From assembly GCA_963668315.1 (NCBI GenBank), contig OY764216.1, positions 4,896,001 through 4,960,000 of the forward strand: 64,000 bases of DNA. The letters are read 5' to 3'. Shown here piece after piece: positions 1 through 64,000 of the stretch (positions are counted from its first letter, which is position 1; every line of letters starts with the position of its first letter). The stretch is from Spirochaetia bacterium. GTDB taxonomy: Bacteria; Spirochaetota; Spirochaetia; DSM-2461. A program made the position numbers and the translations under genes. The notes under the pieces are model-generated. The model worked only from the letters and a program-made list of their open reading frames with translations, was not told where the DNA came from and searched no databases.

Positions 1-166
1 TCCCGCCGAGCGCATCGGTGCCGATATACTGGCCGACGAAGAAACGGTCGGCAAGGTTATAGAGGGCATTGACGATATTGGCGCAGACAGCGGGAACGGA
101 CATCCTGATGATCAGGGGAAACATATTCATATTCCTCATGCTGTCCAGGGGACTGATTTTCTTCAT
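1..166 (-). CDS. MATE-family efflux transporter, N-terminal part (runs off window start)
   Basis: Not in the ORF track. Reverse strand from ATG at 166 reads MKKISPLDSMRNMNMFPLIIRMSVPAVCANIVNALYNLADRFFVGQYIGTDALGG, matching the MATE TM1 motif 'P.....ivnalYnlvDr.FvGq..G..aL'. Confidence 0.8.
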   Translation of the reverse strand, partial: MKKISPLDSMRNMNMFPLIIRMSVPAVCANIVNALYNLADRFFVGQYIGTDALGG

Positions 167-298
167 GTAGCTATAAGAGCATTAAACAAAATATTAGTCA
201 AGTGTAATTTTCCAATTATTTATTCCTTCTTTTATTTATATTAGCGCTATATTTTATACTTATATGTCAATTTTTAATATTATTTTTCCCATTCCCGG

Positions 299-328
299 TT
301 GACTTATTATACATGTATAATTTATGGT
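299..328 (+). promoter_or_regulatory. sigma70-type promoter containing a perfect 16-bp palindrome (candidate TetR operator)
   Basis: TTGACT at 299-304 and TATGGT at 323-328 (18-bp spacer). ATTATACATGTATAAT at 306-321 is a perfect palindrome in the spacer. Confidence 0.55.
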
Positions 329-370
329 TTGAAGGAAATACAGCTAAAACAGCCATGGAGGCCGTAATAA

Positions 371-1381
371 ATGAAAGTCCTGGCCCTTTACGGGGATTCC
401 ACAAGCGAAGACCTCACCGTTGATGAAGTTCTGGAACAATGGAAGTGTCTGGAAGAGATTCCCGGTGTGGAACTGAAACTCCGGTATTACAGCAAGTTTC
501 CCAGCCCCGAGGAGTTCAACTCTCTGGTGGATGAGGATACGGAAGCCCTCCTCGGCGTCTGGATTATGAAAGATTTCCTGAACAGGGATTTCTACGACCG
601 CCATCCCCGGCTGAAGTATATCGCCGGTCTGGCCCACGGTTACCAGCAGCTAGACTGGGAACTCAGCCGGTCCCGGGGAATTGTGATTACCAATACGACC
701 TACGGGGAACATACCATCGCGGAGTATACCATGGCCCTCCTCCTGGAAATCTGCAAAAGGACCGAGAAAAGCTGCCGCTACGTCCGAAACAGGGAGTGGG
801 AAAAATGCGAAGGCAGATCCTACATGTACGCTCCGTCAAAGCAGATTGAGCTATACGGAAAAACCTTCGGGCTTATCGGCCTGGGAAAAATCGGCTACAA
901 CACGGCGCGGTTGGCCCATGCATTCGGAATGAAGGTTCTCGCCTATAACAGGACAGCAAAAACCGGGCCGGACTACGATTTTATCGAGCAGTGTCCCCTG
1001 GATAGGGTTCTTGAGCAATCTGACATTATTTCCCTCCATATTGCGCTGAACAGCGGCACTCACCATTTCATCAACGGGGACGCCGTCGCGCGGATGAAGG
1101 ATGGGGTGATCATAATCAACACGGGCCGGGGGGCCCTTATTGATGAAGCGGCTCTGGTCGCCGGTCTGAAATCGGGGAAAATCTATGGAGCCGGTCTGGA
1201 CGTGATGGAACAGGAACCCCCTGCCGAGGGGAACCCCCTCCTTAACTGCGAAAACGCGCTCATAACTCCCCATATAGCCTGGCTTCCCAAGACCTGCAGA
1301 ATACGGCAGATTTCCATGGCCGTGGATAATTTCCTCGCCTACCTGGGCGGAAATCCGGAGAGCGTTATCAATGGGAAGTAA
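371..1381 (+). CDS. D-isomer-specific 2-hydroxyacid dehydrogenase (glycerate dehydrogenase-like)
   Basis: GLIGLGKIG NAD-binding motif, INTGRG, LDV..QEP and TPHIAW catalytic motifs. GGAGG Shine-Dalgarno (SD). Confidence 0.9.
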   Translation: MKVLALYGDSTSEDLTVDEVLEQWKCLEEIPGVELKLRYYSKFPSPEEFNSLVDEDTEALLGVWIMKDFLNRDFYDRHPRLKYIAGLAHGYQQLDWELSRSRGIVITNTTYGEHTIAEYTMALLLEICKRTEKSCRYVRNREWEKCEGRSYMYAPSKQIELYGKTFGLIGLGKIGYNTARLAHAFGMKVLAYNRTAKTGPDYDFIEQCPLDRVLEQSDIISLHIALNSGTHHFINGDAVARMKDGVIIINTGRGALIDEAALVAGLKSGKIYGAGLDVMEQEPPAEGNPLLNCENALITPHIAWLPKTCRIRQISMAVDNFLAYLGGNPESVINGK

Positions 1382-1441
1382 AAAAGCCATTCCGCTTTCT
1401 AGATTATTACCTATTAATTATATATCCTTAAGGAGTTGATC

Positions 1442-2101
1442 ATGGCAAAATATCCTAAGGGCATTCAGACAAAGAACAGAATTATTTTAACCGCCAGGAG
1501 ACTTTTTTTTGAAAAGGGCTTCCAGGAAGTGACAATCAGGGAGATTGCCTCCGAATCGGATGTCAACCTGGGTCTGATCAACTACTATTTCAAGGGAAAA
1601 GCCGAAATCGGCATGAACGTTTATAACGACATACGTAATGTTTTCAATGAAACAATCGCCCGGCTGGTTCCCGGAATGAGCGGAGTCGATTATTTCCTTA
1701 TTAATAGCGCGGTGGAACTTCTCCTGAGCCTTAAAAATGAGAAATACGGAAAGTTCTACCTGCTCATGTCCGGCAATAAGTTTTTCAAGGAAGAGATCAA
1801 TAGCATTATCGTCGACACCCTTCTGAAGTATTCCACCCAGGAGGACACGAAGAACTCCGCCATTCTCTCCAGTCTCAGCATCATGTCGACTAAACCGGCC
1901 ATTGTCGAATACGCCCTGAGAAATCCGGGGATGATGGCCATCGATATCTATCTGAGGTATTACCTGGAAGCCCAGCTATATCAGTTCGGCATGGCTACGG
2001 CCAGAGCCCAGGAATACATAGGCATTCTGCACCAGTTCCATATCGACGTGGGGGACAGCTTCGTTCCCGTGATGGTTCCCATCCCCGGCGGAAAGCTCTG
2101 A
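1442..2101 (+). CDS. TetR/AcrR family transcriptional regulator
   Basis: N-terminal HTH 'ARRLFFEKGFQEVTIREIASESDVNLGLINYYFKGK'. AGGAG SD lies 6 nt before ATG 1442. Confidence 0.9.
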   Translation: MAKYPKGIQTKNRIILTARRLFFEKGFQEVTIREIASESDVNLGLINYYFKGKAEIGMNVYNDIRNVFNETIARLVPGMSGVDYFLINSAVELLLSLKNEKYGKFYLLMSGNKFFKEEINSIIVDTLLKYSTQEDTKNSAILSSLSIMSTKPAIVEYALRNPGMMAIDIYLRYYLEAQLYQFGMATARAQEYIGILHQFHIDVGDSFVPVMVPIPGGKL

Positions 2102-2151
2102 CATCCGGCGAAGATTATCTTCGGGGACCGGAGTCACAATTCTCTATTTCG

Positions 2152-4353
2152 TCATTCCGGTTCATGCTTATAGCTTACGGAATTGGCCGTGTCGTGTATC
2201 TTTTCCAGCTGCAGGGTCAGGTAAAGTCCCGCCATGACATAGGAGGAGGTGAAATTCCTCTTATGAACGGAAACGATATTGGCCCTTAGCGGCTCATAGG
2301 GTTCCAGAAGGCTCATATTCTTGCACCGGTTCCGGCACCAGCTCCAGAGGGCCGGATAATTTCGGCCGTTCATATCTTCCTGCAGCAGGTTAAACTCTTC
2401 TTCACTCATCTGAATATCGGCCAGCTCATCGAGCAGAGCATCGAATCCGCCTTGCTCGGAAAGGTTCAGCTCGTAGAAAAAGTCCTCGATGGGGGGCTGG
2501 AAAGACTGCCTCCTGCAACCGATAATCATCAGACTCTGAACGAATCGGTAGCTCTCCTGGGGAGAGGCCAGGCGGAATATGGCGTCCCAGTACCTGCCGT
2601 TTTTCTCTATCAGCGAAAGGGCAATGATAAAGTTGATTCGGGACCTTACGTCCAGGCTGTCCCTCAGGAGAAACTCCTCTATCTTGTCACGGATGGAGAA
2701 GTCTCCTATCCGGGCCAGGGATTTGGCGGCCACCGAACAGAGATAGGGATATTTCTCCCTCATGATTTTCCTCAGGGCGTTCTGGGATTTTTCCGTTTTA
2801 TAGGCCCCCAGAGCAAAGATCGCCGACTGGCGCCACCAGGAATGGGCGTCCATGGCTTCCTCAATCAGATCATCTTCCAGCTCGGGGCGGGGGCAGGAGA
2901 AAAGGGAACGGAGGACCATCTCCTTATCCCTGAGCGTGGGCTTTCGCATCCGCCTTCGTATTTCCTGGGTAGCCAGATGGCTCTGATCGAATTCCAGCTC
3001 AATAAGAATGCTCTCCTTTTTCGCATCGTCACTGACCCTTTTGAGCATGTCGATATTGTGTATGGTGCGTAAATTCTTCGGGTTGGATATGACCGTCAGC
3101 AATTCATTGGCCGTAAGACTTCCCCCCTCCTTCAGATAAAGGGACAGACAGAAATTGACAAGGGCCAGTACGCCCATGAGCCCGAAGGAGAGGGAGTATT
3201 CATGGGGAACGGAGAAAGGAAGACGGGGAGTCAGGTCGGCCAGAGCCCCGCCGGCAAGCCCCACCCCCAGAGAGACGAAGGAGAAAACCACGGAAATGGC
3301 CGAGGAAAAGCCGACCCTGTCGTTCGCAGGGATGGTGTTTATGACCAGACGGTCGAGAAGCAGCCGTATCATCCCTATGAAAAACATGGAAATAAAACCC
3401 ATGAGAAAATAGATCCACAGGGAGAGGAATGAATCTCCCAGAAACCAGAGGACCGATAAAACGATGATGACCAGATTGACGATGGTGATCATGGGCTTGC
3501 TGCCGAAGCGGTCAAGAAAAGGCCGGACGAGGCGGGACGATATGATAACACCCAGATAGTTCATTGTCATGAAAATGAAGATCAGGTTGGAAGGGACATT
3601 GAGTGTCTTCCTCAGAAAGGGGGTGGAAAAATTAAAGAGAACGATGAGGGACATTCCGCCGCAGTAAAGGAGGATAAAGAGAAGATGCTGGGGTGTTTTC
3701 ATATAGTGGGCAAAAGTCCTCAGCGATTCGGCCAGGTTCTGCTTTTTGATCCGGTCTTCCACGGGGACTCTTTTGATGGCGAAGGATGATGCCGTATTGA
3801 GCAGGATTCCCGCACCCAGCAGTATCAGTATTCCCGTCAGTTCATCCAGGCCCGGCAGGCTGAGGACACCGAAACTTATGAAGCGGGAAAGCATCATGGA
3901 TGTATAGAGAAATATGATGACCCGGGAGGAGTATTCCCCCCTTTCCGATGTCTTTGTTATGATTCCCTGGATCACCGGATTCAGAGGATAGGCGATATTC
4001 CGCAAAAGGCAGTACACCGTATAGATCAGAACGATAAGGATGACGGCTTTGTCCGCCGACATGTAGGGGGTGAATCCGTAGAATCCGCAGATGAGCCCCC
4101 GGATCATCCAGGCGAAGAAGAAAAGGGTTATGATTTTCACATTGGGAAACAAACGGGGCACAAAGAAAATAACAACCCCCGTAAGGTAGACAGCCGATGA
4201 GATATATCCCAGAGTCAGGTTTCCGGCGCCGAAGTGAATCGCCAGAAGGTAGATAATGGTTTCCGCCAGAAAGCTGTAGCCCAGCCCATTAATAAAGACA
4301 TAGGTGATATAATTTCTCTGACCTTCCAGCTTTTTCGTTCTCGAGATATACAT
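2152..4353 (-). CDS. MFS transporter fused to a C-terminal soluble HEAT/PBS-lyase-like repeat region
   Basis: About 410 aa of alternating hydrophobic helices with the MFS loop motif 'LDRFGSK', then about 320 aa hydrophilic with 'WWRQSAIFALG' and 'YLCSVAAKSLARIG' HEAT-like units. Confidence 0.7.
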   Translation of the reverse strand: MYISRTKKLEGQRNYITYVFINGLGYSFLAETIIYLLAIHFGAGNLTLGYISSAVYLTGVVIFFVPRLFPNVKIITLFFFAWMIRGLICGFYGFTPYMSADKAVILIVLIYTVYCLLRNIAYPLNPVIQGIITKTSERGEYSSRVIIFLYTSMMLSRFISFGVLSLPGLDELTGILILLGAGILLNTASSFAIKRVPVEDRIKKQNLAESLRTFAHYMKTPQHLLFILLYCGGMSLIVLFNFSTPFLRKTLNVPSNLIFIFMTMNYLGVIISSRLVRPFLDRFGSKPMITIVNLVIIVLSVLWFLGDSFLSLWIYFLMGFISMFFIGMIRLLLDRLVINTIPANDRVGFSSAISVVFSFVSLGVGLAGGALADLTPRLPFSVPHEYSLSFGLMGVLALVNFCLSLYLKEGGSLTANELLTVISNPKNLRTIHNIDMLKRVSDDAKKESILIELEFDQSHLATQEIRRRMRKPTLRDKEMVLRSLFSCPRPELEDDLIEEAMDAHSWWRQSAIFALGAYKTEKSQNALRKIMREKYPYLCSVAAKSLARIGDFSIRDKIEEFLLRDSLDVRSRINFIIALSLIEKNGRYWDAIFRLASPQESYRFVQSLMIIGCRRQSFQPPIEDFFYELNLSEQGGFDALLDELADIQMSEEEFNLLQEDMNGRNYPALWSWCRNRCKNMSLLEPYEPLRANIVSVHKRNFTSSYVMAGLYLTLQLEKIHDTANSVSYKHEPE

Positions 4354-4720
4354 AATCAATGGTCCCCGCGGCAGGACACGCTCTCCTTTAAAATCTCATC
4401 AAACCCCGTACCCGGTCATTTCTCCGGTCCGGGAATTCTCCCAGTTCCCTGCACTTGTCTAACCTACCTTAATTGACGGCTCAGAATCAACCGGAAAGGT
4501 TGATTAAAATGCCCATGTCCGCGTTTTCTCTCTCGAAGGGCCCTACGATTTTCCCCGGGCCATACATCTGCCCCTTCCTTTTCGTATACTCCGGGGAGAC
4601 CGCACACCGGATTTTCCCCGGTGAGAGAAGCGGGAATGGAGGCCAAATGATTGACACAGCTCAAATAAAGTTATATGAAATGCATATCATTCCCATCGTT
4701 AAAAGAGGTGATTCTTCAAG

Positions 4721-5209
4721 ATGGATTCGAAGAAACTGGATAATAAAACCCCTGTCGGGTGGAGAGAATGGATTTCCCTTCCTGAATGGAACATCAAATA
4801 CATCAAGGTAAAAGTGGATACCGGGGCAAGGACCTCTTCTCTTCATGTTACAGACGTTGAATATTTTGAGAGAGAGGGGGAGAGCTGGGTGCGTTTCACC
4901 CTGTATCCCTGGCAGAAATCCATTAACGACCGGGAAAGTGTCGAAGCAAAAATCATCACCCATAAGGATGTGAGGAGTTCATCGGGATATCTGGAGAAAA
5001 GGCCTGTCGTAAGGACGACCCTTGTCGTCGCGGGGAGAACCATTCAGGCCGAGATAACCCTCACGAACAGGGATAAGATGGGGTTCCGCATGCTCCTGGG
5101 CAGGGAAGCGATAAGAAGCAGTTTCTCGGTGATACCGGGATTATCCTATTTAGGGGGGAAACCACCCCTTGAGATTAGAAAATTGAACAATAAGAGGATT
5201 AAGAATTGA
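4721..5209 (+). CDS. RimK-associated retropepsin-like protease (RimB / 'ATP-dependent zinc protease' family)
   Basis: 'VGWREW', 'KVDTGARTSSLH', 'VRSSSG..E.RPV' and 'RDKMGFRMLLGR' motifs. Directly upstream of rimK. Confidence 0.88.
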   Translation: MDSKKLDNKTPVGWREWISLPEWNIKYIKVKVDTGARTSSLHVTDVEYFEREGESWVRFTLYPWQKSINDRESVEAKIITHKDVRSSSGYLEKRPVVRTTLVVAGRTIQAEITLTNRDKMGFRMLLGREAIRSSFSVIPGLSYLGGKPPLEIRKLNNKRIKN

Positions 5210-5258
5210 TTATAGATATTGTCGGAAATGATGATCATTCCACCTTACGGGAGCAGAA

Positions 5259-6431
5259 ATGAAATTAGCGATTCTATCAAGATCCCCCCATTCTTACAGT
5301 ACATCAAGATTAAAAGAAGCGGCTCTGGAGAGAGGGCATAACTGCAAGGTTCTCAACACCCTGCGCTTTGCCATCGACCTGTCGGGAGATTCGCCGGACC
5401 TGCAGTTCCGGGGGAGGAAACTCTCCTTCTATGATGCCATACTGCCCAGAATAGGGACATCCATCGGGTATTTCGGAACGGCCGTGGTAAGGCAGTTCGA
5501 ACAGATGGATGTTTATACGCCCAATACGGCAACGGGTATTTCAAACTCCCGGGACAAACTGCGTTCCACCCAGATTCTCTCGCGCCATGATATCGGAATT
5601 CCGGCGACCACCTTTGTCCGGGATCTCAAGGACATCAAGCCGGCCATAGCCAGAGTGGGAGGAGTTCCGGTCGTTATCAAGCTTCTGGAAGGCACCCAGG
5701 GAATAGGCGTTATCCTTGCGCCGGAGCTGAAGATTGCCGAAGCGATTGTAGAAACCCTTCAGAGTACGAAGCAGAATGTGCTCATACAGAAATTCATTTC
5801 AGAAAGCAAAGGCAGGGACATACGCGCTCTGGTTGTGGGAGACCGAGTGGTCGGCGCCATCAGGCGAAAGGCGAAGGGGGACGAATTCCGTTCCAACGTC
5901 CACAGGGGCGGATCGACGGAGGCCATCAAGCTCGATCCTGTCTATGAGAGAACGGCAATCAGAGCCGCCCAGATCATGGGGCTGAAAGTGGCGGGAGTCG
6001 ACCTTCTCGAGGGAAACGACGGCCCCCTGGTCATGGAGGTGAATTCATCTCCCGGCCTGGAAGGGATAGAAAAGGCAACGGGTCTCGATATCGCCGGTTC
6101 CATCATCGATTATATCGCCAACCAGGTGGATTTTCCCGAGCTGGATGTCAGGCAGAGGCTGACGATCAGTACGGGATACGGCGTGGCCGAACTGCTGGTG
6201 AAAGAGGACAGTCACCTGGTGGGCAAAAAAATCAGCGAATCCGATCTCAAAGAGAACGACATCACCATCCTGACGCTTCATCGGGATACGGAGGTTTATC
6301 CCAATCCGAAGGATGATAAGATTCTGGAGCCCCATGACCGGCTGCTCTGTTTCGGCCGTCTGGAATCCATGCGGTCCATGATACCGAAGAGAAGCAAACA
6401 GGGTCAGAAAATCAAAAAGCTGCACCCATGA
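5259..6431 (+). CDS. rimK: RimK-family alpha-L-glutamate ligase with C-terminal TrkA_C (RCK_C) domain
   Basis: 'SRDKLRS.Q.L', 'EGTQGIGV', 'EFRSNVHRGG' and 'EVNSSPGLEGIE' ATP-grasp motifs. The extra C-terminal 'LVGKKISESDL...ITILTLHRDTEVYPNP....LEPHDRLLCFG' matches TrkA_C. Confidence 0.9.
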   Translation: MKLAILSRSPHSYSTSRLKEAALERGHNCKVLNTLRFAIDLSGDSPDLQFRGRKLSFYDAILPRIGTSIGYFGTAVVRQFEQMDVYTPNTATGISNSRDKLRSTQILSRHDIGIPATTFVRDLKDIKPAIARVGGVPVVIKLLEGTQGIGVILAPELKIAEAIVETLQSTKQNVLIQKFISESKGRDIRALVVGDRVVGAIRRKAKGDEFRSNVHRGGSTEAIKLDPVYERTAIRAAQIMGLKVAGVDLLEGNDGPLVMEVNSSPGLEGIEKATGLDIAGSIIDYIANQVDFPELDVRQRLTISTGYGVAELLVKEDSHLVGKKISESDLKENDITILTLHRDTEVYPNPKDDKILEPHDRLLCFGRLESMRSMIPKRSKQGQKIKKLHP

Positions 6432-6462
6432 CTTCAGCGGATCAAAGAGGAAGCCGGGAACT

Positions 6463-7191
6463 ATGACCAGCGATGAAATTGCCGCCTGTCTGATAAATCT
6501 GGGAGATAAGGAACGGGCGGACCATTCCCTGAGATTCTTCAAAACCGCCGAAGGGGAGTACGGGGAAGGCGATCGATTCCTGGGGATTAGAGTCCCCGTC
6601 CTACGGGAAAAGGTAAGGCAGTTCAGAGAGGCCGATCTCTCCGCAGCGGAAGAGCTGCTCCGTTCTCCCTGGCATGAAGTCAGGCTCTTTGCCGTGTTTC
6701 TGCTGGTGGATAAATTCCGGAGAAAAAAGCCGGACCTGAAAGCCGAGATCATGAAAGTCTTTACCGCGAATCTGGATAGAATAAATAACTGGGATCTGGT
6801 GGACAGCTCGGCCCCCTGCCTGACCGGACCCTGGTTCTGGGAGAATGACCGCTCCCTTCTGGGAACCTGGGTGAAGAGCGATTCCCTCTGGCTCAGAAGA
6901 ATCGCGGTCATGTCTACTTTCTACTTTATCAAGCAGAATCACTACGAAGAGACCCTGGCCTTCTGCGAAGAACTTCTCGATGACCGGGAAGATCTTATTC
7001 ACAAGGCAACGGGCTGGATGCTCAGGGAGATAGGGAATCGGGACAAAAAAACCGAAACCGATTTTCTGGAAAAGTTCCATACCCGAATGCCCCGGACCAT
7101 GCTCCGCTATGGCATAGAGAAGTTTCCTGCGGAGGAACGGAAATCCTGGCTGGCCGGAGAAATTCCCCCGTCAGCCGGAACATCCGCTTAG
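6463..7191 (+). CDS. DNA alkylation repair protein (AlkD-like)
   Basis: 'FFKT..GEYGEGD.FLGIRVP', 'NNWDLVDSSAP', 'DLIHKATGWMLREIG' and 'MPRTMLRY.IE' motifs. Confidence 0.88.
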   Translation: MTSDEIAACLINLGDKERADHSLRFFKTAEGEYGEGDRFLGIRVPVLREKVRQFREADLSAAEELLRSPWHEVRLFAVFLLVDKFRRKKPDLKAEIMKVFTANLDRINNWDLVDSSAPCLTGPWFWENDRSLLGTWVKSDSLWLRRIAVMSTFYFIKQNHYEETLAFCEELLDDREDLIHKATGWMLREIGNRDKKTETDFLEKFHTRMPRTMLRYGIEKFPAEERKSWLAGEIPPSAGTSA

Positions 7192-7193
7192 CC

Positions 7194-8360
7194 TTAAAGG
7201 CACATCCTGTAGATTTTTTCCACGTCATCGGGTGTCAGTTCCCTGAACCCTTTTATGACGCTTCCCCGGCAGGCTTTCCCGGCCATTACCTTGAAATTCT
7301 TTTCGTCGATTCCTATTTCGGAAAGGGTGCTCTTGAGGCCGAGATCCTTAAAGAAGAAATCGTATAGCCTCTTGATAGCCTTTCTCGCTCCCTCCCTTTC
7401 GGGAAGGGACGCATCCAGCCCGAGCACATTAACGCCGAAGGCCTTGAACTGCGCCGCATTCGTTTCGTCCAGGATATACTCCATCCAGCGGGGGATGAGA
7501 ATCGCCAGGCCCAGACCGTGGGTGATATCGTAGAAAGCGGAAAGCTCGTGTTCCATGGCGTGGTTGCTGGCCCCTTCGAAACCTCCGCATTGCAGAAAAT
7601 CGTTGAGGGCCCAGGAGGACGCCCACATAAGGTTGGCCCTCGCCTCATAGTTATCCGGTTCCTTCAGGGCGACGGGAGCAAATTTCACTACGGTTTTCAG
7701 TACATCCTCCTGGATACGGCTCAGCATGTCCATTACGGGCCGCTTGGAAAAATAGGCCACATCGATGATATGGGCCATGATATCCACCGAACCGCAGGCC
7801 GTCTGGAAGGGACTGACGGTGAAGGTCACCCGGGGGTCGAGGAACGAGACTTTCGGACGCAGTAGGGGGTGCTGCAATCCGTACTTCTCATGGGTTTCGA
7901 TATTGCTGATGACACCGCCCATATCCATTTCGGAACCGGTGGCGGAAAGGGTCAGAACCGTAACAAGGGGCAGAGCATTGGTGACGGGAGCTTTTTTAAC
8001 AACAAGGTCCCAGCTGTCTCCTTCGTAGAAAGCCGCGGCGGCTATCGCCTTGGAGCAGTCTATGGTGGAGCCGCCCCCCACGGCGAGGATGACGTCGATC
8101 TTCTCTTTTTTACAGAGATCGGCGCCCCTGTTTACGGTGGTGTGCCGGGGATTCGGCTCGATCCCCGCTAGTTCAAAGACGGTCAGCCCAGCCTTTTCCA
8201 TCTCCGTTGAGACCCTGCCGTAAAGGCCGTTTTTCTTAATGGATCCGCCCCCATAGGTCAGCAGGACCTTTTTCCCGAAATTTTTCAGCGTCTCCCCCAG
8301 ATGATCCAGCTGATCGCCGAAGTAAACCCGTGTGGTGTTCTCAAACATAAAGTTATACAT
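7194..8360 (-). CDS. Iron-containing alcohol dehydrogenase (NADH-dependent butanol dehydrogenase BdhA-like)
   Basis: 'YGGGSIKKNG', 'GIEPNP', 'GGGSTIDCSK', 'ATGSEM' and 'H.MEHELSAFYDITHGLGLA' motifs. Confidence 0.9.
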   Translation of the reverse strand: MYNFMFENTTRVYFGDQLDHLGETLKNFGKKVLLTYGGGSIKKNGLYGRVSTEMEKAGLTVFELAGIEPNPRHTTVNRGADLCKKEKIDVILAVGGGSTIDCSKAIAAAAFYEGDSWDLVVKKAPVTNALPLVTVLTLSATGSEMDMGGVISNIETHEKYGLQHPLLRPKVSFLDPRVTFTVSPFQTACGSVDIMAHIIDVAYFSKRPVMDMLSRIQEDVLKTVVKFAPVALKEPDNYEARANLMWASSWALNDFLQCGGFEGASNHAMEHELSAFYDITHGLGLAILIPRWMEYILDETNAAQFKAFGVNVLGLDASLPEREGARKAIKRLYDFFFKDLGLKSTLSEIGIDEKNFKVMAGKACRGSVIKGFRELTPDDVEKIYRMCL

Positions 8361-8517
8361 GATTATTTCTCCTTTCCATAAACTTTCCCTGTCTGCTGAC
8401 TTTAACTATAAGCTCATGGTGCGGAAATATCAGCCTTAAGGTGAGTATTTTAATCCGATCGTCCCTATATGATTGATTAATTCATCGCTCAGTTCTACTT
8501 TATACCGGGAGTGCTTA

Positions 8518-10542
8518 ATGTTCAGCATCAACAGACAAACCAAAATAATTATTGACGGCAGCTTACGCGCCCGTCCGGCCGTTCAGAGAGGGGAAATACG
8601 CTTTCAGAGGGATTTACGGAATACCCTGCTTGAATCGTCAGAGGAGGGAACCTTCATCTATATGAAAGAAGATTCCTCCCTGTCCGAAGAAGAGTGGAGA
8701 ATAGAAGTTTCCCCGGAGGCCATGCATGTAGCGGCGGGGGGGGAACTGGGAGCGGTATACGCCCTTCTCCACATTTCCGAAAAGGCTCTGGGCGTCCTGC
8801 CCCTCTGGTACTGGCTGGATCAGGACTTCATCAGAACCGGGGCAAAATCCTATCCCCTGGAGCGTGAAGCCGGCCGGCCCGCCGCCTATCGTTTCCGGGG
8901 CTGGTTTATTAACGACGAGGTGCTCATCGACTCCTGGCGCCCTTCCGGGAATCCCGATGAAGCCTGGGAAATGGCCTTTGAAGCCCTTTTGCGGCTGGGC
9001 GGGAATATCGTTATCGCCGGAACCGATAAGAACAGCGGAAAGTACACCGCCCTGGCCTCTTCCATGGGGCTGTGGATAACCCAGCACCATTCCGAACCGC
9101 TGGGCGCGGAGATGTTCGCCCGGAAGTACCCCGGACTTTCCCCCTCCTTCGTCGATCATCCCGATCTGTTCATCGGTCTCTGGCGGGAAGGGGTCAGAAG
9201 CCTGGCGGGAAAGAAAGTCCTGTGGACCCTGGGTTTCCGGGGACAGGGAGACACCCCTTTCTGGGGAAAAGACCCCGCCTTTGATACGGATGAGAAAAGA
9301 GGGGCCCTGCTGACATCCATTGTGGAGAAGCAGATCGACCTCATCAAAGAAGAAACGGCCGATCCTATCCTCAGCTACAATATCTACGGCGAATCGGTCG
9401 ATCTCTACACCAAGGGGTTTCTTAAACTTCCGGAGGATGTCATACGGGTCTGGGGCGATAACGGCTACGGTAAAATGGTATGCCGCCGTCGGGAACTGGA
9501 GAATCCGCGGTACTCGTCCCTCCCTCCGGAAAAGGAGAAGGACCTGCCCCACGGCACCTACTACCATGTGTCCTTCTACGATCTTCAGGCGGCCAATCAC
9601 ATCACCATGATACCCGTTCCCCTTGGGCTGATTAAGGAGGAGCTGGAGGAGGCCTACGAAAGAGCCATAGACGACCTCATCATTGTGAATACCTCAAACA
9701 TACGGCCCCATGCCCTGTCCGCTTCCCTGCTGGCATCTTTCTGGAGGCGGGGCAGTCTGGACCTGGATGGGTCCCTCTCCTCTCTGGCCCGAGCCTATTT
9801 CAAAGCCCCGCCGGAACATATTGTCTCGGCGGTCCGCCGCTACGGAGATAACTCCCTGAGCTATGGAGACGAGATGGACGAGAGAGCGGGTGATCAGTTT
9901 TACACCTACACCCTCAGGGCGGTTCTCTGCCAATGGCTGAAACAGGAGATATCCCGCCCCGTACCGAGTATGGCCTGGCTCTCGGAAGAAGCCTTTCCCG
10001 CTCTTGTCGGGCTGCTGCGTGAGAAGGCGGAAGAGGGAGAGACGCGCTACAGCGGCCTTCTCTCGGAATACGGGGAGACGATCCCGGAAGGAGAAGATCC
10101 CCTCTTCGACAGCACCCTGCGCATGTACGCCCGGTTATATCGGCATCTTGCCCGGACCCTGAAGCTCTTTCTGGAATCGGCCCGGCTCTTCCTGGAAAAG
10201 AAATATCCCCAGGCCTTCATGCGTTGCGGCAGCGCCGTGGAGGAAAACGATAAGGCGGAACAGGTTCTAAGAGAATGGGAAAAGGGGAAATGGACCGGAT
10301 TCTATGCCAATGACTGCCTGACCGACGTCAGCCAGAACAGCTACCTCCTGAAGGTTCTCATGGAACATATCCGGGCCTTCGGGGACGGTCCGGAATACTG
10401 GGCATGGCAGAGAAGGTACTCCTACAAGGCAGAAGACCGAAATATCGTTCTCATAACGAACTGGGAAAAGCATAAGGATGCCTGGAGCCTTTACGAGGCC
10501 ATAAAAGATCAGGCGGAGAGCGGGACACCGCCGAAGTTCTGA
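8518..10542 (+). CDS. Glycoside hydrolase family 115-like protein (alpha-glucuronidase-like)
   Basis: 'YRFRGWFINDE', 'FEALLRLGGN', 'HHSEPLG', 'LGFRGQGD.PFW', 'WGDNGYG' and 'GTYYH' motifs. GGAG SD before ATG 8518. Confidence 0.78.
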   Translation: MFSINRQTKIIIDGSLRARPAVQRGEIRFQRDLRNTLLESSEEGTFIYMKEDSSLSEEEWRIEVSPEAMHVAAGGELGAVYALLHISEKALGVLPLWYWLDQDFIRTGAKSYPLEREAGRPAAYRFRGWFINDEVLIDSWRPSGNPDEAWEMAFEALLRLGGNIVIAGTDKNSGKYTALASSMGLWITQHHSEPLGAEMFARKYPGLSPSFVDHPDLFIGLWREGVRSLAGKKVLWTLGFRGQGDTPFWGKDPAFDTDEKRGALLTSIVEKQIDLIKEETADPILSYNIYGESVDLYTKGFLKLPEDVIRVWGDNGYGKMVCRRRELENPRYSSLPPEKEKDLPHGTYYHVSFYDLQAANHITMIPVPLGLIKEELEEAYERAIDDLIIVNTSNIRPHALSASLLASFWRRGSLDLDGSLSSLARAYFKAPPEHIVSAVRRYGDNSLSYGDEMDERAGDQFYTYTLRAVLCQWLKQEISRPVPSMAWLSEEAFPALVGLLREKAEEGETRYSGLLSEYGETIPEGEDPLFDSTLRMYARLYRHLARTLKLFLESARLFLEKKYPQAFMRCGSAVEENDKAEQVLREWEKGKWTGFYANDCLTDVSQNSYLLKVLMEHIRAFGDGPEYWAWQRRYSYKAEDRNIVLITNWEKHKDAWSLYEAIKDQAESGTPPKF

Positions 10543-10562
10543 CTTATGTATCCGATCCGGTA

Positions 10563-12020
10563 TCACAGGTCGGATACGGCTGTCACCCTGTTCCGCCCCG
10601 TCTGTTTGGATCTGTACATGGCTTTGTCTGTTCTGGCGATAAGCGATTCAAGGCTGTCCTCCTCGGCAGCCTCGCCTACTCCGATGCTCAATGTCAGCCG
10701 TCCGGCGCTGTCTTTTCCCGTACCGTAGCGTATGCTTTCTGCGGCCCTGCGGATTTGCTCCGCCTTTCCCCGGGCATCCTGCTCGCTTGCCTCCATCAGG
10801 ATTACGAATTCGTCACCGCCCCAGCGTACGATCAGATCGGAAGGCCGGATAAGATGGCTGAATAGATCGGCCGCCTCCTTCAGAATGCGGTCTCCTTCGA
10901 GATGCCCCGAACTGTCATTGATCGCTTTGAAGTTATCCAGATCAATCAGAACGATAGACAGCCTGGTGGAATACCGGAGGTTCCTGTAATGGTAAATCTC
11001 GAACTGTCTGAACAGTTCCCGCCTGTTGGACGTCCCTGTCAGTGTATCCGTACCGGCCAGATCTTCCATCTGCGCCTCGAAACTTTTCAGGAAATGGTTG
11101 CTGAAAAGAAAGATCCCCCCCGCTATCACGAAGGTGATGATAAAACTGATGATGAGGCTTTTGCGCGCTTCGGTCAGACTGCTTTTCTCATCCTGCTCCA
11201 CGAAAACATGCCAGTCCAGTTCGGGAATATACCGGGAACTGATAAAGACCTTTCCCGAGGACGATGTATAGGTCATCTCCTTGAGATGGGAACCTTCCTT
11301 CATTAACTCCGGGGCGATAGGGGCCATTCCCTCGTCCTGGAAAATATTCACCTGTTCCACAAGGCTGATATCAGGGTGGACCTGGATGATGCCGTTTTCA
11401 TCGACCAGATAGATGTTTCTCCTGTACTGATCCCTTTTGTCCTGGAGAAGCCGGGCCACCGATCCCAGCCTGATGCCGACTCCGACGACTCCCAGAAAAT
11501 GGCCCTGCAGATCTTCAAGCCGGTTGTTAATGAAAATTGACAAAACGCCGTTGCTCGCTTCATCGGTATCCACATCGAGATCCACGGCTTTTCCGCCGTT
11601 CACAAAGGAGTAGTACCACACATCATGCTCGTCATCGGGGGAGATTTCCTTCAGGATCCCGTCGGAATAGTAGTAGCGGTTCGTCCTGCTGGAAACGAAG
11701 AAGGTCGTGAAGAAACCGTATTTCTCCTTCAGATTATTCAGATAAAGGATAATCTCATCGGCATCCTTTTCTCCGTCCAGTACCCAGTTTGTCAAAAAAG
11801 TATCCCGGGACATGGAAGAGGAGACGTTAAGCGGCAGAGACAGGCGATGCTGGATATCGGAGTAAATATTCTCGCTCAGGAGGGGAAGGGACGAACTGAG
11901 AATCTCCTTCTTAAGGCTTTTCTTGGTTCCGTAATAGAAGAAAAGGGCGGAAAGCAGAAAAACCAGGGTAATGGAGACGGTGATGAGTCCTACGGACAGA
12001 TTTTTTCTTTTAAAGGCCAT
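10563..12020 (-). CDS. Membrane-anchored diguanylate cyclase with extracytoplasmic Cache-type sensor domain
   Basis: Two TM segments flank a sensor domain. 'DLDNFKAIND..GH..GD', RxxD I-site (RPSD) and intact GGDEF. Confidence 0.9.
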   Translation of the reverse strand: MAFKRKNLSVGLITVSITLVFLLSALFFYYGTKKSLKKEILSSSLPLLSENIYSDIQHRLSLPLNVSSSMSRDTFLTNWVLDGEKDADEIILYLNNLKEKYGFFTTFFVSSRTNRYYYSDGILKEISPDDEHDVWYYSFVNGGKAVDLDVDTDEASNGVLSIFINNRLEDLQGHFLGVVGVGIRLGSVARLLQDKRDQYRRNIYLVDENGIIQVHPDISLVEQVNIFQDEGMAPIAPELMKEGSHLKEMTYTSSSGKVFISSRYIPELDWHVFVEQDEKSSLTEARKSLIISFIITFVIAGGIFLFSNHFLKSFEAQMEDLAGTDTLTGTSNRRELFRQFEIYHYRNLRYSTRLSIVLIDLDNFKAINDSSGHLEGDRILKEAADLFSHLIRPSDLIVRWGGDEFVILMEASEQDARGKAEQIRRAAESIRYGTGKDSAGRLTLSIGVGEAAEEDSLESLIARTDKAMYRSKQTGRNRVTAVSDL

Positions 12021-12194
12021 TCTGCCATCAATATACCACTAAGAATATTCCATTGTACATATGGATGGCCGATTTTATCTACGGCTTTTAATATATACAT
12101 ATTCACTTATAGAAATCCGATATTGAAAGAGTCCCCCAATAGTAGTATTCTCTTTTATATAAGGAACTTTACATCGACAGCCGGGAGAGTGCAA

Positions 12195-13568
12195 ATGAAT
12201 CAATCACTGGACAGAAAAATCGTGGAATATCTCAAGAGAAACAGGGACCAGTTCATCGGGGACCTACAGACCCTTGTGTCCTATAATTCGGTCAAGGCCG
12301 AAGCCGCGGAGGATAAACCCTTCGGGGAAATTACGGCCGCTCTGCTGGACAGGATGATGTCTCTCTGCCGTGATGAGGGATTGAAGACGACCAACTATGA
12401 CTATTACTGCATGGATGCGGAATACGGGCAGGGCGATGTGGTGGTAGCCTCGCTGAACCACCTGGATATCGTCCCCGCCGGTGACGGGTGGACCTGCGAT
12501 CCCTTCAAGGGAACCATGGTGGGAAATCTCATGTACGGCAGAGGGGTAAACGATAACAAGGGGCCCGCCCTGGCTTCTTTGTACGCCCTCAAATCCCTGA
12601 TTGATGCGGACGTCACATTCAAAAGAAAGATCAAGCTGATTTACGGCTGTGACGAAGAGACGGGCATGACCGATATGAAATACTATCTCTCAAAGGTCAA
12701 AGCCCCGGATTTCGCCTTTTCTCCCGACGCCAGCTTCCCCCTGATCTACGCCGAGAAGCACGGAATAAACGGAACCTATACGGCAGGGATTCCTGAGGGC
12801 TCCTCCCTCCTATCCATGAAGGCCGGTATCGCCGTCAACTCCGTCCCAGCCGTCGCGACAGCCGTGATCAGGTCGTCGGAGTGCCCGGAATCCACGGAAA
12901 AAGTGAAATACGAACTGTCCGGGGAGACCCTGACCGTCACGGCCTACGGTGCGGCCGCCCATGCCTCCCTTCCCCAGGAAGGGGAAAACGCCGTCATTAT
13001 CCTGATTAATGCCCTGTTGCCTCTCCTGGGAAAGGAGGACGGAGCGGGAGCTCTGCTGGAAAGTATGGCGGAACATCTGACCGACTATGAAGGCGCGGGG
13101 CTGGGAATAGCCTGCAGCGATGAACCCTCGGGGTCACTCACAATGAATCTGGGTATTGTCTCCTGCACCGACAGCATTCTGGCACTGCAAATTGATATCA
13201 GGCATCCCGTTACCCTTGACTGCCAGGAGACCATGGATAAACTGGTCCATGCCCTCCCCCTCTTCACCCTCTCGGAAATCGATATGCACAAGGGAGTCTA
13301 CCGGCCCAAGGACAGTGTTCTGGTTAAAACGCTTCTCAAGGTTTACAGGGACATAACAAAGGACAACAGAGAACCCCTGGCCATAGGCGGGGGAACATAC
13401 GCCCGGACCCTTCCCAATGCGGTAGCCTTCGGAGCCACATTCTCCGGCAGCAAATCGGGAGGCGCCCATGACTGCGACGAGCATTGCGACATCGATGAAC
13501 TTCTGGATGCGGCCAGGGTCTACGCCCACAGCTTCTTTACATTGGGAGAAGGACAGTACGGGGAGTAA
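12195..13568 (+). CDS. M20A Mn/Zn dipeptidase (PepV/Sapep family)
   Basis: 'HLDIVPAG.GW..DPF', 'GRGVNDNKGP', 'GCDEETG', 'SPDASFP.IYAEK', 'GGGTYAR' and 'AH..DE' motifs. True start taken at ATG 12195 (GGAG SD). Confidence 0.88.
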   Translation: MNQSLDRKIVEYLKRNRDQFIGDLQTLVSYNSVKAEAAEDKPFGEITAALLDRMMSLCRDEGLKTTNYDYYCMDAEYGQGDVVVASLNHLDIVPAGDGWTCDPFKGTMVGNLMYGRGVNDNKGPALASLYALKSLIDADVTFKRKIKLIYGCDEETGMTDMKYYLSKVKAPDFAFSPDASFPLIYAEKHGINGTYTAGIPEGSSLLSMKAGIAVNSVPAVATAVIRSSECPESTEKVKYELSGETLTVTAYGAAAHASLPQEGENAVIILINALLPLLGKEDGAGALLESMAEHLTDYEGAGLGIACSDEPSGSLTMNLGIVSCTDSILALQIDIRHPVTLDCQETMDKLVHALPLFTLSEIDMHKGVYRPKDSVLVKTLLKVYRDITKDNREPLAIGGGTYARTLPNAVAFGATFSGSKSGGAHDCDEHCDIDELLDAARVYAHSFFTLGEGQYGE

Positions 13569-13601
13569 TCCCGGGAATGATCCCGCGGCCGTGGGGGATG
13601 T

Positions 13602-14810
13602 TCAGTCTTCCTCCGGTACGGCCAGCACGGCGAGCCCCCCCAGGGATGTTTCCCGGTAGATGCTCATAAGATCCTTGCCCGTACGGGTCATGGTCTCCAC
13701 GGCCTCATCGAACTGAATCTTATGGGAGCCGTCGCTCAAAAGAGCGAATTCGGCATTGGCAATCGCCCTGCTGGCTCCCATGACATTCCTTTCGATACAG
13801 GGGATCTGAACCAGCCCGAAAATGGGATCGCAGGTGAGCCCCAGGTGATGCTCCAGAGCCATTTCGGCGGCGTATTCCACCTGCCGGGGAGTTCCTCCCA
13901 TCATCTGGGCCGCCGCACCGGCGGCCATGGCACTGGCCACTCCCACTTCGCCCTGGCATCCCACTTCTGCGCCTGAGATGGAGCCGTTCGTCCTGACGAC
14001 GTTACCGAGAAGACCGGCCGTGGCCAGAGCCTTGATCTGATCCGACTCGGAAAGATCAAAAACCTCGCGCATGGAGCGGAGTACGGAGGGAAGGACTCCG
14101 GCCGCCCCGCAGGTGGGAGCGGTCACCACGATGCCCCCGGAAGCATTCGTCTCCGCCACCGCCAGGGCATAGGAGAACAGCCTGGCCGAAGTGGCCAGAG
14201 GTTTCTTCAGCATTCCCGCCCTCTTGGAGTACATACTGGCTTTGCGGCTCAGTCCCAACCGGCCGGGGAGGACTCCTTCGTTGGCCAGTCCCTCATCCAT
14301 CGTCCGCATCATCCGCCTCAGTATCTCCCTCAGAAAGTCCTGAATATCCGGCCCCTCCTGCTCATAAACATATTCCCAGAGAGTAATCCCCTTCTTCCCC
14401 GTGTATTTCAGAATATCCCGCATATTCCCGTGGGGATAGACGTGGGCCGTCCCGTCCGCTTCCGAATCGCCGGAGGTACGAATGGAGCCGCCCCCTATGC
14501 TGTATCCGTCCCAGGCTCCCAAGAGGGCCCCCTCCTTCCAGGCCTCCAGGTGGAGGCCGTTGGGATGTTCGGGCATTTCATCCTTGGGAAACCACTGAAA
14601 CTCCACGTTTTTTTCCCAGAAGGTCTCCTTGATAACCTGATCCGTCAGATGCCCCTTCCCCGTGGCGGCGAGGCTGCCGTAAAGGCCGACCTTGTACAGG
14701 TCCGCATCGGGGTAACTGATAAGAAAGGCGGCCGCCGCCTTCTGGGGCCCCATGGTATGGCTGCTGGAAGGCCCGTGGCCTACTTTATAGAAACTTCTCA
14801 ATGAATCCAT
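13602..14810 (-). CDS. sdaA: L-serine ammonia-lyase, Fe-S dependent, single chain
   Basis: 'GPSSSHTMGP', 'YGSLAATGKGH.TD', 'TAPTCGAAG', 'GAEVGCQGEVG' and 'HHLGLTCDP..GLVQIPCIERN' motifs. Confidence 0.93.
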   Translation of the reverse strand: MDSLRSFYKVGHGPSSSHTMGPQKAAAAFLISYPDADLYKVGLYGSLAATGKGHLTDQVIKETFWEKNVEFQWFPKDEMPEHPNGLHLEAWKEGALLGAWDGYSIGGGSIRTSGDSEADGTAHVYPHGNMRDILKYTGKKGITLWEYVYEQEGPDIQDFLREILRRMMRTMDEGLANEGVLPGRLGLSRKASMYSKRAGMLKKPLATSARLFSYALAVAETNASGGIVVTAPTCGAAGVLPSVLRSMREVFDLSESDQIKALATAGLLGNVVRTNGSISGAEVGCQGEVGVASAMAAGAAAQMMGGTPRQVEYAAEMALEHHLGLTCDPIFGLVQIPCIERNVMGASRAIANAEFALLSDGSHKIQFDEAVETMTRTGKDLMSIYRETSLGGLAVLAVPEED

Positions 14811-14917
14811 TTCGAATGAATCCTCCCCTGGAGATTATCCGTTCACAGTATGCCATAACTGGACTCGCAATAACCACATGCGACTCCTCCCTCTTCCCGT
14901 ATTTTTTAAAAAAAACA

Positions 14918-15020
14918 TTGACAACTTAATAATACTAAGGCCATAATACCGGTACTATTATAGAACCAGTTATTGTATTCTTCTATGTTTTTCTCCGATT
15001 ATCTGAAATAACTGGTTCTA
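14918..15020 (+). promoter_or_regulatory. Promoter of the sugar ABC/GH29 operon with candidate GntR operators
   Basis: TTGACA 14918-14923 and CATAAT 14942-14947. Imperfect palindrome ACCGGTACTATTATAGAACCAGT at 14948-14970. TAGAACCAGTTATT (14961-14974) and AATAACTGGTTCTA (15007-15020) are exact reverse complements. Confidence 0.6.
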
Positions 15021-15084
15021 ATTTAAGATTGGAATTCACTTAATTCTAAGCCTATCCCAATTTTGAAAAATAAGGAGAAAGAAA

Positions 15085-16425
15085 ATGAAAAAGCAATTTT
15101 ACGCCATTTGGGCCGCGATTCTCGGCTTGACTCTCAGTCTTTCCGCCGCCGGGCAGACCGACGCCGCCCCATCCAATGAACTCCGGTTCATAGATGTATC
15201 CCCCAGTCCCACGAGGCAAGTGTATTTCACGGACACCTTTGCCAAATTCACCGGGGAAACCGGTATCAACGTGGTCTATGAGAGCGTTCCCTGGGACGAC
15301 GCGGCGAATAAACTGACCGTTCTCGGTGCCTCAGGCCAGCTTCCCGACGTTATGACCACCTGGGCCGGCTGGCTGGGTCAGTTTACCGAAGCGAACTGGA
15401 TTGAACCGCTGGCGCCCTATATCGGCGACACAAGCGATGAATATGCCGCCACCGTAACGAATCTCGTCTGGAAATCGGAAAAACAGCTCTATGGCAATAT
15501 TTATACGGTAACGGACGGAATGATGGTAAAGGGAGTCTTTGTACGGAAAGACTGGGCCGAGGAAGAAGGACTCGCCCTTGATCCTGCGAAGGGATGGACT
15601 TACAGCGAATATTTCGATACGGTTTACGCCCTCACCGACCCCGATAAAAACAGATACGGAACCTCCTTCCGCGGCTCCCGCGGTGCCTTCGATCCCCTTT
15701 TTGTTTATCTCGAAAGCCTCAATGGCGGTTCAGCCTATGCAGCTGACGGCTCCACACTCCTGGCCGATGACAAAGCGGTGGAGGCTTACCAGACCTGGGG
15801 CGACCTATATCTGAAGGGCGCGGCTCCTAAGGATGCCATAAACTGGGGCTTTGTCGAGATGGTTGATAATTTCGTAGGCGGTCTCACCGGAACCCTTATC
15901 AACGATTCCGAAGTGGCGGCCACCTGTATAGACAGGATGGAAAGTGCTCAGTGGATGGTCATGCCCATGCCCAAAAGCGACAAGGACGGTAAAATCTACA
16001 ATACGGTTAACTCCCCCTACGCCTACAGCATCTCTTCCACCTCGCAGAGTAAGGACAAGGCATGGCAGCTGATCCAGTTTCTCACCAAACCGGAAAACAA
16101 TATCGAATATTGTAAGCTTACCGGTCTGATTCCCATTAAAAAAGCCGTGGGAGACGACCCCTTCTACGGCCCCAACGGCCCCTATGCGGCCTTCGTGCAG
16201 CAGCTGAACGATCCCGATATGGTTGTTCCCGTAGCATACGGCCCCTTCAACTATACCGATATGCACCAGGGCATGATGCATGAGGAGCTCCAGAAATTCC
16301 TCCTGGGAAAGCAGAGCGCCAAGGAATCCCTCCTGAACGTCATGGCCGAACTGGAAAAGAGAATGAAGACATACCTGCAGGAAAATCCCGGCTCCACCGT
16401 AGAACAGCCTAAGGGACTCCTATAA
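15085..16425 (+). CDS. Carbohydrate ABC transporter (CUT1) substrate-binding protein
   Basis: Signal peptide, 'GQLPDV' and 'KDKAWQLIQFL' motifs. Precedes two permeases. AAGGAG SD. Confidence 0.88.
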   Translation: MKKQFYAIWAAILGLTLSLSAAGQTDAAPSNELRFIDVSPSPTRQVYFTDTFAKFTGETGINVVYESVPWDDAANKLTVLGASGQLPDVMTTWAGWLGQFTEANWIEPLAPYIGDTSDEYAATVTNLVWKSEKQLYGNIYTVTDGMMVKGVFVRKDWAEEEGLALDPAKGWTYSEYFDTVYALTDPDKNRYGTSFRGSRGAFDPLFVYLESLNGGSAYAADGSTLLADDKAVEAYQTWGDLYLKGAAPKDAINWGFVEMVDNFVGGLTGTLINDSEVAATCIDRMESAQWMVMPMPKSDKDGKIYNTVNSPYAYSISSTSQSKDKAWQLIQFLTKPENNIEYCKLTGLIPIKKAVGDDPFYGPNGPYAAFVQQLNDPDMVVPVAYGPFNYTDMHQGMMHEELQKFLLGKQSAKESLLNVMAELEKRMKTYLQENPGSTVEQPKGLL

Positions 16426-16435
16426 AATAACAACA

Positions 16436-16469
16436 TCTCTCAGGCCGGAGAGCACTCCGCCCTGAGAGA
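16436..16469 (+). terminator. Intercistronic stem-loop after SBP gene (partial terminator or mRNA stabiliser)
   Basis: TCTCTCAGGCCGGAG-AGCA-CTCCGCCCTGAGAGA inverted repeat without a U tract. Confidence 0.55.
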
Positions 16470-16493
16470 AGATTCGAACAGGAAGGAAATACG

Positions 16494-17477
16494 ATGGCAC
16501 TGCTCCTACTCTACTTATTCGGCCTGGTGATACTCTTCGCCGCGGCCCTGATGTTGCTCAATAAGATCATGCGGAAAAAGGGTGGAAAAGCCCCGTCCCA
16601 AAAGAAGAAGTATGAACCCTATCTTTTTCTCTTCCCCACGTTACTGCTTCTGATTCTTATGTTCGGCTACCCGCTGATAAACAGCTTCTCGATGGCATTT
16701 CAGAGTTATAAACTGACTAATCCGGGAAATATCAGCTTCAACGGCTGGGATAATTTCCGGAATCTCTTCAGCGACGGCGATATCTGGCTCATTATCAGAA
16801 ATTCCTTTGTTTATGTTGTCATATCAGTCTCATGTCAGCTGATTCTGGGTATGATCCTGGCCCTGGCTCTGAACAGAAAATTCAAGCTGCGGGGCGTGTA
16901 TCAGGCCATAGTCTTTCTTCCCTGGTCCCTCTCGGCATTCGTCATCGGCCTGATGCACCGCTGGTCATTCAACGGTGAGTACGGCGTGGTGAACGATCTT
17001 CTTATGAAGCTGGGAATCATCGGAGAGAAGATAGCCTGGCTCGGTACCCCCGGCTTCTCTCTGTCGGTGGTCATAATGGCCATGGTCTGGATGGGTTTCC
17101 CCTTCTTCGCCATTATGATACTGGCGTCTCTCCAGTCCATTCCCGCCGCCGTATATGAAGCGTCCCATATCGACGGCTGCGGGGCCCTGAGAAGGTTCTG
17201 GAAGATTACCATGCCCTACATCAAGCCGACGGTCATCGTAACCGTTCTGCTCAGGACGATATGGATCTTCAACTCCTTTGATCTGATCGTCGTCATTACC
17301 AACGGCGGTCCGGCGAACTACTCCCAGACACTTCCCTCGTACATGTATACCAAGGCTTTTTCCAGTTATGACTTCGGCCTTGCCTCCGCGCTGGGGGTTA
17401 TGCTCATCGCGGTATTGATACTCTACGTATTCTTTTTTCTAAAAGCAACAAAATATAATAAATCGGGAGAATTTTAA
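16494..17477 (+). CDS. Carbohydrate ABC transporter permease 1
   Basis: TM helices and EAA loop 'LQSIP..VYEASHIDGCG'. Confidence 0.9.
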   Translation: MALLLLYLFGLVILFAAALMLLNKIMRKKGGKAPSQKKKYEPYLFLFPTLLLLILMFGYPLINSFSMAFQSYKLTNPGNISFNGWDNFRNLFSDGDIWLIIRNSFVYVVISVSCQLILGMILALALNRKFKLRGVYQAIVFLPWSLSAFVIGLMHRWSFNGEYGVVNDLLMKLGIIGEKIAWLGTPGFSLSVVIMAMVWMGFPFFAIMILASLQSIPAAVYEASHIDGCGALRRFWKITMPYIKPTVIVTVLLRTIWIFNSFDLIVVITNGGPANYSQTLPSYMYTKAFSSYDFGLASALGVMLIAVLILYVFFFLKATKYNKSGEF

Positions 17478-18319
17478 TGGATTTCCGAATTAAACGGCTA
17501 CTCGGCAGCACAGGTCGATTCCTGATCCTTCTCTTTTTCCTCCTTCTGGTAGTCCTGCCGATTTACTGGATGCTCTCCAGCTCGCTCAAACCGGCTAATG
17601 AGATCATCAACGCGCAGAAAATCACCTACTATCCCCACAGCATGACCGGCGAAAATTACAGTCAGCTCTTCAGCCTTTACAACTACCGCCGGATGCTGAC
17701 CAACAGCCTGACCGTATCGATAGCCACCGGTTTCTGTATTACCCTGCTGGCCATCTTCGGGGGATACGGACTGGCCCGCTACCATTTCAGGGGAAAGGAC
17801 ACCATGCTGCTCTTCTTTCTGGCGACCCAGATGATACCGGGCATTCTGGTCATAATACCCCTGTATATCATCTTCTCGAAGATGGGAATCATCAATACCC
17901 ATTTCGGGCTGTTTCTTTTTTACCTTATTTCAAACTTGCCCTTCTGCGTCATAACCATGCGCAGCTTCTTCGAAAGGATCCCCTATACCCTCGAAGAAGC
18001 GGCCTATGTGGATGGATGCACCAAGATGGAAAGCCTCTTCAGAATCATCCTTCCCGTCATGTTTCCCGGAATCGTCGCCGTTTTTGTTTTCGCCTTTATC
18101 GGTGCATGGAACGAGCTGATAGCCGGTACGATCTTTATCAATACCTCAAATTTATGGACTGTTCCCGTGGGATTAAAATCGCTCATAGGAAAATATGATG
18201 TCAAATGGGGAGTTCTCATGGCGGGAGGAGTCGGCGCGCTCGTGCCCACCGCGTTAATGTTCGCCTTTATGCAGAAATTCGTCGTGGAAGGCCTTACGGC
18301 CGGAGCCGTAAAAGAATAA
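17477..18319 (+). CDS. Carbohydrate ABC transporter permease 2
   Basis: EAA loop 'IPYTLEEAAYVDGC' and C-terminal 'GLTAGAVKE'. TAATG overlap with the previous gene. Confidence 0.9.
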   Translation: MDFRIKRLLGSTGRFLILLFFLLLVVLPIYWMLSSSLKPANEIINAQKITYYPHSMTGENYSQLFSLYNYRRMLTNSLTVSIATGFCITLLAIFGGYGLARYHFRGKDTMLLFFLATQMIPGILVIIPLYIIFSKMGIINTHFGLFLFYLISNLPFCVITMRSFFERIPYTLEEAAYVDGCTKMESLFRIILPVMFPGIVAVFVFAFIGAWNELIAGTIFINTSNLWTVPVGLKSLIGKYDVKWGVLMAGGVGALVPTALMFAFMQKFVVEGLTAGAVKE

Positions 18320-18342
18320 AATAGGCGGGACAGGACCGAAGG

Positions 18343-19041
18343 ATGAATCATATAGAGCCGATTGCCAAAGACTTTCTGCACCAGAAGGTTTCCGACTCCC
18401 TTATAAGCTATATATTCCGCAACGGGCTCAAGCCCGGGGACAAGCTTCCCGGGGAGAGGAAACTCACCCAGGAACTGGGAGTGGGGAGAAATTCCGTCCG
18501 TCTGGGCCTGGCCCAGCTGGAGGAAGAGGGGATTATCGAGCGGATGGCCGCCAAAGGCGCCTTCGTCAAAAGGGAAGTGACCATGGACTCCCTGGAACTG
18601 AAGCTGATGAGAGTGGATTACATGGATCTTCTCGAAATTAAAATCAGTCTGGAACGGCTGGCGATACAGCGGGCTGTGAAAAGGGCGACCGATGAACAGA
18701 TAGCCGAGCTGAAAGGGCTGGCCCTGCAGCTGCAGGAGCTGGGCGACCGTAACATTTTCTCCCTGGAACTGGACAGAAGATTTCATACCGCCCTTCTCGA
18801 ATGCGGAGGCTCCCCTACCCTGATGCAGCTGGTAAAAAGTCTCATAGATAATCTTGACAGCTATATGAATATCCTCGGGGATACATCGGCCGTCTGGTTG
18901 AAGACGATTCCCTTTCATCTTGATATTGTGGAGGCCCTGGAAAATCGACAGCTTGAGTATGCCCTGGCCGCCCATCAGTATATATACCAATACGACACGA
19001 AAGTTCTGGAAGACCTTTCAGAAAAAATTACAAACAAATAG
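18343..19041 (+). CDS. GntR/FadR family transcriptional regulator (FCD domain)
   Basis: 'LKPGDKLPGERKLTQELGVGRNSVR' wHTH and 'LDRRFHTAL' FCD motif. Confidence 0.9.
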   Translation: MNHIEPIAKDFLHQKVSDSLISYIFRNGLKPGDKLPGERKLTQELGVGRNSVRLGLAQLEEEGIIERMAAKGAFVKREVTMDSLELKLMRVDYMDLLEIKISLERLAIQRAVKRATDEQIAELKGLALQLQELGDRNIFSLELDRRFHTALLECGGSPTLMQLVKSLIDNLDSYMNILGDTSAVWLKTIPFHLDIVEALENRQLEYALAAHQYIYQYDTKVLEDLSEKITNK

Positions 19042-19053
19042 AGAGAAAACTAT

Positions 19054-20298
19054 ATGAATCAGACAATTGCTCCCTGGTGGAATGAAGGGAAATTCGGACT
19101 TTTCATCCATTTCGGACTCTACTCGACCCTGGCCGGCGAGTATAAGGGAAAACGGACCGACAATATCGCCGAATGGATTATGCACGACCTGGATATTCCC
19201 CGGGAGGAGTACCGCAGACTGGCCGATGATTTTAATCCGGTCAATTTCGACGCGGACAGGATGGTCCGCTCGGCTCGGGACGCGGGCATGTCCTATGTGG
19301 TCTTTACTTCCAAGCACCATGAGGGTTTTGCCATGTATGACTCGCAGGTAAGCTCCTATTCCGCGGCGAAGGGCTCCCCCTTCGGACGTGACCCTCTGGC
19401 GGAGCTGCGAACGGCCTGCGATAAGTACGGCCTCAAGCTCTGCATCTACTACAGCCAGGCCCAGGACTGGGATGACCCGGACGCCTGCCGGGACGGATTT
19501 ACCGGAGAGGGACGCGACTTCGACAGCTATTTTTACGGGAAATGCGTCCCCCAGGTGAAGGAACTCCTGACCAATTACGGCGAGATCGGCCTGATGTGGT
19601 TCGATACTCCCATGTACATGAGCCGGGAGCGGTCCGTTGAACTGAAGAATCTGGTGAAATCCCTGCAGCCAAACTGTCTCGTCAGTGGACGGGTGGGAAG
19701 CGGCCTGGGCGACTATATGACCACCGGGGACAACTTCATTCCCCTGCTCCCCTTCGATGGCCCCTTCGAAGTCCCCGCCACCATGAATTCAACCTGGGGC
19801 TTTAACCGGTATGACAAGAACTGGAAAAGTTCCGGTGACATTATCAGATCTCTGGTGAAGATTGTCTGCCGGGGAGGAAATTACCTTCTGAATATCGGCC
19901 CCGACGGAACGGGGCAGGTTCCCGAAGAGAGCTACGCCCTCCTGGATTCGATAGCTTCCTTTATGGGGAAAAACGGGAAAAGCGTTATCGGGGCTTCCCC
20001 CGTACCGGTGTATCCCTACGATGTGGAGGGAATCTATTTCACCGCCTCTTCCCATCGGCTCTATATCCATAACTTCAGGCAGAGGGAATCCCTTTATCTC
20101 CTCAATATTGCCAGCACCCCTTTAAAATGTTATCTTCTCAGCAGCGGAGAAGAGCTGACGATCAAGGAACGGGAGACCTGCGAAGGGGACAGCAGCTGGC
20201 TGATCCCCCTCCCCCCCATGGAAGCCGAAGAAACAGACCAGGTTATCTGCGTGGAAATCGAAGAAGAGTATGTTGCCTTCGAACCGATCCACTGGTAA
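19054..20298 (+). CDS. GH29 alpha-L-fucosidase family glycosidase
   Basis: 'KFGLFIHFGLYS', 'AEWIM', 'TSKHHEGF', 'ELLTNYG...MWFD' and 'GGNYLLNIGP' motifs. No signal peptide. Confidence 0.9.
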   Translation: MNQTIAPWWNEGKFGLFIHFGLYSTLAGEYKGKRTDNIAEWIMHDLDIPREEYRRLADDFNPVNFDADRMVRSARDAGMSYVVFTSKHHEGFAMYDSQVSSYSAAKGSPFGRDPLAELRTACDKYGLKLCIYYSQAQDWDDPDACRDGFTGEGRDFDSYFYGKCVPQVKELLTNYGEIGLMWFDTPMYMSRERSVELKNLVKSLQPNCLVSGRVGSGLGDYMTTGDNFIPLLPFDGPFEVPATMNSTWGFNRYDKNWKSSGDIIRSLVKIVCRGGNYLLNIGPDGTGQVPEESYALLDSIASFMGKNGKSVIGASPVPVYPYDVEGIYFTASSHRLYIHNFRQRESLYLLNIASTPLKCYLLSSGEELTIKERETCEGDSSWLIPLPPMEAEETDQVICVEIEEEYVAFEPIHW

Positions 20299-20314
20299 AA
20301 GGAGAATAATCAGC

Positions 20315-21469
20315 ATGAATATGAACGACCTTATCTATCCCGAAAACATTCTCACAGGCGATGCCTATGACTTTCCTTCCGTGGAGAGACCCGTATCGGC
20401 TCCCCTGTACCAGACCTCCCTCTTCTCCTTTCCCGATGCGGAATCCCTTGAGAGGGCCATGCAGGATGAAACGGCGAACTGCCTTTACAGCCGGGGAAAC
20501 AATCCGACGGTGAACCTGGTAGAGAAAAGGATAGCCGAGCTGGAAGGAGGAGAACAGGCCAAGCTCCTCTCCTCGGGCGCTTCGGCCATCGCGGCCGCCA
20601 TTCTTTCCTGCGTCAGCCAGGGCGACCATATCATCTGCAGCAACGAAGCCTACGGCTGGGCGCGGTATATGAGCAGTACCTATCTGGAACGGTTCGGCGT
20701 CACGGCCACCTTCGTCGACGCCTCCGATCCGAAGGCTGTGGAAGAGGCCATAACGGACAGAACGAAAGTTCTCTACCTGGAAAGCCCCAGTTCCCTCCTG
20801 CTGCGTGTTCAGGATCTCAGGGCCATGGCGGAACTGGCGAAAGCCCACGGGATAACCACGATTACCGACAATACCTGGGCCACGCCCCTCCATCAGAATC
20901 CCCTGAAGATGGGGATAGACATGGTCGTTCACTCCGCATCAAAGTACCTGGGCGGCCATAGCGACCTTATCGGAGGAGTCGTCATAGGCAGCAGCGAGCG
21001 GATACAGCACCTGTTTAAAACAGAGTTTCTCCCTATCGGGCAGGTGCCCGACCCCTTCCAGGCCTGGCTTATCCAGCGGGGTATGCGGACACTCCATCTC
21101 AGAGTGGCCCAGCACTACAAAGCCGCCCTTGAGGTATGCGATTTTCTCTATGATCATGGAAAAGTGGCGGAGATCAATTACCCCATGCACCCCAAAAGCC
21201 CCTGGTTCGAACTGGCTTCCCGGCAGATGACCGGCGGTTCGGGCCTTCTTTCCCTGCGTCTCAAGTCCAATGAAAAGGAAAAAGTTTTCCGGGCCGTCAA
21301 CAGCCTTGCCCATTTCAGAATAGGCGTGAGCTGGGGAGGTTACGAGAGCCTTGTCTTTCCGGCGGGCGCCGGAAAGGACGGGGATCCTTCCCTTATCCGT
21401 CTCCATATAGGCCTGGAATCTCCGGAGAGCCTCATAAAGGATCTGGATCAGGCCTTCTCCCTGCTCTAA
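20315..21469 (+). CDS. Cys/Met metabolism PLP-dependent enzyme (cystathionine beta/gamma-lyase or methionine gamma-lyase family)
   Basis: 'YSRGNNPT', 'DNTWATP', PLP-lysine motif 'HSASKYLGGHSD', 'GVSWGGYESL' and 'RLHIGLE'. AAGGAG SD right after the GH29 stop. Confidence 0.88.
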   Translation: MNMNDLIYPENILTGDAYDFPSVERPVSAPLYQTSLFSFPDAESLERAMQDETANCLYSRGNNPTVNLVEKRIAELEGGEQAKLLSSGASAIAAAILSCVSQGDHIICSNEAYGWARYMSSTYLERFGVTATFVDASDPKAVEEAITDRTKVLYLESPSSLLLRVQDLRAMAELAKAHGITTITDNTWATPLHQNPLKMGIDMVVHSASKYLGGHSDLIGGVVIGSSERIQHLFKTEFLPIGQVPDPFQAWLIQRGMRTLHLRVAQHYKAALEVCDFLYDHGKVAEINYPMHPKSPWFELASRQMTGGSGLLSLRLKSNEKEKVFRAVNSLAHFRIGVSWGGYESLVFPAGAGKDGDPSLIRLHIGLESPESLIKDLDQAFSLL

Positions 21470-21479
21470 GGGAACGATG

Positions 21480-21503
21480 TACCCCGCCCTCCGGGACGGG
21501 GTA
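21480..21503. terminator. Hairpin between convergent genes
   Basis: TACCCCG-N10-CGGGGTA between the stops at 21469 and 21513. Confidence 0.5.
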
Positions 21504-21512
21504 TTGGTCCGC

Positions 21513-22895
21513 CTATTTCAGATAATCCAGCCAGGGGCTCTGGGTTGCGATCATCTGATCCACCATCTCCTCCAGATTCCTGGAACTGTTGACCACAGGA
21601 TTCGCCAGAAGGGCTTTCACCACATACTCCCTGCTTCCGGTGAGGATCGCCTCGGCCGTCAGATCGTAAACACTCACATAGTTGCGGAGAAGGGCGCAGA
21701 AATCCTTGGGAATATTAACCTTCTGTCCGGTCAGACCGTCCTTATTGATCAGGGCCGGGACTTCCAGGGCGATCCAGTCGGGAAGGTCGGCGACGCAGCG
21801 GCTCTCCGCCGGAGCGCCCGGTTCCCGGTTGAGGACATTGATGGCCCCTTCGATATATCCCTGATCCCCCTCTATCCCTTCTATGATGGGGATGACCCTC
21901 TCATGGGTCTCATCGCCGAAATGGGGCACCACATCGGCCAGAGCGTACCGGTAGGAGGAGTAGAAATCCTCTATTCCCTTGTGATCCGATCTTTCCCAGG
22001 CCCAGCCGATGTATTCCCCGATATGGCTGTCCGTCGTAATGGGGAGGAGCTTATAGGTCTCCATCAGATACTTGAAGAGGGTTCTGTCCGCCCAGGGATA
22101 GCTGCTCTCCTTTACATCGAGCATGAAGCGCTCCCGGGCTCCTTCGGTATGAATGTTCTCCCCGGTGCGTTTCGTATAGGCCCAGAGATCGGAATATCCC
22201 GGTTCCTTTTCGAAAAATGCGGGAGCCTTGGCCAGGATATCCGGATAGGCATCCTTTCCCGTGTCCTTATACTTCGCTTCCAGTACGACGGAAAAGTGAT
22301 TCAGACCTGAAGCGGTCAGTTCCAGGTTCTCAAAGGGCGTATCAAGAATGGTGGGCAGATACCTCTCCAGGGAAGCGATCTCATGGCACATACCGATGAA
22401 CTTGCAGTCGGGATATTTTCTCTTCACCGTGGTCACGATAGCCGACATGGGGTTGGAGTAGTTGAAGACAAAGGCTTCGGGGCAGTATTTCATCACATCG
22501 GCGCAGATTTCCAGGATAACCGGGACAATCCGCAGGGAGTGGAAAATCCCGCCGGGACCGCCATTCTCACCGTATACCTGTCTTACGCCGTACTGCATGG
22601 GAATTTTCCAGTCCTGGTCCCACAGTTCAAAGCGGTTTCCCACTTCAATGGAGGAGATGACATAGTCCGCTCCCTTCAGAGCTTCGGGCCTGTTGGTCGT
22701 GGCCGAGAGCTTATGTTTGAGCCCCTTCTCCCTGATCCATGCCAGACCTGCCTGGTAAACCTTGTCCAGAGCCTTGGCATTGATATCAAGCAGGGTGATA
22801 TCCATTTCCCGAAGGGACTGACTGTTGAAGATATCGTTGAGTGTTCCCACTCCGAACTGAGCGCTACCTGCACCGATAAGAACAATTTTCTTCAT
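21513..22895 (-). CDS. GH4 NAD-dependent alpha-galactosidase/alpha-glucosidase (MelA-like)
   Basis: 'KIVLIGAGSAQFG', 'GENGGPGG', 'NYSNPM', 'GMCHE' and 'GLNHF' motifs. Start at ATG 22895 with AAGGAG SD. Confidence 0.9.
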   Translation of the reverse strand: MKKIVLIGAGSAQFGVGTLNDIFNSQSLREMDITLLDINAKALDKVYQAGLAWIREKGLKHKLSATTNRPEALKGADYVISSIEVGNRFELWDQDWKIPMQYGVRQVYGENGGPGGIFHSLRIVPVILEICADVMKYCPEAFVFNYSNPMSAIVTTVKRKYPDCKFIGMCHEIASLERYLPTILDTPFENLELTASGLNHFSVVLEAKYKDTGKDAYPDILAKAPAFFEKEPGYSDLWAYTKRTGENIHTEGARERFMLDVKESSYPWADRTLFKYLMETYKLLPITTDSHIGEYIGWAWERSDHKGIEDFYSSYRYALADVVPHFGDETHERVIPIIEGIEGDQGYIEGAINVLNREPGAPAESRCVADLPDWIALEVPALINKDGLTGQKVNIPKDFCALLRNYVSVYDLTAEAILTGSREYVVKALLANPVVNSSRNLEEMVDQMIATQSPWLDYLK

Positions 22896-23005
22896 AACAA
22901 AATTCTCCTTTTTCCGAAGAAGTCTGCTGTCAGCTTCCCCGGTATGTTTTTTAAAAAATAATTTTTCCGTGATATCCGGCTCCTTCCGCCGGAACATTCC
23001 GTACA

Positions 23006-23019
23006 TGCAAACGTGTGCA
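23006..23019. promoter_or_regulatory. LacI-family operator upstream of the GH4 gene
   Basis: TGCAAACGTGTGCA has a LacI-type core and is the exact reverse complement of the site at 24079-24092. Confidence 0.8.
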
Positions 23020-23036
23020 TTTCCGTCCAAAAAAAA

Positions 23037-24056
23037 TCAGATGACACAGGATTCCCTTATAAACAGGGTCGGTTCCAGAGCGGCATGGAGCTGTCCGGAG
23101 CCCTTATCCCCCTCGATCATCTCTATCAGCTTTCGGCATCCCATCTCCACCTGTTCCTCCTTCAGCTGATGGATCGTGGTGAGGCGGGGACGAAAGAAAC
23201 TGTTGATATCAAGATCGTCATAGCCGACAACGGCGATATCTTCGGGAACCCGGATACCCAGCTCCTTCATCGCCTCGATGGCTCCGATAGCCACAATATC
23301 CGCATGGGCGGATATTCCGTCGATATTCCCCAGGTTTTCCCTGTTCTCCATGATATAGTTGTACCCCACATCAAAACTGGAAACATCGTATTTGAGGATT
23401 CTGCCCGGATCGACGTTCCTGCCCCAGTCGGACAGTGCCTTCCTGAACCCCCTGCGCCTCTCCTGGAATTCGAAAACCTCCCCGTAGGAAAGGCAGACCG
23501 GATTTCTCCTCCCCGCCTTCAGCAGGCACTCCGCCGCCAGGTAGCCCCCCTTGAAATTATCGGAATAGACATGATTGATTTTATCCTGCCTCTTATCGTT
23601 CCATTTAAAATGGATTGACACGAAGGGGATTTTCGATTCCCCGAGAACTTCCCAGTCTTCCTGATCAAGCTGATGCACGACGAGTATGATTCCATCGACC
23701 TTTTTCTGCTTGACCAGTTTCCTGATGTTGCTGAGATTCGTCCGGGGATTTTTCGGGCAGGTTATGATGCTGTCATACTGCTCCTCTTCTATCCTGATCC
23801 TCAGGCTGTCCATCAGATTTCCCAGATATTGAACGGAACGGTATTTGTCGTCATGAACGGGAAAGATGATGCCGATGGTGCCGGTTTTGCTGGTAATCAG
23901 ACTTCTGGCATTGGCATTGAGCTCAAAGTTATACTCTTCGGCGAGCTTCTTAACCCTCTGCTTCGTTTTCTCCGCGACAAGAGGGCTGTCATTCAGGCTT
24001 CTTGATACGGTCGAATGGTTGAGACCCGCTATTTTCGCCAGTTCTTTAATCGTCAT
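23037..24056 (-). CDS. LacI family transcriptional regulator
   Basis: 'TIKELAKIAGLNHSTVSRSLN' HTH, 'VPEDIAVVGYDD' and 'LTTIHQ' motifs. Confidence 0.93.
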   Translation of the reverse strand: MTIKELAKIAGLNHSTVSRSLNDSPLVAEKTKQRVKKLAEEYNFELNANARSLITSKTGTIGIIFPVHDDKYRSVQYLGNLMDSLRIRIEEEQYDSIITCPKNPRTNLSNIRKLVKQKKVDGIILVVHQLDQEDWEVLGESKIPFVSIHFKWNDKRQDKINHVYSDNFKGGYLAAECLLKAGRRNPVCLSYGEVFEFQERRRGFRKALSDWGRNVDPGRILKYDVSSFDVGYNYIMENRENLGNIDGISAHADIVAIGAIEAMKELGIRVPEDIAVVGYDDLDINSFFRPRLTTIHQLKEEQVEMGCRKLIEMIEGDKGSGQLHAALEPTLFIRESCVI

Positions 24057-24078
24057 TCATAACACCTGAAATGATTAT

Positions 24079-24092
24079 TGCACACGTTTGCA
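24079..24092. promoter_or_regulatory. LacI-family operator upstream of the lacI-like gene (autoregulation)
   Basis: TGCACACGTTTGCA, the same 14-mer as 23006-23019 in opposite orientation. Confidence 0.8.
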
Positions 24093-24191
24093 TTTTAAGC
24101 AATGAAAAGTTTCAGAATTCATAAAGTACCCGGTTCTAAGTCCGCTTCCCACCCAAAATCTTACTTCAATTACCTCCCCATGGAACGGAGG

Positions 24192-24228
24192 AAAAAGGCG
24201 GCCCGCCTATCCGATGACAGGCGGGCCG
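24192..24228 (-). terminator. Rho-independent terminator of the carboxylesterase gene
   Basis: CGGCCCGCCT-N10-AGGCGGGCCG stem with an adjacent A5 (U tract on the minus strand). Confidence 0.65.
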
Positions 24229-24265
24229 GAGAGATGTATATTAAAGAAACTTTTCAGTCACTTGC

Positions 24266-25822
24266 TTATTTACCGCCCATGGCGATGAGCGCTTCCGTGG
24301 AATCGGCATCAAAGAGAATTCTCTCTGCCGCCCCCCCGTCGCCGTTCCAGGCTTCCCAGGTAACGCCGTTAACCGTTCCCGGATTTCCCGTATAGGCGAA
24401 CTGGGCGATATAGGCCATCATGGCGTCGCTCAGAGCGGTATAGCCCTTCTCGTTTTCGGGCCGGAAAATTCCCCGGTAGATATCCAGGTAGGGGTACTGA
24501 GCCCAGACCAGCGGAAGATCCAGGGCATGGCAGGCGCCGAACTGGATGGCCGAGTTTTCGTCGGGCCAGGCGTTGTAGCCGTCCTTATTATAGGCGCCGT
24601 AATTCAGCTGATAGGCGTAAAGGGCCGGCTGGTTCTCATGGGCCGCCATGGCCGTAAGGGGATTATCCACGGCGTTTTTAATCATGAAACCGGACATGGC
24701 GACCATATTCGCCTGGTACTCCTGAGCGGCGGCCGGATCAAAGGTGAAATAATTGAAGAGTTTCATCTCTTCCTTGTTGGCTCCCATAATAAGGGGAACC
24801 TGACGGTAGGTCGCGGGATCGTTCAGAGCTTCGGCGCCGTTGGAGGGAAGAACCGTTCCGTCCATCAGGGGCATAAGCTGATCGGCCAGCATACCGAATC
24901 CGCCTGGATGATACATATTCAGCAGCTCGTCCACGCTCTTGCTTCTCAGATACGCGGCGATCTCCGATTCGCCGATATCCGTTCTGCCGTCGGCTGCCAG
25001 CATCTCGTTCAGGACCCGTTCGCTGCTCTCATCGGCCTGTGAGACGGGCACCATATTGAATCCGCCGCTCTGGGACATGGCCTTGTGAAAAAGACCTTCT
25101 GTCCGGGGGGAAACAAGCAGACTGCAGACATTGAATCCGCCGGCCGACTCACCGGCGATCATGACATTATCGGGATTTCCGCCGAAGGCTTCGATATTCG
25201 TCTGAACCCACTGAAGGGCCTTGATCATATCCATGGTTCCGTAATTTCCCGATCCGTCCAGGGAGTTCTCCCCCTCTCTCAGGGCGGGATGGCTGAACCA
25301 GCCTAAAGGTCCCAGGCGGTAATTAATCGTAACGACAACCATATGGCTCTTGCCGGCGATATTCTGTCCCTCGTATTCTGAGGCGGATCCGACCGAATTG
25401 GCCCCACCGTGAATCCAGAAATAGACGGGGAGATCCCTTTCCTGCGTCCGGGGGCGCCAGACGTTCAGATAGAGGCAGTCCTCGCTGCCGATGACACTCT
25501 GCTCGCCGGGAAAATTGCCGTCGAACTGGGGAGCGACGGGACTGAATTCCGTGGTTTCCAGAACGCCCGTCCAGGCTTCGGGTTCCCGGGGGGCTTTCCA
25601 CCGGAGTTCTCCCACCGGCGGTTTGGCAAAGGGAATACCCTTCCAAGACCAGGTTTCTTTTTCGTCTTCCGCTCCCTGAACCAGACCTTTGTCAGTCTGA
25701 ACCAGTAATCCCAGAGAATCGCCATGGGCCTCTCCCTTTGTGGCGCATCCTGAGAGAACAGATAAAATCAGGGACATACTGAAAAACAGAAGTCCAAGCT
25801 TTGAAACTCTTTTTACAGACAT
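24266..25822 (-). CDS. Type-B carboxylesterase/lipase, predicted lipoprotein
   Basis: Lipobox 'VLSGC', 'GIPFAKPPVGELRW', 'SEDCLYLNVW', nucleophile motif 'GESAGG' and 'GACHALDL'. Confidence 0.9.
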   Translation of the reverse strand: MSVKRVSKLGLLFFSMSLILSVLSGCATKGEAHGDSLGLLVQTDKGLVQGAEDEKETWSWKGIPFAKPPVGELRWKAPREPEAWTGVLETTEFSPVAPQFDGNFPGEQSVIGSEDCLYLNVWRPRTQERDLPVYFWIHGGANSVGSASEYEGQNIAGKSHMVVVTINYRLGPLGWFSHPALREGENSLDGSGNYGTMDMIKALQWVQTNIEAFGGNPDNVMIAGESAGGFNVCSLLVSPRTEGLFHKAMSQSGGFNMVPVSQADESSERVLNEMLAADGRTDIGESEIAAYLRSKSVDELLNMYHPGGFGMLADQLMPLMDGTVLPSNGAEALNDPATYRQVPLIMGANKEEMKLFNYFTFDPAAAQEYQANMVAMSGFMIKNAVDNPLTAMAAHENQPALYAYQLNYGAYNKDGYNAWPDENSAIQFGACHALDLPLVWAQYPYLDIYRGIFRPENEKGYTALSDAMMAYIAQFAYTGNPGTVNGVTWEAWNGDGGAAERILFDADSTEALIAMGGK

Positions 25823-25974
25823 AATGACCTCACTTTCGTTTTACGATAAATGTAATAAAGAAAAATACAGAAAGGAATATCAATTAACACATATTATTTG
25901 CCTATTTATACATATATTGATAGCTATGTTATACTATAAATGGATTTTCATGCTTTTTTATCCATCATTCTGTT

Positions 25975-26252
25975 TTAAACAAAAATAGAAGCATGACTTC
26001 CCAGATCTTTCAGTTTCGGGATATCCACCTCATCGATACTGCCCAGCACCATAAGCGGCAGGGGCAGCTGGTGTTTAAAGGACTCGGCCGCCTTTGTAAC
26101 GTTAAGGGTGGCATGAAGTACGATGCTCCCTGCGGTTAATGTTATTCTGGTCCCGTTTTCCAGTCCGCGACGCTTCGGGGGACGGGAAAACCAGATAACC
26201 AGAAAAACCAAAATCATAAAACAATAATGAATTTCATCCTACTCGCATTCAC
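25975..26252 (-). pseudogene. Decayed cyclophilin-like fold protein (frameshift plus internal deletion)
   Basis: SD GAGGA and GTG at 26252 lead to (M)NASRMKFIIVL*. The hydrophobic anchor continues in another frame (MILVFLVIWF...). 'RITLTAGSIVLHATLNVTKAAESFKHQLPL' joins directly to 'LGSIDEVDIPKLKDLG', lacking the central segment present in the intact paralog at 29669-30115. Confidence 0.6.
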
Positions 26253-26262
26253 AATAAATCCT

Positions 26263-27165
26263 CTAGAAGGGAAATCTGTTGAGCAGAAGTCCGAGGACCA
26301 GGGAGAAGACCATCAGAAAGGCCACATAAAATCCTACCATTCTTTTGGACAGAAAACTTCCCAGAGCCGTCAGGGCGGTAATCCGGGTGGCGGGGCCGAC
26401 AATCAGAAAAGCCATGGCCGCGCCGGTGCTCATCCCGTTCTTCATGAGCATTTCCACCAGGGGAATTACGCCTCCCCCGCAGATATAGACGGGAATGCTT
26501 ACCAGGGCGGCGAAAAGAATGTTGAGCCACTCCCGGGTCGCTCTTTCAAAAAGCAGGGAGATAGGGACAATCGCTTCGAGGAATACGCTGAGCAGAACGC
26601 CCAGAACCAGATACTTGCCGATAAACTTAAAAGTCGACCATACCCCGAGCAGATACTCTTTCCACAGGAAGTTCCTTATATCCCTCTCCCGGCCGGAGCT
26701 TTTGCATTCGATTCTGCCGTTCACATTCCCCGCTTCCAAGGCCTTTCCCTTTCCCGCGAAAATCGTCAGGAGAGAGCCCAGCAGAAGGGAGAAGAGGAAA
26801 ACGCTGAACAGCCTGGCCAGGGAAAAGGTCAGGCCGAATCCTCCCCAGGTTACCAGAAACAGCTGGGGATTTATCAGGGAGGACGCTCCCAGAAAGGTTA
26901 TAAGAGGAGCCAGCGGGGTTCCCTTCTTATAAAGTTTGATGATGATCGGAACCGTCCCGTAGGTGCAAAGGGGCGACGCCATTCCCAGCAGGGCGGCGAA
27001 CAGAACCGACAGGGCCGGTGATTTCCTGACCGCCCGCTGCACGACATCCGCCCAGGATGTGTACTTGAGGATCTCCGCCAGCAGGACGCCGATGACGACA
27101 TAGGGCAGAAAAGTCAAAAGGAGCTCAACCGACCTCAGAATAAGGGCTGTCAGGAAATCAAACAC
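26263..27165 (-). CDS. ArsP/DUF318-family permease
   Basis: 'SPLCTYGTVP', 'FLGASSLINP', 'PVYICGGGVIP' and 'GAAMAFLIVGPAT' motifs. Confidence 0.85.
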   Translation of the reverse strand: MFDFLTALILRSVELLLTFLPYVVIGVLLAEILKYTSWADVVQRAVRKSPALSVLFAALLGMASPLCTYGTVPIIIKLYKKGTPLAPLITFLGASSLINPQLFLVTWGGFGLTFSLARLFSVFLFSLLLGSLLTIFAGKGKALEAGNVNGRIECKSSGRERDIRNFLWKEYLLGVWSTFKFIGKYLVLGVLLSVFLEAIVPISLLFERATREWLNILFAALVSIPVYICGGGVIPLVEMLMKNGMSTGAAMAFLIVGPATRITALTALGSFLSKRMVGFYVAFLMVFSLVLGLLLNRFPF

Positions 27166-27176
27166 AATCGTCCGCC

Positions 27177-28685
27177 TTAAATATCCACTTTCGTGCTGTT
27201 CAGGAATCGGTCGAATCCGTAAACGGCGATGGTGGAATCATCGTTATATTCCAGATTACCGAATGAGAAGTCCGCCGCCTTTCCCGTCACCGGCTGAGAA
27301 CCGGCCAGCCTGCCGTCGATATAAACGGCCACTTTGATCAGATCCTCATTCGATGTGAGGGAACCGGTCAGGCTGTCCCCTTCCAGGACGGAAGCGGTCA
27401 GACTGATTTCGGGGTTTTCATAATCGGTATATTTTCTGATGGCCTCCGCCTGGGAACCGAAGGGCTTCTTGATGTCGCTGACCCTGACGTTTCCCAGCAC
27501 ATTGATCCGCGCCGGATCCATGATGCCCATATGATCTTCGGCCAGGTATTTGAGGTAATCCACCTGTTCCGGATCCACACCGATGATGTAGGAGTGGATG
27601 GTGTCGATGGCCAGGGCGTTCTGAGCCGCCATGATGACTCTCATGTTCTTCTTGGCCCCTTCATAAGTGTCGGCGCCCTGGCCGATGGGACCGTATTCCA
27701 TGCCCTGCAGTCCGTCGGTAATAACGAAATCGACCGGTTTGACCATGTAGAAGTCGTGGATGAATTTGTTCAGGGGCTCCCAGGAGTGGTCCACTCCCAG
27801 ACGGCTCAGGGGCATGATGGTGGAGGCCATGACGGGATTGCCGTAAACCCGGGGCGGAGCGGTACCGATGCCCACGTTCTTGACACCCCCGGTTATGGCC
27901 GCATTTCCATGGCTTTTCAGCAGGGGAAGGTCGATGACCACATCGGCGGAGTAATAAAGTTCATCAATATAGTAGTTACCCTCGGTCCACTTGTCCAGAT
28001 CGTCGGTGTAGCGTTTATACTGGCCGATAGAAACCGCCGTCAGATCGCTGGTATCCACGGAGTACAGATCGTCTCCCGAATCATCGTAATTGAGGATTTC
28101 GTCGACTGCGGGCAGATTCTCCTTCGTCCATCCCAGAATCTCCATGTTACCCGCCGTATCGTCCCAGCAGGACGTTTCCATCACATAGATCTTCCCGTTC
28201 GGGTTCAATTCCCGTACCAGTTCGGAAGCGACCTTGATAACCCGGTAATCGGTGGCGATACCGTTCACTTTCTGCGCGAGCCTGTTCTCATCTTTGCTCG
28301 CCATACCATCCACACGGTGATAGGCCGAAATCAGATTGGGCTTGAGTACGACAAAGTCGCCGTCATGGACAATATCGCCGAGCCCGCCGGCCAGGGCTAC
28401 CGCCTCTTTTATCATAAGGCGGATATCCTCTTCGGTGATCTCTTCGGCGTGTTCCTTGTCACTCCGGATCAGAGCGACATCGGCAGTCTCTCCCTCATAG
28501 GTCTTAATGTCGGCTCTCTGTATATCCGTCAAGGGCTCAACGGAATTCATCCGGTAACTCTGACAGGCAAAAAAGACAAGGCCGATGACGATAATCGCGG
28601 CCAGAACAATCCCCGTTCTCTTCAGACCGGTAAGCAGGGATCTTTTCTTTTTCCCCTCTATTTTGACAGACTTCTCTCTTCCCAT
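27177..28685 (-). CDS. DUF362 domain protein with N-terminal membrane anchor and C-terminal beta-rich domain
   Basis: 'VVLKPNL', 'LKSH....TGGVKN.G', 'DGLQGMEYGP' and 'NALAIDT' DUF362 motifs. N-terminal basic and hydrophobic stretch. Start 28685 (AAGGAG SD) or 28700. Confidence 0.78.
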   Translation of the reverse strand: MGREKSVKIEGKKKRSLLTGLKRTGIVLAAIIVIGLVFFACQSYRMNSVEPLTDIQRADIKTYEGETADVALIRSDKEHAEEITEEDIRLMIKEAVALAGGLGDIVHDGDFVVLKPNLISAYHRVDGMASKDENRLAQKVNGIATDYRVIKVASELVRELNPNGKIYVMETSCWDDTAGNMEILGWTKENLPAVDEILNYDDSGDDLYSVDTSDLTAVSIGQYKRYTDDLDKWTEGNYYIDELYYSADVVIDLPLLKSHGNAAITGGVKNVGIGTAPPRVYGNPVMASTIMPLSRLGVDHSWEPLNKFIHDFYMVKPVDFVITDGLQGMEYGPIGQGADTYEGAKKNMRVIMAAQNALAIDTIHSYIIGVDPEQVDYLKYLAEDHMGIMDPARINVLGNVRVSDIKKPFGSQAEAIRKYTDYENPEISLTASVLEGDSLTGSLTSNEDLIKVAVYIDGRLAGSQPVTGKAADFSFGNLEYNDDSTIAVYGFDRFLNSTKVDI

Positions 28686-28740
28686 TCCTATCTCCTTCAT
28701 GTTTTTTCTGAGAAACGTTTCACCATGTCAGCCCGGAAGA

Positions 28741-29646
28741 CTACTTCCGGGAACTGAAAATCATGGAAAGTATGGCTTTAAAATTCAGCTTTCCCCCGTA
28801 GACGGGCATCAGGCTGGCATCTCCGTAATCCTTGATTTTCTCCACACTCTTCAGGGTTTCCATATCCTCATCGGAAATGATGAAATCGAGGGCGGCGTTG
28901 CTTTTCATATGATCCGGATTGGCCGTCTTGGGCAGGGGCAGAAGTCCCAGCTGCAGATCGTAGCGGATGGAAAGCTGGGGAACGGAGACGCCGTACCTTT
29001 CGGCGATGGCCTGGACTTCCCGGTTCTTCATAAGCTCACCGTGGGCTACGGGGGAGTAGGCTTCCACCAGAATTCCCTTCTCCTGGGTATAGTTGATCAG
29101 ATCGAGGGGGGTATTGCTTATATGGGCCAGGATCTGGTTGACCATGGGCTTTTCTTTACAGTTATTGAGAATGTTATCAAGATCTTCCTTCTCGAAGTTG
29201 GAAAGACCGATAGCCCGCAGTTTGCCCGCTTTGTAGGCGTCTTCCAGAGCCCGCCAGGCTTCCCGGTTCCCTTCGAAGAAGTGATCCCCCTCGCGGAATT
29301 TCGTCCAGGGCTGGGGACTGTGGATAATCATCATATCGATGTAATCCAGTCCCATGGTCTTAAGGGATTTGTCTATGGCCGCGGCGGCTTTCTTATAGCT
29401 CTTTGCTTCAGCGGCAAGCTTGGTGGTAACAAATAATTCCTTTCTGTCCACACCGCAGGTTCTCACGGCTTCTCCCACCCCGCGTTCGTTGCGGTAGGCC
29501 TGGGCCGTATCGATATGGCGGTAGCCGATTTTTACGGCATCCTTGACCGCCTGCACGACATTCTTGTCACTGATAAACCACGTACCCAGACCGAGCTTGG
29601 GTATTTCCACTCCGTTTGACAGAGTATACGTCTCATCCATAATCAT
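28741..29646 (-). CDS. Aldo/keto reductase (2,5-DKG reductase-like)
   Basis: 'GLGTW', 'GYRHIDTAQAY.NE', 'AIGLSNF', 'AYSP' and 'LPKT' motifs. Confidence 0.93.
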   Translation of the reverse strand: MIMDETYTLSNGVEIPKLGLGTWFISDKNVVQAVKDAVKIGYRHIDTAQAYRNERGVGEAVRTCGVDRKELFVTTKLAAEAKSYKKAAAAIDKSLKTMGLDYIDMMIIHSPQPWTKFREGDHFFEGNREAWRALEDAYKAGKLRAIGLSNFEKEDLDNILNNCKEKPMVNQILAHISNTPLDLINYTQEKGILVEAYSPVAHGELMKNREVQAIAERYGVSVPQLSIRYDLQLGLLPLPKTANPDHMKSNAALDFIISDEDMETLKSVEKIKDYGDASLMPVYGGKLNFKAILSMIFSSRK

Positions 29647-29668
29647 AAACTTTCTCCTCTAAGCCGTT

Positions 29669-30115
29669 TTACGGCAGTAATTCAAAGGTCATTTTCACGC
29701 TGCCCTTTCCCAGAATTTCCTTAAGCTCCTTCTGAGTCATACCGTCGATATGGCCGAGCTTCGTGAAATTCCACGAATTGACATTGTAATAAACCACAAG
29801 AGCGCTTCCCATATAAAGGATAATATCCCCGGGGGCCGTCCTGATCTGTCTGTTGTTCGTAGGGTACCGTCTTCCCAGCATCCCCACCTTTTCCATGGAC
29901 CCGTAATCCCTCATGCCTATTGTCTTGGGACCGCGGGTCAGAACTTTCTTAAAGGCCCGGGCCGATGTGTTATTCTCCATGGTAGCCGTCATTTCCCTGC
30001 CGTTCACCCGAATTTTCACCCTGTACTCTCCGTCAAGGGAGATTCGCCCGAAGCCGAGGGGGGTCAGGAAAAACAATCCCGCCGCCGCAATCACTATAAC
30101 TATTATCCAAATCAT
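29669..30115 (-). CDS. Cyclophilin-like fold protein with N-terminal membrane anchor
   Basis: 'TATMENNTSARAF', 'MRDYGSMEK', 'PGDIILY.GSALVVYY' and 'FTKLGHID' motifs. Start uncertain (30115 or 30148). Confidence 0.75.
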   Translation of the reverse strand: MIWIIVIVIAAAGLFFLTPLGFGRISLDGEYRVKIRVNGREMTATMENNTSARAFKKVLTRGPKTIGMRDYGSMEKVGMLGRRYPTNNRQIRTAPGDIILYMGSALVVYYNVNSWNFTKLGHIDGMTQKELKEILGKGSVKMTFELLP

Positions 30116-30338
30116 AATTTTCACCGTAATTTCCGTTTCACTTTCCATGGGAAGAACAAGGATGATAAAAGCCCCATCAAGTCTATTTATTATCAAGTAT
30201 AAGGGAGGGAACGGAAGAAAAGAATGTCAATTTCCACATTTTACATGCCTAATTATACATTTCTTACCTCTATTAGGTTTAATATTTCCCCATTATATGC
30301 ATAATTCAACATCATCATTGATAGAAAAGAGGGTTGCC

Positions 30339-31217
30339 ATGGACTCGAAAACAGCCGAAATGAAGAAACTGCTCCTGAAGAAACTTCCCAGGCAGGGAGT
30401 TGTCTTCACAGGCCTGGATAATATGGCCATTTTCAGAAGAGATCAGCCATATAATAAAAAACCGGAACTAACCCATCCTCATATCATGATTCTGGCCCAG
30501 GGGAAAAAGAGAGTTCATCAGGGAGAAAAAACATACATCTATGATCCGCTTCACTATTATGTTCAGACTCTGACACTCCCCCTGGAATGCGAGGCCATCA
30601 TCGAAGAGGATGAGCCGATACTGGGAATGGTTCTGAGAATAGATCCCGTGATTATCGGAGAAATCCTTTTTGAAATGCAGACCACGCCCTATAGGCAGAA
30701 GCCCGTAAGGGACAGCCTCTACGACGCATCCATAACGGATGATATTCTTGACGCCGCTATCAGACTGCTTCGTACCCTTGATTCCGAAGATGATCTGAAA
30801 ATCCTCGGTCCCATGTTCTACAAGGAGATCCTTTTCAAGATACTCAAGGGAGAAAAGGGAGAGATACTCAGGGAACTGGCCGTTAATAACAGAGGCTTCT
30901 ACCACATAGCCAAGGTGATCAACAGGATCCAGGAAAACTACTCCGATCCCATAGACATACAGTCACTGGCCCGGGAAGCGGGTATGAGCGTAACCGCCTT
31001 TCACGCCAATTTCAAAGCCATGACCAATACCTCCCCCCTGCAGTACGTGAAAAATATCCGACTCCACAAGGCCAAGGAAATGATCCAGCAGGAAGGGGAA
31101 AAGGCCAACACGGCGGCCCAGCGCGTCGGCTATGAAAGCTCATCCCAGTTCTCCAGGGAGTACAAGCGGTGTTTCGGGATACCCCCTTCAAAGGACAGGC
31201 TTCAGGACTCGGCCTGA
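30339..31217 (+). CDS. AraC family regulator (YqhC-like, AraC_N domain), divergent from the AKR operon
   Basis: 'ILAQGKKRV', 'AGMSVTAFHANFK..T..SPLQY.K.IRL' and 'VGYESSSQFSREYKRCFG' motifs. Start at ATG 30339. Confidence 0.9.
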   Translation: MDSKTAEMKKLLLKKLPRQGVVFTGLDNMAIFRRDQPYNKKPELTHPHIMILAQGKKRVHQGEKTYIYDPLHYYVQTLTLPLECEAIIEEDEPILGMVLRIDPVIIGEILFEMQTTPYRQKPVRDSLYDASITDDILDAAIRLLRTLDSEDDLKILGPMFYKEILFKILKGEKGEILRELAVNNRGFYHIAKVINRIQENYSDPIDIQSLAREAGMSVTAFHANFKAMTNTSPLQYVKNIRLHKAKEMIQQEGEKANTAAQRVGYESSSQFSREYKRCFGIPPSKDRLQDSA

Positions 31218-31262
31218 TCCCTGGATTTCCCGTTATTATCCGTAAAGATTTATCTATTTTGA

Positions 31263-31327
31263 TTGACACATGGGATTTTCGTCTCTATTATTAGACACTG
31301 TCCACTATATACATTCATTGTCTATTT
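31263..31327 (+). promoter_or_regulatory. sigma70 promoter plus candidate TetR operator for reductase 1
   Basis: TTGACA 31263-31268, 17 bp, then TATTAT 31286-31291. TAGACACTGTCCA at 31292-31304 and TATACA-N5-TGTCTA at 31308-31324. Confidence 0.7.
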
Positions 31328-31341
31328 CGAGGAGATGGAAT

Positions 31342-33246
31342 ATGATAAAAAAAGGATTAATACCCTTACTTCTGGTAATGGTATCATTGTTCTTGTCCTG
31401 CGGGAACTATAAAGCAGGGACCTACACAGCCACGTCAATCGGAAGGAATGACAATATCACTCTCGAGTGTACATTCGACAAGGACAGGATAGAAACAATC
31501 TCTGTCCTTTCCCATAACGAGACTCCCGGCATCGGAACCGTGGCCCTGGACCGGATGACAAAAGCCATTACGGCCCATCAGTCTCTGGATGTGGATATCG
31601 TTACCGGCGCATCCCTGACTTCCTTCGCCGTCATCAGAGCCGTGGAAGACTGCGTCACCCAGGCGGGAGGCGATGTCAAAGAGCTGAGGGCTGTAAAAGT
31701 CCCCGGGGAAACTCTCGCCAGTACGGAAAGAACCGCCGACATCATCATTGTGGGAGCCGGCGGAGCCGGTATGTCCGCGGCCCTGGCTGCCTCCGAAACG
31801 GGAGCCTCCGTCATCATAGCGGAAACCAACAGCATCATCGGCGGCAACACGATCGTCTCAGGTATGTGCTGGAACGCGGCCGACCCCGAAGAGTGCGCCC
31901 TTACCGAATCCAACAGGGGGCAGTTTGCCCTGCTCCAGAGCTTCCTCGATATGGATGAGGCTGCTGTGGAAGACTACGCTCCCACCCTGAGAATTCTCAA
32001 AAAACAGATCCGCGAATATCTGGCCGGAGATACGACCTATATGTTCGACTCTCCCGAGCTGCATATCATGCAGTTCTGGACGGGATGCCGCCGCCAGGGT
32101 CTGGACGGAACCTGGATCAAGAGCGATATAGACCTGGCCAAGGAATTCGCCTATTCCAGTCTTGACGGCATCAAATGGCTGAAGGGCTACGGCATTGAAT
32201 TCAAGGACGGCATGGAAACCGTATTCGGAGGTCTCTGGCAGCGGGGTCACCTCTTTGCCGACAAGGAGAAGACGTTCCTTGATATCGAAGACAATATTGA
32301 AAGGCTCGGTGCCGATATCATGCTCAACACCCATGTGGACGAGCTGATTGTTGAAAACGGCAGAGTAACCGGCGTCAAGGCCACCTACAGAGGAGAGACA
32401 CCGGTCATTCTGCATGCCAATAAGGCGGTAATCCTTACTTCCGGCGGATTCTCCGGCAACAAGGAGATGGCCGACAAGTACAATAATTACTGGCCCGCCG
32501 GTCTCAGCGGCGTCGCTTCGGACAATATCGCCTCCACCCAGGGCGACGGCATTGTCATGGCCCAGGCCATCGGCGCCGATACGGAAGGCATGGGCTACGC
32601 CCAGCTTTTCCCCGCGGTGAATGCGGTCACCATGGACATGGGACCCTGCAGCGGGACGGGTGCATCCGAAGCGATCTATATCAACAAAGAGGGTCAACGC
32701 TTCGTTAACGAATATTCCGAAAGGGATGTCATGAGCAAGGCCGTACTCGAACAGACCGACGGGAGGATTTTCCAGATTTTCGACGATACGGTCATGCAGC
32801 ACAAACTGGAGATAGGCAGAGGTCCGACGGAAGAGGGCTACCGGCATTACCTGGAGATTCATGCTCTCTACAAGGTCAACAGCCTGGAAGAAGCGGCGGA
32901 AGTCATCGGCTGTGATGCCGCCGCCTTCAAAGCTACCGTTGAAGCCTACAACAAAGCCGTGGACGACAGCTATGACCCCCTAACGGGAAGAACTGTTTTC
33001 GGGGAAAAATTCGATACGGCTCCCTTCTATATTGCCCCTGCCAAACCCAGCATTCACAACACCATGGGCGGTTTGAAAATCAATACGGAAAATGCCGTAC
33101 TGAATACCGGCGGAACTCCCATTCCCGGCCTTTTTGCCGCCGGTGAAGTGACGGGCGGTCTTCATGCGGGGAACCGCCTCGGCGGAAATGCCGTGGCCGA
33201 TGCCTTTGTCATGGGCCGCAACGCCGGTATGAACGGCGTCAAATAA
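31342..33246 (+). CDS. Lipoprotein flavocytochrome-c/urocanate-reductase-like FAD reductase with N-terminal FMN-binding (flavinylation) domain
   Basis: Lipobox 'LFLSC', FMN_bind motif 'VDIVTGASLTS', FAD motif 'GAGGAG', and active-site motifs 'RFVNEYSERD', 'HNTMGG' and 'HAGNRLGGNA'. Confidence 0.88.
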   Translation: MIKKGLIPLLLVMVSLFLSCGNYKAGTYTATSIGRNDNITLECTFDKDRIETISVLSHNETPGIGTVALDRMTKAITAHQSLDVDIVTGASLTSFAVIRAVEDCVTQAGGDVKELRAVKVPGETLASTERTADIIIVGAGGAGMSAALAASETGASVIIAETNSIIGGNTIVSGMCWNAADPEECALTESNRGQFALLQSFLDMDEAAVEDYAPTLRILKKQIREYLAGDTTYMFDSPELHIMQFWTGCRRQGLDGTWIKSDIDLAKEFAYSSLDGIKWLKGYGIEFKDGMETVFGGLWQRGHLFADKEKTFLDIEDNIERLGADIMLNTHVDELIVENGRVTGVKATYRGETPVILHANKAVILTSGGFSGNKEMADKYNNYWPAGLSGVASDNIASTQGDGIVMAQAIGADTEGMGYAQLFPAVNAVTMDMGPCSGTGASEAIYINKEGQRFVNEYSERDVMSKAVLEQTDGRIFQIFDDTVMQHKLEIGRGPTEEGYRHYLEIHALYKVNSLEEAAEVIGCDAAAFKATVEAYNKAVDDSYDPLTGRTVFGEKFDTAPFYIAPAKPSIHNTMGGLKINTENAVLNTGGTPIPGLFAAGEVTGGLHAGNRLGGNAVADAFVMGRNAGMNGVK

Positions 33247-33301
33247 TATCTGAGGATTTGTTCATAAAATAATTCTTCTTTAACATGTAAAAAAGTGATG
33301 C

Positions 33302-33340
33302 AGGCGGGATTCTCCCCGGAAGGGGAATTCCGCCTTTTTT
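33302..33340 (+). terminator. Rho-independent terminator
   Basis: AGGCGGGATTCTCC-CCGGAA-GGGGAATTCCGCCT followed by a T run. Confidence 0.8.
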
Positions 33341-33387
33341 CGCCCTCATATTTGATACTTTTTTAACTATATTTTTTTATCCAATCG

Positions 33388-33451
33388 TTGACAAGGGTGA
33401 AAACCGGGGTTATATTGTCCTCTGTCTATTTTACACAGACAGTGTCTATTT
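33388..33451 (+). promoter_or_regulatory. sigma70 promoter plus candidate TetR operator for reductases 2/3
   Basis: TTGACA 33388-33393, 17 bp, then TATATT 33411-33416. TACACA-GACAG-TGTCTA at 33432-33448. TGTCTATTT at 33423 and 33443. Confidence 0.7.
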
Positions 33452-33476
33452 ATGAATTAAAACAAGGAGAGATGAA

Positions 33477-35397
33477 ATGAAAAAAAAGGAGAGTTTTCCC
33501 TCTGTTCGCCCTGATCTGTGCCATGGCTGTTCTGGCATCATGCGGAAAGGGCAAGGCCGATTCGGTCTTCACCTATGCCGATACGATCGTCTGGGACGGG
33601 CAGTATGATGTTGTGGTTATCGGCTTCGGCGCCGCCGGAGCGGTATCGGCCAAGTATGCCGCCGAAGCGGGGGCGAATGTACTGATCACGGAAAAGGCGC
33701 CCCAGGGAGAATCGGGGGGTAACTCCCGCCTGTGCGGGCAGATTATCATGAATACCGACGATCCAGAGTCTTTGTTCAAATACTATAAAGCCATGGGGGG
33801 AGCCACGAAATCGGTATCCGATTCCATGCTCAGAACCTATGTCAACGGCATAGGAGAAACGGTAAACCAGGTGGTTAATGACTACGGCGCCGACAGGGAG
33901 GCCATTTTTGCCTGGAAAACGACCGGTATCCCCCGGTACGTCAGCGAATATCCTGAGTTTGAATATAACGACGCGGTCAAGATCTCCACCCTCTCCCGGA
34001 AGGATGTCTCCAACGGCGCCCTCTATCGGCTGGAAAGCTCCGCAGCCTCTTCCAAGGAGAATGTGGACGTCTGGTTTGACTCTCCCGCGGTCGGACTGAT
34101 TCAGGAGCCCCAGTCAAAGACGATTATCGGTGTCGTTATCGAGAGAGAGGGAAAAGAGCTGAACATCAGAGCCAACAACGGTGTCGTCATGGCCCTGGGC
34201 GGTTTTGAGAATAACCCCCTGATGATGGAAGATTACTGCGGCCTAACATCCTATACCTTCAACGGCACGCCCTATAATACGGGTGACGGCATCTATATGG
34301 CCACCAAGGTCGGTGCCAAACTCTGGCATATGGATGTCTATGAGGGAAGCATGGGCCCCTTCGGCGCCGCCTGTATCGAAGGATCGAACCACTGGACCCT
34401 TCCCCCGTCCTTTGCCAGCGGCAGTGTCATCCATGTCGGTTCAAGCGGCGAGAGGTTCCTCCGCGAAGACGAGGGAGCCCGTCACGGCCATGTCGGCCAT
34501 GCCGGTACCTGGCTGAATCCCCAGTATCCCGACCGCAGTTACCTGGTATTCGACAAGGCAAAATATGACGAGCTGATGAGTCTTCCCTCCCTTTCGGCCC
34601 GATCCACCGTTCCCACGTCCGTTCTCAGCGACAACGCCATCATGGGAAATACGCTGGAAGAACTCTGCGCCAATGCGGATATTGACTACAACGGTCTTAA
34701 ACATGAAATCGCCGAATACAACGGATTCGCCCGTACGGGTAACGACATCAAGCTGGACCGTTCGGCGGGAACCATGTCCCCCATCAGCTCCCGGGGCCCC
34801 TACTACGCGGTTAAAATCGTACCGAGCATCCTCAACACTCAGGGCGGTCCCGAGAGAAATGAAAATGCCCAGATTCTGAGCGTGGACGATGAGCCGATTC
34901 CCCACCTCTACTCCGCCGGTGAGTTCGGAGGCATCACGAGCCACATGTATAACGGCGGCGGCAACATGGCCGAGTGTCTCATCTTCGGCAAGATCGCCGG
35001 AACCAATGCGGCGAAAGCCAAAGAGCCCCTCCCCGCCTACGTCCAGCGTACAAAGGTCGAATCCAGCATGGTATATGTACCCGGCTATGCCACGGATATT
35101 TCTAACGAAACCTATGAAACCGGTGAAAACGAATACATCGGAATCGGTCAGGGAATAGGAGGCGATCTGGTCATCAGGGCAAAAGTGGAAAAGGGCGCCA
35201 TCACGGCCCTTGAGATTCTCAAGGAGAATGAAACGGAAGGCATCGGCTCCCATGCCATCGAGCAGCTTCCCGCCATGTTTGTCGGGATGGATTCCGTCGA
35301 TGGCGTAAACGGAGTTGATACCGTTTCCGGTGCTACCGTAACAAGCAACGCTCTGAAAAGTGCTGTCGGAGCGGCGCTTCAGGAAGCCCAAAAATAG
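33477..35397 (+). CDS. Lipoprotein FAD-dependent reductase with C-terminal FMN-binding domain, frameshifted at an A8 tract in the signal peptide (rest of the frame, 33523-35397, intact)
   Basis: AAGGAG SD lies 7 nt before ATG 33477. Removing one A from 33480-33487 gives MKKRRVFPLFALICAMAVLASC, collinear with the paralog's MKKRRVLSLFSLVCAVIMLASC. Motifs 'GFGAAG', 'LNTQGGP', 'YNGGGNMAE' and 'VDTVSGATVTS'. Confidence 0.82.
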
Positions 35398-35453
35398 TGA
35401 TTCCGGTCCTGCCCTTCCCGGGGCAGGGCTTGTATAAAAAAAGGAGTGAATCA

Positions 35454-37373
35454 ATGAAAAAAAGGAGAGTATTATCTCTGTTTTCTCTCGTCTGTGCCGT
35501 GATTATGCTGGCATCCTGCGGAGAGGGAAAGGCCGATACGGTCTTCACCTATGCCGATACGATCGCCTGGGACGGACAGTACGATGTTGTTGTTATCGGC
35601 TTCGGTGGCGCCGGTTCTGTGGCGGCGAAATATGCCGAAGACGGGGGCGCCAAAGTTCTGGTGGCGGAAAAGGCACCGGAAGGACATGAGGGGGGAAACT
35701 CCCGGGTCTGCGGTCAGTTTTTCAATTCCACCGAGGATTATGAAAGCCTTCTTAAATATTACCAGGCCAAAGCCGGTGATACCACGACCGTTTCGGACAC
35801 GATGCTGAAAACCTATGTGCGCGGTATGTCCAATATTGTGGACCAGCTGGTAAACGACTTCGGTGCCGACAGGGGCAAAATCTACAGCTGGTATGAGACA
35901 GGCGTTCCCATGATGATGACCGAATATCCCGAGTTCGAAGGCTCCGATTCGGTAAGAATCCGCTCCATCTCCCAGAAAGACGTGGGTAACGGGGGACTCT
36001 ACCGCCTTCTCAGTAAAGCGGCCAGAACCGAAGACAATATTGATGTCTGGTTTGACTCCCCCGCCGTCGGTCTTATTCAGGATCCCGATACGAAGACAAT
36101 TCTCGGAACGGTTATCGAAAGGGACGGCAAAAAACTGAATATCCGGGCCAGAAACGGTGTAGTCATGGCGCTGGGCGGCTTTGAAAACAACCCCGAAATG
36201 ATTCAGAACTATCTGGGTCTGACCTCCTATGCCTTCAACGGCGGCGCCTATAATACGGGTGACGGTATCAATATGGCCATCGAAGCGGGAGCCAAGCTCT
36301 GGCATATGGAAGTCTACGAAGGCAGCATGGGCCCCTTCGGAAATATCTGTTTCGAAGGAATCAGAGGCTGGAGTCCCTCCAATGATTTCGCCACGGGAAG
36401 TTTAATCTACGTAGGGGAAAACGGTCAGAGATTCCTGAGGGAAGACGAAAGATCCCGCCACGGCCACGTCTCCCTGGGCGGTGTATGGGTTACCCCGAAA
36501 CGTCCGGAAAGGGCTTTTCTCGTCTTTGACAAGGCCAAATACGATGAGCTGATGAGTCTGAAAACTCTCGCCTCCAGAGCGAATGTTGATCCTGCCATTA
36601 TCGATGAGAAAGCCATAGTCGGCAGTACCCTTGAAGAACTGTGCGGGAAGACGAATATCAGCTATGACGGACTGAGCCGGGAAATTGCCAACTATAACAA
36701 CTTTGCCCGGACCGGTGTGGATCTGAAACTGGGAAGGGACGCTAAAAATATGGCTGCCTTCAACACCAGCGGTCCCTACTACGCTATCAGAGTCGTCCCC
36801 AATATTCTGAACACCCAGGGCGGTCCCCAGCGTAATGAGAACGCCGAGATTCTCGATACCAAGGGAAATCCCATTCCCCACCTCTACTCTGCGGGAGAAT
36901 TCGGCGGCATAACGAGCAATATGTACACCGCCGGGGGCAACATGGCGGAATGTATCATTTTCGGTAAACTGGCCGGAACCAACGCGGCAGCCGAAAAAGC
37001 TCCCCTTCCCGCCTATACCCAGCGGACGAAGATCGAATCGGAAATGGTTTATGTTCCCGGATACGAGACGGATATTTCCGAACAGACCTACGAAACGGGT
37101 GATAACGAATATATCGGTATCGGCCAGGGAATCGGCGGTGATCTGGTCCTTAAAGTGACCGTTGAGAAAGGCGCCGTCACAGGCCTGGAAATACTCAAAC
37201 AGAACGAGACCGAGGGAATCGGCTCCAAGGCGATTGAGCAGCTGCCCGCGCAATTCGTCGGCATGGATTCGGTAGAGTCCGTCAATGCCGTTGATACCGT
37301 TTCCGGTGCGACTGTAACAAGCAACGCCCTGAAAAACGCGGTAAGTTCCGCACTTCAGGAAGCAGCGAAGTGA
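35454..37373 (+). CDS. Lipoprotein FAD-dependent reductase with C-terminal FMN-binding domain (intact tandem paralog)
   Basis: AAGGAG SD, ATG 35454, lipobox 'MLASC', and motifs 'GFGGAG', 'LNTQGGP', 'YTAGGNMAE' and 'VDTVSGATVTS'. Collinear with the previous gene over its full length. Confidence 0.88.
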   Translation: MKKRRVLSLFSLVCAVIMLASCGEGKADTVFTYADTIAWDGQYDVVVIGFGGAGSVAAKYAEDGGAKVLVAEKAPEGHEGGNSRVCGQFFNSTEDYESLLKYYQAKAGDTTTVSDTMLKTYVRGMSNIVDQLVNDFGADRGKIYSWYETGVPMMMTEYPEFEGSDSVRIRSISQKDVGNGGLYRLLSKAARTEDNIDVWFDSPAVGLIQDPDTKTILGTVIERDGKKLNIRARNGVVMALGGFENNPEMIQNYLGLTSYAFNGGAYNTGDGINMAIEAGAKLWHMEVYEGSMGPFGNICFEGIRGWSPSNDFATGSLIYVGENGQRFLREDERSRHGHVSLGGVWVTPKRPERAFLVFDKAKYDELMSLKTLASRANVDPAIIDEKAIVGSTLEELCGKTNISYDGLSREIANYNNFARTGVDLKLGRDAKNMAAFNTSGPYYAIRVVPNILNTQGGPQRNENAEILDTKGNPIPHLYSAGEFGGITSNMYTAGGNMAECIIFGKLAGTNAAAEKAPLPAYTQRTKIESEMVYVPGYETDISEQTYETGDNEYIGIGQGIGGDLVLKVTVEKGAVTGLEILKQNETEGIGSKAIEQLPAQFVGMDSVESVNAVDTVSGATVTSNALKNAVSSALQEAAK

Positions 37374-37377
37374 TGTG

Positions 37378-37408
37378 AAGGGCCTTTCCTGCGGGAAAGG
37401 CCCTTTTT
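37378..37408 (+). terminator. Rho-independent terminator
   Basis: AAGGGCCTTTCC-TGCG-GGAAAGGCCCTT followed by a T run. Confidence 0.85.
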
Positions 37409-37467
37409 CATTACGCCGCCCTATGCTATCATACCGTCAGATTTCAGGAAAAGACAGGATTGAAAAA

Positions 37468-38091
37468 ATGAGCCGGAGAACAAAAGATACAAGACAGGCG
37501 TTAATCAATGCGGGGATCAAACTCATTAAAGAAAATGGGTATCAGGATATCACGATTGAGAGTATCTGCAAATTCGCCGGAACAGGAAGATCAACCTTCT
37601 ATACCTACTTCAAGGGAATGGAAGAACTGGTAGCCGCCTATTTTGACGTTCTCAATACCTACACGCCGGAGAGAATGGCATGGATATTCAGTTCCTCCCA
37701 CCCTTCAGAACGGATATTGAAAACCCATCTTTCCCTCTTCTGCGATCCGCAGAATTACCGGGATGTGAGCCTTTACTCCCTCAGGCTGAAATATTTTCTC
37801 AGCGCCCCCGATGAAAAGAATCTCCATGTTGCCGATATACAGAAGAAGATACTAATCCCCATGGTCGAAGAGGCCCAGCAAAAGGGGGAGATCCTGAATA
37901 TATCAAAGCCTGAAGACCTTTGCAATTCAGCGGTTACCCTTCAGATGGGAAATATCATGGCGTGGTGCATATCGGACGGCGCCTTTGACAGGCTGGGAAA
38001 ACTAAAGGAGAATCTGGAGAATCTGTACTGCATCCGGGAAGATTTGCGCTCCGCCGAATCGATAGAGACCTGGTTGAAATTCGGCGAATAA
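37468..38091 (+). CDS. TetR/AcrR family transcriptional regulator
   Basis: 'LIKENGYQDITIESICKFAGTGRSTFYTYFKG' HTH. Start at ATG 37468. Confidence 0.88.
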   Translation: MSRRTKDTRQALINAGIKLIKENGYQDITIESICKFAGTGRSTFYTYFKGMEELVAAYFDVLNTYTPERMAWIFSSSHPSERILKTHLSLFCDPQNYRDVSLYSLRLKYFLSAPDEKNLHVADIQKKILIPMVEEAQQKGEILNISKPEDLCNSAVTLQMGNIMAWCISDGAFDRLGKLKENLENLYCIREDLRSAESIETWLKFGE

Positions 38092-38093
38092 CC

Positions 38094-38870
38094 TCAGACG
38101 TAGGCCACCCCGTGCTTCTTCTGTTTTTTTATTTCATACATGGTCTGATCGGCTTTTTTTAGAAGAACATCCATATCTTCCCCATGGTCGGGATAGACCG
38201 AAACGCCCATACTGGCCTTGACCGAAATAGTCACATCCTTAAAGGTTCGCGGTTTTATAATGGCATGGGAGATTCTCTCCGCCAGGGGATGAATGATCCG
38301 GGAGTCAGCTCCCAACGAGAACAGAACCACCAGTTCATCGCCGCCTATCCGCGCCACCATATCCCCTTCGCGAACCACATGATTCAGATCCTCGCCCACC
38401 GACTTGAGAATAAAATCACCGAAGTCATGGCCATAGGTATCGTTCATTATCTTGAAGTCGTTTAGGTCGATATAGAGAAGAGCATATTTCCCGCCTTTTT
38501 CCTCCATCACCAGGCTTTCAAAAAACTCTTCCAGAACGTATCTGTTATAAAGATTCGTCAGCGGATCCCGCTCCGCCTTTGTCTTTCGGCGGAAATCTCT
38601 GTTTCGGGGAGACACAGATTAAAGGATTTATGGAACTGAAAATAGAGAAGATTCATCATTCCGCAGCTGAGCAGCGTGGTGTAAAGAACCAGATACTTGT
38701 CCATTCTCAAGGAAGCCAGGAACATGAGAATCGGGTAGAGAAGTATGGCAGCCGATGTGGCCGTGAGGATGGGGGAATTAAAAGCGGCATCGTAGTAGTT
38801 GTAGGTGGCGATGGAAAAAACATTCAGTGTCAGTCCCGGAGAGACGGTTGTCAACAATACAGTGAGAGGG
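38094..38870 (-). pseudogene. Disrupted membrane-bound diguanylate cyclase (5'-truncated TM fragment frameshifted from a GGDEL domain)
   Basis: The hydrophobic fragment 38558-38857 has no credible start and overlaps, in another frame, the ORF 38094-38615 carrying 'DPLTNLYNR', 'DLNDFK.MNDTYGH..GD' and 'RIGGDEL'. Confidence 0.65.
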
Positions 38871-38943
38871 GCGGCTCCTTTGTCTATTGAGCCGGCGGTT
38901 TATTCAGCTTGACTTTATATATATTTATCAATATATTAAAAAA

Positions 38944-39534
38944 ATGAATTTTCGCTGGTTTTACCTTCTTACTATTACCTATTTTCTCCTGCCCATGGTG
39001 AATATCCTGTTTGCCTTCTCGGCCATCTTTTGTATGACCCTTCCTTTCATTCTTCTGAGCCGGACAGGAAAAAAGACCTGGTGTGCCGCCATCTGCCCCC
39101 GGTCTCACTTTCTCTCAAAACTGAAATTTCTCAATATCGGAATAAAGTCGCCCCGCCGGCTTACGGGCGAAAACATGGGGCGAAACATGCTCTCTTACTT
39201 TGGAATCAACCTCTTTTTTATAACCCTGTCGACACTGATGGTATCCATAGGAAGGATCGCCCCTATCGATAAGATACGTCTTCTCATCGTCTTTCAGCTC
39301 CCCTTCGGGCTTCCCCAGCTGATCCCTTTCCACACCCTTCCTGCCCCTTTGCTACATCTGGGATACCGGTTTTATTCGCTTATGCTCACCTCAACGCTTA
39401 TCGGTATAGGACTCGCCGTACTCTTCAAACCGAGAACCTGGTGCGCCATCTGTCCCGTCAATACCCTGAGCACCAGTCTGCTTGGGAAAATCCCCCCTAA
39501 CCCCGACGAGGAGAACCATGAAAAAACAATTTAA
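38944..39534 (+). CDS. Small integral-membrane Fe-S protein (NapH/Fer4_5-like, two Cys-Pro motifs)
   Basis: 'TWCAAICPRS' and 'PRTWCAICPVNT' between TM helices. ATG 38944 lies 6 nt after a -10 box (TTGACT-17-TATATT) with no SD. Confidence 0.78.
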   Translation: MNFRWFYLLTITYFLLPMVNILFAFSAIFCMTLPFILLSRTGKKTWCAAICPRSHFLSKLKFLNIGIKSPRRLTGENMGRNMLSYFGINLFFITLSTLMVSIGRIAPIDKIRLLIVFQLPFGLPQLIPFHTLPAPLLHLGYRFYSLMLTSTLIGIGLAVLFKPRTWCAICPVNTLSTSLLGKIPPNPDEENHEKTI

Positions 39535-40084
39535 TCCGGCCAAACTGGAAAAGCTCAACAATCCCGCCCGGCTGGAGATGATAGATCCCCTTTACATCTG
39601 GGAAAGGCTGAAGATGAAACACCATGATATCAAAGTGGAGATAGGAGCCGGAACAGGTCTCTTCAGCCGGGCCTTTCAGAAACTATCGGGAAAGGGAAAA
39701 ACCATGGCCCTCGATATCTCCCCGGAAATGGTGGCCTATATGGAGGAGCATGGGACGGTGGACGGCACAGCCATACAGCCCATCCTCGTATCGGACGGCC
39801 GCCTGCCCCTGGAGGACGGTTCGGCCGACCTGGTCTATATGATTACGGTTCATCATGAACTTGACGATCCCGATGGCATGCTCAGGGAGGCTCATCGTAT
39901 TTTGAGAAAGGGGGGCCGTCTTTTCATTGTCGACTGGAACGGAAATAATCTGGCCATGGGACCTTCCGCCGCTATTCGCTGTGCTCCGGAACAGGTCGCT
40001 TCCCAGCTTGAGAAAGCCGGTTTTTCCAACGTAACAATCGATCCCGGTTTCGAAAACTTTTTCCTTGTCCTGGCGGACAGCTGA
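39518..40084 (+). CDS. Class I SAM-dependent methyltransferase
   Basis: 'EIGAGTGLFS', 'LDISPEM', 'ADLV', 'VHHE' and 'RILRKGG' motifs. GAGGAG SD. Overlaps the previous gene. Confidence 0.88.
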   Translation: MKKQFNPAKLEKLNNPARLEMIDPLYIWERLKMKHHDIKVEIGAGTGLFSRAFQKLSGKGKTMALDISPEMVAYMEEHGTVDGTAIQPILVSDGRLPLEDGSADLVYMITVHHELDDPDGMLREAHRILRKGGRLFIVDWNGNNLAMGPSAAIRCAPEQVASQLEKAGFSNVTIDPGFENFFLVLADS

Positions 40085-40212
40085 TAGCCGGCTGGAAATC
40101 TCCCACCGTTTTTGACCCTTTTTTATCCCCCGAACCGGAATAAACGGCCTATTCCGTTTGAACAGGCCGGCGGGGCCGGTATATAATCTTCCTGCCACAG
40201 GGGAGGAAAGCC

Positions 40213-41010
40213 ATGGCTTTGGTATACTGCAGCTACGGAACTCGTGATTACTGGACAAAACCCATCAGCCTGAGCAGACGGGGATACTGGGAGTTCCAGT
40301 TTACGATTTCGGGCAGAAGCCTTCCCACCCTGCCCGAAGGGGAGAAACCCTCCTGGAAAGAGGGGGATAATTTCTGGATTTCCACCCCCGATTCGATACA
40401 CGGCTGGACCTCGGCCGACAAGGATGTATCGGAAGTTGCGGTTTTCCATTTTACCGATATCCCCGAATCCCTTCTCAATATTTTCCAGAACAGGACCATG
40501 ATCTCGACCAGACTGGACAGGGATCAGCTTAAGGAGATGCTTGTCCTGGCCCGTGAAATAGCCCCCCAGGTTCTCTCCCCCCAATACACCAGTCCCGTGG
40601 AATTCGATCTTTGCTGCCACAGATTAAGCCTGATCTATCTGCGCCGCATAGAAGAGCGGCTGACAAACCTTTCATGGGACTATCACTCACAGATAGCCAA
40701 CGCCTCGGTCGCCTGGTACTGCTCCCATATGAATGAGGGCATCGGAATCAAGGAAACCGCCGAAAAAATGGGATACAGCGTCAGTCAGCTCAGAAAGATA
40801 TTCAACAAGACCAGAGGGGTCAAACCCAGCAAGATTTTCGAAGAGTGCCGTCTGGAGAGGGCAAAGGAGCTCCTTGAGAACTCCCGTATGTCCATAATAG
40901 AGATATCCCTGGAGTGCGGATACAGTGACCAGAGTTCATTCACGCGAGCTTTTAAGAAATATTTTGAACTATCGCCCATAAAATTCAAAAAAAAGCCAAA
41001 TCCAGTATAA
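40213..41010 (+). CDS. AraC family transcriptional regulator (cupin N-terminus)
   Basis: 'RLERAKELL...MSIIEISLECGYSDQSSFTRAFKKYF..SP' motif. Confidence 0.88.
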   Translation: MALVYCSYGTRDYWTKPISLSRRGYWEFQFTISGRSLPTLPEGEKPSWKEGDNFWISTPDSIHGWTSADKDVSEVAVFHFTDIPESLLNIFQNRTMISTRLDRDQLKEMLVLAREIAPQVLSPQYTSPVEFDLCCHRLSLIYLRRIEERLTNLSWDYHSQIANASVAWYCSHMNEGIGIKETAEKMGYSVSQLRKIFNKTRGVKPSKIFEECRLERAKELLENSRMSIIEISLECGYSDQSSFTRAFKKYFELSPIKFKKKPNPV

Positions 41011-41273
41011 ATTACCTATTTTTTTAATACAAATATACTTATATAATTTCCACAACTTATTTGTCTGTTTATCAGTAAATATATCCCAATCTCCCTGTGA
41101 TCGAAAATGCTAAATTCCGGGATTGTTTATGCAAAGAATTATCCCACCATCCATAGTAGAGTAAGCTGTGTTTTACAGATCTTCGTTTATTTTATGAAAA
41201 GAATTATTTGAATTCATACGATCCTGCGGAGAGTCCCTCGCCGTTAACTTTAATTAGAGAGAGATGCTCAGAT

Positions 41274-42188
41274 ATGAATAAAAAGCTGCATGACAATTTA
41301 ACTTCCTATGCCTTTCTGACGCCCTGGCTTATCGGTTTTTTCGCCCTGACCCTTTATCCCATGTTCTCCTCCCTGTACCTGGCCTTTACCCAGTACAGCC
41401 TCAGGCAGCCCCCCATGTGGATAGGATTCCGGAACTTCATAACCATGTTCGGAGGAAATGAAACAATAAGGGGGGATGAGCGTTTTCTGAACTCCGTGGT
41501 CGTCACCTTCAAGTTCGTGTTTCTTTCGGTCCCCCTCAAGCTGATTTTTGCCCTGGCCGTGGCGATGCTGATGAATAAAAAGCTCCGTCTCATCGGCCTC
41601 TATCGGGCCCTTTACTATATCCCCACCCTCCTGGGCGGTTCCGTGGCTATCGCGGTTCTCTGGCGGCGGATGTTCGCCGGCGACGGTCTTCTCAACCTTA
41701 TCCTGATGAAGCTGTTAGGCCTCTCCGACCTTCCCTCGTGGATATCCAATCCCAAATACGCCCTGGGAACGCTTATTCTTCTGGCGGTCTGGCAGTTCGG
41801 TTCGCCCATGATCATTTTCCTGGCCGGGCTTCAGCAGATTCCCAAGGAGTTCTACGAGGCGTCCAGCGTGGACGGGGCCGGAAAGATACGCCAGTTTTTC
41901 GCCATCACCCTCCCCGGACTGTCACCGATCATCTTCTTCAACCTGGTTATGCAGATGGTCAGCGCCTTCCAGTCCTTTACCCAGGCTTTTATCGTCTCCG
42001 GCGGATCGGGAGGTCCCCTGGATTCGACCATGTTCTACAGCCTTTACCTCTACATCAAAGGATTCGGCTTTTCAGAGATGGGATACGCCGCCGCCATGGC
42101 ATGGGTTCTCCTCCTTATCATAGCCGGTCTTACCATAGTAGCCTTTAAGGTTTCCGGCAATCTGGTAACCTACGGAAGCGGAGAGTAA
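41274..42188 (+). CDS. Carbohydrate ABC permease 1 (YesP/TogM-like)
   Basis: 'FLTPWLIGF', 'YYIPTLLGGSVAIAVLWR' and 'WQFGSPMIIFLAGLQQIP..YEASSVDGA' motifs. Confidence 0.9.
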   Translation: MNKKLHDNLTSYAFLTPWLIGFFALTLYPMFSSLYLAFTQYSLRQPPMWIGFRNFITMFGGNETIRGDERFLNSVVVTFKFVFLSVPLKLIFALAVAMLMNKKLRLIGLYRALYYIPTLLGGSVAIAVLWRRMFAGDGLLNLILMKLLGLSDLPSWISNPKYALGTLILLAVWQFGSPMIIFLAGLQQIPKEFYEASSVDGAGKIRQFFAITLPGLSPIIFFNLVMQMVSAFQSFTQAFIVSGGSGGPLDSTMFYSLYLYIKGFGFSEMGYAAAMAWVLLLIIAGLTIVAFKVSGNLVTYGSGE

Positions 42189-42192
42189 AAGA

Positions 42193-43044
42193 ATGATCAA
42201 TATCAACGCCAAAGAAACGACAAAGTCCCTGCTTCTGAACCTATTTATTCTTCTCCTCGGTTTCGGAATGCTCTACCCGATCCTGTGGCTTATCGGAGCC
42301 TCCTTCAAGCCCAGCAACATGATCTTCACCGACCCGGGCATACTTCCCAAGTCCTTCCACTTCGGGAACTATTCCGAAGGCTGGAAAGGTATCGGCATCG
42401 TCGGGTTCGGAACCTTCTTCAAGAACAGTTTCACCATCTGTATCCTCAGCGCCCTGGGAAACGTTATTTTCTGTTCCCTCACGGCCTACGCCTTCGCCCG
42501 GCTGAACTTCGTGGGAAAGAAAGTGTGGTTCGCCGTCATGATGCTGACCCTTATGCTGCCGGCCCACGTCACGACGATTCCCCGGTATATCATGTTCCGC
42601 TCCTTCGGCTGGATCAACACCTTCCTGCCCATCGTCGTTCCCAAGTACTTTGCTACCGACGCCTTCTTTATCTTTCTTCTCGTTCAGTTCATCCGCGGTC
42701 TTCCCCGGGATCTGGATGAATCGGCCTATCTGGACGGCTGTTCCAAGTTCGGGATTTTCACCCGGATCATCATGCCCCTGACCACTCCGGCGGTCATCTC
42801 CACGGTGCTTTTCTCCTTTCTGTGGACCTGGGACGACTTTTTCAATCAGCTTCTCTACCTGACGTCGCCCAACAAATATACGGTCCCCATGGGCCTGAGA
42901 CTCTTCCTCGACGCTTCGGGAAAATCGTCCTGGGGCCCCATGTTCGCCATGTCGGTTCTCTCACTGTTTCCGGCATTCATACTCTTCTTTTCCCTGCAGA
43001 AATACTTCGTCAAGGGAATCGCCACTACAGGAATAAAGGGCTGA
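42193..43044 (+). CDS. Carbohydrate ABC permease 2 (YesQ/TogN-like)
   Basis: 'ATDAFFIFLLVQFIRGLPRDLDESAYLDGC' and 'GIATTGIKG' motifs. Confidence 0.9.
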   Translation: MININAKETTKSLLLNLFILLLGFGMLYPILWLIGASFKPSNMIFTDPGILPKSFHFGNYSEGWKGIGIVGFGTFFKNSFTICILSALGNVIFCSLTAYAFARLNFVGKKVWFAVMMLTLMLPAHVTTIPRYIMFRSFGWINTFLPIVVPKYFATDAFFIFLLVQFIRGLPRDLDESAYLDGCSKFGIFTRIIMPLTTPAVISTVLFSFLWTWDDFFNQLLYLTSPNKYTVPMGLRLFLDASGKSSWGPMFAMSVLSLFPAFILFFSLQKYFVKGIATTGIKG

Positions 43045-43071
43045 TAACCCTTAAAATATTTGGAGGAAAAA

Positions 43072-44346
43072 ATGAAAAAAATCTTTATGATTTCTTTAGT
43101 AACCATGGCTCTCGTATCGGCCGTTTTCGCGAACGGCAAGTCCGATGCGGCGGCCGCAGACGACGGAACCATCCGATGGGCCTACTGGGGAAGCGGTGAG
43201 CGCGTCACCATCAGCCAGGAAGCGATTGATCTGTACCAGTCCAGAAATCCCGATATCAAAATCAATCCGGAAGTATCCGGCGGTGCGGGAGACCACTTTG
43301 TAAAGGTCGATACCCAGCTGGCCGGAGGAATGGGCCCGGACATTATCCAGATGGGAGGCAATATCTATGACTACAGCGACGTGATTCTTCCCCTGGATGC
43401 CTATGCCGGAACCCTTCTGGATGTAGACGCCATCGACGACAGCGCCATCGCTTCCGGTACCATCAACGGCGAACTCAAGGGAGTTTCCACCGGTGTTACC
43501 ATGCCGGCCCTTGTCTATAATAAAAGCCTGATCGAAAAAGCGGGAGTTCCCCTCCCCTCTTTCTCCATGACCTATGGCGAATTCCGGGACTACCTGATGC
43601 TGCTCAAGTCCAAACTCCCCAGCGGCGTTTACCCCATGCAGGATATCGGCGTAACTTCCAGCAGTTCCACCGCCTTCGGATACTGGACACGCTACAACGG
43701 CACTCCCCTTTATAATGCCGATTCCAACACAACCGGTGTAACAGCCGCCGCCGGTAAGAAATATCTCGATCTTTTCAAGGATTACCGGGACAACGGTCTC
43801 GTACCTCCCCCGGATGTTGCCGCGGGCTACGCCGAATCCAACGCGGACACTTCTGCTCTTATCGCCGGTAAAGTGGCCATTGCCTTTCTCTTTACCAATC
43901 AGCTGAGCGGATACCAGGCCGCCACCACCGATGAGCTTGATTTCATCGAATTCCCCGGCGCCGCCGCTACCAAAGCTCTGTGGCAGGCTCCCAGTCAGTT
44001 CTACACGGTGAACAAGGAGTCCAAGAATATCGAGGAGACGGTGAAATTCATAAACTTCCTCGTTAACGATCCCGATGCCGCCAAGATTCTGGGAAGCAAC
44101 CGGGGAGCCTCCGCCTCCTCCACGGCCCGTGCCGCCGGAGCTTCTTCCGCAACGGACCAGAAAGTTTTCGATTATCTTGGAAAATCCTCCGACCACTCCT
44201 CCCTGGAAACGGATCACGTTCCGAACGATACGGAATTCAACAGCACCCTGTTCCTGATCTACCAGAGAGCGGCCTTCGGCCAGATCGATACGACCGAAGG
44301 GGGAGCTCAGATTTACGATCTGATTACCCGCATGATCTCCAAATAA
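43072..44346 (+). CDS. Carbohydrate ABC substrate-binding protein (YesO/TogB-like)
   Basis: Signal peptide ending 'VFANGKSD', plus 'YWGSGER', 'PDIIQM' and 'KFINFLVND..AAKILG..RG'. Confidence 0.88.
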   Translation: MKKIFMISLVTMALVSAVFANGKSDAAAADDGTIRWAYWGSGERVTISQEAIDLYQSRNPDIKINPEVSGGAGDHFVKVDTQLAGGMGPDIIQMGGNIYDYSDVILPLDAYAGTLLDVDAIDDSAIASGTINGELKGVSTGVTMPALVYNKSLIEKAGVPLPSFSMTYGEFRDYLMLLKSKLPSGVYPMQDIGVTSSSSTAFGYWTRYNGTPLYNADSNTTGVTAAAGKKYLDLFKDYRDNGLVPPPDVAAGYAESNADTSALIAGKVAIAFLFTNQLSGYQAATTDELDFIEFPGAAATKALWQAPSQFYTVNKESKNIEETVKFINFLVNDPDAAKILGSNRGASASSTARAAGASSATDQKVFDYLGKSSDHSSLETDHVPNDTEFNSTLFLIYQRAAFGQIDTTEGGAQIYDLITRMISK

Positions 44347-44375
44347 GACATCGTATTATTTAACACATTCATAGA

Positions 44376-44411
44376 AGAGGGCAGACATGAAAGCGTCTGC
44401 CCTCTCTCTTT
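44376..44411 (+). terminator. Stem-loop after SBP gene
   Basis: AGAGGGCAGAC-N8-GTCTGCCCTCT followed by a pyrimidine run. Confidence 0.6.
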
Positions 44412-44429
44412 ACAAAAGGAAGTGCTCCA

Positions 44430-45338
44430 TTGATAAAAAGAGAAGAAATACAGATCCGCGACCCCTTCGTCTTCGCAGAGGAGAAGGAGGGGAAGTACTA
44501 CCTCTTCGGTACAACCGACAAGAACCCCTGGAATCAGAAAGGAGTGGGCTTTGACGCCTACGTAAGCACAGACCTGGAAAACTTTGATGGTCCCTATCAG
44601 GTGTTTACACCTTCTGAAACATTCTGGGGAACCCATGATTTCTGGGCGCCCGAGGTTCATAAGTTCCAGGACAAATACTATCTTTTTGCCAGTTTCACTT
44701 CCGATTCCCGCCGCCGGGGAACCCAGATTATGGTCTCCGATGTTCCTCTTGGCCCCTATCGGCCCCTCGTCAACGACGCAGTCACGCCGGGAGAGTGGGA
44801 ATGTCTGGATGGGACCCTCTATGTGGACGGGAAAAATACCCCCTGGATCGTCTTCTGCCACGAGTGGGTCCAGGCCAATGACGGGGCGATCTATGCCATG
44901 CCCCTGAGCAGTGATCTCTCCCGGAGCGCCGGGGAGCCCCGCCTTCTCTTCAACGCTTCCGCCGCCCCCTGGTCCTGCCCGCGTGAGAGGCGTGACGGTT
45001 CGGGAATTTGCGATGCCCGGATTACCGACGGCCCCTTCATGCACCGGCAAAATGACGGCCTCCTTATCATGCTCTGGTCCAGTATCGGAGATAAGGGTTA
45101 TGCCATGGGCTGTGCCCTTTCCGAATCGGGAGAGCTGGGAGGCCCCTGGAAGCAGAGTCCCGAACCTCTTATCTCCCAGGACGGGGGCCATGGGATGGTT
45201 TTTACCGATTTTACCGGCGAACTGCAGCTGACCTACCACACACCTAACAAGACACCCTTTGAGCGCTTTGTCTATCAGGGTGTAAAAGAAACGGAGAAAG
45301 GACTGATCCTGTCCGATACAGCAGAGGAGAAAAAATGA
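44430..45338 (+). CDS. Glycoside hydrolase family 43
   Basis: 'IRDPF', 'FWAPEVH', 'CLDGTLY', 'HEW.Q', 'TDGPF' and 'DGGHG' motifs. TTG start. Confidence 0.85.
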   Translation: MIKREEIQIRDPFVFAEEKEGKYYLFGTTDKNPWNQKGVGFDAYVSTDLENFDGPYQVFTPSETFWGTHDFWAPEVHKFQDKYYLFASFTSDSRRRGTQIMVSDVPLGPYRPLVNDAVTPGEWECLDGTLYVDGKNTPWIVFCHEWVQANDGAIYAMPLSSDLSRSAGEPRLLFNASAAPWSCPRERRDGSGICDARITDGPFMHRQNDGLLIMLWSSIGDKGYAMGCALSESGELGGPWKQSPEPLISQDGGHGMVFTDFTGELQLTYHTPNKTPFERFVYQGVKETEKGLILSDTAEEKK

Positions 45339-47422
45339 GCCCCATTGACCGAAAAGCCCTGGTAAAAAGACACAATCCCGTAATGAAGACATGGCAGCCG
45401 GAGAGCCCCCTTTCCCTCGGCAACGGGGATTTCGCCTATACGGCGGATATCACGGGTATGCAGACCTTCGGGGATAATCCGGACGGATGCATCCCCCGGT
45501 GCACGATGAGCCAGTGGGGCTTCCACTCCTATCCCGATGCTCCGGAGAGCGATGGGGATTTACGCCTGCAGGAGTTTGCCTGCGGAGAGAGAACGGTGGG
45601 CTACATGACCGATGACCGGGGTCAGGAAGAGCTCTATCACGGTTTACGCCTTAATCCCCACCGCTTTCATCTGGGCAAAGCCGGTCTTTATATCGATGCC
45701 GCCGAGGAGGATGCGGCCGGTCCCCTCTCAGAGAGACTCCTGGACTCCCGGATGGAGAAAACGGAGCAGACCCTGGACATGTGGACGGGAAAACTGACCA
45801 GTACCTTTCGACTCGACGGCCGTCCCGTGAAAGTGGAAAGCCTCTGCCACCCTTCCCTCGATCTGCTCTCCTTCCGTTTGGAATCGCCCCTGCTGAAGGA
45901 AGGAAAAATCGGCCTGGATCTGAGGTTTCCCTGCCCCTCCCACGAAAAGGAAGGAGCCGACTGGTCAAAACAATCCGCCCACACTTCGGTTCTGGAAGCC
46001 CGGACGCCCTTCAACTATGCCGTCAACCGGGAACTGGACAGCTTTCGCTATGAGGTTCTCGTCGGTTTCAACGGGGAATCGGCCGTTTCCGTGAAGGAGA
46101 GAGGAGAACATCGCTGGGTGTTCACATCGGAGGGGGATGTTCTGGAATTTTCCCTGCTTTTCCGCGAGGCCGGTTCCTCTCCGGCAGACCTGCCCCTTTA
46201 CGGGGAGACGGAAGAGGCCTGCCGAAAGCATTGGAACGCCTTCTGGCAGGAAGGAGCAGCCGTCTCTTTCGAGGGAAGTACCGATAAAAGGGCCATGGAG
46301 CTGGAGAGACGGGTCGTCCTCTCCCAGTACCTTCTGGCACTGCAGAGCCTGGGTTCCCTTCCGCCGGCGGAGACGGGACTGACCTGCAACAGCTGGTACG
46401 GTAAGTTCCATCTGGAAATGCACATCTGGCACGCCCTTCACGGACTTCTCTGGAACAGGGCAGATCTGGTGGAACGCAGCCTGGGATGGTACGGAGAGAT
46501 TCTCCCCTCGGCCCGGCGAAGGGCGGAAAAGCAGGGTTACGCCGGTGTCCGGTGGCCCAAAATGACCGACAAAACCGGCAGGGACAGCCCCTCCCCCATT
46601 GGAACGCTCCTGTGCTGGCAGCAGCCCCATATCATCCTTTTTGCCGAACTGCTCTACCGGGTGAACCGGGAGGAGCGGGTACTGCATCAGTATGCCGAAA
46701 GGGTCTTTCAGACCGCCGAATTCATGGCCGACTACCCCCTCCGGGATGAAGAGAAGCAACGCTATATACTCGGCCCCCCCCTCATCCCCGCCCAGGAGAA
46801 CCACGCCCCGGAGGATACGGTGAATCCCGTTTTTGAACTGGAATACTGGCGCTGGGGGCTGAAGACGGCTCTGGAATGGAAAAAAAGACTCGCCGAGGAA
46901 GCCCCCGGAAAATGGGAAGAGGTGCTGACACGATTGAGCGCCTGCCCTACCGATCCGCAGGGGGAAAAGTACCTGGCCCACGAGAATTGTCCCGATACCT
47001 ACGGCCGCTACGCCACCGACCACCCCTCCATGCTCATGGCCTTCGGCCTGCTTCCCCCCCAGTCGATTGATCCCTCCCTTATGTCGAACAGTTTCGATGC
47101 CGTACGGGAGAGCTGGCGGTTTCCCACCATGTGGGGCTGGGACTTCCCGACCATGGCCATGACCCTGGCCCGGCTGGGACGGAGGAAAGACGCCGTGGAC
47201 ATGCTGCTTCTGGATTCGGACAAGAATACCTATGTGCTTAACGGCCACAACCGCCAGGTCGGCTCCGATGACCTTCCCCTCTATCTTCCCGGCAACGGGG
47301 GACTGCTCATCGCCGTGGCCATGATGGCCGCCGGCTGGGACGGTTCCGCAGGCGGAGCTCCGGGATTCCCCGATGACGGCAGCTGGAAAGTCCGTTGCGA
47401 GGGGATGGCCCCTTATCTGTAA
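45335..47422 (+). CDS. Six-hairpin (alpha/alpha)6 glycosidase-like protein (GH65/GH95-like clan, substrate unknown)
   Basis: 'IDRKALV.RHNP', 'LSLGNG.FAYTAD.TG.QT', 'ELERRVVLSQY', 'NSWYGKFHLEM', 'WGWDFP' and 'YLPGNGGLL' motifs. ATGA overlap with GH43. Confidence 0.72.
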   Translation: MSPIDRKALVKRHNPVMKTWQPESPLSLGNGDFAYTADITGMQTFGDNPDGCIPRCTMSQWGFHSYPDAPESDGDLRLQEFACGERTVGYMTDDRGQEELYHGLRLNPHRFHLGKAGLYIDAAEEDAAGPLSERLLDSRMEKTEQTLDMWTGKLTSTFRLDGRPVKVESLCHPSLDLLSFRLESPLLKEGKIGLDLRFPCPSHEKEGADWSKQSAHTSVLEARTPFNYAVNRELDSFRYEVLVGFNGESAVSVKERGEHRWVFTSEGDVLEFSLLFREAGSSPADLPLYGETEEACRKHWNAFWQEGAAVSFEGSTDKRAMELERRVVLSQYLLALQSLGSLPPAETGLTCNSWYGKFHLEMHIWHALHGLLWNRADLVERSLGWYGEILPSARRRAEKQGYAGVRWPKMTDKTGRDSPSPIGTLLCWQQPHIILFAELLYRVNREERVLHQYAERVFQTAEFMADYPLRDEEKQRYILGPPLIPAQENHAPEDTVNPVFELEYWRWGLKTALEWKKRLAEEAPGKWEEVLTRLSACPTDPQGEKYLAHENCPDTYGRYATDHPSMLMAFGLLPPQSIDPSLMSNSFDAVRESWRFPTMWGWDFPTMAMTLARLGRRKDAVDMLLLDSDKNTYVLNGHNRQVGSDDLPLYLPGNGGLLIAVAMMAAGWDGSAGGAPGFPDDGSWKVRCEGMAPYL

Positions 47423-47493
47423 GGAAACCGGTTCCCCCGCTCTCCCCTTAACCATGAGGCCAGGCGATGTGAGGATATACCGTGAATCGGAGA

Positions 47494-48528
47494 TTATTCG
47501 GCCGGCTCCTTCTCAAGGGCCTTCTGAAGCAGCACGGCCCCCAGAATCAGGATACCCTTGATAAGGTCATTGACGAAAGCCGGGACCTGAAAAGCGGAAA
47601 GAATAGCGTCTATAGCATAAAGAATAACCGCTCCGAAAAAGGCTCCCTGGATGCGTCCGCGCCCCCCGGACATGGACGTTCCCCCGATGGCGACGGCGGC
47701 GATGACATCGAGCTCGAACCCTTTGCCCGCCGTGGCGACATCGACCGAACCGAAGCGGGTAATATAGAGAAATCCGGCGGCCCCCGTGAGGATTCCCGTT
47801 ATCGTGAATATGGCGACTTTTACCAGTTTGATATTGATGCCGGTTAACCGTGAAGCCTTTTCATTCGATCCGATGGCATAAACATACTTGCCGAACTTCG
47901 TTTTGGTCATAACGAACCAGATAAAAAGGGTCATGGCGATAAAGATCAGGACGAGATAGGGAATCGGGCCGACCTTCCCGTATCCGATGGGCCGGAGAAT
48001 CTCAAAATAGGCGTCGTTATCCACGATCTGAGGGCCGCCGTGGCCGAACTGTATGGTTATGGAACGGTAACCGACCAGCGTTGCCAGAGTCACGATAAAG
48101 GCCGCGACTTTGGCGATACCGACGAATAGGCCGTTGAAGAGCCCCAGCAGAAACCCCATCCCCACCGTTGCCAGCAGGGTAAAGAAAATACTGTATGTCG
48201 AATTGAAGACAACCACGCCGATAGCCGCCGTGAGCCCCAGAATCGATCCGACGGAAAGGTCTATATTGCCCGAAATGATAACCAGGGACATTCCCAGTGC
48301 GATAATTCCGATAAAAACGGATGATTTCAACAGGTTGACCAGACTGGCCATGGAAAGAAACTGATCGCTGGCGATCCGCCCGATGATAAGCAGGAGAATC
48401 AGCGATAATATGTAATTGTGATCCACTACCAGTTTTTTTATCAGCAGAATAATCCTGTCGCCCACGGGGCTTTTGCCGATTACCGGTGATGTGTCCTCGG
48501 TTCCCTTCTTTTCTACCACATTACTCAT
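47494..48528 (-). CDS. Monosaccharide ABC transporter permease (RbsC-like)
   Basis: 'ISGNIDLSVGS', 'GKYVYAIGSNE.A' and 'ELDVIAAVAIGGTSMSGG.G' motifs. Confidence 0.92.
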   Translation of the reverse strand: MSNVVEKKGTEDTSPVIGKSPVGDRIILLIKKLVVDHNYILSLILLLIIGRIASDQFLSMASLVNLLKSSVFIGIIALGMSLVIISGNIDLSVGSILGLTAAIGVVVFNSTYSIFFTLLATVGMGFLLGLFNGLFVGIAKVAAFIVTLATLVGYRSITIQFGHGGPQIVDNDAYFEILRPIGYGKVGPIPYLVLIFIAMTLFIWFVMTKTKFGKYVYAIGSNEKASRLTGINIKLVKVAIFTITGILTGAAGFLYITRFGSVDVATAGKGFELDVIAAVAIGGTSMSGGRGRIQGAFFGAVILYAIDAILSAFQVPAFVNDLIKGILILGAVLLQKALEKEPAE

Positions 48529-48531
48529 AGT

Positions 48532-50031
48532 TTATTTCACCTTCTTATTTGACCCGGTTGCATAATACATCACGTCGAGTTCGTTTAATTCGCTTCGGGA
48601 GAACTCTCTGTTGATCTCCCCTTTATACATAACCAGACAGCGGTCGGCGATTTTATGAATCTCCGGATATTCCGAACTGAATACCAGCACGCTTTTCCCC
48701 TCCTCCGCCAGTTTGGTTATCAATTGATAAATCTCAAATTTTGCCCCCACATCGATTCCCTGGGTCGGATTGTCCAGAATATAGACATCCGAATCCAGGC
48801 CGAACCAGCGTGAGAAAATCACTTTCTGCTGATTTCCTCCGCTCAGGGAAGTTATTCTGTTATCCGGGTTGGCCGCCCTGATGTTGGTAATGCGTTTACT
48901 CGTTTCGTAACGGCGATTCTCTTCCCTGTCGCTTATGTAAAACTTTTTATGCTTGCAGGTAAAATACGCCATGGAGAGGTTGTCTTTAATGGAAAGGTCT
49001 TTGAGTATCGACCGTTCCTTACGGTTGCGGGGAACCATCGATACTCCCGATTTCATGATTTTAACGATGGATGATGACTGAATCTCTTTGCCTTTTAAAA
49101 TGATCTGACCGCCGGTAGCCTTCCGGGCGCCGAAAAGGCATTCGCTCAGCTCCCCTCTCCCGTCGCCGAAAAGGCCCGTGACGGCAACAATCTCTCCCTT
49201 GGACAAAGAAAAACTGATACCCTTAAAGTAATCACCATAGCTGAGGTCCTTTACTTCAAGAACAATCTCCTCTTTCTTCACCTCATTCGACTTCTCCACA
49301 ACTTCATGGGCCAGGCTCCTCCCGACCAGCATCTCCGTAATCTGCTGCTCATCCACATCGGTGAAATTACCGCTGGTAATGAACTTCCCGTCCCGCATGA
49401 CCGTATAGCGGTCGCAGATCTCAAACAGCTCGGGCATTTTGTGGGAGATGTAGATACAGCTGATTCCCTGGGACTTCAAGCCGCGCATAATCTCAAAAAG
49501 ATCGGCTATCTCCTCATTGGTAAGCGAAGTCGTCGGCTCATCCATAATGATCAGCCTGCAATCAAAAAGCAGGGCCCGGGCTATCTCTATCAGCTGCTTA
49601 CGGGACGTATCGAGGTCCCGCACATAGGCCGTCGGATCTATGTCGAGCTTCATTTTCTGCAGGATCTCCCATGACCGTCTTATCATCTCCCCTTTCTTCA
49701 GCACGATGCCCCCATAGGTGAGTTCATTGTGCAGAAAAAGGTTTTCGTAGACCTGCAGATCATTGACAAGATTCAGCTCCTGATGGATAAAACCAATGCC
49801 CAGGTGGGCCGATTTTATCGGTGTCAGGTGCGTGTGTTCCTCGCCGTTGATGACAATAGTGCCCGAATCCGGTCTGAGGATTCCCCCCAGCACATTCATC
49901 AGAGTCGATTTCCCGGCCCCGTTCTCTCCCAGTAGTCCGTGGATTTCAGATTCCCCCACAGTGAGAGAAACATCCTGAACGGCCTTGACGGCTTCGAAAC
50001 TCTTAAATATGTTCCTCATCTCTAAATGCAT
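48532..50031 (-). CDS. Monosaccharide ABC transporter ATP-binding protein (RbsA-like)
   Basis: 'GENGAGKSTL', 'MDEPT', 'LSGGNQQKV' and 'GIDVGAK' motifs. Confidence 0.94.
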   Translation of the reverse strand: MHLEMRNIFKSFEAVKAVQDVSLTVGESEIHGLLGENGAGKSTLMNVLGGILRPDSGTIVINGEEHTHLTPIKSAHLGIGFIHQELNLVNDLQVYENLFLHNELTYGGIVLKKGEMIRRSWEILQKMKLDIDPTAYVRDLDTSRKQLIEIARALLFDCRLIIMDEPTTSLTNEEIADLFEIMRGLKSQGISCIYISHKMPELFEICDRYTVMRDGKFITSGNFTDVDEQQITEMLVGRSLAHEVVEKSNEVKKEEIVLEVKDLSYGDYFKGISFSLSKGEIVAVTGLFGDGRGELSECLFGARKATGGQIILKGKEIQSSSIVKIMKSGVSMVPRNRKERSILKDLSIKDNLSMAYFTCKHKKFYISDREENRRYETSKRITNIRAANPDNRITSLSGGNQQKVIFSRWFGLDSDVYILDNPTQGIDVGAKFEIYQLITKLAEEGKSVLVFSSEYPEIHKIADRCLVMYKGEINREFSRSELNELDVMYYATGSNKKVK

Positions 50032-50089
50032 AAGATTTCCTATTCAAGAAAATGATAAGGCCGGCGCTTGAACACCGGCCGGTTCTTTT

Positions 50090-51097
50090 TTAATAGAATG
50101 AATAACGCAGAGTGTAGACGGGACCTTTCTCAAAGTCCTTGTAGTTGCTGTTATCAACCATTTCCGTGGGGACCAGGTGCATTCCGGAAACCTCTTTACC
50201 GTCGAGTACATCTATTCCCAGCTGGATAGCCTCCACGACCATGGCGGGAGAGAAGGAGAAGGTGACGATATCGATTCCCAGATCCTTGTAGTGGTCATAG
50301 ACATCGAGCAGTTCCCTCGGAGCGCTGACGGCGGAAACGAGTTTCACATTGAGTTTCGCATCCCCGTCGTATCCCTCGAGAGCGGCAAGAAGGCCGAATG
50401 CCACATCGGCGTCATGGTTGAAAATGGCCTGAATACTCTCCACCTGTTCCTTGGTGCTGGAGCTGAGGAAGGTCTCAAGCTGCGTCTGGGCCGTATCCTT
50501 GCTCCAGTTCGTCACGTAGTCGTTCACCCTGACGAAGTTGGGGTCGGCCGTTTTCCAGAATCCGTCGGAACGCTGCTTGGGCACGCTGGAGTTGTCCCCC
50601 TTGAACTCGAGCATATTCACCTTGCCCCTGGCGAGTTCATCCTTGAAGTACTCGTTGAAATAGAGCCCGGAATCTTCACCTATGGTGAAGTTGTCACCCA
50701 TGAGCTCGGCGGTCTCATCGAAATTATTGATAAGCCTGTCATAGATGATCAGGGGGATTCCCGCATCGGCGATAGTCTGGGCGGCGGACTTGAGCTCATC
50801 CCCGTTATGGGGCCAGAGGACGACAACGTCGGCGCCCTGGGAAACGACCGTATCGATCTGATTGGCCTGCTCGACCACATCATCGGAAACGAGGAATACC
50901 GGTTTGTAGCCCTTCGCCTCGGCCAGTTCCTTCGTCGCATGCTCCGCATGCTTGATACTCTCACCCAGGAAACCGTGGTCTGCACTGGGCATGATGACCG
51001 CCAGGGTTTTCGTACCGCTCTCCTTTCCGCCACTGGCGCACAGGAGGGACATGCCGGACACCATGACGACCAGCAAGAGAACCATGATTTTTCTCAT
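50090..51097 (-). CDS. Monosaccharide ABC substrate-binding protein (RbsB-like)
   Basis: Signal peptide, 'PSADHGF', 'GIPLIIYDR' and 'RSDGF' motifs. AAGGAG SD. Confidence 0.88.
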   Translation of the reverse strand: MRKIMVLLLVVMVSGMSLLCASGGKESGTKTLAVIMPSADHGFLGESIKHAEHATKELAEAKGYKPVFLVSDDVVEQANQIDTVVSQGADVVVLWPHNGDELKSAAQTIADAGIPLIIYDRLINNFDETAELMGDNFTIGEDSGLYFNEYFKDELARGKVNMLEFKGDNSSVPKQRSDGFWKTADPNFVRVNDYVTNWSKDTAQTQLETFLSSSTKEQVESIQAIFNHDADVAFGLLAALEGYDGDAKLNVKLVSAVSAPRELLDVYDHYKDLGIDIVTFSFSPAMVVEAIQLGIDVLDGKEVSGMHLVPTEMVDNSNYKDFEKGPVYTLRYSFY

Positions 51098-51149
51098 AAC
51101 TTACTCCTTTTGAATTTTTTCGGAATTCCTAACCTATATTTATTCAGCC

Positions 51150-52283
51150 TTATGCTGATAAATCCCCCATTTCCACAACAGGCAGTTTCTTCTCCCCGGG
51201 GAGCGTAAGCTGTTTCTGTCCTGTAAAGTGGTAGCCCTTCTCTTCGCTGAGAGGCCAGATAAGTGGTTTGATAAAGGAGAGACAGGCTTCAAAACCCTGT
51301 TCGATGGCCATTTCATTTTCTGTTCCCTTTGAATTCTGTCCTTCGTTCTCAATGGAAAAAGCTCCCGAATAATCGATTTTCATCAGATAGTCGAGAAAAG
51401 AACGCCAATCCATGGAGTCCGATCCGCCGAATCCGGGGACCATGGCTTCATAGGAGAAACGGTCCCATTCACTGGAAGGAACGGGAACCCCGGCGGCTTC
51501 GGCCAGTTCTCTGCCGACAAGCTGCTTGCCGAACACATGCCCCCAGTGGATGGCGCCGGAATCGTTCCTCATCCGGGATGTTTTCAGGTGGATCTGCTTG
51601 ATGCGGGACATATCGCTGTTCTTAAGGACATCCACCGGATCGAGAAACTGCCAGATGTCATGACTCGGATCGTAAGTCTCCCCGTGGGCGGGACTGGGAA
51701 TAAGATGATACATAAGCTTTCGGGCGGCCAGGGTGGACGTGAGGTTGTTCATGGTGCCGCTGTAACCGGCGGCCCTCCACCCTTCCATGGGGCAGTTCTC
51801 GTAGATTAGGGTAACGCCCAGATCCTCGGCATATTTCACGATGGGGCTGAAAACCCTTTTGTACTCGTAAAGATTCTTCTCAAAGGACCCTTCCTCCAGA
51901 TCCCATTGGTGGTTATAACCGACGAAAGTCCCCACCCTTATCCCGTTGGCGTCACCGCCCAGTAGCGCCGCGATACGAATCAGCTTGAGCAGGTGGTTCT
52001 GGTTTTTCAAGCGCTGGTCTTCTTCTCCCCCGATAAGGTTCTCGAACGCCCCGATGGAAAAACGCAAGCCCGCCTCATTAAACTTCTCCAGAGTTCTCTT
52101 CGCCCTGTCCGCATCGAAGTTATCGTATTCCAGATGGGTTGCCACGTGATCGGAACGGGTTCCGTCCCCTCTGAAAACGCACAACTCAAGCCCCTGCAGA
52201 CCAAGGCGGTCAGCTATTGCTATCAGCTGCTCCTGATCCTTACCGGGATAGGCCGAACTCATTAACCAAACGGGATTATTCAT
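51150..52283 (-). CDS. Xylose-isomerase-like TIM-barrel sugar epimerase/eliminase
   Basis: 'ENCPM', 'DPSH.IWQ..DPV', 'IHLK' and 'FSIENE' metal-site motifs. Confidence 0.78.
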   Translation of the reverse strand: MNNPVWLMSSAYPGKDQEQLIAIADRLGLQGLELCVFRGDGTRSDHVATHLEYDNFDADRAKRTLEKFNEAGLRFSIGAFENLIGGEEDQRLKNQNHLLKLIRIAALLGGDANGIRVGTFVGYNHQWDLEEGSFEKNLYEYKRVFSPIVKYAEDLGVTLIYENCPMEGWRAAGYSGTMNNLTSTLAARKLMYHLIPSPAHGETYDPSHDIWQFLDPVDVLKNSDMSRIKQIHLKTSRMRNDSGAIHWGHVFGKQLVGRELAEAAGVPVPSSEWDRFSYEAMVPGFGGSDSMDWRSFLDYLMKIDYSGAFSIENEGQNSKGTENEMAIEQGFEACLSFIKPLIWPLSEEKGYHFTGQKQLTLPGEKKLPVVEMGDLSA

Positions 52284-52294
52284 ATCTACTCTCT

Positions 52295-53452
52295 TTACAC
52301 AGCTGCGATATCGACCCAGCAGTTTTTTTCCACACTCTCAATAATAGCTTCGCATAAAACCATTTCCATCGTTCCGTCGGCCAGTGTCGGGTAATCGCCA
52401 TGACCTTCTTTCCCATCCAGAAGGTCCGAGTAAAACTCCCGGAGCATATGCCTGAACGTTTCCCCGTACCCTTCCTGGTGCCCGCCGGGAAATACCGACA
52501 TGGAGCCGGAGCGGTCATGGAGGAGGGAGGGATCTTTCATGAGGATCTCATTGGGACCATCCCTGTGGCCTATTTTCAGGTTGTTGGGAGACTCCGAATC
52601 CCACGTATAGGAGACGTCCTTTCCGAACTGACGGAATTCCATAAAGTTCTTATACCCCGCCGAAACCTGGCTGACCGTAAGATTTCCCATGGCCCCCGTA
52701 TCGAAGGAGAACATGATCTGGGCATAGTCTTCCGTATCCACATTGTAGGAAACGTAGGAGGATGAATCCGTTCCCTTTGTGAAAGTCAGGTTCCTCCCGT
52801 CGGCGCTTTTTTTTCGGGAATCATACATCCGCCCGAAACGCGCATAAACACTCCGGATCTTTAATCCCGTTATGTACTGGGCCAAATCCATCCAGTGGGT
52901 TCCGATATCGGCAACGGCCCTGGATTTTCCGCTTTTTGCGGACTCCAGCCTCCAGCTGTAATCGGTCTCATAAAGCAGCCAATCCTGAAGATAGGACCCC
53001 TGCAAAGCGAAGATCCCACTCTTTCCTCCCTCAAGGTTGCGGGCCCTGATCTCCTGAGCCATGGGGTAATAGCGCAGGTTATAGTTGACGGCCCCTTTGA
53101 GTTTCTTCTTCTCCGCCAGACGCATCAGCTCCCCCGCTTCGGCTGATGTCAGGGCAAGGGGCTTTTCGCATAACACGTTTTTCCCGCCCTCGAGGCACTC
53201 CTTGACCATGGGATAATGGAGAAAGTTGGGGGTGCAGATATGGACGACATCAATATCGTCCCTTTCTATTATGTCTTTGTAGTTTCCAGAGTGAAAAGGA
53301 ATATTCAATCGGGCGGCCGCCGATGCGGCATCTTCTTCGGATACCCCGGCGATAGCCTTCAGTTCAGACAGTTCAGGATTCCTTCTTATCGCTTCTGCAT
53401 GGACAGGACCGATAAAACCCGTTCCGATAATCGCTATTCGAAGTTTCTTCAT
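52295..53452 (-). CDS. Gfo/Idh/MocA family NAD-dependent oxidoreductase
   Basis: 'IIGTGFIG', 'CTPN..H', 'CEKPL', 'YLQDWL' and 'ADIGTHW.D' motifs. Start at ATG 53452. Confidence 0.92.
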   Translation of the reverse strand: MKKLRIAIIGTGFIGPVHAEAIRRNPELSELKAIAGVSEEDAASAAARLNIPFHSGNYKDIIERDDIDVVHICTPNFLHYPMVKECLEGGKNVLCEKPLALTSAEAGELMRLAEKKKLKGAVNYNLRYYPMAQEIRARNLEGGKSGIFALQGSYLQDWLLYETDYSWRLESAKSGKSRAVADIGTHWMDLAQYITGLKIRSVYARFGRMYDSRKKSADGRNLTFTKGTDSSSYVSYNVDTEDYAQIMFSFDTGAMGNLTVSQVSAGYKNFMEFRQFGKDVSYTWDSESPNNLKIGHRDGPNEILMKDPSLLHDRSGSMSVFPGGHQEGYGETFRHMLREFYSDLLDGKEGHGDYPTLADGTMEMVLCEAIIESVEKNCWVDIAAV

Positions 53453-53481
53453 ATAGCCTACCTCTGGTCTGTAATATATGT

Positions 53482-53535
53482 ATCTTAAGCCTATATATCC
53501 CATATGTCAACTTTTTTGTTTTATCATAGGACATA
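53482..53535 (-). promoter_or_regulatory. Promoter of the oxidoreductase/ABC operon with candidate ROK operator
   Basis: Minus-strand TTGACA (53505-53510), 17 bp, then TAAGAT (53482-53487). Imperfect palindrome TTTGTTTTAT-C-ATAGGACATA at 53515-53535. Confidence 0.5.
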
Positions 53536-53595
53536 TTTGTGCTATGATAGATTTATTGCTATTTTTTGGGAAAAAACGTATAGTTTAGTTTCTTT

Positions 53596-54810
53596 ATGAA
53601 CCAGAAAGATCTGATAACACCGAATACGACATCTCTTATCTATAATATTATCCGTCAGAACGGAGAAATCAACCGCATGGGGTTAACCCAGAAAAGCGGC
53701 GCCTCCAAATCGACCATCTCCCTGCAGATTAAGAAGCTTCTGGAGCTCGGGATGATTGAGGAGAAGATCCCCTCCGACAGCAGCCAGAGAAAACTCAAAC
53801 TGAAGATCAAGGAGGAGATCGGCTATGTGGCGGGTGTTTTCCTGGGTATTTCCAAGTTAAGCATTATCATTTTTTCTCTGGATATGAAAATCAAGTATGA
53901 GAAAATATCCCTGTTTGAGTCCATAGCAAATCCGGAGACGTGCAATAGGCAGATCATATCCCTCCTGAAATCCTTATGCGAAGAGAAGGGAATCAAGGAT
54001 CTGTGGGGAATCGGTATCGGTTTTCCCTTTCCGGTGAATTTTCCCGAAGGGAAGCCGGATTCCCCGCCCAACGTACCCCTGTGGGACGGATACCCCCTGA
54101 AGAACCTGTACGAAAAGGAGTTCGGCTGTCCGGTGCTGGTGGATAACGATGTGAATGTCATGGCCCTCGGCGAGGGCTATAAGGGGTGTACCGTAAACGA
54201 ATCGGACTTCCTCTTCATAAAGATCGGAACGGGCATAGGTTCGGGCCTTATCGTGGACGGGAAGATTTACCGCGGGGCCAATGGATGCGCCGGCGATATA
54301 GGCCATATCTCCGTAGACGGGAATTCCGTGGACTGTATCTGCGGGAACAAGGGCTGCCTGGAGGCGGTTGCCGGCGGCCGTGCCCTGGCGGCGAAGGCAC
54401 AGAAGCTGGCCGAAACCGGCGAGAGTCCTTTTCTGGCCGAACTCAGCAGGAATGTCCCCTCCCTTACCGCCGCCCATATAAACGAAGGGGCCATGTCGGG
54501 GGATCTGGCTTGTATCCAGCTGATAAGAGATACGGGAAGATTAATCGGCGAGGTTACGGCCAAGCTGGTGAATTTTTTCAATCCCTCCTCCATTGTTATC
54601 GGCGGCGGATTATCCTGCTTCGGAAACTTGTTCATCGGAGCCATACGGGAAACCATTATCCGCCGGTCACCCCATCTCGCCACCTATGAGCTCGGTATCT
54701 GCTTTTCAGAGCTCAAAGATAAATCGGGCCCCACCGGCGCGGGCGCTCTCATTCTCGACCATATCTTCTCCCCGGAGAATTTCGCCGAAACGGTAAGAAT
54801 CCACCTGTAA
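53596..54810 (+). CDS. ROK family transcriptional regulator
   Basis: N-terminal HTH, 'DNDVN.MALGE', 'GTGIGSG' and 'GDIGH......C.CGNKGCLE' motifs. Confidence 0.92.
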   Translation: MNQKDLITPNTTSLIYNIIRQNGEINRMGLTQKSGASKSTISLQIKKLLELGMIEEKIPSDSSQRKLKLKIKEEIGYVAGVFLGISKLSIIIFSLDMKIKYEKISLFESIANPETCNRQIISLLKSLCEEKGIKDLWGIGIGFPFPVNFPEGKPDSPPNVPLWDGYPLKNLYEKEFGCPVLVDNDVNVMALGEGYKGCTVNESDFLFIKIGTGIGSGLIVDGKIYRGANGCAGDIGHISVDGNSVDCICGNKGCLEAVAGGRALAAKAQKLAETGESPFLAELSRNVPSLTAAHINEGAMSGDLACIQLIRDTGRLIGEVTAKLVNFFNPSSIVIGGGLSCFGNLFIGAIRETIIRRSPHLATYELGICFSELKDKSGPTGAGALILDHIFSPENFAETVRIHL

Positions 54811-54908
54811 CTTTTTTCAGAGGGACTCCTTCCTTAAAGATGTAAATCTTGCTGAAATAGAAAAAATCGAGTAGCATGAGCCATCAATCCCCAAGGAGTA
54901 GTCCCCGA

Positions 54909-56678
54909 ATGTCAGTGAACAGACAAAATCCCGTACCCAGCGACATTGAGATAGCCCAGAGTGCGGTTCTGCAGCCCATAGAAAAGATTGCGGAGAAACT
55001 GGGAATTTCCCGGGAAGCGATTATTCAATACGGAGCTTATAAAGGGAAAATAGATCTCCACTCTTCCGAAGTGGAAGAGCTGCTGTGCAGACCCCAGAGA
55101 GCCAGATATATCGACGTGACGGCCATCACCCCCACTCCCCTGGGCGAGGGTAAGACGACAACCGCCGTGGGACTGACCGAAGGAATGGCCTACATAGGAA
55201 AGAAAGCCTCCCTGGCCATCCGCCAGCCCTCCATGGGGCCCACCTTCGGGATTAAGGGCGGAGCCGCCGGCGGGGGCTACAGCCAGGTGGTGCCCATGGA
55301 GGATTTCAACCTGCATCTGACGGGAGACCTCCATGCCGTCACCGCCGCCCATAATCTCTGCGCGGCCGCCATCGATGCCCGCATCTACCACGAAGAGAAG
55401 TGGAGCGACGCCTATTTTGAGAAAATCGGTCTGAAGAAACTGCACATAGACCCCCATCAGGTGACCTGGCGGCGGGTGATGGATATGAACGACCGGGCCC
55501 TCAGAAATATGATCACGGGCTTGGGTTCCTCCGCAGACGGCCCCATGGGGCAGAGCGGTTTCGATATTACCGCAGCCAGCGAGCTTATGGCGATTCTGGC
55601 CCTGTCCCGGAACCTCAGGGACATGCGGGAGCGGATAGGACGCATCATCATAGGATACAGCCGCCGGAAGGAGCCGGTAACCACCGAAGACCTGCAGGTG
55701 GCGGGCGCCATGACCGTCCTCATGAAGGACGCCCTGAATCCCAATCTGCTTCAGACAATGGAGGAACAGCCGGCCTTTGTTCATGCCGGACCCTTCGCTA
55801 ACATCGCCCATGGGAACTCCTCTGTCGTGGCCGATCTTATCGGGGCCCAGTGCAGTGATTATCTTATCACCGAATCAGGCTTCGGAGCCGACATCGGCAT
55901 GGAGAAATTCTTCCATATAAAATGCCGTGTCTCCGGGCTGACGCCCCATGCGGTAGTCCTGGTCGCCACGGTAAGGGCTCTGAAGATGCACGGCGGCGGT
56001 CCGAATATCGCTTCCGGCGGTCCCCTGGCCCGGGAGTACAGGGAAGAACACCTGGAACTTCTGGAAAAGGGCATTGAGAACCTGAAGGCCCATATCGATA
56101 TAGCCCGCCGCTTCGGGGTTCCCGTCGTCGTCGCGGTTAATGCCTTTTCCACCGATACCCAGGCGGAGTGGGATCTGATAAGGGAGAAATCCCTCGAGGC
56201 GGGAGCCTTTGACGCGGTGGTCACCCGCCATTGGGAAAAGGGAGGCGAAGGAGCGGCCCCACTGGCGGAAGCCGTCTGCAGGGCGGCGGACAGTCCCTCC
56301 GATTTCCGGTTCCTCTATACCCTGGATATGACGATAAAACAGAAGATCGAAATCATCTGCAAAGAGATTTACGGGGCGGCGGAAGTCACCTACAGCCATA
56401 AGGCCGAAGCCAGAATCGCCCAGTATGAAAAAATGGGCTACGGGAACTTTCCCATCTGCATGGCCAAAACGCCCCTGTCCCTGAGTCATGATCCCCATCT
56501 GAAAAACAGGCCCCGGGGATTCACCTTCCCCGTTGAAGACCTCCGTCTCAGCGCGGGAGCGGGCTTTATCTACCCCCTGACCGAAGAGATCCGAACCATG
56601 CCGGGACTGCCCAGCAAGCCGGCTTTCATGGGGGTCGATCTGGATAGGGAGACAGGAAAGATACGGGGACTTTTCTAA
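54909..56678 (+). CDS. fhs: Formate--tetrahydrofolate ligase
   Basis: 'TPTPLGEGKTT', 'GIKGGAAGGGYSQV.PME.FNLHLTGD', 'HAGPFANIAHG', 'GFGADIGMEKF' and 'TMPGLP' motifs. Confidence 0.95.
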   Translation: MSVNRQNPVPSDIEIAQSAVLQPIEKIAEKLGISREAIIQYGAYKGKIDLHSSEVEELLCRPQRARYIDVTAITPTPLGEGKTTTAVGLTEGMAYIGKKASLAIRQPSMGPTFGIKGGAAGGGYSQVVPMEDFNLHLTGDLHAVTAAHNLCAAAIDARIYHEEKWSDAYFEKIGLKKLHIDPHQVTWRRVMDMNDRALRNMITGLGSSADGPMGQSGFDITAASELMAILALSRNLRDMRERIGRIIIGYSRRKEPVTTEDLQVAGAMTVLMKDALNPNLLQTMEEQPAFVHAGPFANIAHGNSSVVADLIGAQCSDYLITESGFGADIGMEKFFHIKCRVSGLTPHAVVLVATVRALKMHGGGPNIASGGPLAREYREEHLELLEKGIENLKAHIDIARRFGVPVVVAVNAFSTDTQAEWDLIREKSLEAGAFDAVVTRHWEKGGEGAAPLAEAVCRAADSPSDFRFLYTLDMTIKQKIEIICKEIYGAAEVTYSHKAEARIAQYEKMGYGNFPICMAKTPLSLSHDPHLKNRPRGFTFPVEDLRLSAGAGFIYPLTEEIRTMPGLPSKPAFMGVDLDRETGKIRGLF

Positions 56679-56718
56679 GTGTTCACCGTTGTACTGAATT
56701 TTTCGAAGGAGTAAGAAA

Positions 56719-56994
56719 TTGGAAGGAAAAGGAATAATAACCGTTGTCGGCAAGGACAAGGTGGGAATCATCTATTCGGTCACGAAAGTTCTGGCCGAGA
56801 ACAGGGTAAATATCGAAGATATCAGTCAGACGATTCTCCAGGATTACTTTACCATGATGATGCTGGTTAACCTCTCGGAAGTGAAATGTGAATTTCTGGA
56901 GCTTCAGAACAGGCTGGAAGAACTGGAAAAGGAACTGGGACTCTCCATCAAAATCCAGCGGGAAGAGATTTTCAATTACATGCATGAGATTTAA
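56719..56994 (+). CDS. ACT-domain protein (UPF0237)
   Basis: '[13 protein letters not shown]', 'NIEDISQTI...YFTMMM' and 'IF..MH.I' motifs. TTG start with AAGGAG SD. Confidence 0.9.
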
Positions 56995-57032
56995 TTCTCA
57001 CCGGTAGAAAGAAAAAGAGCGGGAGGCGCACA

Positions 57033-58391
57033 TTGGCAATACAGAAAAACGTCCTGGAAACCATACGGATGATTGAAAAGGAAAAACTCGATATAAGAAC
57101 CACCACCATGGGAATTTCCCTGATGGACTGTATCGATGGGAATGGGGAGAAGTCCCGACAGAAAATATATGACAAGATAACCCGTTACGCCGAAAATCTT
57201 GTCGCCGTGGGAAATCAGATCGAAACGGAATACGGTATCCCGATCATTAATAAACGGATTTCCGTAACCCCCATCTCCCTCATTGCTTCGGCCAGCGGAG
57301 ATAAGGATTATGTGGCATACGCCAAAACTCTGGACAAGGCCGCCCGGGAAGTGGGAGTCAACTTCATCGGGGGATTTTCGGCTCTGGTGCAGAAGGGCTT
57401 TTCCCAGGGGGATCGGATTCTCATTGACTCCATTCCCGAGGCCTTGTGTGAAACGGAGAGGGTCTGTTCGTCGGTGAACCTGGGAAGCACCAAGGCCGGC
57501 ATCAATCTGGATGCGGTCAAGCTGATGGGTAAAATCATCAAGGACACGGCTTACCTTACCCGGGACCGGGATTCCATCGGCTGCGCCAAACTGGTTGTCT
57601 TCGCCAATGCCGTGGACGACAATCCCTTTATGGCCGGCGCTTTCCACGGTGTGGGAGAGCCGGAAGCGGTCATCAATGTGGGTGTCAGCGGCCCGGGAAC
57701 GGTGAAACGGGCCATGGAAAAGGTCAAGGGCGAGCCCATTCAGGTCGTCACGGAAAATATCAAGAAAACCGCCTTCAAAATCACCCGGGCCGGTCAGCTT
57801 GTGGGAAACGAAGTCTCCCGCCGGCTGGGTGTTCCCTTCGGAATCCTCGACCTCTCCCTGGCCCCGACCCCGGAGATCGGCGACAGTGTGGCTCGTATTC
57901 TGGAGGAATTCGGCCTGGAAGCGACGGGAGCCCACGGAACCACGGCGGCTTTGGCCATGCTGAACGACGCAGTAAAGAAGGGGGGCATCATGGCCTCATC
58001 CTCGGTGGGCGGTTTAAGCGGCGCCTTCATACCGGTCAGCGAAGACGAAGGAATGATCCAGGCCGTACAGAACGGGGCGCTCACCATAGACAAGCTCGAG
58101 GCGATGACCTGCGTCTGCTCGGTGGGCCTGGATATGATCGCCATTCCCGGAGACACCCCGGAGACAACCATTTCCGGTATGATCGCCGACGAAGCCGCTA
58201 TCGGAGTCATCAATAACAAGACGACAGCCGTGCGGGTTATTCCGGTACACGGAAAAGACGTGGGCGATACCGTTGAGTTCGGCGGCCTTCTGGGATACGC
58301 ACCGATTCTTCCGGTGAGCAAGTTCAGTTCTTCCGATTTTATCAGCCGGGGAGGCCATATCCCGGCGCCGATTCACAGTTTTAAGAATTAG
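57033..58391 (+). CDS. PFL-like protein UPF0210 (DUF711)
   Basis: 'LDIRT.TMGISL.DC', 'NKRISVTP', '[11 protein letters not shown]', '[16 protein letters not shown]' and 'PAPIHSFKN' motifs. Confidence 0.92.
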
Positions 58392-58404
58392 ACCAGCCTC
58401 CTTA

Positions 58405-58449
58405 AGAGAAAGGACGGAAAGAATAAACCGTCTATTCCGTCCTTTCTCT
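58405..58449 (+). terminator. Long hairpin ending the fhs-ACT-DUF711 operon
   Basis: Perfect 15-bp stem AGAGAAAGGACGGAA / TTCCGTCCTTTCTCT. Confidence 0.7.
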
Positions 58450-58496
58450 ATTCACAAATAGTTCACAAAGTCCTGAATAGGCTTTAGAATACTTCC

Positions 58497-59597
58497 ATGC
58501 CGTCCACCCTGGATTCTTTCAGCATATTAAGCAGTTTCTTCATCGCCGCCGGAGGCTTTTTCTGCGTGATCTACTCCCTGCTTCAGACGGCGGCCAATAG
58601 GAAGCACGAGACGATATATTTCATGCACGCCGGATTTTTTCTGGCCATAGGAATAAGCATACTCAGCGACGCCGTCTCGCGGCCCGGAACGGCCTTCCTG
58701 GCTCCGGCCCTTCTTTATGTGAACTATCCCCTCGATTATCTCCTGCCCGTGATTCTCTACTTTTACATTCGCCTTCTCTTTGAGGAAATCCGATTGCAAA
58801 AGGTCCATCTCCTCCTGCTCCTTCCTGCCCTGTTGGTCGGGATGGCCTTCCTTCCCTACTACGTCCTGCCCGGGGATGTGAAACTTATGAATTATCCGCT
58901 GAATGATTCATCCTGGGTTCCGGTCAGTTTCATTGTCCGATACGTGGATTACGGGATTTTCATATGGATGTTCCTTTCTCTCCTTCTGACTCTCTACAGG
59001 ACTTACTTCTATCTTTTCAGCGGCATAAGACAGGTGAAGGGTATATTCATCTACCTCAGTCTGGGCGGTCTTCTGGCGGCCTCCCTCATCGTATCGAATT
59101 TTACAGAAAATAATGTACACTACCGGATCAATATGCTTTTCATGATCGCCCTCTTGCTCAGCCTGGCATTCATGACCGTGAGAAACCCGGATTTTTACCT
59201 GAAGATAAGAAGGAAGAGCAGTGAAATCCGCTACGCCCGTTCCCAGGTCCAGTCGCTTAACCTGGAAGGGATCATGGAGCGGATAGAAGACCTCATGAAG
59301 CTGGAGCATCTTTACCGCGACCCCGTCCTGACGGTGGAAATGCTAAGCTCACGGCTGGGCATAAGCAGGCAGCAGCTTTCGGAAATCATCAATACCCGAT
59401 ACGATCAGAACTTTAAGACCTTCATCAACTCCTACCGGATCGCAGCAGCCATGGAGGAACTTACCGAAAACAGGGAGTCCACGGTCATAACCATTGCCAT
59501 GGACTGCGGGTTCAATTCCAAATCCACCTTCAATAAGGTTTTTCAGGAAACCACAGGAATGACTCCCACCCAGTGGAGAAAGAAAAAGGACGGGTAG
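58497..59597 (+). CDS. Membrane-embedded (multi-TM) AraC family regulator
   Basis: About 230 aa of hydrophobic helices, then 'LYRDP.LT...LS..LG', 'FINSYRI' and 'CGFNSKSTFNKVF...TGMTPTQWR'. Confidence 0.88.
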   Translation: MPSTLDSFSILSSFFIAAGGFFCVIYSLLQTAANRKHETIYFMHAGFFLAIGISILSDAVSRPGTAFLAPALLYVNYPLDYLLPVILYFYIRLLFEEIRLQKVHLLLLLPALLVGMAFLPYYVLPGDVKLMNYPLNDSSWVPVSFIVRYVDYGIFIWMFLSLLLTLYRTYFYLFSGIRQVKGIFIYLSLGGLLAASLIVSNFTENNVHYRINMLFMIALLLSLAFMTVRNPDFYLKIRRKSSEIRYARSQVQSLNLEGIMERIEDLMKLEHLYRDPVLTVEMLSSRLGISRQQLSEIINTRYDQNFKTFINSYRIAAAMEELTENRESTVITIAMDCGFNSKSTFNKVFQETTGMTPTQWRKKKDG

Positions 59598-59644
59598 GGA
59601 AAAGAGAGATCACGGGGAATTGTTCAGAGCAAAACTCCGCTCCC

Positions 59645-60135
59645 CTACTCGGTTACCATAAAGGCCTTGCTGCAGGAATACATTATTCCTGTAGCATCCG
59701 CGGCAATAAGGGTCAGAACGTGAATTCCCGGACACAGCCGGGAGGGAATCAGCTCATGGGAAACGGAAATACCATCCAGCACTTTTCCGTCCAGGTACCA
59801 GTGATAAACGGTATAATCCTCGGGGTGGGATATACCGAAATTGACGCTTGGGACATCAACATCAATCGTGTCAGGTCCCACGATGGCCAACCTGTCTACA
59901 CCTTCAGGATTCATGGTTATATCGATGGCCCGATCCGCCGTCCATTCGGCATCAAGAGTTATATTATCCTCCGTCATAACAATAATATCTCCTTCAGAAA
60001 AGACTTAACCCTGACCGTCGGTAGAATTATGTTCATTATGAAAAGAGAAGAGTATCCGGTCGTCCGAAATGAGCATTTGAGACTGTTTTTGGTGAGATTT
60101 ACCTGTATTATCGGATAGAAACGGTTATATCCGGT
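59645..60135 (-). pseudogene. Remnant of a surface protein: decayed InlB B-repeat (Flg_new-like) plus C-terminal Ig-like domain
   Basis: In frame with ORF 59645-59977 the upstream sequence reads NSTDGQG*VFSEGDIIVMTEDNITLDAEW (TAA at 60005-60007). Further upstream are frameshifted 'ITV/LSDNTG/NLTKN' and 'TGYS' pieces. The C-terminus 'YHWYLDG...GIHVLTL...YS' looks Ig-like. Confidence 0.55.
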
Positions 60136-60147
60136 TCGGGATGTGTT

Positions 60148-60699
60148 CTATTTCTCGAATCGGCTCAGGATTTTCTCACACTCAGAAAGCCACCTTATAT
60201 AGGATTCCTCCCGCATGACAGCTCCTTTAAGAACCAGATAGTCACCCAGGGATTCGTCAAAATGCTTACCGATCTGCGGATCTTCCTTTTGTTTCGCATC
60301 AAGCATGGACGTAAGCTTTTTCATCTTGAGCTCTCGTCTGCTCAGCTGTTCTCTTAATAGAAAAAGGGATTCGTTCTCCCCTATTATTTCCGAAAAGAAC
60401 AATTGCAGCCGAAAAGTATCTTTGGGGGTAGGCTCCAGCTCAAAAGGAGTGGAAAGCCATTTTACCAGTTCTTCCTCCCCCTCCTCGGTCAGCCGGTAGA
60501 ATTTCTTCTTAAGCATGGTGCCCTTGGTATCGGTCTCATAGGTGATAAGACCTTCTCCATGAAGTTTTTTTAATGCCGGATAGATCTGCCCGTGTGTGGA
60601 GTACCAGAAATTATTCACGGTCTTGCTGAATTTTTGAGAAATATCATAACCGGTGAGGGGCTCCCTACTGAGTAATCCCAGAATGGCATATTTAAGCAT
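60148..60699 (-). CDS. PadR family transcriptional regulator (long subfamily with C-terminal domain)
   Basis: 'LKYAILGLL..EPLTGYDI...F......FW...HGQIYPALKKL' and 'KKFYRLTEEG..EL..WL' motifs. Confidence 0.92.
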   Translation of the reverse strand: MLKYAILGLLSREPLTGYDISQKFSKTVNNFWYSTHGQIYPALKKLHGEGLITYETDTKGTMLKKKFYRLTEEGEEELVKWLSTPFELEPTPKDTFRLQLFFSEIIGENESLFLLREQLSRRELKMKKLTSMLDAKQKEDPQIGKHFDESLGDYLVLKGAVMREESYIRWLSECEKILSRFEK

Positions 60700-60769
60700 T
60701 TATCCTTCCTTATGGTTTCAATAGTATCTTCTATTTGATTTTTTGTCTTTAGAACGATAATAAATATTT

Positions 60770-60802
60770 ATGTTGACATCAACATGTTTGTGATTATATA
60801 CT
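60770..60802 (+). promoter_or_regulatory. Promoter of the enoate reductase with a PadR-type operator over the -35 box
   Basis: ATGTTGA-CA-TCAACAT at 60770-60785 (ATGT-N8-ACAT) contains TTGACA at 60773-60778. TATACT at 60797-60802. Confidence 0.72.
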
Positions 60803-60839
60803 ATTTTTATCGAATAAGTTTTTATGAGAAGGAATTGAG

Positions 60840-62837
60840 ATGAAAAACAAGTATGCCAAACTCCTTTCCCCCATCAAAATCGGAAAACTGGAAATACGGA
60901 ATCGTTTCGCCATGGCCCCCATGGGCCCCCTTGGCCTGGCCGATTCCGAAGGCGGTTTTAACCAGCGGGGAATCGATTACTACACGGAAAGAGCCAAGGG
61001 AGGCACCGGCCTCATCATTACCGGAGTGACTTTTGTCGATAATGTCATTGAAGAGCACGGCATGCCAAACTGCCCCTGCTCCACCCATAATCCGGTACAG
61101 TTTGTCCGGACGGGTCGGGAAATGACGGAACGGATCCACGCCTATAATTCCAAGGTATTCCTTCAGATGTCCGGCGGTTTCGGAAGAGTGACCATCCCCA
61201 CCAACCTGGGAGAATTCCCCCCCGTAGCCCCCTCCCCCATTCAGCACCGCTGGCTGGACAAGACCTGCCGGGAACTCTCGATAGAAGAGATCAGAACCAT
61301 CGTGAAGCAGTTCGGAGAAGGCGCCTTCAATGCCAAACGCGCCGGATTTGACGGTGTTCAGATCCATGCGGTTCATGAAGGATACCTCATCGACCAGTTC
61401 GCCATTTCCCTGTTCAACCATAGAACCGACGAGTACGGCGGCTCTCTGGAAAACAGACTCCGATTCGCCCGGGAAATATGCGAAGAGATAAAAAAACGCT
61501 GCGGAGAAGATTTTCCCGTCACTCTCCGGTACAGTCCCAAGAGCTTCATCAAAGGCTTGAGAGACGGCGCCCTTCCCGGTGAAGAATTTGTAGAGATGGG
61601 CCGCGATATGCCCGAAGGTATCGAAGCGGCCAAGCTTCTGGTCGGCTATGGCTACGATGCCCTGGATGTGGATGTCGGCTCATACGATTCCTGGTGGTGG
61701 AGCCATCCGCCCATGTATCAGGAGAAAGGTCTTTACATGCCCTTCGCCAAAGAGATGAAGAAGCATGTGGATGTCCCCATTATCTGCGCCGGAAGAATGG
61801 ATGACCCGGAACTGGCTCTCTCGGCTCTGGAAGACGATGTCTGCGATATGATCAGCATGGGCCGTCCCCTCCTGGCTGACCCCGATTATGTCAATAAACT
61901 GAAAGCCGGAAAAACCGGAGAGATCAGACCCTGCATCTCCTGTCAGGAAGGCTGCATGGGCCGCATCCAGGAATACTCCATGATCAACTGCGCGGTCAAT
62001 CCCCAGGCGGGAAAAGAGAGAAGCAATGCCCTTCGTCCCGCCTGTTCCTCCAAAAAAGTTCTCATCATCGGAGGCGGTGTGGCCGGCTGCGAAGCGGCCC
62101 GCGTTCTGGCTCTGAGAGGTCATAAGCCGGAGCTTTTCGAAATGACCGGATCTCTGGGCGGAAATCTGAGAGCCGGAGGAGTCCCCGATTTCAAGGAAGA
62201 CGATATCCTCCTGGCCGACTGGTATACAAGGCAGCTCGAACAATTGGGCGTTGAGGTGCACCTCAACACGGAATATACTCCCGATACCGCCGACTATCAT
62301 GCCTACGATGCCGTGATCGTGGCGACAGGAACGGATCCCCGGATCATTCCCTTCGAGGATAAGGACAATGTTCATGCGGCTACGGACGTTCTGCTTGAAA
62401 AAGTACCCGCCGGGGACAATGTGGTGATTATCGGAGGGGGACTCGTAGGCTGCGAGACCGCTCTGTGGCTCAAGGAAAAGGGGAAAAACGTCACTATAGT
62501 CGAGATACAGGATAAGCTTCTTGCCCTGAACGGCCCCCTCTGCCATGCCAACAGCGAAATGCTGGAACGGCTGATCCCCTTCAAGGGTGTGGATATCATG
62601 ACCGAAGCCAGGGCGGAATCCTTTGCGAAGGGAAAACTGACCGTATCCGGGAAAGCGGGACAGGAGACGCTGGCCTGCGACACCCTGGTTATGGCCATCG
62701 GGTATGTTCCCAAAGCCGGTCTGTTCAATGAGATTGATGAGCAGCACCCCGAGGCTTACCTCTTGGGCGATGCCCGCCGGGTTTCCAATATCATGTATGC
62801 CATCTGGGATGCTTTTGAAGTAGCCAGTCATATCTGA
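60840..62837 (+). CDS. NADH:flavin oxidoreductase, 2-enoate reductase-like (OYE barrel + 4Fe-4S + FAD domains)
   Basis: 'RNRFAMAPMG', 'HAVHEGYLIDQF', 'RTDEYGGSLENR.RF', 'CISCQEGC...C.VNP', 'GGGVAG' and 'GGGLVGCE' motifs. Confidence 0.9.
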   Translation: MKNKYAKLLSPIKIGKLEIRNRFAMAPMGPLGLADSEGGFNQRGIDYYTERAKGGTGLIITGVTFVDNVIEEHGMPNCPCSTHNPVQFVRTGREMTERIHAYNSKVFLQMSGGFGRVTIPTNLGEFPPVAPSPIQHRWLDKTCRELSIEEIRTIVKQFGEGAFNAKRAGFDGVQIHAVHEGYLIDQFAISLFNHRTDEYGGSLENRLRFAREICEEIKKRCGEDFPVTLRYSPKSFIKGLRDGALPGEEFVEMGRDMPEGIEAAKLLVGYGYDALDVDVGSYDSWWWSHPPMYQEKGLYMPFAKEMKKHVDVPIICAGRMDDPELALSALEDDVCDMISMGRPLLADPDYVNKLKAGKTGEIRPCISCQEGCMGRIQEYSMINCAVNPQAGKERSNALRPACSSKKVLIIGGGVAGCEAARVLALRGHKPELFEMTGSLGGNLRAGGVPDFKEDDILLADWYTRQLEQLGVEVHLNTEYTPDTADYHAYDAVIVATGTDPRIIPFEDKDNVHAATDVLLEKVPAGDNVVIIGGGLVGCETALWLKEKGKNVTIVEIQDKLLALNGPLCHANSEMLERLIPFKGVDIMTEARAESFAKGKLTVSGKAGQETLACDTLVMAIGYVPKAGLFNEIDEQHPEAYLLGDARRVSNIMYAIWDAFEVASHI

Positions 62838-62851
62838 TCAACATGCAACAG

Positions 62852-62882
62852 AGCCTGGGGATGCCTTCTCCAGGCTTTTTTT
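62852..62882 (+). terminator. Rho-independent terminator
   Basis: AGCCTGGGGA-TGCCT-TCTCCAGGCT followed by a T run. Confidence 0.8.
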
Positions 62883-62899
62883 ATTTAAGGAGAGAGAAT

Positions 62900-63415
62900 A
62901 TGGATATTTCCACCGCGAGGGACCTAAGCTTATATAATTACCGGGTCAATGACGCCGTCAATGATTTCCTGACTGAACTGACGGAAGAACAGTGGACCAC
63001 CGATTTCGGCGGCGTCTACAGATCCATTAAGGAAATCTGTACCCACCTTGCCGTCACCGATCACGCCTGGTTAAAACGTCTTTTGACTCTTAAATCTTTC
63101 AGCTATTCCTCATTTCCGGTGATGGCACTGGATAGGGATAAGCTGAAATCGGAAAGTACTCTTGCTTCACAATATATCAAAATACGTCGGCAGCTGGACG
63201 CCTGCTTCCTTAATTTGAGTGAAGAGCTGGCCGATCCGGATCTTTCATCAGATCTTACCTTCAAACGGCTTAACGGAGAAATGATGGCCAAACCGGTTGA
63301 TAAGATTCTCCTCCATCTGAGTCATCACCAGACCCATCACAGAGGAATGATAGCCCTCTATCTTGATATGCTGGGAATTGACAACGATTTCAGCAATCTT
63401 CTGAATCAGATCTGA
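62900..63415 (+). CDS. DinB family protein
   Basis: 'YN...N', 'SI.....HL...D..WL.R' and 'HL.HHQTHHRG' motifs. AAGGAG SD before ATG 62900. Confidence 0.88.
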   Translation: MDISTARDLSLYNYRVNDAVNDFLTELTEEQWTTDFGGVYRSIKEICTHLAVTDHAWLKRLLTLKSFSYSSFPVMALDRDKLKSESTLASQYIKIRRQLDACFLNLSEELADPDLSSDLTFKRLNGEMMAKPVDKILLHLSHHQTHHRGMIALYLDMLGIDNDFSNLLNQI

Positions 63416-63464
63416 ACCGGCAGGGATGATTAACGGGAAAGAGGGGGGGGCCTCTCCCGTATAG

Positions 63465-63498
63465 AAAAAGGACAGCCTCCTTATATAGAAAGCTGTCC
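63465..63498 (-). terminator. Terminator of the enolase-superfamily gene
   Basis: GGACAGC-N15-GCTGTCC with an adjacent A5. Confidence 0.55.
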
Positions 63499-63521
63499 CG
63501 GGAAATATAAATGGCTAAAAC

Positions 63522-64000
63522 TTATTTAAAGGTGTAGACATTAACCGCTTCGGCCATGGCCTTCTCACTCAGCTCCTGGCCGATACCGGGTAGATCGGGC
63601 AGCTCATAGGAGCCGTTGACCGGCATATGATCGTATTTACCGAGATCACGCATATCCTTCTTGATAGCGCCTTCGTGAATCTCATGGATCAGGAAGTTGG
63701 GGATAACGGCTTCCACCTGAAGGGAAGCGGCCGTAGCAATGGGGCCGCCGCAGATATGGAGCTGCACGGCCGCGTCATAGATATTGGCCATATCGCAGAT
63801 TTTCTTGGTTTCGGAAATTCCGCCGGTCAGGCAGAGGTCGGGCTGAATGACCTGGATGGCTCTCTGCTCCAGGAACTCCCGGAAACCCCATCTGGTATAG
63901 ATCCTCTCACCGCTGGCGATGGGAATATTCACTTTTTCATAGATCTCTCTCATGGATACGGCGTTAAGGGGATGGACCGGTTCCTCATAGTACATGATAT
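63522..64000 (-). CDS. Mandelate racemase/muconate-lactonising family acid-sugar dehydratase (galactonate dehydratase-like), C-terminal part; starts beyond the window
   Basis: 'YEEP', 'PIASGERIYTRWGF', 'IQPDL...GGISE.KKI', 'PNFLIHE' and 'PGIG.EL' motifs. Confidence 0.85.
   Translation of the reverse strand, partial: IMYYEEPVHPLNAVSMREIYEKVNIPIASGERIYTRWGFREFLEQRAIQVIQPDLCLTGGISETKKICDMANIYDAAVQLHICGGPIATAASLQVEAVIPNFLIHEIHEGAIKKDMRDLGKYDHMPVNGSYELPDLPGIGQELSEKAMAEAVNVYTFK

Follow-up and report, generated by a model that had tools for sequence, protein, structure and literature searches.

Predicted flavinylated lipoprotein reductases of a spirochaete and their probable TetR regulon, with a distant chemoreceptor gene as a likely member

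Described flavinylated reductases and the layout of the locus

Fumarate-reductase-like oxidoreductases flavinylated by ApbE have been described in bacteria, and the available passages of Meheust et al. (PMC8238504) give 3070 such proteins in 1236 genomes. The string 'spiroch' is absent from the available main text of that paper, the same passages do not describe co-regulation with a chemoreceptor, and this spirochaete lineage goes unmentioned in the accessible part of the paper on the gut 'reductase arsenal'. According to the accessible part of Little et al. (bioRxiv 10.1101/2022.12.26.521950), the synthesis of such reductases is switched on by the acceptors, via regulators encoded nearby, and one of these enzymes, CirC, is induced by cinnamate yet reduces it weakly and has an essential Glu/Tyr pair. 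The weak cinnamate activity of CirC counts against a ligand of cinnamate type in the reading of the present locus that we give below.

The stretch of DNA analyzed here (the window, 64 kb) had been ascribed to a probable spirochaete in an earlier sequence-only reading, which agrees with the presence of three FlaA genes in the genome (none in 14 control genomes). The locus contains the following features:

31263..31291, + strand: sigma70-like promoter of g1, TTGACA-17-TATTAT, 11/12 consensus
31292..31304, strand not applicable: operator site 1, TAGACACTGTCCA, one mismatch, abutting the -10 box on its downstream side
31342..33246, + strand: g1, clade-1 enoate-type reductase, predicted lipoprotein, 634 aa
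33302..33345, + strand: predicted intrinsic terminator 3' of g1, z -2.7
33388..33416, + strand: sigma70-like promoter of g2-g3, TTGACA-17-TATATT, 11/12 consensus
33436..33448, strand not applicable: operator site 2, CAGACAGTGTCTA, one mismatch, 19 nt past the -10 box
33477..35397 (open frame 33481-35397), + strand: g2, CirC-clade reductase with C-terminal FMN_bind, frameshifted
35454..37373, + strand: g3, CirC-clade reductase, predicted lipoprotein, 639 aa
37377..37411, + strand: predicted intrinsic terminator 3' of g3, z -5.5, 0/200 shuffles as stable
37468..38091, + strand: TetR-family regulator, 207 aa, inferred repressor
38094..38615, - strand: GGDEF-domain gene between tetR and the Fe-S gene, outside the module
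38944..39534 (alternative start 38887), + strand: small membrane protein, weak Fer4_5, two CxxxCP, judged outside the module

As the sequence-only reading had claimed, all three reductase genes encode an FAD-binding and an FMN-binding domain (PF00890 and PF04205, each above cut-off in a profile search), and CxxCH heme motifs are absent from them. The flavinylation motifs are likewise where they had been placed: DIVTGAS is N-terminal in g1 (residues 85-91, predicted FMN site Ser91), in which FMN_bind precedes FAD_binding_2, and DTVSGAT is C-terminal in g2 and in g3 (residues 614-620, predicted FMN site Thr620), the order of domains in g3 being the reverse. A lipobox had been read in all three; judged by eye and pattern, it stands for g1 (Cys20) and g3 (Cys22) and falls for g2, whose signal peptide is lost by a frameshift. 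The sought-for apbE gene, which that reading had noted nowhere in the window, lies elsewhere in the genome (C1:3970294-3971142, Pfam E 1e-84), and a 253-aa apbE piece scores below the NCBIfam cut-off. By domains, [ST]GA[ST] motifs, the lipoboxes of g1 and g3 and genomic apbE, the enzymes of the locus belong to the already known class of ApbE-flavinylated extracytosolic reductases, and we are highly confident of this predicted class and location.

The working set of three that had been proposed is not supported, g2 being frameshifted. Its SD-linked ATG at 33477 is followed by eight A (33480-33487), where g3 has seven, and opens a 43-aa out-of-frame peptide; an in-frame ATG at 33472 runs into a stop after one codon (AAA TGA), and the next (33523) falls within the h-region and has no SD. 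As encoded, g2 is predicted to carry no in-frame export signal or usable signal peptide, and it is otherwise intact (91/92 conserved columns). Contigs of runs X1-X3, all from one sample that is possibly the source, match positions 33300-33700 with no differences and no gaps and lend no support to a sequencing error; run X4 has no coverage of the site. Rescue through -1 frameshifting at A_AAA_AAG was rejected, the required frame being +1. Because A-runs after an SD-linked ATG are common in the genome (69 A6, 34 A7, 9 A8 and 2 A9), dedicated phase variation of g2 is not favoured, and reversion of the frameshift is possible.

Relationships and active sites of the reductases

The enzyme types are not wholly unknown: g2 and g3 fall in the CirC clade and g1 in clade 1 near CirD. 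The Cir proteins were identified from residue numbers, the models of Little et al. being drawn from UniProt according to the accessible part of the preprint. Read from an upstream ATG, L112 is 654 aa long and places E311/Y511 as in CirC, a form identical to H. filiformis P0390 (UniProt B9Y8D9); the 311/511 pair occurs in 1 of 123 other clade members. The same test gave exact matches for CirD (L143, R542/R716) and CirA (L161, R417/Y469/Y634), and no CirA orthologue was found among the proteins compared in this genome (G000).

The two CirC-clade genes are 68% identical to each other, and P0390 is 46% identical to g3 and 45% to g2, above the 30% taken for clade membership. Delimited by Tyr at alignment position 6, as in the accessible part of Little et al., the clade is monophyletic with g2 and g3, which group with L112 at an SH-aLRT of 99 (all trees were quick IQ-TREE runs, with SH-aLRT as the sole measure of support). 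In g3 we found Gln88, Glu289, Arg335-His-Gly-His, Asn453-Thr-Gln and Tyr491; Glu289 and Tyr491, the counterparts of the essential CirC pair, are invariant in 123/123 aligned sequences. Since g2 and g3 are not close orthologues of CirC, their substrate may differ. The clade is large, with dozens of 50% clusters scoring highly with its profile (1444 matches at E<=0.001, a total that takes in other clades), and its one known substrate is a weak one. A search of 60 relatives gave no orthologue of g2 or g3, the best long matches reaching 34-35%.

An AF2 model of g3 (pLDDT 92.6) matches Fcc3, UrdA and KstD folds. An alternative is that g2 and g3 act in the periplasm on cyclic ketones or steroids, as dehydrogenases (or as enone reductases) in the manner of KstD and delta4-KSTD, and feed the chain via covalent FMN. 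KstD and cyclohexanone dehydrogenase folds are near the top of the structure matches, among NCBIfam models KstD comes second, and Tyr491, which is invariant, falls opposite Tyr486 (SEQRES) of 4AT0 in the alignment, a residue that we take to be Tyr466 with a role in carbonyl binding; a literature search returned no paper for this KSTD numbering. The Tyr equivalent is, however, the only shared feature, and scores reach 148-166 bits against a cut-off of 789. Neither g3 nor its orthologue in another spirochaete has genes for steroid or ketone catabolism next to it, and the assay described for the CirC-numbered protein (46% identical), in the accessible part of its source, was of reductase activity. 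We consider this alternative very improbable.

The g1 FAD_binding_2 domain has Arg461, His572 and Arg612, the two arginines being those that mark clade 1 (UrdA/CirD type), and g1 retains UrdA Arg411/His520/Arg560 (Fcc3 Arg402/His504/Arg544). By alignment, Phe423 occupies the position of Fcc3 His365 and UrdA Tyr373, and Gly438 that of UrdA Asp388 (no Asn or Gln there either). Neither Motif II (His365/Thr377) nor Motif III (Glu378/Arg381) of fumarate reductase (Fcc3/FrdA) was found in g1, which has no EAVRG, and its identity to the UrdA-like L148 (36%) is below the 50% expected of a UrdA. On these residues, g1 reads as an Arg/Arg enoate-type reductase without fumarate or urocanate determinants. 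Among characterised proteins, its closest relative is CirD-like: g1 shares one subclade with L143 (SH-aLRT 99), at 32% identity overall and 36% over the FAD domain, about as close as to L148. It is not the CirD orthologue, as C1:5392569 pairs with L143 instead (SH-aLRT 100, 50%). L129 has a fitting Arg spacing (174) but was rejected as CirD, none of its start codons yielding 542/716. With L129 failing the numbering and L143 fitting it exactly, the link of g1 to CirD holds at the level of the subclade.

A shared operator, its regulator and a distant chemoreceptor gene

The g1 and g2-g3 promoters are the two best sigma70-like sites of the region, and the operator motif claimed for both is the palindrome TAGACA-S-TGTCTA. 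Allowing one mismatch, it occurs in the window at 31292-31304 and 33436-33448 and nowhere else; two matches were reached in 0/100 shuffles, the motif itself having been derived from these sites. Further TGTCTATTT half-sites lie near 31319 by site 1 and upstream of site 2. A TetR-family gene does follow the reductases, as had been stated, with its own promoter-like site (37405-37432) free of the operator. In a different spirochaete MAG (L012), a g3 orthologue (69%) is preceded by a perfect TAGACACTGTCTA, placed between the SD and a 12/12 promoter, and has downstream of it a TetR gene 53% identical to ours; this operator is the sole perfect one in the ~5-Mb L012 genome. The proposed tie between TetR and operator is thus strengthened by their recurrence together in two genomes, and we think it likely, with good confidence, that TetR acts through the predicted palindrome. 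No riboswitch was matched in Rfam, either in the locus or before the chemoreceptor gene described below.

The small membrane Fe-S protein that had been included in the module is better left out. Its Fer4_5 score (PF12801) is 21.4 against a cut-off of 22, it sits past the opposite-strand GGDEF gene, and its own promoter-like site carries no operator. No reductase lies within 1.5 kb of its relatives (0/7 loci), one of which, in G010, lies 1.8 kb from an FAD_binding_2 gene that lacks a signal. With a sub-cut-off match and no conserved linkage to FMN-binding genes, it was rejected as a NapH-like donor.

The sole perfect operator in G000 lies outside the window, 1.36 Mb from the locus (C1:3570682-3570694), inside the 17-bp spacer of a TTTACA...TAAAAT promoter; the downstream gene, starting at C1:3570839, encodes a dCache_1-HAMP-MCPsignal chemoreceptor. 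The operator is not enriched genome-wide (one perfect site against 0.30 expected, five one-mismatch sites against 11 expected); it is the placement of the sites that carries the case. Alternatively, the chemoreceptor site could be coincidental or belong to another regulator, with a genuine reductase-TetR module in an otherwise ordinary, partly decaying, horizontally gained island. MCP genes number about 40 in this genome, the link is known from one genome (no chemoreceptor orthologue in L012, best 26-28%), a second promoter-like site further upstream of the gene is operator-free, and at least two further reductase paralogues are broken besides g2. The searches for TetR orthologues found none at E<=1e-20 in 400 genomes of the phylum, a best match of 30% in 37 family genomes and two weak HTH matches in a metagenome scan. 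Against coincidence, the site is perfect, intergenic (0.003-0.008 expected) and within a promoter spacer (~2e-5 expected), and it has 16 nt in common with the L012 operator. We consider coincidence unlikely and membership of the chemoreceptor in the regulon probable, in which case one repressor probably couples enzyme synthesis to swimming towards the substrate. The ligand class in the Atlas is generic dCache_1 only, and no relatives of the sensor domain were found among 4830 candidates.

Respiration, detoxification and comparison with known systems

Spirochaetes of this kind are usually regarded as fermenters. This genome holds 17 FMN+FAD reductase ORFs, three of them at the locus, plus four related FAD-only ORFs; its Fcc3-like fumarate reductase is another gene (C1:2976181). 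A search for electron donors found, all above cut-off, Rnf, Nqr/Rnf-like and three NapH-like genes, and MenA and an mqnL-type decarboxylase among quinone genes; MqnA/D were not found in this genome search. A comparable expansion is seen in four of 38 family genomes (16-24 FMN-binding matches), which points to strain-specific respiration of organic acceptors.

The reductases might instead detoxify electrophilic enoates or enones in the periplasm, or merely dump fermentative electrons, conserving no energy, and the chemoreceptor could then mediate avoidance. The locus contains no dedicated donor gene, and the accessible parts of the sources on two FAD_binding_2 + FMN_bind enzymes, Crd of V. ruber and Ard of V. 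harveyi, see a detoxifying role in them. These two, by the same sources, are NADH-linked with an extra dehydrogenase domain; g1 and g3 are predicted lipoproteins without one, like UrdA and the Cir enzymes, and the genome retains its 17 such ORFs, the fumarate reductase included, together with quinone genes. We judge this alternative quite unlikely and energy-conserving respiration by these reductases reasonably probable.

On balance we favour a locus of two intact and one frameshifted predicted periplasm-facing reductases, likely terminal, for an organic and probably cinnamate-type acceptor, so that the host would likely respire aromatic acids of plant type, in a regulon that TetR likely represses and that probably includes the chemoreceptor. 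g1 and g3 would be exported and lipid-anchored, with FMN attached by ApbE at Ser91 and Thr620, and electrons would pass from a membrane donor (menaquinone and/or Rnf, Nqr/Rnf-like or NapH-like) to FMN, to FAD and as hydride to a C=C bond. The carboxylate may be bound in g1 by Arg461/His572/Arg612, and g3 would employ its Glu289/Tyr491 pair. In the presence of the acceptor, or of its product, TetR would come off three promoters, so inducing two unrelated reductases and the dCache_1 chemoreceptor. The cinnamate type of the ligand, taken by itself, is tentative. The CirD orthologue C1:5392569 carries no operator, which counts against the favoured reading together with the distance of g1 from CirD, the broken g2 and the failure to find MqnA/D. 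As a source of cinnamate, the search for aromatic ammonia-lyases gave one MIO lyase, far from the locus and histidase-like by eye. More speculative, and rather doubtful, is that some spirochaetes outside the gut models form a further lineage of versatile respirers of organic acceptors, and that here a phenylpropanoid derived from lignin is both reduced by the periplasmic enzymes and sensed by a dCache_1 receptor dedicated to it, a single TetR ligand inducing both. In that case chemotaxis directly towards an organic respiratory electron acceptor would be inducible, and the three promoters, TetR and sensor domain would offer three independent handles on the true substrate of the CirC clade. A regulon that pairs a TetR with a chemoreceptor and two unrelated reductases should let ligand screening find that substrate.

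New here are the recurrence of the operator-reductase-TetR arrangement in a second spirochaete genome, the perfect chemoreceptor operator and the 17-ORF expansion. The PF00890 + PF04205 fusion, the export signal and apbE elsewhere in the genome are shared with the class of PMC8238504. The fold is shared with UrdA (S. oneidensis, 6T85) and Shewanella Fcc3, but g1, g2 and g3 carry no hemes, and g2 and g3 have Leu for His504 and Tyr for Arg544 of Fcc3. Like CirD and clade 1, g1 has an N-terminal FMN_bind, both arginines, the His, a GxLW loop and an insertion after GGNT; unlike CirD, it combines HNTMGG with Phe at the His365 position. CirC resembles g3 as a lipoprotein with an FAD domain followed by a C-terminal FMN_bind with SGAT, and in the catalytic Glu/Tyr pair and the RHGH and NTQGG motifs; g2 and g3 differ in their spirochaete host, in being a tandem duplicate with one copy frameshifted, and in a TetR operator that g2-g3 have in common with a chemoreceptor and a clade-1 reductase. 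The genome has, like 'high-reductase' gut bacteria (Eggerthellaceae, Erysipelotrichaceae, Burkholderiaceae), many dispersed reductases with patchy gain and loss, most of them adjoining their own regulator (TetR, MerR, AraC, LysR, Crp or two-component). The ~21 flavin reductase genes here are below the threshold of >30 for such bacteria, which counts flavin plus molybdopterin reductases, molybdopterin enzymes being outside our count. The present host differs from these gut bacteria in being a motile spirochaete with a chemoreceptor link, and it would add a connection between respiration and motility that the accessible text of the gut-model work does not address.

Anatomy of the locus and a predicted operator conserved in two genomes

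Three transcription units are predicted around the flavin reductase genes g1, g2 and g3 (C1 is the contig of the host spirochaete genome, G000):

G000:C1:4896001-4960000, the window
31342-33246, g1, alone in predicted transcription unit 1; terminator at 33302-33345
33477-35397 and 35454-37373, g2 and g3, predicted transcription unit 2; promoter at 33388-33416, terminator behind g3
37468-38091, tetR, predicted transcription unit 3

The g2/g3 junction holds a hairpin without a U-tail. A motif scan placed DIVTGAS in the N-terminal domain of g1 and DTVSGAT in the C-terminal domain of g2 and g3, and found CxxCH in none of the three, bearing out the flavinylation motifs and absence of heme motifs described by the sequence-only reading. 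That reading had also assigned all three a lipobox; called by eye and pattern, this stands for g1 (Cys20) and g3 (Cys22) and falls for g2, which is frameshifted. The SD-linked ATG of g2 at 33477 is followed by eight A, compared with seven in g3, yielding 43 out-of-frame residues, and none of the alternative g2 starts inspected provides a signal peptide. In contigs of runs X1-X3, which come from a single sample that may be the source of the assembly, the g2 start stretch is matched with zero differences; those from run X4 leave the A-run site uncovered. Since g2, like g3, keeps 91 of the 92 alignment positions that reach ≥97% conservation across the clade, the slip is a recent one.

The operator motif said to be common to two promoters was recovered as TAGACA-S-TGTCTA, present with one mismatch each before g1, where it abuts the -10 box, and before g2, 19 nt past the -10 box; these are the sole one-mismatch matches inside the 64-kb window. 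As the motif was built from these sites themselves, a locus in a second Spirochaetia MAG (L012) serves as an independent test. It carries one g3 orthologue (69%), preceded by a 12/12 promoter and an SD with a perfect operator in the interval between them. Downstream of the reductase is a TetR with 53% identity to that of the window and a near-identical recognition helix. The perfect operator occurs once in the L012 genome, as does the reversed-pattern control. Distinct palindromes were observed at other TetR-reductase pairs of G000: C1:3105369 (CTAGAACGCGTTCTAG), 4114294 (TGACCATGGTCA/TGACCGCGGTCA) and 2478297 (ATGACTATCGTCAT).

The membrane Fe-S gene (38944-39534), earlier counted as a module member, is separate from the reductase module: its Fer4_5 match is weak, an opposite-strand GGDEF gene lies between, and it lacks the operator but has a promoter-like site to itself. 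Of 37 family genomes, 15 contain homologues. Seven of their loci were inspected, and within 1.5 kb no reductase gene is seen at any of them; at one (G010), read further out, a signal-less FAD_binding_2 gene lies 1.8 kb away.

Clade assignment and active sites

The FAD domains of g2 and g3 share about 24% identity with that of g1. Their clade, in which Gln88, Glu289, RHG, NTQGG and Tyr491 are invariant (123/123 aligned), occurs mostly in records named Clostridia, Erysipelotrichaceae and Eggerthellaceae, at 39-52%. Little et al. (bioRxiv 10.1101/2022.12.26.521950) place Tyr at the Tyr491 position in clades 2-4 and number mutated residues on UniProt models. Five genomes from the genus of the Holdemania record were searched for proteins matching this numbering. 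From an upstream ATG, L112 gives exactly E311/Y511 of CirC, its 654-aa form being UniProt B9Y8D9; among other clade members the 311/511 numbering is found in 1/123 only. L161 gives R417/Y469/Y634 of CirA, and L129 was withdrawn as CirD, the exact R542/R716 being given by L143. The CirC-numbered protein is 46% identical to g3 and 45% to g2, and both group with it. The AF2 model of g3 (pLDDT 92.6) has a flavocytochrome c/KstD fold; that g2 and g3 are ketone or steroid dehydrogenation enzymes is, in our estimate, very unlikely.

The enoate-carboxylate residues are kept in g1 (Arg461, His572 and Arg612, equivalent to UrdA Arg411/His520/Arg560). It has Phe where His365 and Tyr373 stand and Gly where Asp388 stands, and therefore fails the fumarate and urocanate determinants as defined in PMC7921117 and bioRxiv 10.1101/2022.01.20.477176. 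The CirD-numbered protein belongs to the same subclade as g1 (identity 32%), and its orthologue in G000 is C1:5392569 (50%). This double-FMN lipoprotein reductase (C1:5392569-5395112; L050:5573-8014, minus strand), divergent from an AraC regulator and with MtaB/corrinoid methyltransferase genes nearby, is likely the broad cinnamate reductase of the genome. Best matches of g1 in the family genomes searched reach 43-46%. For g2/g3 and for the TetR, the searches of family and phylum genomes turned up no orthologue, a pattern that would fit recent lateral gain of the locus.

Reductase complement and candidate electron donors of the genome

FMN_bind is matched 23 times in G000. FMN+FAD ORFs number 17 (motifs: 14 canonical, 2 AGAT, 1 SGCT), one of them truncated and g2 frameshifted, and there are four related FAD-only ORFs as well. 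A regulator adjoins most reductase ORFs with scanned neighbours, and two carry Tat-type signals beside tatC. Among 38 family genomes, four have 24, 23, 18 and 16 FMN_bind matches and the remaining 34, several incomplete, have 1-7. Three genomes of a sister genus (G007, G020, G030; 16-24 matches, mostly 580-820-aa frames) appear to hold arsenals comparable to that of G000. The single apbE lies at C1:3970294.

As candidate donors G000 offers one rnf and one Nqr/Rnf-like cluster, three NapH-like genes and a set of quinone genes. The quinone set comprises MenA (5286976, L072) and, apart from it, a cluster at C1:4388600-4391600 (L078) of an mqnL-type decarboxylase, an MqnP-like UbiA prenyltransferase and UbiX, then an ABC transporter; a search of G000 for MqnA/D gave no match, and this quinone capacity is unusual for a spirochaete.

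Other loci were also noted. At C1:2976181-2982600 (L039), a predicted Fcc3-like flavinylated fumarate reductase comes first; behind it lie the two genes of a CitA/DcuS-type two-component system, another FAD reductase, and genes for NusG_II and heptaprenyl diphosphate synthase component I. At C1:2466827-2479900 (L037), tatC and a small tatA-like gene lie between two twin-arginine-signal reductases, one with DEVSGAS outside any FMN_bind domain; next come genes for another reductase, the third at this locus, for a TetR and for a NapH-like protein. Two paralogous Crp-regulator and reductase loci (C1:3561686-3562888, L043; 4458750-4460402, L048) are both broken, one internally truncated and the other split near the FMN domain. 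Stand-alone FMN_bind proteins at C1:2775400-2775759 (L038) and 1124099-1124539 (L033, paired with NapH-like and TetR-like genes) are candidate electron shuttles.

A chemoreceptor site, the putative ligand and known systems

The sole perfect operator of G000 (C1:3570682) lies between the promoter boxes TTTACA and TAAAAT, in a spacer of 17 bp, and has 16 nt in common with the L012 operator. A dCache_1-HAMP-MCPsignal gene, with its dCache_1 domain at residues ~30-290, starts 157 nt further on. Expected perfect sites number 0.003-0.008 in intergenic DNA and ~2e-5 in promoter spacers, on a crude gene map, and a coincidental site is in our judgement rather unlikely. Genome-wide, the motif is not enriched in G000 (perfect, 1 vs 0.30 expected; one-mismatch, 5 vs 11 expected). 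Counting against the link are the ~40 MCP genes of G000, the absence of a chemoreceptor orthologue from the L012 genome and three congeners, a search for sensor-domain relatives that found none, and a second promoter-like site without operator upstream. That upstream region (L043:14500-14650) also holds several hairpins, and an Rfam search of it gave no match.

In the pathway we propose, the reductases would be lipid-anchored in the periplasm and flavinylated by ApbE, electrons would pass from a donor through FMN and FAD to the substrate, and the acceptor would relieve TetR repression, the chemoreceptor being co-induced with the reductases. Because both nearest characterised relatives, CirC and CirD, are cinnamate-induced, a ligand of cinnamate type is our guess, held at somewhat less than even confidence; Little et al. 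report no more than weak activity of CirC on cinnamate, and according to Bertsova et al. the active-site positions compared do not fix specificity. Detoxification is an unlikely role for the reductases. Upstream, 24266-31217 encodes a carboxylesterase lipoprotein, an ArsP-type permease, a DUF362 Fe-S protein, an aldo-keto reductase and cyclophilin-like and AraC_N proteins; a similar AraC_N module adjoins the reductase at C1:4192449. Speculatively, the esterase might free cinnamates from esters.

The string 'spiroch' is absent from the main texts of PMC8238504, Little et al. and bioRxiv 10.1101/2024.03.13.584918. Literature listings and abstract openings, with subscription journals thinly covered, reported neither a spirochaete reductase arsenal nor a TetR regulon joining reductase and chemoreceptor; supplements may list spirochaete genomes. 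The enzyme class is known, with 3070 proteins in Meheust et al. (PMC8238504), and g1, g2 and g3 are, as judged from their sequences, new members of it, two of them in the CirC clade.
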